From: Botryllus schlosseri | Lineage: Eukaryota | DNA: 64,000 bases | Reading direction: 5' to 3' | NCBI GenBank assembly: GCA_051294905.1 | Contig: CM119372.1 | Span: 19,594,001-19,658,000, forward strand | Shown: one piece after another, positions 1 to 64,000 of the stretch | Layout: the number at the start of each line of letters is the position of its first letter | How positions within the stretch are numbered: the first letter of the stretch is position 1 | Notes under the pieces: generated by a model | What the model saw: the letters and a program-made list of their open reading frames with translations, nothing else | Told to the model about the DNA's origin: nothing | Database searches by the model: none | Made by a program: the position numbers and the translations under genes

Positions 1-365
1 GCTTTGGGATAAGTCAGTATCACTTTTTTCCGAGTGAAATAGGCATAAGAACAACCACGTGAAATCAACCCCCGTGTCATATTGAACTAAATAGGCATAC
101 ACTTTCGAAGATTAAAGCTTTGCGTATCGTCATTTGATGTTAGTGGCGAAGATACATCATCCAATTTCGAAAAGTAGCCACCTTCGATTAACTGTTAAAG
201 TATGCGTCCCTCTACTGAACTGCTAGAGTCCTTTTCATTTTCTACCCTAAGTAGTTTTGTCATACTTGGAAATTTGTTACTACAACTTGAGTAGCTACGT
301 TGACTGCTTCAACCCTACGCTGATCAAGCAGCACTTGCAGGGCGAGATTGAAGAAAAAAACTCGC

Positions 366-3300
366 CTGATGAAACAAATCCACAGAGCATATCAAGGTCT
401 CCGAAGGTAGCGCTAACGTCGCCATCTCCACCGCTTTCATGTAGGAAAAAGCCCCTGAAGCCGCATCGATCCACCTTTGACAGAACACAGGATTAAAATC
501 AGTCGTCCTCTGCTGAAGATTCCATCCGAGAATGCGGTTCCTACCTCAGAGATAGCTTAGGATATTTCTGCTTGTACAGGTTCAACAGAGTCAGGGTCTC
601 GGAAGACTTCTCGTCGAATTGCTTCCCACCTGAGACGTTGGCTTTGCCAGAGTCATACAGGATCGCCAGCAATCCCACGTTTTGCGGTTGATCGGCCGAC
701 ATCGAGGCCTGCAATTGAAAGAATGACAATCCTCTATACATCTCATGCTCAGTCCTCACAGACCGCCAAATCATGAGGTAGATATCCATGGCACAGCACC
801 GGAGGTGGTCAGTAACGAAGTACTCAACTATTTCGGAGTGCTCAAGTACCTTTTGCGTAATGGCACTACTTACTCGGGTGGTGCTGTTTTTAGACTGCTT
901 CTACTGGAAAAGATTGTTATCATAAACGACATACTTTTTAACTTTTTTTACACTTTGAATAAGTTAACAGAAAGTACCAAAATGTTCGGCGGCCTCAATA
1001 TTAGTAGTTTTGTGCAATAATGATCGTCTGTCACTGGAATGCCAGACTTAGACCCAGAACAGTCCTCCATAAAGACATTTACCAACGATGCAGCGCCACC
1101 GACGCTTTGGTATAACCTGGACGGAAAATCGAATCCGCTCACCTGTTCAAACATCTGCATGAAATCTGCAAAGTTACGGTCGGCCTCCTGCATCGGTAAA
1201 ACAAACGTCACTTTCGTGCTAGCCGCGTCTCGCGCTCCGAACGCCATCACTCGCGAATAGGGCTGGTTGACGCAAACGGTGCCCACCTGGAAGTAACCAA
1301 GTTGATAAACCAAACCTGACAGCTGACAGTGGCCGGTAACAACATAACTATACAGAAGAGACTTTTTGGTGTACACAAGTCTTACGCTCTTACACAACAT
1401 TCACATTGAAAAAATAGGGTTAGCTTTGGGCTAACACTCATACGGGACAATCGTCAGCAAATGAAGACAAGAATTCCTTAAGCTGACACAAGCATGGCTG
1501 GCGGATTTTAATCAAGGTGTGGGCGGCCTCTCCTGACTGCAGAACATCTTTTGTCAATATAGTTGTTAGAGGAGTTCATACCCATGGCCTGATCTCTGCT
1601 GAAGCCTCAACTTCAAATGACTCTTACTAAACAAGGGTCACCGACACGCCGCCCGCAAGGTCATATTTTGTGGCCCGCGGCATGATTTTAGATTTCGGAA
1701 GAACGCTTAATAAGGCATTTCATAGTGCGGAAACTGATTTCAGTTTAAAAATAATGTTGTTGTTGCTCAAAATAAGCTATTCGCTTGTGTCAAGCATCAC
1801 TATTCCTCACTAGCTGACGTATCTTCGACAATGGTAATAGAAATTCAGGAAGGTAGATATGCATTATGCAATGGCTCAGACAATGCCAATACGGAGAGTC
1901 GGAGACGCTTAGAAAACGACTTGGCGCTACCCACAAGATCAAGCTCCATGACGAGATATAGTTTTCCAGCAAGTGCCGTGTCTAGCTGACTCCAATATCG
2001 AATCTTTAGTCACTGAAAAGTGTTGCCATGTATTGTTTAACACATAATAAAAGTGATGATCGTGAAAGTGATTTATAATATTTGTATTTCTTTGATAAAA
2101 TATATTTCTTGCGGTAACTATGGCTATGCCCGTCGCCCATGTTAGAGACAACAGCGCTGTACCGTAGTAGTCTTAAAAATGTGATTGTTCAACTATGTGG
2201 CCTCTTATCTCGATATTGAATTCATGCGGCCCATCCTTCTCAGTTTGCACTCATACAGATACGTTTTTCAGGGACGACGCAGCAGGCATTACCCCACACA
2301 TTTCTATCGCCGTAAGCTTCTTGACCAGCACGCAGGAGTGAACAGTAACAACATTTTCAAGTACCCCAGTAGGAATTAACTGCTCCAACTAATTGGCTAC
2401 TTGCACTGATTTGAGCGGTTGTGATTTTACTCAGACTTGACGGTTTTCATTTATTTAAGCAAACTAGGCCTAGAATACTTCACTCACTGGGAAATCACCG
2501 CCGGGACGAGGTGGCTTCTAGTCGAGTTACTTCTACAACAAATAGTTATGATTTCAGACTATCTCTACTTCTACACAAGTTTTCAGTTTTTTAGTCAAAA
2601 CTGGGACCAGAAACACTTGGAAATTACTAGTACTGCTTGTACTCGGGTGCGAAATAACGATATCACTTTTACCAGAGTACCGACGTCCAACGATGACTAC
2701 TTTGATCACCTCAGCCAGTACGTCGGGCGATCGCGCATCTCAACCAGGCAATAAACATAAAAACAAATTGCAAAAAAACCCATGCTCACATCCTCTTCAT
2801 TCCGCATTAGGTGAGCCCGATATTCAACCCCCACCCCTGGCACCACTCTGCGAAGCACCGTTCCGACGTTCATATCATCATCCGTATCTTCATCGTTTAG
2901 TAATTCCGTTTCCTAGCCGCAAAAATATTCGGAGTTGCTAAGAAATTGAGTTGCCAAAGTCAGTTGGCGAGATGAGTACCGTCGCGTGTTTCAACGCAAT
3001 CTTTTTGGCGTCGTCGAGAGCGATATAATCGTGTCCGACGAGAGTGCGTGTTGGTTCCGGTTGATTAGCCGACGACACGATCTCGTTCCCTTTAGCCTTC
3101 CCTTCCGTTTCCTTCTCAATCACGTCCCACGATATGATATCACGGTGATGGTATCTGGAATGCAGAGATATGATAATGTAAATAATGTGGCCCGCAGATC
3201 TAGTCTGCCTAGATTCCCCACTACTTGCTTAAAGTCAAGTATTGGTGACTGTGTGTTATATACGTGCGTGTGAGATTGGAGCTTATGCGTAAGTTCGTCG

Positions 3301-6300
3301 AAGCGAGACTTGCAATACCGGCAATTATGATGTACTCACATCCAATGAATTAATATCTTGGTTAATTTTGGGTGCCGAGGTTAACGAACGCCTTGAAATC
3401 TTAATTAAGGATTGCACCGTGTGTTAATTGATTAGTGAGAAGCAGACATGTCGGCGCCTGTATGACAATGTTGTTCTCAAATACACATTGTCTTAGTCAT
3501 TTATCGGCGAGAAATGGCTTTGAAGTGACATTGCTGTCGTTAAAATACATTTATTAAATACGATTTATTCCTTGTATATGAGAATAAATGGGCGAATAAT
3601 GTATCGATTCAGCAATCCCGCCCGTCAAGTACTTAATTTTCCTATACCGGCCGGCCGACTGGAGAAGTTGCCCGCCCCTGACTTAGATCATTCAAATGTC
3701 AAGTTGTAACTATGGCCTATCTCCAAATTGCAAAACCATTTCTTGCAGTGACATGAGTTTTAAAAACAATTACAAATTCAAAAGAAAATCATAAAAACAC
3801 GCGCTCGCAAAACCTCAATATCCATCAGATTGATTCATCAACCGAAAACCATCCACACCACACATAATCGTACAATTCGAGAACATAGTAACAACTCACT
3901 TATTTTCGTTACCATCCCTGCCCAACACAAGTCGATCATCTGGCATGCCCCCCTCTTTAACCAAGACACGATCCATGTTTTGCACGATCGAATAGTAATA
4001 TTCGTTCATTCTGAAATAATGTTGCATCTGCATCGACTGATTACATTTGAAAAATCGAGGGGGGGGGGGGGGGAGTTGCACAAACCCCACTTGCAAGTCA
4101 AACATGAAAAGCAAACAACATTGACATTTGAATCTTGAAAGCAATCGTTCACGATTGAACTTTTGCATCATTCGTATCTACTTGTTTAAAGCAATGACAT
4201 ACTAGGGTAAATTTCAGACCTCACATTTTCGACTTCTACTTCTACAAGCAATTTTACTTGTATTGAGGAGAAATTTGACCATGCATGAAAACGAGTGACA
4301 GCCGGGGAACAATGGTTACAGATTGGCTCATTAACAATCCTGCTATCAACAGTTTGGGTAGTCAAGTTTTGAAATACTGAAAAGCTGTCAGGCAAGAAAA
4401 TACTCCAAGGATGGCGGTGAGATAAAAAACCTTGACACCTAAGCAGAACTTTGATAAATCCCAGGCTTTCGACAACAATTCAGCATCACTGACTCATTCA
4501 ACACTAATTTCTACACATTCTTACAACCCGGATTTTACATGGGATTTTATGCAACACTTCTACTCTGATACTTGCTTATTAAGCCGCAGCAGCATAGTCC
4601 CGATGATAAGGAACACGGGCTCACTACTTTGAACACTAAATATCCTAGAAATCGGCCATTCGCACCTCAACGTATGATTCAATTGCCGTTCGATGAAGTA
4701 CTGATGCAGAATGTACAACATCGTTTCGTCAACAACAGGATGGACGGTGAGGCTGTCTTCGAAAGGACGCGGTGAGGCGTACGGATCCGGCAGAAAATCA
4801 GTCGAGTAGAAAAGAGCGTGCGCCTACGCGAAACAGGAATGACGAATCAACAAAAATTTCCAGCGACAAACATGGCATCCGAATCATACGGGATCTAGGA
4901 TTCTCTCCGCTGCAATTGATTACGAAAGTGGCGTAGAGACACTTACAGAAGGAGACTGATGGCCTTACTTGTTGGGGTAAGGCTGTAAAAAATGGTATTC
5001 GCGACAATAAAGATCCTACCCGTCTACAAAGTAATTGACAGCAATTGGATGGCCAGCAAGCAAAACCCAACATACAAAAAGCATGCCTCCAACCAAGTGA
5101 AGTTCCTAAACTTTCTGAAATTGCACTGCTCACTAATTGATAGGGCTGGGCAGTGGCACCATGATGAGAGTACTCGCGTCCAAGTCACGTATCAATTGTA
5201 ATGATCAGAGTCAAGTTCTCCGAGTAACGAAATATGCACCTTCTCCTCACTGTGGGAGCCCTGTAACCTGTTGACCGCAACTCAGCATCTCAAACATGTT
5301 ACACAGCCTTATTAATATTCATGGAAATGACATTTATGGGATTAGTGATCGATCCGTGGTATGAGTATAGCGACTGGCGAGCAATACTTGAATACTCGAC
5401 TCAGAATCGAACCATTCGGGTTCTCTATTTCACCAAGCCATTTGCTTGTATGTAAGAAGTACGACCAAACGAACGGCATTAAAAATAACCCAATGAACCT
5501 ACCCTGACAGACTTGGTACAGCTGACGTTCAAGAAACGCTTGAAACAACGGGCGAGCTCGTACCCGGGTCTCTCGTACTCGCGATTGTAGAGCTTCTCGC
5601 AAACTTTAAGATGCGGACACAAGCCCTGCATGCTCCTCCTGGACAAGATAAAACCCGAACCGGAGAGGCAATAGAAGTCGGGATCGTTGTTATAATGCCG
5701 TTGCTGTGGAGATCTGTAGGCGCCGTGGCCTGAACGCAAAATGCCGCTCCCATGAGTAATTTGGATATTATGCAGCCTTGAAAAAATGCAACATTGCAGA
5801 CTATTGCAAAATGCCAAGGGTCAAAACAAGACTTGGTATACTGTACTGAGCATGTTCAATTGAAAATCTAACGAGACACACTGAGAAGTTGAATTTCCTA
5901 ATACAGCGGTTCTTGAAACTCTTAACAGTCATGAACACCTTCCGAAGAAATATGTAGCTTACCTACCCTATCTATCTATATCAGTGATTCCCAAGTGCGG
6001 CCCCGAGGGCCGCATGCGGCCCCCAAAATATATTAAGAAATCGATTTATGACAAAAAATAAAATTTATATTTATAATATACTTTTGCTTGACTTGGCCTC
6101 TGTAGTTTTTAATTATAGAATTGCAGGAAAGTTGTGAGTATAGACTGCTAACGTTACGTCACTGCTGTTTCAATGCAGAGCCCTAACTTTCCAGTTGAAC
6201 GAGCAGTAGCTATAGATTTAAATAGGTATTGATAACTTTCAAAGCCTGAGGAAAATCCTGAAAAAATGGTAAATTTTTTCCACTTCGTGGTCGCTTGACT

Positions 6301-9300
6301 AAAAAAGAAAAAGAGGCTTAACTCCCGGAAAATACAGTTTTTCTTTCACATTAACAAGTGGTTGACTGAAAAAAATGGTCAACTTTCCGGTCCAGCTCCG
6401 GAAATAGTCGGCGAAGCGTTCCTAAAGTACTGACTTAATATCAGTCGAATTTGGCCCTATATGTAACCAAAATCCTCAATAAAGAAGATATAATCTCAAA
6501 AAAAGAAGACATTTGGGTGTCATCCAAGGAATCTTTAAAAAAAATCAAAAAAGAGGACAAATCATCTTAAAAGAGGACGTATGGTAATCCTATGATAACT
6601 AGATGTAGAACACGGGACTCACGGTTGAATACGCCGAGATGCATACTGCTTAGCCGGATAAAAGCAGCATAATTGGTAGTCCTATAGTCACGGCCGTAAC
6701 TGCCGCACCGCGAACCCCCCAATTGAGGGGGGCCGAGCTCGAAGGGGGCCCAAAATTATTTCGTGAATTAGCATAAATAATAGAGTAATTTTTGAAAATT
6801 TATGCGAAGTTTTTGAAAATTTTCGCGCTGTGCGCGATTTCAATTCGCCGCATAACATGATTATTGGGTAGGCTACTCTTCCCCAAGAAAAATACGCAAA
6901 ATTTATAGAAAAGGGCATATCATCGTTGGCCATGACCGCACCACAACGTACCAAGACATATAAATTTTTAGGCCATGTAACATGTGACTCCAAGAAGTGT
7001 GTTAGAACGATCGGCAGCGAGAAAGCCATGGCCGTAAAGGAGTGCTTTTATGCTGACCAAAAACTTCGTTATATATACAAAATACATATAGGTTTAATTG
7101 TCCATATAGGCGCCTAAATGACTGGCGCCGAATGTTCTTGTCTTGGCAATCTGAACCTCACAAGACAAATACCATCCCGCAGGAAAGAAAATTATATGCC
7201 AGCGAACAAATACCAATCTGAAATCGTGTGATCTTTCAGTTTAGTAGGTTTGGGCAATTCTACATTTTTTGATATAGCAAACAGGAGGTCACGAAATAAC
7301 ATCATGTAAAGAAGTCATACCTGGGGGTCCGCCCGCCCGATGATAGAATTTTACGGGGTCGGCAGTTTCAAAGACATATCTCACTCAGCTATACCGGTAA
7401 ATCTGATTACGTGGGCAAAGAGGACGACCATGCAATTCCTGATCTTATTCATCGATTTTATCATGAATTATCGAAATATTCGAGTGTCGCACTGCCTCAC
7501 TAAACAGTACAACTTCAATTTCGTGGCAAAAGCGAACAACGTGATGCGGGGTCAGTTTATCACCCTATGGGAGCCCGGGGTCCTGACGAAGTGCTGTTAC
7601 GTTCCTGTCAACGGCCTATACCCCAGAGATGTTTGATTACTATTGATGGGGCCTATACCTTTTCAAACACACCGCACTCAGCTCTACCGGTAAATCAGAT
7701 TACGTGAACAGAGACAGGATGAAAATTGATAGCAATACATGCAATTCCCGATTCAGTCATGAAAGTAAAGAAATTTCCGCGCATCGCGCGTTTAGGCGAG
7801 AAAAGCTGATTCTCTCAACGGACACCCAATACAGCAGATAAGTAGTGCTAAACAGTGTACAGTTTTGAAATATCGCCAGGGCAATAAAACTACTCCGAAA
7901 TAGACATGATGACTGTTTGGGTCCGTTTCATAGCCGTAGTATTCGTGCGGCCCCGACCGTACTCTGAAATTCTAAATTTGGCCCTCACACCGAAAAAGTT
8001 TGGGAACCACTGATCTATATTGCAGTCAAATATTATTACAGAGTCATCAAATAGAAACTTGAATGTAGTGGCAAACAGTTGGTGAGATAAACGCCACAAA
8101 AAAATCACGACAACGGAAATTTCACAGTCCTGGAATAGTTTTTGATTTAGAATGTCTAATACAACCAAACAAAATAGATTAAGTCTTTGCACTTATTCAA
8201 TAAATAATGTGCACCACAGTTGGAAACAACTGCCTAATAATAATGAATAGCCCATCAGGGAACACACATAAAATATGAATCATGTTTCAATCCAGCAACA
8301 CCAAAGTGTCAAAAATACTCTCGGTCTCAGCCGAGCCAGCCAGGCACCAGTTAATCTTACCGATCCATACGACTTTAGAGTCGTTCAGATGCATTGTGAA
8401 GTTCAACAAGTCTGACGCGCTGACGTAAGTGTTCCCGTGAGAGACGAAATAAAAATGATGCGTATCGACGTATTGGCTGCAGATATCGTTCAGAACCTGG
8501 TACAGCATGCTCGGCGATGGAAGATCGGGTAGCCTCGAGACACCTTAATATGAGACAGAATCAAGTTCTGTTGTACAATAACAAGATAAATAATCACTAT
8601 ACCAGACAAAGATTGATAATTGAACCCGTTTACTTTAGGAGTTTCATACTGCAAGACAGAGTAGAACGTCAAGTCTCCCACATGTTCTCTGCCCCAAGCT
8701 GAAAATTTCAGGATCTAATGTTAGTCGGTAAAACATGGATCTGTTAATAGCGAACTTACATTCACCCCACGAATTAGGTATCAGCTTTGATATCCGTTGC
8801 GTTAACGGGGAAAAATTAACGATGCCAATAAATAACTTCTTTTTAAATTGCAATTCGCTCGACAAATACGCTGGAATTCTTTTTGACGATGGATTTATGT
8901 CCCAATCCAAGCTCTGTACAAAAATCAGCAACTCGTAACACTGCTCGAAAATCTGTTATCAACTTACAGAACATTTAATCATTAACACATTAAGCATTGG
9001 ATTTGTATACTCGATCCACATCAACTTTGTCACAGTACGACAAGCCTTGTATTATCAATGAAATAATACAGCCAACTGTGTCCTTAATAGAATTACTGAC
9101 CTGAACAACAGGAGGTTCGGGGTTGACTTCTATTGGTATCGTTTTATTATCAACGATATCTTCATTGTTTAGACTCCCAGCATTATTTTCTGCAAAGCAT
9201 GAAATTAATAAGAAACACAACTGCACAAAACAACTCGGGCCCAAATGTAGGCCTGCAAACACCAGAGGAAGTACTAGTAGCCATCGTTTGTACTCGGGCG

Positions 9301-10279
9301 GAAGTAGCGTACTAGCGTTGTAAATACAAGTCGAAAGTCCACATAAAAAGTAATTATTCTAGGCCTAGATTTGCCTAAAATACTGAAAAAATGCTAAGTA
9401 GAAGTGGAAGTAGTCCAAAATCATAACTAGAATGAAGAAGCACATGACGGTATGAGTGTTATCTATGACAAAAACATAATCCGGTAGGCCTACTCTTTAC
9501 AGCGGCTTGTCTTAAACCAGCTCGAGTTGCATCTTGAGGGTGGACTGGCCAAGTTAGCCTTGGATACGGGTTTGAAATGCAGTTATTGAGATTACTGCAG
9601 TTTCATCACAATTTACATGCCAAGTCTGTATAGGCACATATATCATGAATGTGAATGGTAATCATGCAAAAACAGGAATTTCATGATAATTGAATAATAA
9701 TAATAAGCTTACCTATTTGAATGTCTGCTGCAAAATTTCTCAAATTATTCTGGGAATCTCCGATTTTCAGAGAACCATCTGCGTTGATAGATATATGGGG
9801 AAATATATAGCGCGAGCTCAGAGGTAAAAATAGAATCGCCGACAACAGCACTCCAAAACCCAGCCCTGAAAGAAATTACATTACTATGCAGAAAAAAAGC
9901 AATTCATGATGACCTTAAATTCATGGCTAAAGATGTGCTGAAGCAGCTGCTTCGGTATATTAAGTTGGATAACCTATATCAGTCGAGTCAACTTGAGTAC
10001 ACACGAGTCAACTATATAATGTGCAACATTGGGAAAATACTGAAACGACGGGCTAGTGTTTCATCTTTTATCTGTCAACTATTATAATTGAGCTGTTATC
10101 CATAAACTTTATAATTGATGATAATATCCCTACGGGACATTGGTACGGTATTCAAAAAGACCTACTTGTTTTTGTTGATGGAAATTGTCAAATTTAATTA
10201 TATGAACTTTAGAATACTCACCAGCAAAAAATGGGAATGTCACACTTCTATTGGCTACCAAGGTTGAAGAATTTGTCAT
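366..10279 (-). CDS. CHPF: Chondroitin polymerizing factor (CHPF/CHPF2-like) glycosyltransferase, 14 coding exons visible, 3' end beyond the left edge
   Basis: Exons (minus): 10279-10222, 9865-9713, 9189-9101, 8913-8760, 8698-8603, 8543-8361, 5729-5503, 4823-4666, 4010-3900, 3154-2980, 2912-2790, 1286-1143, 708-545, 474-366. Phases are consistent and give 648 codons. There is an N-terminal hydrophobic anchor (FFAGLGFGVLLSAILFLPL). Peptides resemble recalled CHPF motifs: YLSSELQFKKKLFIGIV, YCLSGSGFILSRRSMQGLCPHLKVC, FEDSLTVHPVVDETMLYILHQYF, RRVVPGVGVEY, TKVTFVLPMQEAD. CHPF versus CHPF2 orthology is not resolved. Confidence 0.85.
5982..8012. mobile_element. hAT (Charlie-like) non-autonomous composite element in a CHPF intron
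   Basis: Termini CAGTGATTCCCAA...TTGGGAACCACTG; flanks CTCTATAT/ATCTATAT (7/8 TSD). It contains nested repeat fragments (about 6300-6592 and 6688-7060) also found elsewhere in the window. Confidence 0.7.
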
Positions 10280-11463
10280 TGTGATAAGGCCACGTTCATT
10301 TGCTGCTACAGTTATTCAGCGACACGGCTACGAAAACATTCACCGGTGATTAAGCCTATGCTCATTGCTATCTTTGCAGCATTCACTTCAGCATCGTCCG
10401 TATTTCGCCTAGTAACAAATCAAATGGAGATTAGTAGCTACATATTTCTGCCTAGACCCGAATCTTGTTAAACTGAACACATTCATTACCCGCATAAAGA
10501 ACGAAAATATCTTTGACATCAGCTGGCAGTATAGTATAGCAGACCGCGAAGCAGAGATGAGGAGAAAATTGGTGTTTTGCAGTTTTGCCAACTCCAGAAG
10601 AACCAAAATCGCTATAAGTGGTATGAAAAATCGCTAGATGTCGCTAAATCCTCCCAAAATCGGGATTTGCTAAGCTAAGTCATAGCCTTGTTTGTAAAGA
10701 CTATGCTAAATCTAAATTTAAGCAGACTATCAATACATTATCGTCAGTTATATTATCCTCGTCAGTGTAAAAGCTCATCCATCAAATTCGCAAGGATGGA
10801 GGCAAGGAGGATGTCGAAATCCAACATCCAGCTCAGTCTAATGTAATCGTAATAGTCATCAGATTAGATCTTTTCATCCGATCAAGTCACACACAATGTA
10901 CCATTCGTACAAAAAACCCGATACGAGGGAATGAACAGATAAAAAGACGCCGAAATGACCAGTAATCCGACATCCACACCTGGCTAGAGTTCGATGTCAA
11001 TCTTTATTCAGCTGTCTATCTCTTTTAGACGCTCTGTTTTATTTTTTCCATTCTCTTCTTTGATTACCTCCTTCAACGCGTCTTATCGTTCGGGCTTTGA
11101 TTCGTAAAGACGCCGCAATGAAGAACATCAACGTAGGCAATAATATGAGCAAAACATATATCATTGGTCTTAGAGGAGGACGAATCTTCGAAAAGTGGTA
11201 CTTCCAAGAATCTGTCTGATGAGGTTTTACTTCAAAAGTGATGATGAAGTAAATGTCCCGGATATCATAGCCATTATAAAAGCTTCCATCCCTTCACCGA
11301 TCATCATCATCATAGAGCCCTTTGAAAATATATGGCCACGCTTGAATAAGTACGCGCCTTCGCTTCCGAAATCAGAAGTGGTTTTTTGTAAGCGTCGCGA
11401 TCTGATGTAAAATCGGTAGAGTTTTGTTTGAAGTGGAGTCAGCGTTCGCCGAGAATTAGAAAC
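10280..11463. promoter_or_regulatory. Probable shared bidirectional promoter and 5' UTR region between the CHPF-like and SMARCA5 genes
   Basis: The divergent start codons are about 1.2 kb apart; a minus-strand acceptor-like site near 10409 suggests a CHPF 5' UTR exon boundary. No promoter motif was identified. Confidence 0.4.
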
Positions 11464-14400
11464 ATGTCTGACAAAGAAGATTCTCGACGCTCAGATTACT
11501 CTGACAATTCCGAGGCCGAGGAAAACGATGAAGCACCAGCTCCGAAAGTTGATTCGGAGTACGCAACCAAGATGGTTCAAGATCACGGAAAACGGTTTGA
11601 TTTCCTCCTGCAGCAAACCGAGATTTTCGCTCATTTCATGAACCCAAACATAAAAACCAAATCCCCCACCAGTCCCTTGAAGATGAAAGGAAGACCGAGA
11701 TTGGTTTCCAAGGAGTCGGCACCCGGAACATCTGGCGCAAGTGCCACGGACCATCGCCATCGCAGGACTGAACAAGAAGAAGACGAAGAGCTCCTTTCTG
11801 ATGCGCGTAAATCTCAGGGGGCTATTACACGGTTTGAAGCTTCACCAAAATATATTCAAAATGGAGAAATGCGAGATTATCAAGTTCGCGGTTTAAATTG
11901 GATGATATCCTTGTACGAGAACGGCATTAGCGGGATATTGGCTGATGAAATGGGCTTGGGAAAAACTCTCCAAACTATTTCGCTGTTGGGGTACTTGAAA
12001 CATTACAGAAACATCCCCGGCCCGCACATGGTCATCGTTCCCAAGTCAACACTGCAAAATTGGGTCAATGAATTCGAGCGATGGTGTCCGTCGATTAAAA
12101 CCGTATGTCTGACCGGTAATAAAGACCAAAGAAGCGCTATAATTCGTGATGTCATGATGCCCGGGGATTGGGACGTGTGTATCACCTCGTACGAAATAGT
12201 CATTCGAGAAAAGGCCTGCTTCAAGAAGTTCAACTGGCGGTATGTTGTCATTGACGAAGCGCATCGAATCAAAAACGAACAGTCCAAATTGTCCGTAATT
12301 GTGAGACAATTCCGCAGCACCAACCGCCTTCTACTGACTGGAACTCCGTTGCAAAATAACTTGCACGAGCTGTGGGCGCTTTTGAATTTCCTTCTGCCAG
12401 ACGTATTCAACTCGTCTGAAGATTTCGACTCTTGGTTCAGCGCGAACAAACTTGACGATCAAAAGCTTGTGTCCAGGCTGCATTCTGTGTTGCGGCCGTT
12501 TCTTTTGAGAAGGCTCAAAAGCGATGTTGAAAAGAGTCTCTTGCCCAAGAAAGAGACGAAAATCTACATCGGCTTGAGCAAGATGCAACGCGAATGGTAC
12601 ACCAAGATTCTAGTGAAAGACATTGACGTTATCAACGCTGCCGGTAAAAAAGACAGAGTCCGTCTCCTCAACATTTTGATGCAGCTGCGAAAATGCACCA
12701 ATCACCCGTACTTATTCGACGGGGCTGAACCTGGTCCTCCGTACACCACGGACGTGCATCTGGTGGTGAACAGCGGTAAAATGGCTGTCCTCGATAAATT
12801 ACTTCCAAAACTGCAAGCGCAAGGAGACCGCGTGCTGATGTTCAGTCAAATGACCAGGATGCTGGATATACTTGAGGACTACGCCATGTTTCGTGGATAC
12901 AATTACTGCAGACTGGATGGTCAGACTGCGCACGTCGACCGAGATCGGCAGATACAAGAATTCAACAAGCCAGGCAGTGAAAAATTTCTGTTCATGCTCT
13001 CCACGAGAGCTGGCGGTCTCGGGATCAACTTGGCTACGGCCAATATTGTCATCCTGTTTGACAGCGATTGGAACCCGCAAGTCGACCTGCAAGCTATGGA
13101 CCGCGCGCATCGTATCGGTCAGAAAAAACAAGTCATGGTGTTCAGGTTCATCACCGAGAATACGGTGGAAGAGAGGATTGTGGAGAGGGCGGAAATGAAA
13201 TTGCATCTTGACAATATCGTCATCCAACAAGGCCGGCTTGTGAATCAGACTCAGAAGCTGGGCAAGGATGAAATGTTGAATATGATTCGGCACGGTGCGA
13301 ATCATGTGTTCGCCTCGAAAGAAAGTGAAATAACTGATGCTGACATCGACGCTATTATCGCGGTTGGCGAAAAACGCACCGTCGAAATGGAGGAGCGTTT
13401 AAAAAATCTGGGTGAGAGCGGGTTGAGAAAATTCACCCTCGACGACACCGAAGGCCCGTACTCGGTGTACAATTTTGAGGGCAAGGATTGGAAAGACAAG
13501 AACAAGGAAGGAGGGTTGCTGCCGTGGATCGAACCTCCCAAGAGAGAGCGCAAAGCCAACTATGCGGTGGACCAATATTTCCGCGAGGCTCTCAGAACCA
13601 GCGAGCCCAAAGCACCGAAAGCGCCACGACCGCCAAAGCAACCTACCGTCCAAGACTTTCAGTTCTTTCCGCCTCGTCTTTTCGAACTCTTGGAAGCCGA
13701 GATTCTGCATTACAGAGCATCGATCGGGTATAAAGTGCCTCGAGATAGCGATGGCGACCCGGAAGCCGAAAAAGAACAGCAGCGTTTGATCGACGAAGCA
13801 ACGCCGCTATCCGAAGATGAGCTTGCGGAGAAGGAGAAACTTTTGCAGTGTGGATTTACCAACTGGACCAAGCGTGATTTTAATCAGTTCATTCGTGCCA
13901 ATGAAAAGTACGGTCGCGATGATATCGAGAGCATATCCAAAGAGGTGGAAGGGAAGACGCCTCAAGAAGTGATCGAGTATTCTGCGGTGTTTTGGGACCG
14001 CTGCAACGAACTGACCGACATTGACAAGATCATGGCGCAGATTGAACGCGGCGAAGCACGCATTCAGAGAAAGATTAGCGTGAAGAAAGCGCTGGACGCG
14101 AAAGTGGCGCGCTACCGTGCCCCTTTCCACCAGCTCCGGATACAGTACGGCACCAACAAGGGGAAAAACTACACAGAGGAAGAGGACAGGTTTCTGATTT
14201 GCATGTTGCACAAGCTCGGGTTGGACCGAGAGAATGTCTACGATGAGCTGCGTGTGGCCGTACGTCACGCGCCGCAGTTTCGCTTTGACTGGTTTATCAA
14301 GTCGAGGACGGCGACTGAATTACAGCGCCGTTGTAACACGTTGATCACGCTGATCGAGAGGGAGAACCAGGAATTGGAGGAAAGGGATAAGACATCGGGA

Positions 14401-14541
14401 GGAAAGAAAAGGGGGCCGCGGGGAGGTGGGACTCCGGCGGGATCGAGGGCGTCGACGCCGTCTTCGCTAGGGGGGAGTTCGCAGAAGAGGAAGATGGACA
14501 CATCTGGCGCGAGTGCCGGGAGGAAGAAGAAGAAGGATTGA
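11464..14541 (+). CDS. SMARCA5: ISWI-family chromatin-remodelling ATPase (SMARCA5/SMARCA1-like), intronless, 1025 aa
   Basis: One open frame from ATG 11464 (the track ORF starts at an upstream TTG). SNF2 motifs [28 protein letters not shown] and [24 protein letters not shown] region ([51 protein letters not shown]); basic C-terminus. Confidence 0.97.
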
Positions 14542-15169
14542 GATTTTTCCTCGTCCGTGTACTTTTGATAGTAAATCGTCATTTGGCGGGCTCTTTGCGA
14601 TTCCTCGCCGTATATCCGAGACGCTAGCTTTGTTATTAGGGTTGGGCAAAATTGAGTACTGGGAGATTCCTCCACTGCTTAAATCGGATCATTACAATTC
14701 GTACTCGAATAGTTGTGCCCAGCCATAGTTATTATGTCGCTGTCGACTTTTTTTACTGCCATCAAAACGAAACTTTTCAAAATGCATTAGTGGAATTTTC
14801 TTGATGTTCCGCGCATCAGACCAATGAAAGTATTTCTTAGCAACAGGTCACATGTAGCCTGAAGACTTATAATCAATCAAGAAAAGGGGATCTTCACGGC
14901 GACGTAGCGTAGAGCTACTTTCGGGTTAGGTCTTTCGATACCTACTGGCTCATGCCAAAGGCATGACTGTAAAACTTATCTGTGACTTCCCAGGAAGGCG
15001 CTCGGCACAGTGGGATAGCGTGTAGAGAAAATAGTGATGCTGGCTGGATAGTTTTGCTGCTCCTTTCGCATCTCATCGCCATGCACTTCGATGGTGAGGA
15101 TGAAATACAATATGCCTTGTCTGTTCGCAGGCCGAGGGGGTCGGAGTAGCAATAAGTTGTGGATGGTAG

Positions 15170-16319
15170 CACTGGCGTAGCAGCATGTGCTGCCGCCCCT
15201 GGCTCTCGCTTAAAATGCCGCCCCCTAAGTAGACTGCAGCAAATTTCGACATAGATTTCAAACAATCTTGTCAATAAAAATAATTACAAATAGCCAAAAA
15301 TAATAAAGACATAAGAAATAGCGAACGAATGTATTGTGAAAATAGAAAATCAATAGCCGCCTCAAAGCAAAATCAGCGATAATATCCTCAAATTCAAGTT
15401 TTTGAACGAAGTCTCTTTCAATAGACAGAATGCATAGAGATGATAACCGATCATCATTACTGGTATAGAACGTAAATAAGATTTAATCAGTTTAAGCTTT
15501 GAGAAGCTCCTCAACACAGCTCGCAATTGAAACACCAATGGTCAGATAAAGTTTCAGACACGAGCATAAATATGGTGTCGAATCAGGTAGCTTTGCATTA
15601 ACTAACCACTGTAAAACATCAAACGCTGTTGCTTTACGATAAAACGTGGTTTTACTGCTCCGCACCAGCCTCTTAACCCTGTTGAAATCTCAAATTGAAC
15701 AACTTTATATGATCTTGATCATATCTTAATTTGTGTTCGTCCTAGAGGCCTCATATTGGTTTGTACGAAATGCTAGCAATCTTCTGATTTGGTCAGCGTA
15801 AGGGCAGTCCTTTTCGCCTAAGGTTTTTACGCTGCCGATCGTTCTGGCATACTTCTTGGAGTCGCATGTAATATGTCCTAAAACGTTATATGTCTTGGTG
15901 CGTCGTGTCGCGGTATTGACCATCGCCGATGTGTCCATTTCTAAAAATCCTGCCTGCTCTTTTCTTGGGGGAAGAGTAGCCTACAAAATAATCATGATAT
16001 TTGGCACCTTGAAATCGCACGTAGCGCGACAATATTTTGCAAAATTGCATAAATTTTCAAAAAATACTCTATAATTTATGCTAATTCACGATATAATTTT
16101 GGGCCCCCTTCGAGCTCGCCCCTCCCCCAATTGGGGGGTTTGGGGTGCGGCAGTTACGGTACTGCGTATCGCATCTACGTCGTCAAAGCATCTCAATGGT
16201 GCAAGCGAAAAAGAATACCATATCTCTCTTTCTCACTGTGCAGCCTCATTTTGCCGCCCCCTTGGAGCCTGCCGCCCCTGGCGCAGAGCCAGAACCGCCA
16301 AGTGGCTGCTACGCCACTG
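15170..16319 (-). mobile_element. hAT non-autonomous element with a transposase C-terminal remnant
   Basis: Termini CACTGGCGTAGCAGC...GCTGCTACGCCACTG; perfect 8-bp TSD GATGGTAG. The interior is homologous, inverted, to both ends of 36664-40113, including the degenerate SFSKLKLIK dimerisation-domain segment. Confidence 0.9.
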
Positions 16320-17269
16320 GATGGTAGTGGAGTAAGAGCAGAGGTGTTCGGTAACGAAGTACTCGCTTTGCCTAATTATACTACTTATTCGAGCGGCTGT
16401 ACCTTACGCTACTTCCGCTTGGGAGTTTTTAAAGCACATATGCTTCAAGTCTTTGAATATGTTTGCGTCTTCGTACTATCGAAAGACTATGGTTTCCGAA
16501 AATGGTGATATTTATGGTAATTTCACGGGTCAAATTGATGGAAATGTGTTCAAAGACTAGTTCCTTCTCTGCAAAACTGAATAGTTTTGCTTGAAAAAGT
16601 TGTTGAAGTAGAAATGCCCTAAACCTAAAGCATGACCACTTCAGTGAGTATGAGTTGCGCAGTATTTAGTTACATGGCAAACCCTGATTATAGGTGGAAG
16701 TGGTGTCATAGTCGTACCGTCATATCAGTGCTGTCGAAACTAATAGCTAGTGAATCAAGTGCTAGCAACATTGGATTGTGCTAGCTGACTTGGAATGTGA
16801 ATTCTATCTGAACAATTTGTGAAAAAATCCCGTGAAAGATTGTTAGAACTTGTTACAGTGATTATCTACTTATTATACACAGCCTTCAAAGTAATCATCA
16901 TTTAGCATGGCAGTAACGCCGCGTTCACTGTCCGAATCCCTATGAATGTTTGTCGCTCAGATGGACGACGCAGATTAGCCGTGAGAATCAGTATTAGAAG
17001 AATCGAGGTCGGGATCTCCATTTTCGTGGTTTACTATGAAACGTGAGATCAGAGAGTCGCTGAAAAGTATACCCAATGAATTGAGAGAATCAATGAGCAT
17101 CATTAGGACTAGATTTTGCACAATTTTGAGGCGGTCGGATCGGATTCTATTTCAGATTTTGTTTCGGATAGTTGTAACAAGAAGTGAGTTTTGAATACAA
17201 ACCTAAAGAAAAAATTCCCCACCTTGATAACCAAACACGGACAGTAGGCACCTTCTGAAATGACTGGTA

Positions 17270-18330
17270 TCAGTATTAGTTTTATTAATATTTTCATCAT
17301 TTCAAAACACCACAAAACTGCGATACAATGAAAAGATAGGAAGGTGCCGAAACCACTTGGAGTAGTCTTTGAAATCAGACACCCACCCTGGCCTAGGCGA
17401 ACTAGAGAAGAGGCATATGCGCCCTGAATGAAAAGTAAAGCAGGGAATATAAAAGTCAAGCGAATGAGGTGGCCTGTGGCGGAAGTTGTTCTGTCTATGG
17501 TACGAGCAAATAAAAATCAGCTAACCTTTAACCATACCCTGTTTACTGTATCTCTGCCCACTTGGCATGCTCAACTGTAAAAATCTTCCACTAAGTTATT
17601 AAATGCGGATTTTTCGGATTCATGGAAACGATTCTTTGGATTCAAAAATCAAGATCCGCTCTCGCAGATTCACAGTCGTGAAAACGCAAGTCCGATTGCT
17701 GGTCCTGATATTATTGCACAACATTGTCCTGGCAATTAGTAGGCTACTTGTCCTTTGTGTATTGTTTGTTTGATTTTCATGGTCTTTGTCGACTACTATG
17801 GCCATTTACACTAAGCCGATATTCTTCATTTTTATTCCTTAACGGGGGAGATAGCGTAGTGGTGACGATAAGCGCCTGCACGTAGCAAGCACGCAGGCTA
17901 CTCTGGGTAGTTGTTGGCAAAACTGGTCTTTCAAGCTTGAGGTAACAGGCCTGCGTGCAATGTGGCACTAATTAAGTACGAATCAAAGACATATCAGGTG
18001 GATCGGACAATGAGCTGAGCCTTCAGGTAGGCCTACGCCGCAAGAAACCAGTCGAGGTGAGGACATGGCGGTGATATCGGAAAAAAGTGAACCTAATTCA
18101 AAGGCAGAAAATAGAAGACTCCAATCCCTCATGAAACCACTACATAAATAATCTGAACGAGACAGTCGCACATAAAGATGCGTCTGAATTCGTATAAAAG
18201 CGATACGACACCACAAACGAGCATCGGCTCCTTGCTGGTATGTCACCGGAAGCTACTTTCCGCTTATCAATAGCCACTGGCCGCGAAACAGACACCCATC
18301 CTTGTTACAACACACACAGCAGATCGAGGC
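17270..18330 (-). mobile_element. Degenerate LINE fragment (RT-like remnant plus 3' UTR)
   Basis: SSPRLVSCGVGLPEGS resembles the RT GVPQGS motif; 17300-17460 is homologous to 33195-33350. Confidence 0.55.
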
Positions 18331-18855
18331 GCTTTATTCAAATGTTTCGAAATCGAAATCATAGCAGTAAGGCAGTGAAAGAATGAGCATCAAATTTGTA
18401 TTTCATGGTTCGAGCCGTCGACGACGAGTCACTACGAAAATAAGATAAGGAATCAAAATTGAAAGTAAATATCAGACATATTCATATAAAATATTTTCGA
18501 TCCTATCTATATCGACGAGTAAAGTGAAAACGAAACAATAAAAGCGTAATACTGCCACAACGAAACGCATTCGAGTCAGAATACAAGCACAATGACAGGA
18601 AAGGGATTAGAGCACGTGTTCGGGGAAAAAATTCAATATCACGGCCTGAGCGTGAACTAGTAATAATTGCCCGCGGGCGAGTAGTCGACTAAATCAACAC
18701 TTGACAGATACGGTAAACACCATTCATTGAACAAGAGCATAGAATGCTTTACAGTCGATGTGAAATGCTTTACAGTCGTCGCGATTATGATTTGAAATTA
18801 AGTAGACGCAAGCCGTAAGCGTATGGTAAGTTTGCGACAGTTTGCTTGTTCCGAG

Positions 18856-21800
18856 CTATACCCAGACCCCTTCGGAATTACCGCCGGGCGACTGCGTCGG
18901 ATTGGGCGGTAAAGGCGAACGCGACCCGCTGATGTTTAAAGGGTTCGTGTCGTAGTAGCCTCCAGAAGGGCCTGAAAATAATAATAATATTTAATATAAT
19001 AATTTATAGAGCACCGAATATAGTAATATATCATTACTACACTAGGGCGCTGTACATAAAAGGCAACAAAATATAAAAGTAAACGATATGTAGGGAGGAA
19101 TGAACACTACTCTAGTTCGAACGCTCGTGTGAATAAAACGGTCTTGATTTTGTGTTTGAAAACATATAGCGAGTCACATAGTCTGATAGAAAATGGAAGA
19201 TTGTTTCACAGAATGGCGGCCGAGGAAAAAAAGGTTCTCTCGCCGTAGGTCGATGTTCTGACTCTTGGAACTGACAAGAGTTTTTGCGACTGAGAACATA
19301 GCGCTCTTCCGGGATTATACATTGTCACTAGCTCACGCAGATACGCTGGTGCACTTCCCTCCATGCATTTGAAGACGTACAGAAGAAGCTTGTATTCAGA
19401 CCTAAATTTCACGGGTAACCAATGAAGGGACCTAAGAATCGGCGCTACGTGATCACTGATCACGCTTCGTTGACCGAGTTACCAAACGAGCAGCGATGGT
19501 TTGGATCTTTTGTAGCATCTTTTGTAGCAAAATGAACCATGGAATAAAATAAATGCAATTGAATGATTGAAAATTGGGGGATTGCGAAGCCGCGCGCGCC
19601 GCCTTCATTACCGCCAAACTCTGTGATTATCGAAGTTACGGAGCGCAGCGCTGCTATTCAAAAGCGACATCAGGCGATGGTTAGACCAGCGCCAGGCACG
19701 ACAATTGAAGTAGTCAAACCCGAGACAACTTCAGTTTTCCGTTTTCGTGGCAAAACTAGGTCTAGAACACTTACTTTTTACTTACCGCGCTAGTTATCAT
19801 TACATGCATGCACAGCGACTTCCAAAGTAACACATGAAATCAAAGCAGCCTTGCGAAGTCACGATAAAATCTGGTGAATTCACATTATCGACATGCAATA
19901 TTTCAGTAAGTTGACATTTTATCCAAGAACCAAGTTTTTCTGGTCTAGTATTGTACAATATGTTATGTGATTCGAATGGGACCCAGATGACTGACTACTT
20001 AGATCATGAGATTTTGCTCGTACCCACTGCACGTTTTTTAGTGATACTATTTACGTGAACACCTACAGTATTCCGACATTAGACAGTTCACAGATAATTT
20101 ATAGGGTTTGGTAGAGGGCATGGCGACAGTCAAACTCTTTTCCATTTCGATGTCAAGAAACTTTGAAATACAGGAGATAAATGGAGGCCTATCTTAAAAT
20201 TACAATTCCATGCTCTAAGACGGTAAGTACTCCCAAAGCATCAAACGACACACAGAGGAACATCATATCATATCATATCTGGAGAACATTTTACTAAAAC
20301 TCACCCCTCGAATTATGGCTCTCTGTTTCAGGCGGTAGCACCGTTACTTTGGATCCCGTTTTTCTGATGAATTGCTGGAGATTGACTTGGCGCAGCTCAC
20401 GGTTTAACGATTCCACGGATGAATGTTTGGAACTTATGTCTACCACAAACAATAAATACATCACGATTGAAACTACATGTAAAGGCTCCGAAAGTTTGAG
20501 ACATGGAAAATCAGCCAAAATCAGCATGATGAGAGGAAGACAGACCTTCATTGTGTCGCAACACTGACATGCAGACACACACAAAAACACCCGGACAGTA
20601 ATAGCCTATGACTACACAAGCAGTTAACGCATTCCATGTCTAAACACAACTATAAAATTTATTCAGTATCCCTCTGGTTACTAAAGCAGTTTCACTGCAG
20701 CTAAGGAAATTGCACATCAACCATGATAATTGCCCCATATTCAATTAGAATTATGCAACATGCAATCAGAAAACATAATAGGGATTGAAACCGAAGTTTA
20801 AACAATAATTATTCCAATATCTCATATTTTCTGCAGTAATTTGACTGCAGCCAAAGAAATTGCAGTAACCATAATAATTGCCGCATATTAAACGCCAGTT
20901 AGGCAACATGCAATCAGAAAGTATTATTAACAATTGGTACTGATGTATAAACAACAATCCATTGATTATCCTTCTGTTTTTCTGAAGCAGTTGCAATGCG
21001 CTGATGAAATTGTATTTTAATCATAATAATTGCTGCACATGAAATGCCAGTTATGCAATATGCAATAAAGCATAAATAGCAATTGGCACTGAAGTTTAAA
21101 TGGCAATTAGTTGGAAGAATTCGGTAGTCGACACACAAAGCTCAATCAATTAAATGCTGGTTGTCACTGCCAGTCATTTATTAGTAGAGTCGATCACCCT
21201 TAACTTTCAAATTAGGAAAGGGAAAACGCAGCTGGAAGCTTCAAAATCAATCATCATCTCATTCCATCAACATAGTTATAATTGAAGAGAGTGTGTGATG
21301 GATCACAAGACCATTTAGCGGAACAAATAGCTTCAGTTCATATAGAATTCTGGAGAACATTGTAAACAAACTATGAACTATTTTCATGCTTATGAAACAC
21401 AACCAAACAAGGCTGAATAACTCAATTAATCTCGAGATTAGGCATAGGCTATTAAAATGCAAGTCCTATATTAAATAATTAGGGACGATATTAACACGGA
21501 TGATGAATGACTTGGCTGGTAACAAACACTACTGGACGTCTGTTAGGATACTTGAACTAGGTGCTGTAGAAAATAACAAATGCACACTAGTATGAGTGAA
21601 GCGAAAAGCCACACAGAGAGTATTAAACATTGTCCCAATATTATAGGAAAATTATGAATATTATGTTTCACCATCGGTATTGTTGCAACTTGCTAGCGCT
21701 CTTTACTATCTGCCGATGTAAATAAGCCAAAATGCATAAACGCCGTTGCCAAGGGGGATTGTAGATCGCTAATGCAAATACAATGATCTAAGTGCCTCAA

Positions 21801-24800
21801 GTAACTTCCTGCGTGATGCCGTCGTCTCATGAATATTTCAAGCCTGCGCTTTCCGAGAAGCTTTCTACATCGTAATTGACCGAGAAAGTAGCGATATCCG
21901 ACAAATAATTCATGCGCTCACCTTGGTCTCTCTTGGCGATTTCCTTTTCGATGTTCTTAATCTCGTCTGCCAGCGAGCTCAATTTCCAGTTGAGGTGCTC
22001 GATGTCGCGTTTGCTACGGTTGGCCATGTTCCTGTTGTTTTCGTTGGCGCGCTGCTGCTTGATCCTCTGCAGATGGCTCTCTTCGCTTATGGCCTGTGAA
22101 AAAATCGCTTGTGATCAAACAGGGCCGGGTTTCTACCGCGGCTTCTCGCTTGATTTAACCTTGGCAAGGTCCTCCATCTTGCGTTTGAATCCCGTAATGT
22201 CGCCGGTGGATCTGTCGATTTCAGCTCGGAGCCCGTTTAGTTCTTGATGAGCCTGGTTAGCTGATGAAAGAATATGGTTTTGACTAAAGCCATGATCTGA
22301 TCAGCAATTTTCGGTATGTCACAGCGTGGTTGTAGAGAGTCGGAGTGCAATAATCTTCGACTGCTAGACTGGGGATGTCGATACATTTCTTATTACTTAC
22401 AGGTGTCCAGATACATTCGTTCTAATGTATTTTATGTCCAAGCATAGTAATGGCTGTAAACCTGTTCAAGTGTTCAAACATATGACCTTAAGTTTTTGAA
22501 ATGTGCCTTAAGCTAGATGCCATATATTTTGTATATTGGCTTGATATGGGATATCGGCGAAGGTGCTAGTTGTCGCCTCAAAAATCCGATATCGGTGGGG
22601 CTGCAGTTTTGGTGCACCCCCTTTGCTAAATTTCATGAGGGTTGCGTAAACGAGAAACAATGATCAAGTAGACGCGCAATAATCACCTTTACTTTCCTCA
22701 GCGGACAATTCTTCCGTAACCCCGTATTCTCTGGCGTACTGACTTTCCAACAGACGGTTCTGCTCCTCCAATTTTGCGATTTCCGCCTGAAGAAGCACAT
22801 AACAACAACACTAGTCATGCGCGCCAGATAACAATTTCAATTCACATTACACAAGACCAATGCTTGTGACATAATACAGTACCAAACTACTCGATCGTAT
22901 GACATAGCCTATACGCAGACAAGTCAGTAACAAAGTACTTCTACTTTTTCAGAGTAGTCCTACTCTTGATGGTAGATTTTGCCTACTAACTTTAAAAACG
23001 ATTATGTGTTGAAACAACTTTCACTTCTACTTAACAGATTCTAGGCAAGATTACATTTTTCATCTTTGCAATTTCTAAAGTGGCCACATCGGATCAACCA
23101 CAAAAAGTACACGACACATCGAGCAAATCTATAATGAAACTAATTACTCCAGTACCATAAGATCTCCATTTTCTATTTTAATTTCATGTACTTTTGACAT
23201 GTCTTGTAAGTTTCTACTTCAACTCATAATTAAATAAAAATTTATGGGTTATTTCCACTTTTACTTGAGTAGCAATGCTGAATACTTAGACCACCTCTGG
23301 ACACTCAGTCCGTACCGACATCTCAAGCAACCATTCTTTCAAATCTCGCATCCTAACCTCGACATCCCGTTCTCTCTTCTGCATCACGTCGAGTATATTC
23401 TGAATATTGTTGTCCGCGTCCCTCAGCGTCTCCCTCTGCTCTTCCACGTGCCTCTGCTGCTCGCGGACCAGCCTAGAAAACTCCTCCCTGGCTTTCACGT
23501 CTCCTGCCAAGTTAATCGGCGCCGGAGTGTACGGCACCCGATACAGCTGCGGGTTCGGCGTCATGGACCGGGCCTTGTGCCCGGGCGGCACCAGCGGGGC
23601 TTTTTTCGTGACGTCACGCGGGTGACGTCGGCCGTCGTCCACCGACGCTGAGGCGGTGTCGGCCCACGACTTTTTACGCGACCGGGGCAGCGAGTTGCCA
23701 TGACGATAGGCGTGCCGGCCACCGTCGTTGGACGAAAAGTGATTGGGCGTCGCAGCACCGGCGGTGGAATTTCTGTTCATTTCCGATGTAGCCGGGCTTG
23801 AGCCGTTACCCGAGCTTCTGCTCTGGAGTATTTTATGCGCAGGGGGCATGAGAGGTACTTTCCCCCCACTTTTAGAGTTGACGTTTTTGATATGATCGTT
23901 TTTTCGCGTCGGCGATTTAGCCACGACGTCGCTCTTACTCTCAGTTGGAAACAAAGCTTCCGTAGCAGAGCTTACGCTACTCCCAGGCCTTTGCATGCTC
24001 GGAGGCATGAGAGCCACTTTAGGCCTTAGTTCCTCTTTCGCTTTTTTGTCAGGCTTGCCCTTCGATCTCTTGTCTTTACTTTTGGCGCCCTTACTGCTGG
24101 TGCCGGGCTCATCGTGGGAAATGTTGGCGCTGAACCGTTGAGCCGCTTTGCGGACATTGGCTGGCACCGACCCAGACGAAGTCCGGTCATATCTCGCCGC
24201 GACCTCATCTTGCACTCTGTTGTTGTTGCCGTTGCTATTTTGATGCTTGCCTGGAACGACACAAGTGAATAGTATAGTCACATGGAGATAAAACCTCAGT
24301 ATTTTCGGCTGAGACTGGTCAGAGGTAGGCTAATCGTCAGCGAGAAGTAGAGAATTGAAAAGAACATTGTATATGAATATTAAAAGTCGCCTATGCAACT
24401 TGGGTGGAAAGGTCTGGTTGACAAATCCGTAATCCGTTCGTGTACCTTTCGTGTCGTCGGTCTGTTTCGGATTGTTTCCGCCGGCTGTGATCGTCAGTGA
24501 TTTACGTTTCGTCTCTTTGCGTTTCAGATTTTGAAGCATTTCGTTCTTTTTGGCAAGAGGAGGTAAACTTTGTCTGAAACGTAACAATTAATGTCTTATT
24601 TACAAGTTACGAGGTAACCGTTGCCTTAATGTAACAATAAACATCATATTTACAGCATGAGCGCAAACACTCTCCAATACAGTAGATCGTGCAAACAATA
24701 TAGAACAGAAATTTTGCACTATGCATAGAGAACTGAACAGGATAGCTGATGTTGGAGGTAGTTTTCTACCTGATATTGAAATATCTGTAGTCTTAAGAAA

Positions 24801-26328
24801 GCAATTGTACGTGAAATAACAGTCCACACTCGGCCAGGTCATGCTTGCCAATGCCAAGAGTTTTAATTGATGAGCAAACTTACAGTAATATAAAAACAAG
24901 ATCCTCTCCCATTTATGACAAACAAAAGAAAAACGACCATTTTATTGCATGTCATACCATATTGTTGTTTCAGTATATGCACAGTGCACACACTGTTCTC
25001 ACTAGACCTAATGTGTAAAATCACCATTGAATTATTGCAGAGTGGAGATATAGATATTTTCAAAGCATTCTCATCACACCATAACAATATCTACTATCTT
25101 GTACCTACGCCTAGGTGTATCATTTATGGACTTCAAATTGTTTCGAATTCTACCATCGATGGTACCATATTACCGTATGCATTTTTCGATGAAATTCCGA
25201 ATAAAATAGAATCAGTTACTGTAACCTGTATGTAACACTAATTTACTTCAATGAACTGCTAGCGTCAAGAAATGTTCATTGTAAGATCAATTTAGATTGC
25301 AAAGTGCGGCATTATTATCAAGCGAAAGTTTTACACGAAACAATAACAACACCATAAAACTTGATAACAATGATGAAATACTGCCTAGTTAGTGTCCTGC
25401 AAAAGCAGTCAGAATAAAAATGAGAAATAAGCCCTATTGGCAGTTGTCATACGTCAAGCAATGAAGTATTAATACATAAAATTGATGGAGCATAGCAGTA
25501 AGCTATTCAGTAAATATTTATCAACTCCATCGCATTCCGTTGGTAACGCAAAATCAATAGTAAATCAAACCTGTAGACATTTCTTTCCGGAGCTTTCGCA
25601 TTATCCACATCGCTATTCGCTGTGCTGGCTCCCGTCCTCTTCAACAGAAATTGAACGTCAGAAGCATATTCTCCCCATTTTTCAAGTACCTATCAAAAAC
25701 AGTATTATTTCGAGAGTCGGTCGGTAATAAAATCAAGTGTGGAATTGGTTATTATATGCGAGAACCGAAACCACAATGACGAAAATTACCTTCACTGGAT
25801 GCTCACTCGGTGGCAGTAGTTTTTCTGTGTCTCTCCATTTTTCCACAAGAGTATACCTGCCAGTACGGCCTGAAAAATATGACCCAATCCATAAAAGCAT
25901 AATGTCATAAAGGGTATAATGAGCGTGTATTGGTCAGTGCCTTTTCATTATTGCATCCAGGTTAGGCAAGATGATGATAAGATGTAAGTAAATCCGTTTT
26001 AATAATTCATAAATGGCTAATCGCACTAAGACCCGCCCTTGAGCAAATATGACGAAATCAATTGCATTCTAAGTTTCTGCTATGTTACAAGAGGTGTGTA
26101 CCTTTTCATCTGTTCTATAATTCAAGCCTTCAGGCCTTGATACGGAATTAGTCTCCACAAAATTAAAAGCAAATTTCTCTTGAAGGTGACGCTTTCTCAC
26201 GCATATCAACACAACCGCCACTTACCCGTAGCTTGAGCCAATGCGATAACAACTTCTTGTACTGTGGTTTGTTCGGTGATTCCACAAACTACTCGTTGTA
26301 TTCCTTCAACCCATACTTTCAGTTCCAT
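18856..26328 (-). CDS. RASSF8: N-terminal Ras-association domain protein (RASSF7/RASSF8-like), 10 exons, about 662 aa
   Basis: Exons (minus): 26328-26226, 25869-25790, 25689-25571, 24573-24446, 24250-23316 (alternative donor 23295), 22786-22687, 22260-22160, 22093-21922, 20439-20305, 18971-18856; phases are consistent. It starts [50 protein letters not shown], contains RQSLPPLAK and [22 protein letters not shown], and ends NSEGVWV*, all matching recalled RASSF8 motifs. Confidence 0.92.
18980..19520 (-). mobile_element. L2/CR1-group LINE 3' fragment in the last RASSF intron
   Basis: [42 protein letters not shown]...YGERTF is a typical L2-clade ORF2 C-terminus, followed by an ATT-rich tail. 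Confidence 0.85.
20700..21110. repeat. Degenerate tandem repeat of about 150 bp x3 in a RASSF intron
   Basis: CATAATAATTGC...ATGCAATC-like blocks at about 20721, 20869 and 21021. Confidence 0.6.
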
Positions 26329-29300
26329 ATTGGAGTATGTGCGTCGTTATTCTCTCGTCCGAGAATAAAGGTCAAGTCGATGTAGATATTTATTGTCGAC
26401 TGGCCTACATAAATTATCCGCTGCACAAGGCCTAAAGCAGGCTGCTGAAATAAATCTCCATGTCAAAGGATAATTGTGGGATTGCAAAGTAGATTGAGTA
26501 CATGTTAGTCTTGAGAGGTCAGCAGAATGAAACAAGGAATTACTAATAATGATCGATATCATTGATTGAAATATTGTGGTAGCAAGGCCATATTCAAATA
26601 CTTTGATGACCCGATAAAGCAATGCCAGCAATAGGATTATTTTGCTCAACAAATTCAATGATAAATCCTTGGAAGAAGTAAAAAAGAAATCAAAAAATAT
26701 TTACAATGTACATGTCATGTTCATTGTTCAATAGCGATACTGCTGATCCCAAATTTAAAGTCATAGATATCCAGAGTCCCAATTCTCACATACAGGCGTT
26801 TCAGATCAATTAGTCAAAGACTCTATTTGAGGATATAAAATCTGCAGAGACAAAGCATTCTGAGTAGATTATTACACTGATCTCCAACTGACCTAATTTG
26901 CCCAGCAATCAAATTATGCATCCAATCACTAACACTTGAATATTATTCACTGAATCCCTGTGTAATACTACAGTCTTTTATTTATCACAGTTCCATGTAA
27001 TTAACACTATCCTAATTTTCCAGCTTACCACACATTGTAAGAACAAGTTTATTATGCCCAGTATAATCATTATACAGTGTGAAGTATATCCTCACCTGCA
27101 TCAGCTCAAGGCACTTTCTATGAAGTGGGTTCAATAGCAATTAATTCGGAAATGATAGTAGCCCATTCTCTATAATCAAACCTCAAAATAGTTTCCTGAT
27201 TGCTATGCTATGACTGAACAGAGACAGCCTTAGGCAGCATGTCTTGTCTATCATAAAATATATAAGATTCCTGAAGCATTCTTCACTATTCGGGTTTGGC
27301 AAAACAACATTATTCAAATTCCATGTATGAGAGAACATGATTATCAATGACAAGTAGTATGCTAAATCTTCAACCATATATTATATGCACTGCAGATTGC
27401 ACATACATATACCGGTATTTACAAGATACATCTGATAATTTCAGTCATGCGCAGTTTATTCAAGACTTTCATATCATTGGGTCATCATGCACATTGCACA
27501 GTTTAACAGGTTCAACAATGATTTACCTAAATTTGTGCGTGATTTACAATCTTATTATGGACGAGAAGGCCAATTGAAGACATCACAAATTATAAGATGG
27601 CTCCAAATCACAGACATAAGAAAGCTCATAGGCTATGCTATATATTCAGACATTTTCATTTTATAAATATAAAAAAGGCATCTTATTCGATTACAAGGCA
27701 AATATTGAATCAACAATCTCATGTTACAAGAGAAATACTATGAGATTTGTGACACTCAATAGCAGTATGAAACCAATCCAAGTCTATATTAGATTCAATG
27801 CTCATGATTATATACATACTACATAGTCGTCAGTCTGACATTGGCAAGCTTAAGTTGAGAGGGGTTGCTTGCGTAAAAAAGTGAGGTGCTGAATTGTCCT
27901 TGGTAGGGTAAAGAATAGGCCTACTGAAAACTGACTTCAGCAGTCATTTAAAATAGTGTATCTAACAGCTGTCTTGCGTGCATATGAACTTTCAGAACAC
28001 TAATGCTATACCGTAACCAATATATCGTTGGTTGGTTGGAGAGGACAGGACTGTTATATCAATTTCGGCTACCGACGACGCATGCTACTTGTAATATAGA
28101 ACTAATATGACAGAAAGATGAATCGTGTATTTTTATATTGCACCACAATCAAATTCTGGCATGTATCGGACCCGAGGTTCAGGGATTTCATATATTTGTG
28201 ACACGTACAATCGTAGCATGGTAAAAAATTCCTGCATACTGGCAAGAAAAACATAGCATAGGATCATTGTAGGTACACCATGTCATAAGCCAAATTTGAG
28301 CATTGCATCATGCGCAATCATGTCAGTGTAGCCTACATAGTATTTTAGCAATTTAATCTTTGTATATGAGTTTTAGTACATAATCTACCTACACTGCCAC
28401 ACTTATCATCAGCAAATTCCAAAAATATGCCGGATAGAGGTCTTATTATTTTATTCTTCTAACTTTTCTGTACAATCGCATTAACAAACTGGACTATTCT
28501 GCCTTGGCTTTGATGCATAACTTTATATCAACATTTCCAATTGCTCTATTTTTAAATTGCAAGTCAGTACAATTATTATGGGAAATACAACACTCGTCAA
28601 TCTCCAGATTTATGGTGATACTGAGATTTGATCACTTGCTTCATGATCAGTAGATATCACAAACATCAAGTCGATTTAGGGAAGTAGGCTATAGCATGGA
28701 ACACTATGATCGGTTCTATTTCGGAACAATAGTAGATGGAAGTCTTTCCTGTTTGTATCTTGTATCGATATCATTACAGTATGTGCCATGTACTAAATGA
28801 AACGACACACTACAACTCGGTCGTTACAATAGGCCAAGTTATTGTTATCACCTGGACTATACTATGAGATATGGCTCTACGAGAAACAATGAACATCTAC
28901 AACCATTGTGATTGTGACTATTTCCCTTACCCCACAAGAACAAAAAGTTGTGTTTGTTTCAGATTATATGGATTCCAAACTCTTCCAGTAAAATATCATA
29001 AGTGAAAAATGACTTTAAGAGTTGGCCTGCTATCTTGAAAATTGAAACCCTAAAATTATAACACGATATTCAAACCAAACACATTGCATTTGATAGCATA
29101 TGAATATACTATGCATACAACAGGTATTCACAGGAATAGATTTTATGAATGGAAAAAATATAAGTAACTATTGCAATCATTTACAATTACTGTGATTGAA
29201 GACTGTCATGTGGGTGGCTAATGAGTGAACGTATATTTCGTACAAGTAGTACTATAAGGGAGTATCAACACCAAAGTAGGCGATTAGTAGAATAATATGG

Positions 29301-29372
29301 ATAGCTTCAAGGCAGGTATATATAACATACGTAGGCCTAATTACGTACTGGTCCTATATAGGCCCTATATAT

Positions 29373-30334
29373 CAGTGGTTCTCAACCGCCGGTCCGCTGA
29401 CCGGTGTCGGTCCGCGACGACATTCCTGCCGGTCCGCCAGGTATATCACAATTTTATACTTTAATTTCAAGATGCAATGTTGAAAGCTTTTCCATTGATA
29501 AAATGAATAAAACATCAAATTTTAAACGGATTCATAACTTCGTGAGGTAACATTAGGGCTGGAAACATGTTCGATTAGACTTGAAGTTCAAGACGTTTCA
29601 TTTGACGACATGCCAGCGACAAGTACAGAACAGATACGAGTTCACTCATCGCTAAACAGCGCAGTTTAATCATTGGTTTTCGATTCATTCATTTTGTGCA
29701 AGACCGTAACTGGGGCACCCCAAACCGCTTAATTGGAGAGGGGCCGAGCTTGAAAAGGGCCCAAAATTGTTTCGCCAATGAACATAAATCAGCGTATTTA
29801 TTTGAAACTTTGTCCAACATTTTTCAATTTCTTTTCGCGCTTTGTGCGAATTGGTGTGCCTAAATGTATTGTTTATTAGGTGCCCTTCTCCAAAAAATAC
29901 GCATGATTTATAGGCATTTCGGCGTCAGCCATTACCGCGCCAAGACGTACCAACACATAATGAAGTTTAGGTTAACATGGGACTCCGAACGTGGGAGCAA
30001 AAATTCGGCCACGAGAAAACCGCTTCAGTCGAGAATGATCGAAAATTTTCGCTATTGGCGCGATCAGCTACGTAAACGCTTTGCTTACGATGAGTGGAAT
30101 GGATGTGATCACAAGTACATGTGAAATATCCACCCAACTGTAGGGTCTGGGGGCGAAGCCCCCGGAAGTTTGACTTATCACCCTCTAAATGTCACTCTCT
30201 AGCACCATATAATTGCAAAAAACGGTTGCATACTTTACATTTTGGCTTCATTTCAATTTTGAAAGTTCACCGGTCCGCAAGACATTTTTTGAAATTTTAC
30301 CGGTCCGCGAGGCGAAAAAGGTTGAGAACCACTG
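29373..30334. mobile_element. hAT (Charlie-like) MITE
   Basis: TIR CAGTGGTTCTCAACC/GGTTGAGAACCACTG; perfect 8-bp TSD CTATATAT; subterminal CCGGTCCGC repeats. Confidence 0.9.
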
Positions 30335-31272
30335 CTATATATGGTAACAATGATGGCAAAGGTTTTAAGCCGAACACATATTCAGCTAGTAGCTTGCTGC
30401 GAATGATTATAATTACAATAATACTAGTAACGGGCAGGGCACTACAATGGTCATGCCAATGGCATCTATCGACATGAATATGTTGGGTTAACCAGGATTC
30501 CATGACATTACTGGATATATGCACATTGCACATGCACATTGCACATCCTATAATTTAGATGGCAAATACGGTAGACATAGTTGTTTCATATTGTTTTATA
30601 ACTTACGGTAACTGTTATTGGGCTTAAATGCGAATTATTCATTCAGGTTGCAGAAAAGATCTTGTACACTCGGTATGTCTTCACCAAGACATAAGAAAAT
30701 ATTGGATACAGTGCCATCAAACTAGAGGGTAGACTCACTGCATCATGCTTGATTGATAGGATGCCAACTTCAAGACCGGATTTAGGCCTAGACGACATCA
30801 AAATAGAAAGCTCTGTTATTGTGATCAATACTTCCATTAGTCATCAGTCACACATCACTCATCAGTGATCAGCCATCACTGGTAACCGTAATCCAAGGAA
30901 AACTAAATGCAAGTTTATACTGAGATTGTATATATTACACTGAATACAATTTCTATGTCACAGCAATGTATTAGAAATTTAAATATTTTTAGTCTAACTC
31001 CAGCTGATCAGCTAATAAGATCAAATCAAACTGTTGTGTTAGTGTAGGCCTTGCCCTCACTCAATCATGGTAGTGAGAGAGAGAGATTTATTTCTTCGTC
31101 AACCGGAATAAACAGAATACTCATAACAAAACAAAAAAACACACAGTAATAACAGCAACACATACACAGTAATAATAGTGTGTAACTGGCTCTATAACGG
31201 TATAGACGGGTGCCGGCGATATGATCCTTACGATCTTCATGTCAAGCCGGAACCTAGGAGATGTGTAAGTAC

Positions 31273-31505
31273 TAGGATAACCATACGTCCTCCTTTCCTC
31301 CTTTAGGACAGTTTGTCCTCCTTTACAGCTCTTACAGCTAGGATAATGGACAGATTCGACTGAAAACGGGCATAAATGACGCTAAATAGCAAATACAGGC
31401 TTTCGAGCGGTAATTCGTGTGTCGATCGAAAGTGACGACCTTTTCTAACTTTTCTGATTTGGTAAAAGTGTCCTCCTTTTTGGATTCCAAAATAGGGTAA
31501 CCCTA
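31273..31505. mobile_element. Related Blackjack-like MITE, degenerate
   Basis: TAGGATAACCATACGTCCTC...AGGGTAACCCTA with TGTCCTCCTTT motifs; TSD decayed (5/8). Confidence 0.6.
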
Positions 31506-32744
31506 ACAAGTAGGCTACACTCTAACTAAAAGAGTATATTGATCTATTTATACTGCTTCATCATCCGTCTACATACCGGTACGTAAATAAATGTGGCAAG
31601 TTGCAGGTCATCTTTTACTACAATTTCTTAACACAGCTCACTACGTCTATATCACTTGAAAATTCCGTCACTACAAAATATTCCCTCGGGACCATTTCAG
31701 CAATCTATAATATAGGCTACGGCATACCAAACAGTTTACCATTAATCTGACTAGTCTAATAGCTCAAGTTCTATATATCCGTTACTGGTTAATCGACGCT
31801 ACACAAATACGAAAAATATCATAAACTATCACAACAAAGAGGACGTGGGCCGTGGGGTATACATACAACGGTCATTCGTAAAATGTTTTTCACATATGAC
31901 GCTATAAGCTGATCACTAAATAAACCAAGCGTATGGTGGAGTAGTATACTGTACGATTTGGTTTTACTCTATTCAAACACACAACTCTCGCTCGTGTCAC
32001 CGCGTCACTTTCTCCCAAGATCGTCAATCTTACGACGATCGTTGATCAGCGCGTGATTACGATCACATCATAAGAATGATAGGAATGGCGACACTCGCAG
32101 TCTCTAACCTGGATCGCTCTCTTTCTAAAGTTGAACAAGGTGAACGTGTGATTTAGTAATCCTCAATCCCACCAAGTCCTTGCGACTCCTTCCTACCTTT
32201 AGCACGTATTCTACTAATGTGGTGTTTTCAACTAATAAAACTATTAGCATAAAAAATTAACAACGTCGCTAGGTTGTAAATGGCTATGTAGTAAACAAAT
32301 GGAAGACTCTCAGTGCCAAATCCTTCGCGAAATCAGGGATCTATATAATTCAGTATATCCCTGCACGAGATACTGCAAAATTATGATCATTAAATATCCC
32401 TTTAGACCAGGCGTTTTCAGCGTTTTCTATTTATTTATTGCCAAATTTCTAACACTTTTACGGCGAACGGCCGCCATCTATTGGACGGCCGGAAAAGCAC
32501 CACCTGCTGAGCGCTTCCAAAGTATTATCTATCATCAGAGTATATCTATCATCGAGCTTCATCCAAGCTCTTAAAATACCTTTGTGCAATGCGCATTTCA
32601 GTGGTGATTCGTCCAATCGGGCAACTGGGGCATTACAGGAATAAAACGTTATGTATTTTTGTCCTGATGTTTTTGAAGTCGTGTATGCACTGTTTTGTTC
32701 ATTTAAATTGTTGGCATTGGCTTCACCACACGTGAAGGGACAGA

Positions 32745-32995
32745 TATGGTATTCTTTTTCGCCTGCACCATCAAGATGCTTTGACGACGGAGATGCGATA
32801 CGGCCTTTATGGTAAGGACACCTAGTCTGCACCCCCGGTTTTTCTCCTCCATAGGCTACTATCCGTGATTGCTAAGCGCCTAGCAGGACGGCCGCGGATA
32901 CCAGTTTTCGAGTCTTTGGTCCGACCCGGCCGGGGATCGAGCCCACGACCTACCGATGGAGAAGCCGTACGAACAACCATTACACTATCTCGCTC
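32745..32995 (-). mobile_element. tRNA-derived SINE, near full length
   Basis: The minus strand reads GCGAGATAGTGTAATGG...GGCTCGATCCCC...GACCAAAGACTCGAAAACTGGTATCC...CGTATCGCATCTCCGTCGTCAAAGCATC...AAAAAGAATACCATATCT. Confidence 0.75.
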
Positions 32996-33152
32996 TGAAG
33001 ACATTACTCCGCGCGGGTTCGCGAAGATGTTGAACGTAATCAGCTTCCAAAATAGGCCGTGAGTAAGTCTGCAAATGTGCCGACCTTTAATTAGTAATCA
33101 GCTCATCAAATTTTGAGCTGGGCAACGGAACATTTTCAAATTGGAAATGGAG

Positions 33153-33600
33153 TCATCATCACCATCATTGGTTTATTAGCAATTTTATCAGTTCAATACA
33201 CCACAAAAATGCGATACAATGAAAAGAAAGGAAGATGTCGAAGCGATTAGGAGTTGTCTATGGAATCGGACACCCACCTTGGCCTAGGCGATGTAAAGAG
33301 GAGGCATGCACACTGAATGAAAGTAAAGAAGATAGTATAGAAAAAGGAAGCGACAAGAAATAGGGCGGCATGTCAGGGGAAGCGAGATCGATAGGTCAGC
33401 CGTGGTCCGGTAATCTTGAGGATGGACTGTATTTATTTAGTAGTAATTGCTTGTATTTCGACTTGAATGTGGACACTGGACATGCTCGTCGACTGCCTGA
33501 TGGCCGGCGACCACAAAAGGTTAGAATTAGACCCCCGGATGTGCGGTGTTTACACTGCTCAGTGGTGCAGTGCGCACCGGCAGTAGGCTGATAAGTAATT
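33153..33600 (-). mobile_element. CR1-group LINE 3' end
   Basis: The ORF end STFKSKYKQLLLNKY is followed by a 3' UTR, AATAAA and a (TGA)n tail; the tail is also copied at about 43430-43480. Confidence 0.6.
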
Positions 33601-33902
33601 TTATCGATGTGACATGAACATGACTTAACGATGTACAATTACGTTTCTCGCATTTTCCAAGTCATCATCCTCCATCAGCTCTACCGCTATATCTGATTAT
33701 ATGGGCGGAGAGAGGATCAAAATTATCCTGTAGTATATGGAAGAACCAATATTATGGACATAATTCATTCAAATCATTTAACGACCAGATGCATATAGTA
33801 AGCCTCCAGAAGTTGCATCGATTACCCTACCGTGGGCCCAAGTTCAGTGTTCATTTGGGCGGCAGGGGGCTGTAAAAATGTGACGTCGGCCCTGGTTACA
33901 AC

Positions 33903-35474
33903 CAGAGTTGGATCAATTACATTATTTCAGTTCAATTACAATTACAATTACAATTACTTTCATGAATGTTTCAATTACATTACAATAACAATTACTCCAT
34001 GCTAAAAATATCAAATTACAATTACAATTACTCCTTGCATGCTTCAATTACATTACAATTACAATTACAATTGCTGCTGTTGAACATGAAATTGAATAAT
34101 CATAAATTCAACCGTGCTCCTTGACAACCGTATCGTCGTATTTAACAACAATTCAAGTCTAGTTCAGATTGTGTAGTAATAAATGCGTTTATGTGCGTAC
34201 ACCGTACATAGTATGCTATGTAAGATGTCATTGTGACGTAATATAAACGTGTTTTGTATACTCGGTAATTATGGCTCACGTAATTGGAAATGTAAAATGT
34301 TATTTACGTAATTTCCTATGGGTTAGGATTAAGGATAGGGCGCAGTATGTCGTTGAAAAAGTATTATAATATATGCACGTGTTGGATTTGCGTATATAGT
34401 ATATGATTGAAGAAAAATTATTATTTTTATCGAGGGACGTAGGAATTAGGATGAGGAGTAAAAACAAAAACGTGCTTTGTCAGATAAGACGTTATATAAT
34501 ATCCAGTGGTCTGGTTAGTTAGCCAGACGAAGTAACGATTCAGCATCGTGATCTGAAATCGTATTGTAGATTGCCAACCCACGGATAGATGCGCAAGATG
34601 TGAGTCACGGATGAATGCACCGACAAACGTACTGCCCTGCAGAGCCGGCTAAAAGCAGCAAACTTTGTAGTCCTAGAGCTGGCGATCCATGCGTCCAAAT
34701 TTGATGCAACTCGTCTTTATCGTAAGCTATTGATGTACTAATTCCGAAAATACAAAATAAAATCTCGTCAGGGCAATGTAACTGGTCCAAAATAGCCGTT
34801 TAAGGCCGACTGTTCTGAAAAGTGAGAGCGCTGCAGCAGCATGACCACAACAATTAGCAATTACGCCCAGCGATTGTTCAGAACAATGCCGATTCCCAGA
34901 CTTTCACGACTATTTTGGGATGGTACCATTGCCTGGAAATATACTTTTATTGCGGAATCAGTGCGACACTAGCTTTGATTAGGACCATACATATCAAATT
35001 TCGGCGCTTGGATCGCCAGCTATAGGATTATCAATTCTGCTGCTTTTAGCCGGCTCAGCAGTTCGCTTCTCGGCGTATTCAATCGTGAGTCACGTGTTGC
35101 GAATCCATCCGTTGATTAGTAATCTAAAAATTGTATACAATGGCAGCCGAGGCCATCATAGCGGTAAAAATGAAGAAAAAAACTTCGCCCGCAAGGGCGC
35201 AGTCAAGGGCTTCCGCGAATGGATCCACCAAATTCCTTGTCGACATTTAAAGATAATGCATTATAAGTCAATTATTTTATGTTGTGCTTGTCAGGTCTCA
35301 ATAGCAATTTAATGTAATTGAAATTGTAATTGAGCAAAATTTTTGTCAAATTACAATTACAATTACAATTACACAAAATAAAAATGCTTTAATTACAATT
35401 ACATTACAATTACATTGAAAAATGTAATTAATTACATTCAATTACAATTACAAATTACAATTGATCCAACTCTG
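33903..35474. mobile_element. hAT-type non-autonomous element with (CAATTA)n subterminal arrays
   Basis: TIR CAGAGTTGGATCAAT/ATTGATCCAACTCTG; perfect 8-bp TSD GTTACAAC; CAATTA arrays at about 33913-34072 and 35348-35462. Confidence 0.9.
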
Positions 35475-36227
35475 GTTACAACTTACGACACACAACCACA
35501 TACTCCTGAACCGAATCGTGACCACCTATAGTAGATAGAAAAAGTTTTGCAATTGTGACGTCATATTAATCTACAATGTGCTCATACCTCCTGTTAAAAT
35601 CCGCTAGTTGGCGCTAAAAACGTCCGGAATCTGTGCCACAAAAATATGGTAACCCTAGAGTGGTTAAGATATTGGAATCTCTCAAACGTATCAGAAACAA
35701 ATTTCTCTCTTGAGGAGCACAGGATTCCAAGTTGGCATTTCTATATGGGACGCATCTGTAACCGCTCGGTTCCGGGGCCATAATGACTCCGGACTATCTG
35801 GTTGCAAGACCAGTCATGCGTAAGGTAGCATGTGATATTGAAAAGAGGAAGTTAGTCTTCTGGTATGTTTCACAAGTATTAATATGAATTAATAAAGTAA
35901 TAATGTTATTATCAACTGATTTGTCAATCTTGTAAGGAGGTCAGGGCATGCGTAGATCACGCAGTCACGGAGTGATCAGATCACGTGATCACGCTTGCGT
36001 GGTCGGCTCAGTGTTGAATTGACTTGGCGCGGGGCGGACGTGCGACGTTCGACATACTCGTATCTGTTCATGACATCGCATTGTACATTGTGTGTGAATT
36101 GTTCAGATGAAAAATATATCCCAACGATTGTTATTGCTCACAAATCAACCATTCGTGGTCTGCTCGTTATTGCAACTGTAGGTTGAGGTGGGGTGTTAGG
36201 GTTGGGTAGGGTAGTTGGGACAGGAGA

Positions 36228-36663
36228 CATTAGGGTTCGGGGAGTGGGACATTAGGGTTGCCGGAGGTGGGATATTAGGGTTGCCGGGGTTAGATATTAG
36301 GGTTGCCGGAGGTGGGATATTAGGGTTGCCGGGGTGGGATATTAGGGTTGCCGGGGGTGGGATATTAGGGTTGCCGGGGAGTGGGATATTAGGGTTGCCG
36401 GGGGTGGGATATTAGGGTTGCCGGGGGTGGGATATTAGGGTTGCCGGGGGTGGGATATTAGGGTTGCCGGGGGTGGGATATTAGGGTTGCCGGGGGTGGG
36501 ATATTAGGGTTGCCGGGGAGTGGGATATTAGGGTTGCCGGGGGTGGGATATTAGGGTTGCCGGGGGTGGGATATTAGGGTTGCCGGGGTGGGATATCAGG
36601 GTTGCCGGGGGTGGGATATTAGGGTTGCCGGAGGTGGGATATTAGGGTTGCCGGTGGTGGGAT
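36228..36663 (+). repeat. 23-bp G-rich minisatellite containing TTAGGG, left part
   Basis: Unit GGGGGTGGGATATTAGGGTTGCC, about 18 copies. Confidence 0.95.
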
Positions 36664-36751
36664 CAGTGGCGTAGCAGCCATCTGGCGGTTCTGGCTCTGC
36701 GCCAGGGGCGGCAGGCTCCAAGGGGGCGGCAAAATGAGGCTGCACAGTGAG

Positions 36752-38866
36752 AGAGCTGCCTGCATCATCGTGATGCTTTGACGACGGAGATGCGATAAGG
36801 ACTTTATCAGTGGCGGCTCGTCCTATAGGGCAACTGGGGCATTGCCCCACCTAAAATTCTGTTCAATAACAATTCTTTACCATTTATAGACGCACACCTA
36901 TCTATATAAACCGAAATCACAGCGAAAATCGTATACTTCTTGTCCTTTCGCTTGTAAATGCCCATATATAGCGAAGTCTATGCGAAAATCAAATTCTCTT
37001 CAGTGTTTTCGCTTTGCGAATGCCTGGCAGGGGCTTGCCCCGGTAGCGCTCATAACAAGCTTTCACTGTCTATTCTCTCAAAACCGCGCATAATAAAGAA
37101 ACGGTGATTTACTCTCTCCTATTCATAAAATTACCGAGCAACCGGGGCACGATAGCTCTGTGCCCTTAAGGTGTGATGTAACAATAGTATCTATAGCTGA
37201 ACTCTGTTACCGTCATATGCGTTTAGTCGACCTTTGTTGGTATAGGTCGATTTTAATGGGGTTTCACACCATGAAAACTCTTGAAACTTGTTATGTCATG
37301 TCGTGATGGTGGTATTTAACACTGCCCCAAGTTTCAGGGTTTCTACTTAAAGTTTAGGGTAGTAATTCCGTTTCCGAAGTTGAGTGTGTGCTGATCCGTC
37401 ATGTATCGCAAACAGATTTTACTCAAAAGCCGGTATTGGTATCCATTGGTTTTGACGGTGTTCAATATTGAGATCGGTTATGACATTTGGCACGGTAAGT
37501 CTTAATGTTAGTATCGAACGCTGTACCAAGTTTTAAGTTTGTCACTGAACTGTGTTAGTGGTAATTTCGTTTCCTAATTCGAGTGAGAGCTGACTTGTCA
37601 TTTATCGCTAACAGATTATACGCAAAGCCGGTATTGGTCTCTATTGATTTTAACGATGCTCCTTACCTAGATCCGTCATAAGCTTTTGCACGGTATGTCT
37701 TGATTTTAGTATCGAACGCTGTGCCAAGTCTCAAGGTTGACACTCAATGATTAGGGCAGTAATTTCGTTATCAAGGTCGAGTATGGTAAAGATGTGCTCC
37801 GATCTGACACTTTAGCCTACAACACATTGCGGATTTCACGCAAAAGCCGGTGTATCTGCGGTAACGTTAAGTGAGATGATGATATCATTCTCAGTTTGCA
37901 TTCAAATATTTACTTTGATCGTATATTCTCCAATGTCAATTTCACCGTGAAATTGTGGCCTTCAAGCCATTTGCGTACAACCCCTCGTCACTTGATCAGC
38001 CTATTCCTCAGTAAATTTTACGCAAAATTCGGTGTTGGTCTGTTTGCATTAATTTTGACAGTGTACCATACCGAAAAGGGCCATGAGGCCACTTCTCGAT
38101 AATGTCATGTAACAGTGTACCAAGTTTAAGGCTTTCATCCACGTATTTATTCGGTAATATATTTTTCAAAGGCGATTTCGCAGCAGACCTATAAGACAGT
38201 AATAAAAACGTTTGTGTCGTGTTACAGTCTCCAGTTTCAAGGCCAAAATCTCTTATGCTGTACCGAGACCAAATTTCCGAGGCTGCTATTCTTAGTCCTT
38301 TACAATGATGTTTTGGATTCAATAGGACAGGCCCAATCTATGAGATAACAATTGCGTATCTGTCCGAATTCGTTGACCTTTCCAATTAGGCTTACGCTAT
38401 CTCTCGAGTTATAGTCATTTCCATTTCTGCAGATAATTAGTCAGGTCTAATGCGAACATGAACCGCGTTGAATCTTTGCTCCGTACGCCGTTTACGCAGT
38501 TACCACACTTCAAGTCACAGCTCACCAGCGGACCTCTCGTGGCACATACGTTAAAATCACTGTTGCCCAGTTGCCGGGAAATTCATGTTACCGTACCATC
38601 ATTAAGTTACTTGTTTACGTTGGAAAACGCCATTGTGACGTCATCTTGATAAAAAGTCGCTTGCAGCCCTTGCCCCACCACCCGATATTGTCACGAGCCG
38701 CCACTGGACTTTATAGTAAGGTCATCTAGTCTGCACCCCGTTTTTTTCTCCTCCGTGATTGCTGGGCGTCTAGCGGGATAACCGCGAATCCAGTTTTCGA
38801 GGCCGGGGATCGGGCCCACAACCTACCAATCAAGAAGCCGGACGCCTCACCATTACACTATCTCGC
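36752..38866 (-). mobile_element. SINE copy split by the 36808-38706 insertion
   Basis: The tail (TGCTTTGACGACGGAGATGCGATAAG) lies left of the insertion and the body/head lies right of it; rejoined across the GACTTTAT TSD they match the 32745-32995 copy. Confidence 0.75.
36808..38706. mobile_element. Nested hAT-type non-autonomous element
   Basis: TIR CAGTGGCGGCTCGT/ACGAGCCGCCACTG; perfect 8-bp TSD GACTTTAT; degenerate internal repeats of about 200 bp (AGCCGGTATTGGT near 37428 and 37626). Confidence 0.9.
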
Positions 38867-40113
38867 GCGGCGTGTAGACAGCCGGCTAAAAGAAGAGTGC
38901 TTGGTAGTCCTATAGCTGGCGTCCCGTCAGCTAAAATTTAATCAAACAGGTCTCAATCGAAAGCTAGTGTCGCACTGACTCCGAAAACACGAATTAATAT
39001 GGTAACATGGCGAAGGAATCACTCCGAAATAGCCGTCACGGCCGATTGTTCGGAGAGTTCGCAGAAAAAGGAGAATGTCTGGCGAACAAACAGAAGATGC
39101 TGGCCTCAGTGTTGTTGAAGAATTTAGACGATGCATGTTTCAAGCATAGGACAGATTTAAACTTGAAGCTGAAACTAGGTTTACCGGCATTCACCACTTA
39201 AATGATATATTTGGATTTTTGAATTCCCACGCGCTGCTGCAAAGCGAAAGTCACAATTTATTCACCAGCGCTTTTAGAAGCACTTATGACGACGAGGTGG
39301 ACTTTTTGGCGTTAGCTGCGAAAATTGTCATGCGTTATACCTCGAATTAGGGATCATATAAAGCAGAAGATTGCTAGCTTTTCGTACAAACCAATATGAG
39401 GCCTCCTAGGACAGGGGTTCTCAACCTAGGGGCGCGCCCCCGTTGGGGGGCGTGAAAGCATCTTAAGGGGGCGCGAAGAATCGGTCAAATGATTTTTTTT
39501 TTCGCGAACACAAATTAAGTTATAATCAAATGAAGTTGTTCAACTTGAGATTTTAAAAGGGTTAAGAGGCTGGTGCGGAGCAGTGAAACCACGTTTGATC
39601 GTAGTGCAACAACGTTTGATGTTTTACAGTGGTTGTTCAATGCAAAGCTACTTGATTCGACACCGTATTTATGCTCGTGTCTGAAACTTTATCTGAACAT
39701 TGGTGTTTCAACTGCGAGCTGTGTGAGGAGCTTCTCAAAGCTCAAACTGATTAAGTCTTATATATTTAGTTCTATCATGAATAATGATCGGCTATCAGCT
39801 CCGTCCATTCTGTCTATAGAAAGAGACTATACGTTCAAAAACTTGAATTTGAGGATATTATCGCTGCTTTTGCTTTGAGGCGGCCATTAATTTTCTATTT
39901 GTATAATACGTTCGTTCGCTATTTCTTGTTTTTATTATTTTTGGCGTCATTAACGTCGAGACGGTAAGGCTGAGAAGCGGCATATTATTTGTAATTATTC
40001 CTATTGACAAGATTACTTGAACATCAATCTATGTCGAAATTTGATGCGGTCCACCTAGGGGGGCGGCATTTTCAAGAGAGCCAGGGGCGGCAGCACATGC
40101 TGCTACGCCAGTG

Positions 40114-40222
40114 GGTGGGATATTAGGGTTGCCGGGGGGGGGGGGGATATTAGGGTTGCCGGGGGTGGGATATTAGGGTTGCCGGAGGTGGGATATTAGG
40201 GTTGCCGGGGTGGGATATTAGG
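40114..40222 (+). repeat. 23-bp minisatellite, right part
   Basis: The same unit resumes immediately after the hAT element (about 4.5 copies). Confidence 0.95.
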
Positions 40223-40509
40223 CCACATGCTGCAAAGCTGCGGCATCAAACTCCAAGTGCCGAGTTCCCTGGCAAACAATCATGGTGAACCGGTAGCATG
40301 CGTGGTAGATTCTTCGATATCAGGCTCTCGCACTGGGAGATCTACCACGGCACGTGATTGTTCCCTACCTGAGAATCATATCACATTTAATGCATTTTTA
40401 ATTCAAAATTGTTCGAGGGCCGCATTCACCGAGGTCCAGAGTACTCGAAAAACGCCATGAATACCACAAGTAGACCACGCGTGCTTGATATACAAAATTT
40501 CGAGTTCGT

Positions 40510-40588
40510 CGAGGGCCGGGCTCTCCAAGGGCCGGGTTCTCCGAGGGCCGAGTTGGTAGGGCCGGGTTCTCCAAGGGCCGGGTTCTCT
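40510..40588. repeat. Short 14-16-bp tandem repeat (AGGGCCGGGTTCTCC-like) x5
   Basis: Seen directly; possibly the subterminal repeat of a DNA transposon. Confidence 0.75.
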
Positions 40589-41101
40589 GGTAATCTTTGA
40601 AACGATGAAAATAAAAATAAACCTGATTGATTGATTGATGGTTCTATGTTCTGTATGAAATTGGAATCCGGTGGCTTCAGTACACCACAATTGAAAAAAT
40701 ACTTAATAACAAACTTAAATGCATTGGCAAATGTAATTAGAAAAATATTGATGACATGGGCAACAACCTACGGAGGTTAGTTATCTATAGTCTGTACCTC
40801 TCTGCTAGACATCCCTGTCGTTTTGTGATGAACAAATATCCGGTTCCGCGGGTTTGTCTTTTCTATTCCAATCACCGCGATACGGATAATGAATGATTAC
40901 TGAGCTGATCTTTCATGTCGTTTGTCTTCCGCACGGTCGATATCAATAGTCACCATCACGATTGGCTGCCAGACTGCCTTGCCTGAGCAATTGTGGTACC
41001 GGTAGGTTTTTTGTCAAAATATATATAATTTATTGTGACAAGTCGAGTGATTTTTCACTGCCGTATCGATTTATCCCACCCGCCAGGCCGCCATCACCAA
41101 T

Positions 41102-41300
41102 ATGTTGAGTGAAGATCATTTTGCCAAAAGCAGTTCCCTTCTCTCCGAGCTGAACTCAGACATTCGGCTTCTCAAAGAAGAAATACGATCCGCATTCGCT
41201 AAGCATAAAAATTACATGACGTCTCGAGAGAACTATCTTCTTGATCAAGTAGATAGCATAAAAGAAGCAACCACGTCAATGGTAATGAAGCAACAAATGA
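41102..41300 (+). CDS. NCOA4: NCOA4/ARA70-like gene, 5' part (codons 1-66), interrupted by the foldback element
   Basis: EIRSAFAKHKNYMTSRENYLLDQVDSI resembles the ARA70-domain motif (recalled human QIHSCISRHLECLRSREVWLYEQVDLI). It joins 47204 in frame once the element and one TSD copy are removed. Confidence 0.75.
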
Positions 41301-41515
41301 ACCAAAGGGAAGTCAGCCACGAAATTTCCAGCCACGAAATCGCAAATTCGCAACTAAAGCATCCCAGCAGAAATATCACATGAGTCGAACATATCGCAGG
41401 ATCAAACGTTCAGGCCAAGCCACATGCAGAAGCCACGAAATCCCACCATTTTTCTAAACATCTATCCACTGCAAAATAACAACCCTATTCAGTAGTTTTC
41501 AGCCCTGGGCCCAAA

Positions 41516-43135
41516 TCGTACGTTGGGACAGTGTCCAAAATGCACCCTATCTGACCAGCCCCAACTTCCTCGAAACTGAAATTTAGTGTGAAACCCTTTC
41601 TGAAAACCCCGAAATCGTTTCGCTCCGACAGTTATGACCCTATACGGGTGGCCTCAAGTAACCTAGTCACCAACCTAGAAATTTTCAACAATATCGTACG
41701 TTGGGACAGTGTCCAAAATGCACCCTATCTGACCAGCCCCAACTTCCTCGAAACTGAAATTTAGTGTGAAACCCTTTCTGAAAACCCCGAAATCGTTTCG
41801 CTCCGACAGTTATGACCCTATACGGGTGGCCTCAAGTACCCTAGTCACCCACCTAGAAATTTTCAACAATATTGTACGTTGGGACAGTGTCCAAAATGCA
41901 CCCTATCTGACCAGCCCCAACTTCCTCGAAACTGAAATTTAGTGTGAAACCCTTTCTGAAAACCCCGAAATCGTTTCGCTCCGACAGTTATGACCCTATA
42001 CGGGTGGCCTCAAGTACCCTAGTCACCCACCTAGAAATTTTCAACAATATTGTACGTTGGGACAGTGTCCAAAATGCACCCTATCTGACCAGCCCCAATT
42101 TCTTCAAAACTGAAATTTAGTGTGAAACCCTTTCTGAAAACCCCGAAATCGTTTCGCTCCGACAGTTATGACCCTATACGGGTGGCCTCTAGTATTCTAG
42201 TCACCCACCAAGAAATTTTCAACAATATCGTACGTAGGGACAGTGTCCAAAATGCACCTTATCTGACCAGCCCCAATTTCTTCAAAACTGAAATTTAGTG
42301 TGAAACCCTTTCTGAAAACCCCGAAATCGTTTCGCTCCGACAGTTATGACCCTATACGGGTGGCCTCTAGTATTCTAGTCACCCACCAAGAAATTTTCAA
42401 CAATATCGTACGTAGGGACAGTGTCCAAAATGCACCCTATCTGACCAGCCCCAACTTCCTCGAAACTGAAATTTAGTGTGAAACCCTTTCTGAAAACCCC
42501 GAAATCGTTTCGCTCCGACAGTTATGACCCTATACGGGGGGCCTCAAGTAACCTAGTCACCAACCTAGAAATTTTCAACAATATCGTACGTTGGGACAGT
42601 GTCCAAAATGCACCCTATTTGACCAGCCCCAACTTCCTCGAAACTGAAATTTAGTGTGAAACCCTTTCTGAAAACCCCGAAATCGTTTCGCTCCGACAGT
42701 TATGACCCTATACGGGTGGCCTCAAGTACCCTAGTCACCCACCTAGAAATTTTCAACAATATCGTACGTAGGGACAGTGTCCAAAATGCACCCTATCTGA
42801 CCAGCCCCAACTTCCTCGAAACTGAAATTTAGTGTGAAACCCTTTCTGAAAACCCCGAAATCGTTTCGCTCCGACAGTTATGACCCTATACGGGTGGCCT
42901 CAAGTACCCTAGTCACCCACCTAGAAATTTTCAACAATATTGTACGTTGGGACAGTGTCCAAAATGCACCCTATCTGACCAGCCCCAATTTCCTCGAAAC
43001 TGAAATTTAGTGTGAAACCCTTTCTGAAAACCCCGAAATCGTTTCGCTCCGACAGTTATGACCCTATACGGGTGACCTCAAGTACCCTAGTCACCCACCT
43101 AGAAATTTTCAACAATATCGTACGTTGGGACAGTG
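41516..43135 (+). repeat. 178-bp tandem array, left arm (9 units plus a partial)
   Basis: The motif T(T/A)GGGACAGTG recurs at 41523, 41701, 41879 ... 43125 with a period of 178. Confidence 0.95.
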
Positions 43136-43947
43136 CCCGTTCTTATCGTGTTAATTTACAAAACATTTCCAGCCTCATAATCTGGTAAAACTCATTATGA
43201 AACAGTTCGTACATTCGGTCGCAATGCTTTTCAACCTTAAGCAGATAAAATTTTGCTCTACGTTTTCTGATGAAGTTTCGTCGTCGCGATCTATTAATAA
43301 AAATATGTCGGACTTCGTCACCCCACGAAATTATTTTTTGAGTTTGAATTTTGAGTTGTTCGGAACAATCGGTCTTGACGGCTAGTTCGGAGTGGTTCCA
43401 TTGTTAAGCTCACATTTTAATTTGTGTTTTCATCATCATCATCATTGGTATATTGGCAATTTTATCAGTTCAATACACCAGTGCGATGCTAACTTCTGAT
43501 TAACACCAGTTGAATAAATTTGAGCTCTCTGGTCGCCAACTAAAAGACTACCATTTATACGCTGCTTTTAGCCGGCTGTTGTGTGCACTGTGCAGCCTCA
43601 TTTTGCCACCACCAAGTCGCTGCTACGCCACTGACCTTCACTATCACGTATTTCACCCAGGGGCGAATACACCATTTCTCCTCCAGAGTTGGGCTACACT
43701 ACATCCTCTCCTCCTAATTGTCATAGGGCCTACTGACTAAGTCTTGGCACTGACTACGACGTTGGATCTTGAAAAGAAGCTCGATACCTATATGCTTTTC
43801 TATTAATCGTCCTTAATTGCCTGTGAAACCCCAATTTAACGTAGGCGAAACCTGACTTTGCTTTAAATTTTATTCGTCAACAATAAAAACATAAGGTTGC
43901 AATGCGATAAAATTGAACAAACGTTGCAATCGGTTGCTCTGCTGAGA

Positions 43948-44178
43948 TAGGGTTACCATATTTTGGAAATCTGAAAAGAGGACACTTTTTCAAACAAGGT
44001 TAACTTTCCGGCCATCAGCTTCCGAAATAGCCGCCGGATCGTTACTTCAGTGCTTACTTACTATATTTCAGTCGAATTTTACCCTATATTTAACCAAAAA
44101 AAAGAGGACATTTGAGCGTCCTTCGAGGACACTTTCAAAAAAGTCAAAAAGTAGTACAAATCCTCTTGGGTAACCCTA
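43948..44178. mobile_element. hAT (Blackjack-like) MITE inside the foldback centre
   Basis: TIR TAGGGTTACC/GGTAACCCTA; perfect 8-bp TSD TGCTGAGA; AAGAGGACA subterminal motifs. Confidence 0.85.
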
Positions 44179-44236
44179 TGCTGAGAGAGCGCAACAGTGG
44201 CGCCACGGGAAGGCTTGCAACTTTGCCACCAAAAAT

Positions 44237-44348
44237 TAGCCCTGAAAAGGGCTGTTAGTGAAAAGGTAGCCCTGAAAAGGGCTGTTTATGAAAATGTAGC
44301 CCTGAAAAGGGCTGTTTGTGACAAGGTAGCCCTGAAAAGGGCTGTTTT
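44237..44348. repeat. 30-bp tandem repeat x4 with an internal palindrome
   Basis: TAGCCCTGAAAAGGGCTGTT followed by a variable 10 nt, four copies. Confidence 0.9.
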
Positions 44349-45664
44349 ACGACCGCCGCGCTGGGAGCTTTCGTACCAGTCGGCTATCAGATTACCAACC
44401 ACTTCACGCTGGATATTCATGGGCGATCCACTCTAGCAATCTATTGTAGACTTCCCAGCGGCCCCCGGTCAGTGAACGAAACCAAATTTCTGTCAAATGC
44501 GAGGGAAACAACGCAGGGTCTATAGTTCAGCTTATTAACAATTTCATTAAATCAATACAAAGCAGGATTGCGATATATTTTTAAAAAAAAACAGTACACC
44601 AATTAATGGCTATATAGCATATATGTCTTACGATTTCGTCCGCGAGATGTGCATGTGCATCCCACGTGCGGATGAATAATGATAATATGCCATTTTGAAC
44701 AGAGAGAGAGAGAGAGAGAGTCTTTATTTTGAACAAGCCAGCTGGACTTCATGAAAACGATATCCAAGTAGGGGCATCCTGATGAACTCCCATGTACGTG
44801 GCATCCAGATGACTGACTACCATGACATCCTCTGGAATATTCATTGGTGACGGGAATAGGAAGATTCTAAAAATTTCTTCCACTGGAAGTCACCTGGAGT
44901 TACATAACTGGACGTCCAATTTGTGACAAACTGAGCAAGTCCTCAGTAACTAACCTTGGGAGGTGGGACGAGTTGGAACAATTGTGGACATACCAGTAAA
45001 TCCATGGGATATCGGGTGTTTGCTGGGATAGTTATTGTGTAATGTGGTAGACTTTTGTGTTTGTGACTCACTGAAAATTAGCGAAGGCTTGTGGATTAGT
45101 GTACTCACTTTTTGATATCTGTAACTAAAACAAGAACTAGGCCTACTCCAATTTGCAAAATCAACAACTGGAACTAGAATTACAACTACTCAATTTTCAA
45201 AATCAGCAACTAGAACTAGAAGGTTCTTGGATGTGGGAGCGAAACAATTTCGGGGTTTTAAGAATGTAAACATGGAATGGCAACGACCGATTTTGCAGCC
45301 CTCCAAGTCTGAAACATCGGCATTGTCCGCACAATCGGAGACCCACAACGGGTCGTTGTTATGGTCATCGTTTTGCGATTATCCGATTGTTCTGAACAAT
45401 GCGCATTTCGAATGTTCAAAGCGATTTTTCGTCTAAGTCTAGTACCTGACCATATTTCAATTTATATTTTTGGAATCAGTGCAACAGTAGCTTTCGATCA
45501 AGACCAGACTCAGTAAATCCTGTGCTTGGAAGATAACTTTTGGATTGCCAGAAATCCTACAGTCGCTTACGCAAAACAATTCTGAAATACAGCCTCAGCG
45601 AAGCGGAACGAAGCTTCAAAATCGGTCGCTGCCATTCCATGTTTACATTCTATAGTTTTACGCT

Positions 45665-46980
45665 CAATTTCAGTTTTGTGGAAATTGGGGCTGGTCAGAT
45701 AGGGTGCATTTTGGACACTGTCCCAACGTACGATATTGTTGAAAATTTCTAGGTGGGTGACTAGGGTACTTGAGGTCACCCGTATAGGGTCATAACTGTC
45801 GGAGCGAAACGATTTCGGGGTTTTCAGAAAGGGTTTCACACTAAATTTCAGTTTCGAGGAAATTGGGGCTGGTCAGATAGGGTGCATTTTGGACACTGTC
45901 CCAACGTACAATATTGTTGAAAATTTCTAGGTGGGTGACTAGGGTACTTGAGGCCACCCGTATAGGGTCATAACTGTCGGAGCGAAACGATTTCGGGGTT
46001 TTCAGAAAGGGTTTCACACTAAATTTCAGTTTCGAGGAAGTTGGGGCTGGTCAGATAGGGTGCATTTTGGACACTGTCCCAACGTACAATATTGTTGAAA
46101 TTTTCTAGGTGGGTGACTAGGGTACTTGAGGCCACCCGTATAGGGTCATAACTGTCGGAGCGAAACGATTTCGGGGTTTTCAGAAAGGGTTTCACACTAA
46201 ATTTCAGTTTCGAGGAAGTTGGGGCTGGTCAGATAGGGTGCATTTTGGACACTGTCCCAACGTACGATATTGTTGAAAATTTCTAGGTTGGTGACTAGGT
46301 TACTTGAAGCCCCCCGTATAGGGTCATAACTGTCGGAGCGAAACGATTTCGGGGTTTTCAGAAAGGGTTTCACACTAAATTTCAGTTTCGAGGAAGTTGG
46401 GGCTGGTCAGATAGGGTGCATTTTGGACACTGTCCCTACGTACGATATTGTTGAAAATTTCTAGGTGGGTGACTAGGGTACTTGAGGCCACCCGTATAGG
46501 GTCATAACTGTCGGAGCGAAACGATTTCGGGGTTTTCAGAAAGGGTTTCACACTAAATTTCAGTTTCGAGGAAGTTGGGGCTGGTCAGATAGGGTGCATT
46601 TTGGACACTGTCCCAACGTACAATATTGTTGAAATTTTCTAGGTGGGTGACTAGGGTACTTGAGGCCACCCGTATAGGGTCATAACTGTCGGAGCGAAAC
46701 GATTTCGGGGTTTTCAGAAAGGGTTTCACACTAAATTTCAGTTTCGAGGAAGTTGGGGCTGGTCAGATAGGGTGCATTTTGGACACTGTCCCAACGTACA
46801 ATATTGTTGAAATTTTCTAGGTGGGTGACTAGGGTACTTGAGGCCACCCGTATAGGGTCATAACTGTCGGAGCGAAACGATTTCGGGGTTTTCAGAAAGG
46901 GTTTCACACTAAATTTCAGTTTCGAGGAAGTTGGTGCTGGTCAGATAGGGTGCATTTTGGACACTGTCCCAACGTACGAT
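45665..46980 (-). repeat. 178-bp tandem array, right arm (7 units plus a partial), inverted relative to the left arm
   Basis: The reverse-complement motif CACTGTCCC(A/T)A recurs with a period of 178 from about 45726 to 46972. Confidence 0.95.
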
Positions 46981-47199
46981 TTGGGCCCAGGGCTGAAAAC
47001 TACTGAATAGGGTTGTTATTTTGCAGTGGATAGATGTTTAGAAAAATGGTGGGATTTCGTGGCTTCTGCATGTGGCTTGGCCTGAACGTTTGATCCTGCG
47101 ATATGTTCGACTCATGTGATATTTCTGCTGGGATGCTTTAGTTGCGAATTTGAGATTTCGTGGCTGGAAATTTCGTGGCTGACTTCCCTTTGGTAACAA

Positions 47200-48627
47200 A
47201 TGACACTGGCGGAAGTAAAAGCTAGATTAGCCGAATGCAGTGCACACCTCAAGCAGTCGAAAGAACAGAAGGAGGACACAGGAATGCAACGCGCTCTCAC
47301 GGTAATAGCGGATCTGAAAATCAAAGCTGAAAAGTCTGACCTGACTACACGTACAGCTTTGTCTAAGGTAAAATTTGTGCATGATAGCAATAAATTAAAG
47401 AGAAACATTCTGTCCTATGGAAAACTTGAAACCTGCATTGATGCGAATGCTGAACATTCGTGGGATGTCGTTGAAGACAAAGATTGTGAATCGTATGTAT
47501 CTTACGAAGCATCAAGTGATTGCACAAAGCTGTGTTGCAAAAGCTCGAACGAAATCGAAGACATGGATTTTTTCTGTATTCATAGCGGCGAGGAATTTGA
47601 TGCGGAAGAGATAGATTTGAGTCAAGTGTGCAAGGCCAATGAATTATGCACTGCCGTTAGTGAGTGTGTGTGTGACATCCCGTGTGTCACTAATGGAACC
47701 AAAGCACAAACTACCGGGCTGAAAAACGCTGAAAAATATCACAAGAGAACTGCCTCACCATCAAAAACACCCGATGATTGCTTTGATATGCTCGAAAGTG
47801 AGGGTAACGACCCTTTACTTGAAATAAGGAAAGCTGTTAATGACATACTTTCACCGTCAAATACCATAGCATTTACCACTGCTAGTGCAAAAAATGCCGA
47901 GACCAATGAAACTGTTATGGATGGCTTGACCTTCAAATTACAAAGTATCCTGGATGGCAAAGATGTAATCGATAAATTCCCTGAATCAGTCGAATCGGAG
48001 AAGCTTGCTGAATCTGTGGAAGACGACAAAGTTAAGCCATGTGATGTGAGCCCCGTTAATTTAGCCCCGATTGAATGCTTGCATAACAAGATTCAAGGAA
48101 TTTTGGATGGAGCCATTGACACTGTCACTATGTGTGATAGTTCTATGGAAGTGGATGACAAGGAGAAATGTACTGTACAAGACCCTGTAAGGTCAACTGA
48201 TGGTAAATCTGAGAATATGCCAAGTTTCATCTCAGATCTAGCCTGTAAACTGCAAGGGATCTTCGACGGTACAATTCAACCGAAAACTGAAATTGATGAT
48301 ACAGGTCATGATACGTTCATGGATTTCAAGCAACAATCTATTGGTAGTGACCTACCCCATTCGAATGAAACCGAAAAATTTGCCGATATTGGTAGTCTTC
48401 ATCGTAAGCTACAGGATATTATCAGCATTGGCCTCCCAGAAGAGGTAAAAGTTGATCCTGTACCAGCAATGGTCAAGGATACTCTTGTCTCAGATCTACA
48501 TTCACGTCTCGTTGAAATCCTCGAGACTGAAGCTCCTCCAATGACTACTGAATCTGGTCGCATGATCATGGATCCTGATCCAATATCGGTTATCTCCAAT
48601 CAGATGCGGAGTCTTCTTTCAGACTAA
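47200..48627 (+). CDS. NCOA4: NCOA4/ARA70-like gene, 3' part (475 aa); the pre-insertion allele would be a 540-aa intronless ORF
   Basis: FVHDSNKLKRNILSYGKLET resembles the end of the ARA70 domain. The Cys cluster VCKANELCTAVSECVCDIPC matches recalled human [20 protein letters not shown]. The acidic tail carries a repeated amphipathic motif. Confidence 0.8.
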   Translation: MTLAEVKARLAECSAHLKQSKEQKEDTGMQRALTVIADLKIKAEKSDLTTRTALSKVKFVHDSNKLKRNILSYGKLETCIDANAEHSWDVVEDKDCESYVSYEASSDCTKLCCKSSNEIEDMDFFCIHSGEEFDAEEIDLSQVCKANELCTAVSECVCDIPCVTNGTKAQTTGLKNAEKYHKRTASPSKTPDDCFDMLESEGNDPLLEIRKAVNDILSPSNTIAFTTASAKNAETNETVMDGLTFKLQSILDGKDVIDKFPESVESEKLAESVEDDKVKPCDVSPVNLAPIECLHNKIQGILDGAIDTVTMCDSSMEVDDKEKCTVQDPVRSTDGKSENMPSFISDLACKLQGIFDGTIQPKTEIDDTGHDTFMDFKQQSIGSDLPHSNETEKFADIGSLHRKLQDIISIGLPEEVKVDPVPAMVKDTLVSDLHSRLVEILETEAPPMTTESGRMIMDPDPISVISNQMRSLLSD

Positions 48628-51030
48628 CTTTTATCACTTTTCATGGATTTTCATGCACATTGTAACATATCATGTACAGGTAAAGGTGAATTTTATGTGT
48701 AATCTTCTGAACATTGTAATATTTGTTGTATTATTTTTCTGTGATCTTGGCCAGACAATTGTATAGATAGTACGGGTATACGGTAGTGTAGGCCTATCAT
48801 TTGACTGACTTTTTATGCACACATGTACAGTAATAAATCTGATACCGTTGCCGGTGGTTTTACACCCGTTACATATGTGTTCTACATTAACTCCGTTATT
48901 TGCTAGAAATTTGATACAAAACGAATCTAGCGATAGTTGCCATATGCATTGGTTCGGTTCTATGTTTAAAATTACCTCTGGTAACTTCAAAATATTGCAT
49001 GGTACAAGTTTGTGCTATCGACCATAATAACTACATATCGAATAATTACTACCCGAATCGTCTATACATTGATGTTTCCATCTTGTTTGATTGTGCTCTT
49101 GTAAATCTGTACAAGTAATGTTGTGAATGGTATGCTATGAAATCTTTAATCCATGCAGATAGGAACTCTCTGCTATGAAATCTTGTTGGATCGCTTCCAA
49201 CGATATATTTTGCGCATTGGATGACTGTTTGATCTATAGTCCTGTGCATTGATGATTATGTATGGATTACTTGTAGCTGTTCGTTGACAAATCTGGAATG
49301 CCGTATAGGAATTTTTCAACCAGCCTTTAAGATTAGCCTACTGTGTGATGAGATTGCATGTGCCTTTATGCTTGTGATCATTTCATTTTTGATATACGTT
49401 GTCTCTGAGAAACAATCTCATTTCATGCTGGACCGTGTAATACAATATTGTAAATAATTTTCTTGCTTATGCGCAGCGTTTCTGTATCAAATATGCTGGT
49501 GTAAGTGTGTGGCAGAGCAGGATTTAAGTGGAATTTTTTGTGCATGGATAAAAATATTGGGCTAGTGAGCCGAGTGGAAAGGACAAATGATGCCCGATGT
49601 GATGACAAGTTTGGAAATGAAGTGCCCGAATCTTGCAGTGTGGAAGGGTAAGCGTTTTATAATGTATGGAAATTATGGTATCACAGGACTGAGAAAATCT
49701 TCAATTAATCCAATGTGGTCCAATGTCCGATGCTTCGTTTGTATTTGGATACTCTATTTAGGAAAACTTTTCATGGGTATAGAAGAAGGCAGTTACAGAT
49801 TCATTAAGCTTCTGTAAATATTACGATTTCACAGCTCTTTGCGATACAAATAATGCAGTACTTTGAACATCTACGTTGCATTTGACAAATGTTGTACTGG
49901 GAATAGTCTTCCTGTTTTGACATTGTTAGCGGTGTTTAGTTATAGAGTATTGATGCAGTCCCCACCTATATCAGTGACAGCCATGCATTTGCTACTGTAT
50001 TATAATATATTATTGTGCACCTATAGTTCTTTAGATTGTGGAATAACAGATTTAAGTCTTATTTCTGGGTTACAAATTACTTTGATCACTCCCTAGACAA
50101 TTTTACCGATGTCTCAAAAGTAAATGCATCCCAATATGGTAGAACTATGTTCCTTAGCTGCCTAATTTGTGTATCCGCCATGGCTTGTTTAATTGAATTG
50201 AAAATTTGTACACTCTAATAGACTCACTCACGGCAAAGAATCTGTCGTTGGAAGGAAGAGAGATCTTGAAAACAGTTCTCTGGTAGGTTGAGCTCAATAG
50301 CAGCCTATATTTATAGATTGCTGAGTCTATGCAAGTCTGACTGTGGTTTTCGTATATAATATGGGCTAATATGTGGCAACTGTAGTCAGAGGCCTTAGTT
50401 TGAAAAAATATTTCTTGAATCAATCATAAGCATCAAACTAGTATACAATCGCTTGTTCTTTAAAAATAATACAGTTCTCCTGGAATGCTGAATTGCTGAA
50501 TACTTTTTAGGAAAGTTTTTATGTTGCTGAAAGAAGCTCTCTAAACCCCAAGAGATGTAGGAAAGATGAACCAAGCCATGTAATCGCATGTGGTAAGATC
50601 AATTTGAGAATATTTGCGTTTAAATTTCGTGATGTTTTCCTGATGCGAGCGCGTTAATCAACTCTAACTTAATATATTCTAGTTTGTTTTCCATGAAATT
50701 TTGTGTTACATGACCCTGCATTAACTTGACCCTCTTGTTGGTAGGCCTACAGGAAAAGCGGTCAAGATGTTGTCATTCAAAGTCACACTCGATCAAAATA
50801 AGTGACAGTCTGGCACCTCGTGTTGTATATGGATCTGACCCTGAATGATCTTTGTGATCTGCATTAAGAGGTAGAAATAAAAATTTTGAAAAGTTATGCT
50901 ACGCAGGCATACTCCTCCATTCCTATATTCAAAGTTATTACCGTTTCCGCTTGGCATAATAGCCTATTAAACTGTGATCTTTCAAAAATAGTTTTTTGTG
51001 AAAAGATGTCTCCATTCGATCCTTTAAAAT

Positions 51031-51672
51031 ATGTTGAACATGCGCTTAAAAGTTGTCCTAGAACGTTGTGCAAAGTGCCTCCACATGCTCTCTATGTCGC
51101 TAACTTATCTTTTTGCAACAGGAAGGGAAATAAAATTTCGTAGAAGTAATCGGAAGGAGGAAACCACACCTTTATCGCAATATGATATCAAAAGTCAAAT
51201 ACCAGTGAAGCGCACTTTATCATCCGAGAACCAATGGAACATTCCAAAATGCAGCAAAATTGATTCCTCGTCAACCGGAAAAGACGGTCAGCATGCTACC
51301 ATACCATACAAAAGTTTGAAATTGGAAGGAAAGGATGTTAAAGGCGAAGTTTCACCCTCTAGGATTGCAAAGCAACAGCATCTACAGGCCAGTGAGCGAC
51401 GTGAGGCATCCTTGGCAGTTGAATACTCAGAGATTTCCAAACATGTTGGTGATGTGATTGATATGCTGGAACATAAAATGAAACGGATATTTCACAATGA
51501 TCCATCTTTTGAACGCGATGAAAAAGCTACTTCCTATTCTTATACTGAAGAGACAGTGCCCTGTCAATCCCTTGTTAAACTGCCTGAGATTAATGACATG
51601 ATTGTATCTCGCCAATGTGCTGACCCAATATTAGGGCTCTCTAATCGAATTAGGGAAATTTTATTGCAATGA
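51031..51672 (+). CDS. 213-aa ORF sharing the repeated motif of the NCOA4-like tail (partial paralog or alternative terminal exon)
   Basis: Long ORF in AT-rich DNA. VIDMLEHKMKRIF and the terminal DPILGLSNRIREILLQ* parallel the NCOA4-like repeats and its terminal DPISVISNQMRSLLSD*. A strong acceptor (TCTTTTTGCAACAG) ends at 51121. Confidence 0.5.
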   Translation: MLNMRLKVVLERCAKCLHMLSMSLTYLFATGREIKFRRSNRKEETTPLSQYDIKSQIPVKRTLSSENQWNIPKCSKIDSSSTGKDGQHATIPYKSLKLEGKDVKGEVSPSRIAKQQHLQASERREASLAVEYSEISKHVGDVIDMLEHKMKRIFHNDPSFERDEKATSYSYTEETVPCQSLVKLPEINDMIVSRQCADPILGLSNRIREILLQ

Positions 51673-51929
51673 CCGCAGCTGTTGTGACTTCATGATGTGT
51701 GTTTTTTAAGGAATAATGTGCTTCCAGCTGTTTTATGACTGGTATCTATCAAGTTCTATCACTCTTGTCCCATTATGTTTGTAAGGAAATCTATTATCTT
51801 TTATAATCGGTGTTCTAATTTGTGTAAAATTCATTTGCTCTATCTTTATTTATATTCTAGTTCAACAACTTCCAATTGGAACCTTTTACGACATTGTTCG
51901 CTTTTTATAGGCGTAACTTAGTATACTAG

Positions 51930-57995
<6,066 letters not shown>

Positions 57996-58917
57996 TCAAA
58001 TTGTTCATTCGGCAAATTCTGATTGATTTGGTTTTAGTCCTATTACGTCCTCTGCACACCCGGTAGCGAATGCGAGAAGTTCTGGTTTGTGCTCGTGTCA
58101 GAGTCGTGAGAATATCTGGAAAATGCTGCTGCTATTCGAAATATTTCTGCAACACGTTTAATAAAAAATGTTAAATACAAGATGAGATTTGCGAAAACAG
58201 GAGTGTGATCTGTTTCTGTAGTCGTTGCTAGTCGATCTGTCGCCGAATTTCAAGAGATAACATGTTTGCTGTAAGAGAGAGAGTCTTTATTTTCGTCAAA
58301 CCAAAATACATAACACACGGCAGTGGTTGTGGTACAGAAAATATGCATCCACGGTATTCGGTATTAGATAGGAATGATCGATAAGACCGTGACGGTCATC
58401 TAGTCTGATCACACCAGCATCAAACAGGTACACTTGACTCTAAACAGTCTGGCTATAAAAATGTTACGGTAGTTAAAAAAAATGAAATGAAAGAAAAATT
58501 AAACGATGGTAGCAAATGATCAATGAAGCAATGTCTGGGCGAGGTAGGGCAACAGTGTTAATGTAACGACAAGATGTAGTTCTCCAATATCGAAGATCTG
58601 TCGCAGGCGAAGCAGCTGTCGTATTGATTGAACCTTATCCACATCATTGTACGATGCATTATCCAAATTCCAAGTAGCCTCAGAAAACGAAACTAGCGAA
58701 AACAAATATGAAATTTCGAAAAAATGATATGGCTCCTTGAAGTTGGTGATTGACAGCAGTAACTTTTGACCTATGATCATCTGACTGCCGGGCTGAATCT
58801 GCGCTGTGTTGGCTCGGGACATCAAATAGGTGGAGCTGGGGACTTTGGTGTGATTCGTGTGAACAGAACAGAACTAGTTCAGTTGACTTCGATTCCTGTT
58901 GCTGTCAAGAATACGAT

Positions 58918-61900
58918 ATGATATACATTGCGTTAGCAATCTCTCTACTCATTCCACTATGTTCTGCCGGTCAGTACGTACCCGTCGTTCTGTGGACGAA
59001 TATAAAGTGAGTAATATCGAAAACGAATAGGAGTGCATCATTTAATGAAAATTACCAGATTTTGCTCCGAAAAATCAATATTCCATTCATCTCTAATGAG
59101 TTTGATTTGTTATAGAAAAGGCGTGAATCCAAGTTTAAAAGACTGGTTGATAATATTATTGGCATTTGCGATTTTGATTGCCTGCTGATTAAGTGATTAT
59201 TGACTAAATATATAAACATATTCTAATGAGTAATGACCATAAATTGTGCAGTTGATTCTTACACCGTATTTTGTTATGTTTATCTTGTGTGTCTACTGTC
59301 TACAATATGAATACGATTATATATCAATGAGAGTGAGGTACTTGCGTTTTTCCGTTACAGGCGAAGTGAATGTACACCAAATATCTCAGTTTATCCGGGA
59401 GAACCGATCTCTGTCTTTACCGAGAGCTCGTATTTCGAATGCTTGCGCTCATCGCATCCCGGCACGGTGAAAGTTTATGTAACGGACGAGGTTTGGCATT
59501 CTCAATTCTCAACAATATCATATATATCATATTGAGCAATTTCATTTTCATATCAGCTGGATCAGGTTGATTTGGCAACGAGTCGACACGCATCTGGAGA
59601 AGGGAAAGCCTTCCATCACCTAAAAGTGAGATATTTGCAATTTCGCTGGCTGTAATTGCGTGGAAATTCCTATTATATGCAGCTATCAAATTACCCGCAG
59701 GGAACCATGTTTCCAGTTATAAGTTTTTATTATGGTTTGGATCAAATTGTTTCCTGATTTCGGATCGCAGTTACATGCTGTCATAGGGGCACATTGTTGC
59801 CATAATTAGATTAGGCACGGCGATAGAGATTGAGAGAATTGGGTATTCGGTCCGACAAATATACAAATGCAAATGTGTATACTTATGCTGAACAAGGCTA
59901 TATGGCAAAGGGACTGACACACACTGAATGAAGAATTGTTGCACCGTAGCACTTGCTTTGGCCTAACATGAAAATACATTATGGAAACTCGTAGAAACTG
60001 CTATGCAATAATTTTTGCCTATAGCAGAGTAAAGTGGTAAATAATTCAAATTTGTGTCTGTATCACACGTTTTTAGGCCACATTGACTCATCATACATCA
60101 CTGGTCATGCCTGCTGTGATAGCAAGTTCAGTCCCGGCTTTTTTGCAAAACCGATTCACAGAGGACTTTGGTGGCGAATCTGTCGTTTCAGTGGTGGAGG
60201 TTGGAAGAATCGACCGTGGCTCGGCTGAGAGTACGCGAAGATCAATAATGTTGATTGGTAAGTACGGGACCCTCGATTTGTTTCACAAATATTTGACAGT
60301 GGCGATACACCTTGGTCGGCTATAACCTAACACCGAAAAACATGTTCACAAATTGGAAAATGTTCATGGAATACTGGGCTTTGCCAAGTAGTAGTCAGCC
60401 TACACGATTGTCACAAAAGCACTGCGAAATAATCATGGTTTAAAAATTGTAATGGGCATCATTTTCATTTTGGTCGAGTCATTATTGCTGTTCTGACATT
60501 ATGATAGACGGTACTATAATACTCAACTCTAAATTGAACCCCCAGGGTACTTGACGTTTCGTACAGTCACAATTAGTCGAAGGTTTAGGTGCAGCTATTT
60601 TTAGATGAGATCATCAACGAAGACTTGTTGAAGATGAAGGCAAATGAAAAATTTGTTGCTGTACTTGTTGCCAAATCGCCACCACAGCCGCAGGTAAAAT
60701 GTGTTCCTCCGTTATTCCTTGGTGAGATTGCTGCAAAATTTGTCTAATTTATCTGTCCACACATTAAAGATATACAAATAGTAATGGAAATATTCATTGC
60801 CAACTGTACGTTTCCGGTTAGAAGTGGCACTCTCAACTTATACTCTTGTACACCTTCGCCTTTCCTATCATGCGGGCTTGCCTTATATTTGGGATCAATC
60901 ATTAATCAAGTTTCTTCATCATTTATTTGGTCTTGATACTCAATCCACCTAAAAACTGTATAATATTTGAGAGGTATCATCACAGTTCATTTTACGGTAT
61001 CTCGGTTGATCTGCATCCCTGCATGTTTTGAATAGTTCATGAGCAATCGTTATCCTTATAATAAGGTCTCAAAGATTTTAACTTGATCAGAGTGTGAGAT
61101 ATAACGTGAAACCGCCACCACGCATTTGTGAAAGCACAATTGTATGCAGCATGTGTTATATGTGATTCCCCTTGTTTCTCATAATTCTCACCTTTATTGA
61201 TTTGACTTATTGATTGATTCCCATTTTATATGAATCAGTTCACTAATATATGCGCCAAACCAAATGCAGGAAATATTCCTCGGAAAAGTTTGAGACCCGC
61301 CTTCGACCAGCATTATTGGCACCGAGGATTAACTAAAAAAATTATTCAAAATATCATTCTTTTTTTGTGGCCATTTTTTGGATGGAAATGCGGTACTTGG
61401 GGACCCACAAATATCGGAAAATATTTTTTCGGTATGGGCACAGATTCCATCGCTGACGGAACAGTATTCTATGTCTGCACTCGTGGTTATGTCTTTAAAC
61501 CAATTTCTAGCTTCACGTGTACGAGGAAGGTGACTCTCATCACGGGCGGCAGCTTCTCGCCGTCACGGAGTCGTTCGCGCCTGCCGCGCAGCAGTTTGTT
61601 CACTGGCAGACTTGCATTTTCTTGTCCTACACCAACCTTTCATTGACTCACGGTGCAAGTGTCTACAGTCTCGTTGAGCCGAAAGTGGAACGGGGCTTTT
61701 GCAGCGAATCCAGCGATAATGCCAGGTTGGTGTAGAAGAGCATGTGCTGGGGGTGGGCATGTCTTATCTGTACGTTTTATTCAGCATCGACTTGAGTTTC
61801 AAAGTTGGTAATGGATCTGCGTCAGTCGGTCAGAGTCAGTCGGTCGTGAAGTTGGGGTAAGATGTTGTTTGAAACGTGGTTGTAAATGCCAGAGGATGCA

Positions 61901-63141
61901 CAATGATCTTTGGATAGAGCTGCGCACTGTGCTATCTTCTTTGTTGTTTGAGGTTTCCGCATGTTATGATGCGATCCGCTATATAGTTGATTGTGGTTTT
62001 TACGGCGGATAGTAGAAGTAGAAGTAGTGCTGTAAATTAATAATCAATTGCAGGCAGAAGAAGCATTTTCCAAAACTGAAAAAGTTCTTAGAGTAAGTAG
62101 TTTCAAAAAGTGGATTCGGTCGTTCAGACGCATACTTTCAGCAGTGCAGCGGAGGTGGCTACCATAGAAATTACATGATGTAACTTCGTAAGCGGACAAC
62201 GCAAAATATCTACTGACACTACTATTAGGTGTAGTCTTGGACTGTAATTCAGTTACCGTGATACAGGGTCTCTTTCATGCGGTTTCACCGAGCGAGATGG
62301 CATAATAGTGATGCGTCCGGCTTGTTGATCGGTAGGTCGTGGGTTCAATCCTCGACCGGGTCAGACCAAAGCCTTCGAAAACTCGTATCCGCGAACATCC
62401 CGCTAGGCGCCCAGCATCCACGGATAGCGTGGAAATAATGGTGGTGCAGATTAGATGACCTTACCTAAAATTCGTATCTTATCTCTCTCTCTTCTGACGA
62501 CTCCATCCATAAAAATGATGCAGACTTATCCCCAAATTACTTCTCTACTTTTCAAAATCCCAATTGATAAACAAAGTAGTTATGCCAAAAACTCTGTTCA
62601 AGCAGAAGTGGAAGTAGTCTGAAACCATGTCCCCTTGAGTTAGTAGTGCAAGTAGACAGAACCTACTTGAGTATGGTACTCCAAAAAAGTAGAAGTATAT
62701 CTCATCGCTCACCACGTCTGCTTGCACGACACAAAGTAAGATAGGATTTATTCCCAAAACGACAGTAATCTACCGCTACAACTGGCTGTGGGTTTTAGCC
62801 AAAGCTTTGGTATGTGGAAAATCCGCGTCTGCAACTTTAGTCAGCCCTTCCGGTCATTCACTTACAAGTGATGAAAATTAGAATATAACCTGTCTTGCAG
62901 ACTGCAGTTCGTCAAAGTACTGTCGAAGGCGTCGGCCGTGACGTGGTGGAACATTAGCTCCGCGGTTCTCAACCACAGCATCAGCGCTTCAGACAAGTCC
63001 TACAAATTGAGGATAAGCGACGGCTACGCCTACTCCGCTCCTTCCAACTGGTCGTGGGTTTGCAAAAAGCCGCCGGCTATGACTTGGAAGGATCCAAAGG
63101 ACAGTACCAATACGCAGAAGCTGGAATTTGAGAGTATCCAG
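58918..63141 (+). CDS. ATP6AP1: V-ATPase accessory subunit Ac45 (ATP6AP1-like), 8 exons visible, 3' exon(s) not found in the window
   Basis: Exons 58918-59006, 59361-59490, 59557-59625, 60077-60257, 60605-60693, 61511-61725, 61785-61856, 62901-63141; phases are consistent (362 codons). Signal peptide MIYIALAISLLIPLCSA is followed by QYVPVVLW, SLVMPAV, DEIINEDLLKMK, GRQLL, CIFLSYTNLSL, SAVTWWNI and APSNWSWVC, collinear with recalled human ATP6AP1 motifs. Confidence 0.8.
62287..62485 (+). mobile_element. tRNA-derived SINE
   Basis: Box A-like TGGCATAATAG and box B-like GGTTCAATCC, followed by a non-tRNA body (GACCAAAG...GCTAGGCGC...GGTGCAGATTAGATGACCTTAC) shared with the copies at about 32745-32995 and 38715-38866. 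Confidence 0.75.
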
Positions 63142-64000
63142 GTATGTCTCCCAGCTGTTTCCAATGCTAACCAGGCGTGGTTAGTAATTAATTTTGCTTC
63201 TTTGGAGTACCTTCTTTGGTGCTCTAGTAGGTTTTTCAACTTGCATTACTTACTCCTGTCGATATGTTTTGACACTTTGGATTTTGTAGAAAGTAGCTTT
63301 AGGATAAGTTTGTATCACTGTTACGAGTTGAACAACTGATCAAAATGTCTCCTGTATCACTGCAACGGACTATATTTTTGAATATTACACTTATTTGTAA
63401 TGTCGTTGGTCGTATTACATTACTCGCAAAGATGCTCCCTGCAATCTCGTAAGTAGTCACTTCCGAATATCAGCTAAATGCATTCGTCCCCTCGACCAAA
63501 TCTACCTTTTGAAACTGCTCACTTGAGTACGTTAAAGACCATCGTGTTCTGATTCCACTTGCAGTAGTCATTACATGCCTTGGATATTGCTATTTCAATT
63601 TATAATTGAGTAGAAATTTATGGTGTTACTTCTAGAGGTCGACAAATATTGATTTTTACAGGCTGATACCGATATATCGGTACACTCACAAGGCCGATAA
63701 CCGATATCATAGGCCGATATTAATATTGAAGGAGCAGAGAACAATTTCACCAAAAATATTATATATTAGGCAAGATGGCATTTTTTTATGCCACAGAAAG
63801 GTGAACAACAAACGAGAAAACTGAAATTGAAAAGAATTATCGCTTAATTGTGCACATACGTTGAAAATTTGGAATAGCCAAAAAGTAAATCATGATACAG
63901 GATTCCGGATCAGTTCAGAAAAGGTAGATTGTAATGCAGGAAGCATAGTTTCTCTGCATGCTCAGTTAAAATGGTCCTGCAAGGGTAAACCTGTCGCATA

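What the first reader, a model, noticed from the sequence alone, without database searches (positions are those of the whole stretch)
41292..47203. A 5.9-kb foldback element with 178-bp satellite arms splits an NCOA4-like coding sequence
Seen: the 9-bp TSD AACAAATGA flanks a 5,894-bp element with inverted arms of about 1.8 and 1.5 kb. Deleting the element and one TSD copy gives ...ATG AAG CAA CAA ATG ACA CTG GCG... (MKQQMTLAEVK) and a clean 540-aa ORF with no other stop or frameshift. I saw one mismatch between the outer inverted repeats, so the insertion looks very recent. Established: 9-bp TSDs and modular tandem-repeat arms characterise Foldback/Mutator-type elements, and NCOA4 is the ferritinophagy cargo receptor. 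Inference: this is an active, possibly undescribed family and a natural disrupted allele, perhaps heterozygous.
Basis: partly seen in the sequence, partly recalled or inferred. Interest (0 to 1): 0.85.

Follow-up and report, generated by a model that had tools for sequence, protein, structure and literature searches.

The report
Foldback transposon breaks sea-squirt NCOA4 allele
A 5.9-kb gene-less jumping element with mirror-image, repeat-filled arms sits inside the coding sequence of a sea squirt's NCOA4-family gene and would cut its protein short, while uninterrupted copies of the gene occur in the same species, so this is likely a young mutation on one chromosome copy caused by an already known kind of transposon.

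Summary
Observation confirmed. A 5,894-bp element (41301-47194) with an exact 9-bp target duplication has 214-bp outer modules and inverted arrays of 9.1 and 7.4 units of 178 bp. Removing it restores a 540-codon ORF, and ascidian orthologues span both halves as one protein. The protein is NCOA4-family (ARA70-like start, four Fe-S cysteines), but none of 7 tunicate sequences has a Trp-Leu/Ile motif after the cysteines, so the ferritinophagy role is not shown. The 2.5-kb middle has no transposase trace and holds nested small elements. Sequencing runs show the empty site in two samples, one of which also carries a window-identical haplotype. The left junction is inferred indirectly and no contig showed the right junction. 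Heterozygosity is likely, not proven. Arm identity does not date a DNA transposon; the polymorphism is the better argument for youth. The anatomy matches Tetris, Rehavkus and Tm1. The scan had already noted similar foldback and Rehavkus-like elements, and gene insertions by them, elsewhere in this genome (unchecked by me). Verdict: new member of a known kind, modest interest.

The parts
41102..41300 (+). 5' part of the NCOA4-family ORF (66 codons + 1 nt; ARA70-like)
   Evidence: Pfam ARA70 E=0.017, below its cut-off; 53-54% identity to ascidian orthologues
41292..41300 (+). Left 9-bp target-site duplication
41301..41514 (+). Left outer module of the inverted repeat (214 bp; an 11-bp motif occurs 3 times); the host frame runs 27 codons into it and stops at 41381-41383
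41515..43138 (+). Left tandem array, 9.1 units of 178 bp; units 4 and 5 are a diverged variant with no partner in the right arm
43139..45654 (.). Non-coding middle: patchwork of repeats also found elsewhere in the window; no transposase trace
43948..44178 (.). Nested 231-bp MITE with 10-bp inverted ends and an exact 8-bp TSD (43940-43947 / 44179-44186); hAT-like by TSD length and ends (label recalled)
44231..44347 (.). 30-bp minisatellite, 3.7 copies
45221..45260 (-). Decayed inner remnant of the 178-bp unit (82% over 44 nt)
45261..45651 (.). Nested 391-bp element with 39-bp inverted ends (95%) interrupting the decayed inner unit of the right arm; no clean TSD
45655..46980 (-). Right tandem array, 7.4 units of 178 bp, inverted
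46981..47194 (-). Right outer module of the inverted repeat (214 bp)
47195..47203 (+). Right 9-bp target-site duplication
47204..48627 (+). 3' part of the ORF, no intron or stop; holds the C-x5-C-x5-C-x-C-x3-C motif at 47629-47685 and short helical LxxKLQxI-type repeats

Best explanation
A transposase-less foldback DNA transposon with a 9-bp target duplication sits after codon 66 of an uninterrupted ascidian NCOA4-family reading frame; it was likely moved here in trans by a Mutator/Rehavkus-type transposase encoded elsewhere, is likely present on only one of the two chromosome copies, and would leave a 93-residue stub without the predicted iron-sulfur motif. Shown: structure, TSD, split ORF, no coding trace inside, and the empty allele in two samples. 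Inferred: (1) a transposase binds the outer modules and subterminal repeats, cuts at both ends and inserts with a 9-bp stagger; (2) the element is an old, insert-laden derivative whose arms are kept alike by copying between them; (3) this landing is young and segregates against intact alleles; (4) the allele is a null, masked by the intact copy.
For: TSD, arms and ORF. Orthologues cover both halves contiguously. NCOA4 family: profile A1 hits the NCOA4 chain of PDB 9L93 (E=1.4e-5); 14 of 19 profile hits scanned carry Pfam ARA70 above cut-off; 4 of the 10 looked up sit in clusters named NCOA4-like. No transposase: 0 relevant Pfam hits in 20 of 39 listed ORFs or in all 6 frames read through stops. 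Empty junction in runs X1 and X4 (sample S1) and X5 (sample S2) (tables 7-8). S1 holds window-identical contigs (0 differences) beside a second haplotype (table 8). In X4 the empty-site contig starts exactly 21+9 = 30 letters before the end of the TSD, where a 31-mer graph would fork if the left junction also existed. The X4 consensus of 3 loose ends behind 47194 fits a mix that includes the reverse left flank (compared by eye). Arm units correspond in order (L9=R7, L3=R3, L6 vs R4 1 difference), which argues for real structure. Other flanks behind the same terminus show further copies. 9-bp TSD plus long TIRs with subterminal tandem repeats are described for Rehavkus, Tm1, Tetris and Muta1.
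Against: No laid contig spans the right junction: the depth of bin 47188-47254 in X1 and X4 is fully explained without one (my arithmetic). The X1 contig runs unbroken across the empty site. The left-junction evidence is indirect. Long reads were not available. No autonomous partner was tied to these ends: no genome was held and sequence look-ups in earlier findings found 0 look-alikes. Transcripts of the inserted allele were not examined. 32 of 290 GT-AG pairs tested could give an open frame (the 25 printed lose 13-83 residues and have weak sites), so partial rescue by splicing is unlikely but not excluded.
Confidence: 0.8

Rival explanations
1. The insertion is real but somatic or mosaic in the sequenced animal or colony, not an inherited heterozygous allele.
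For: Junction contigs are weak or absent: X1 shows an unbroken 839-letter contig over the empty site and neither S1 run shows the right junction.
Against: The assembly carries the insertion on a haplotype that occurs at about half depth in S1. The empty-site contigs differ from the window at 3-4 nearby positions, as expected if they come from the other haplotype, although merged contigs blur phase. The tool notes that contigs drop rare variants, and short links to repeats are often pruned (recalled).
Confidence: 0.08
2. Same structure, but mobilised by a non-Mutator transposase (for example a P/Galileo-type), since foldback anatomy arose several times.
For: Tm1 paper: foldback elements are not all related, and Galileo carries a P transposase. 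No transposase is present here to classify.
Against: Galileo has 7-bp TSDs. The 9-bp TSD here matches MULE (8-11 bp) and Rehavkus (9 bp).
Confidence: 0.06
3. Assembly artefact: a repeat-rich element was wrongly joined into the gene, or a fold-back chimeric read was assembled.
For: Right junction not seen in contigs; no long reads examined.
Against: A mis-join would not be expected to create an exact 9-bp direct duplication of host sequence at both termini. The middle 2.5 kb is not mirrored and the arms differ in unit number and variants, unlike a fold-back chimera. There are indirect signs of the left junction in X4.
Confidence: 0.04
4. Two separate satellite-bearing elements landed head to head and bracket captured host DNA, rather than one element moving as a unit.
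For: The middle is a patchwork of genomic repeats with no transposase relic.
Against: There is one TSD around the whole 5.9 kb and the host ORF is continuous across it. Heterogeneous middles are normal in non-autonomous Muta1 and Tetris copies.
Confidence: 0.02

Closest known systems
Tetris foldback transposon of Drosophila virilis (PMC4079207; passages read)
   Same: Long TIRs (up to 1,735 bp) built from an outer flanking domain plus ~220-bp tandem repeats; non-coding variable middle; 8-10-bp TSD; no transposase found
   Different: Host, unit length (178 bp) and outer module (214 bp vs up to 866 bp); no sequence comparison was possible
Rehavkus elements, MULE or sister group (PMC6446971 and bioRxiv 10.1101/2024.12.02.626372; passages read)
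   Same: 9-bp TSD; long inverted termini holding 2-50 tandem satellite units that evolve with the element
   Different: Defined by a DDE transposase with a PHD finger, which is absent from this copy; the 2019 paper lists arthropod and annelid hosts
Tm1 (root-knot nematodes, PMC3169594) and Muta1 (Aedes aegypti, PMC5225508); passages read
   Same: Composite TIRs with internal repeats, 8-9-bp TSD, non-autonomous copies with heterogeneous middles and nested elements; Muta1 excises precisely when the TSD is present
   Different: Their subterminal repeats are short (12 bp in Muta1), not 178-bp satellite units; autonomous partners are known there
Human NCOA4 (PMC12318192, PMC11076521; passages read)
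   Same: ARA70-like N-terminus; cysteine spacing identical to C404/C410/C416/C418/C422, four of which hold the [2Fe-2S] cluster in the HERC2-binding domain
   Different: No Trp after the cysteine motif in the window protein, whereas human ferritin binding uses F486/I489/W497; the C-terminal half has LxxKLQxI-type repeats instead
Ciona intestinalis foldback element (Simmen and Bird 2000; recalled, not found, not read)
   Same: As recalled: modular inverted repeats with a tandem array and a non-coding middle in an ascidian
   Different: As recalled it is smaller; sequence relation untested

Membership tests
Foldback-type elements (structural class) | Long terminal inverted repeats | tested here: met
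   1,838 and 1,540 bp, 97%
Foldback-type elements (structural class) | Modular TIR: outer domain plus tandem repeats, variable in number between arms | tested here: met
   214-bp module; 9.1 vs 7.4 units
Foldback-type elements (structural class) | Target-site duplication and an empty site elsewhere | tested here: met
Foldback-type elements (structural class) | Dispersed multiple copies | tested here: inconclusive
   Other flanks behind the terminus and higher depth on the outer module in X1, X4 and X24; no whole sibling copy was read; 0 further termini in the window
MULE/Mutator superfamily | TSD of 8-11 bp | tested here: met
   9 bp; range from PMC6446971
MULE/Mutator superfamily | Mutator DDE transposase in this copy | tested here: not met
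   No Pfam transposase hit in ORFs or six read-through frames; expected for a non-autonomous copy, so the superfamily is inferred, not filed
Rehavkus | 9-bp TSD with subterminal tandem repeats in long TIRs | tested here: met
Rehavkus | Partner with the same ends encoding a PHD-DDE transposase, or similarity to Repbase Rehavkus entries | not testable with these tools
P superfamily / Galileo | 7-bp TSD | tested here: not met
   7-bp test fails, 9-bp passes; Galileo 7 bp
NCOA4 | N-terminal ARA70 domain | tested here: inconclusive
   Direct Pfam E=0.017, below cut-off; none in P0001-P0003; but the ascidian profile retrieves ARA70 proteins, several through this region
NCOA4 | Four-cysteine Fe-S / HERC2-binding motif | tested here: met
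   Match to 9L93 chain C, E=1.4e-5; motif in 7 of 7 tunicate and 7 of 8 other proteins
NCOA4 | Ferritin-binding segment with Trp (human F486/I489/W497) | tested here: not met
   0 W-L/I motifs after the cysteine motif in 7 of 7 tunicate sequences, against 3-8 in 7 of 7 non-tunicate proteins that have the motif; a sequence test only, binding untested

The most novel reading that the evidence does not exclude
Tunicate NCOA4 has kept the iron-sulfur sensor but lost the ferritin-grabbing tryptophan motifs and replaced them with its own helical repeats, so it may capture a different cargo or bind ferritin in a new way. A currently mobile, low-copy satellite-armed Mutator-type family has supplied a ready-made natural null allele for testing this, and its ends may also fire transcripts outward into neighbouring exons.
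Probability: 0.2. Interest if true: 0.55.

Novelty: new member of a known kind. Interest (0 to 1): 0.3.

Why it matters
It is a clean example of a satellite-armed foldback transposon disrupting a gene in a chordate, and a usable natural mutant if the allele can be bred to homozygosity. It adds a case for the link between transposon arms and satellite DNA. It does not change what is known about foldback elements. The more open point is a by-product: the tunicate NCOA4 proteins seem to lack the known ferritin-binding motif.

Tried and rejected
The whole genome was not held, so copy counts, sibling TSDs and a partner transposase could not be searched. Metagenome contig scans with a terminal and a satellite pattern: 0 hits each; uninformative. 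Earlier-finding look-ups by sequence (terminus, middle) and by nearby place: nothing. Rfam on 40000-49500: 0 matches. The 178-bp unit folds no better than shuffles (z=+1.0). Pfam on the middle: only chance-level hits, best E=0.011; no captured gene was recognised. No RNA holder on record was listed. RNA run X24 covers the 3' ORF thinly and not the junction, so it says nothing on the inserted allele. Allelic differences in the 3' ORF: 17 non-synonymous, 10 synonymous and 0 stops among the 27 coding rows of the 40 shown (42 rows not shown); inconclusive on selection. ESM Atlas hits (0.87-0.91, some clusters with ARA70 on 14-31% of members) are a lead only. Arm identity was rejected as a clock. 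Literature searches listed no paper on this element or on ascidian NCOA4; the library lacks most subscription journals and Repbase Reports, and no supplements were read. No structure or complex prediction was run.
Full report
Observation. The element runs from 41301 to 47194 (5,894 bp) between two copies of AACAAATGA. The duplication is exact at 9 bp only, and the 9-mer occurs 2 times in 63,992 window positions. The arms are 41301-43138 and 45655-47194, 97% complementary. Each has a 214-bp outer module (1 mismatch) and a 178-bp array of 9.1 or 7.4 units. Removing the element and one duplication gives a 540-aa ORF from ATG 41102 with no intron; with the element, the frame stops after 93 residues. 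The right end also puts a TAA in the host frame.

The host gene. A search with the first 170 residues of the 3' half found 3 proteins among 142 candidates, one named from Styela clava. All three, and their two cluster mates, align to both halves, which meet at the insertion point. The window is therefore most likely from an ascidian, and the halves are one gene. The profile of these proteins hits the NCOA4 peptide of PDB 9L93 (E=1.4e-5, the only PDB hit) and 28 proteins among 1.84 billion. Of 19 scanned, 14 carry Pfam ARA70 above cut-off; of 10 looked up, 4 are in clusters named NCOA4-like and 2 are unnamed Clavelina and Ciona proteins. The cysteine spacing equals human C404/410/416/418/422 (PMC12318192, passages). 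Against a simple transfer of function: ARA70 itself scores only E=0.017 on the 5' half and not at all on P0001-P0003. Human ferritin binding needs I489 and W497 (PMC11076521, passages), and none of 7 tunicate sequences has a W-L/I motif after the cysteines, against 3-8 in each of 7 non-tunicate proteins with the motif (an eighth, P0011, lacked the exact motif and was not counted). Whether the gene is single-copy in this genome could not be tested.

Inside the element. Units match between arms in order: L3=R3, L9=R7, and L6 and R4 differ at 1 site; L4 and L5 are a diverged pair (7-12 differences from the other units) without partners. That pattern fits arms copied from each other with gain or loss of units (inference). 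The middle has no Pfam transposase match in 20 of 39 listed ORFs or in six frames read through stops. It holds a 231-bp MITE with an exact 8-bp TSD, a 30-bp minisatellite, pieces of repeats found elsewhere in the window, and a 391-bp insert with 39-bp inverted ends that splits a decayed inner unit of the right arm. The element body is thus old even if this landing is young.

Is the insertion real and polymorphic? One search listed 24 runs of one organism, 20 holding part of the 3' ORF. I laid 4 of them on 46920-48900. The empty junction is present in X1 and X4 (one sample, S1) and X5 (S2). S1 has contigs identical to the window next to contigs with 5-8 differences at similar depth, so it holds the window haplotype and another; it may be the source of the assembly and is not independent support. 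The insertion junctions are less direct. The right one is in no laid contig: bin 47188-47254 is reproduced exactly from the empty-site contig plus 7 terminal bases (X1 14.1, X4 118.6; my arithmetic). For the left one there are two signs in X4. First, the empty-site contig starts 21+9 = 30 letters before the end of the duplication, the overlap expected at a fork in a 31-mer graph (k of the contigs recalled). Second, the consensus of 3 loose ends behind 47194 matches the X1 loose end at 17 of 30 letters and the reversed left flank at 15 of 30, including 7 of the 13 places where it departs from the X1 end and all 8 places where those two agree. By hand, chance is about 0.04 without assumptions and about 0.001 if ties are broken alphabetically, which I assumed. 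X1, at about 10-fold depth per haplotype, shows neither junction. Heterozygous is the best reading; mosaic and artefact remain small possibilities.

The family. Behind the same terminus lie other flanks in X1, X4 and X24, there is a terminal variant (47164, 47183), and more diverged ends break off at 47042 and 46965. In X4 the outer module has depth about 376-560 against 42-63 for one haplotype. The tool warns that this is no copy number; taken roughly it suggests a handful of near-identical copies, not hundreds. No sibling TSD could be read.

How it likely works. Shown: ends, duplication, lack of coding capacity, gene split. From the literature: MULE TSDs are 8-11 bp and Rehavkus 9 bp (PMC6446971, passages); Rehavkus arms hold satellite units (bioRxiv 2024.12.02.626372, passages); Tetris has the same outer-domain, tandem-array and non-coding-middle plan (PMC4079207, passages); non-autonomous Muta1 copies have heterogeneous middles and excise precisely when a TSD is present (PMC5225508, passages); foldback anatomy alone does not fix the superfamily (PMC3169594, passages). 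Inferred: a Mutator-type transposase acting in trans inserted it. Earlier scan notes describe Rehavkus-like transposase genes in this genome, unchecked by me and not linked by sequence. The allele is predicted null. Of 290 GT-AG pairs near the junctions, 32 keep an open frame; the 25 printed lose 13-83 residues and use weak sites.

On dating. One mismatch in the outer modules does not date the insertion, since TIRs are not regenerated at transposition (established knowledge) and Galileo copies show 98-100% identity between their TIRs (PMC3573991, passage). The perfect TSD, the absence of other lesions in 540 codons and the empty alleles point to a young event; no age can be given.

Verdict. 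Similar elements and similar gene insertions were already noted elsewhere in this genome by the scan. Whether this family is in Repbase or Dfam was not testable; seven literature searches (listings only) showed no description of it. Interest 0.3.

Noticed in passing
run X24 laid on window 47160-47194: 13 RNA reads carry a variant of the element's last 35 bases. 6 reads have a template-switch adapter (recognised from memory) just before 47160, and the flank behind 47194 reads like a splice acceptor followed by a P-loop-coding exon (AK6-like; recalled). A sibling end may drive outward transcription, or reverse transcription may stall at the hairpin; the reads could come from few molecules.
   Followed up: no
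window 47686-48624 and P0001-P0003, P0006-P0009: Tunicate NCOA4-family proteins have no W-L/I motifs after the cysteine motif, and most carry LxxKLQxI-type repeats instead (1-6 in six of seven, 0 in Ciona).
   Followed up: partly
window 11467-14541 (+): Uninterrupted 1,024-codon ISWI/SMARCA5-type ORF (SNF2, HAND, SLIDE); an intronless gene of this size is unusual in animals.
   Followed up: partly
window 54760-56394 (+): Long exon of a CDC5L-type gene (Pfam Myb_Cef), with a probable further exon near 56751-57149.
   Followed up: partly
window 36229-36663 and 40113-40222: Two arrays of the same 23-bp G-rich unit (19 and 4.7 copies), whose unit resembles hAT-type termini (label recalled).
   Followed up: no
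window 23286-24329 (-) and 51028-51672 (+): Open frames of 347 and 214 codons with no Pfam match.
   Followed up: no
window 47510-47512: A 3-base in-frame deletion separates the second haplotype of S1 and reads of X24 from the window.
   Followed up: no
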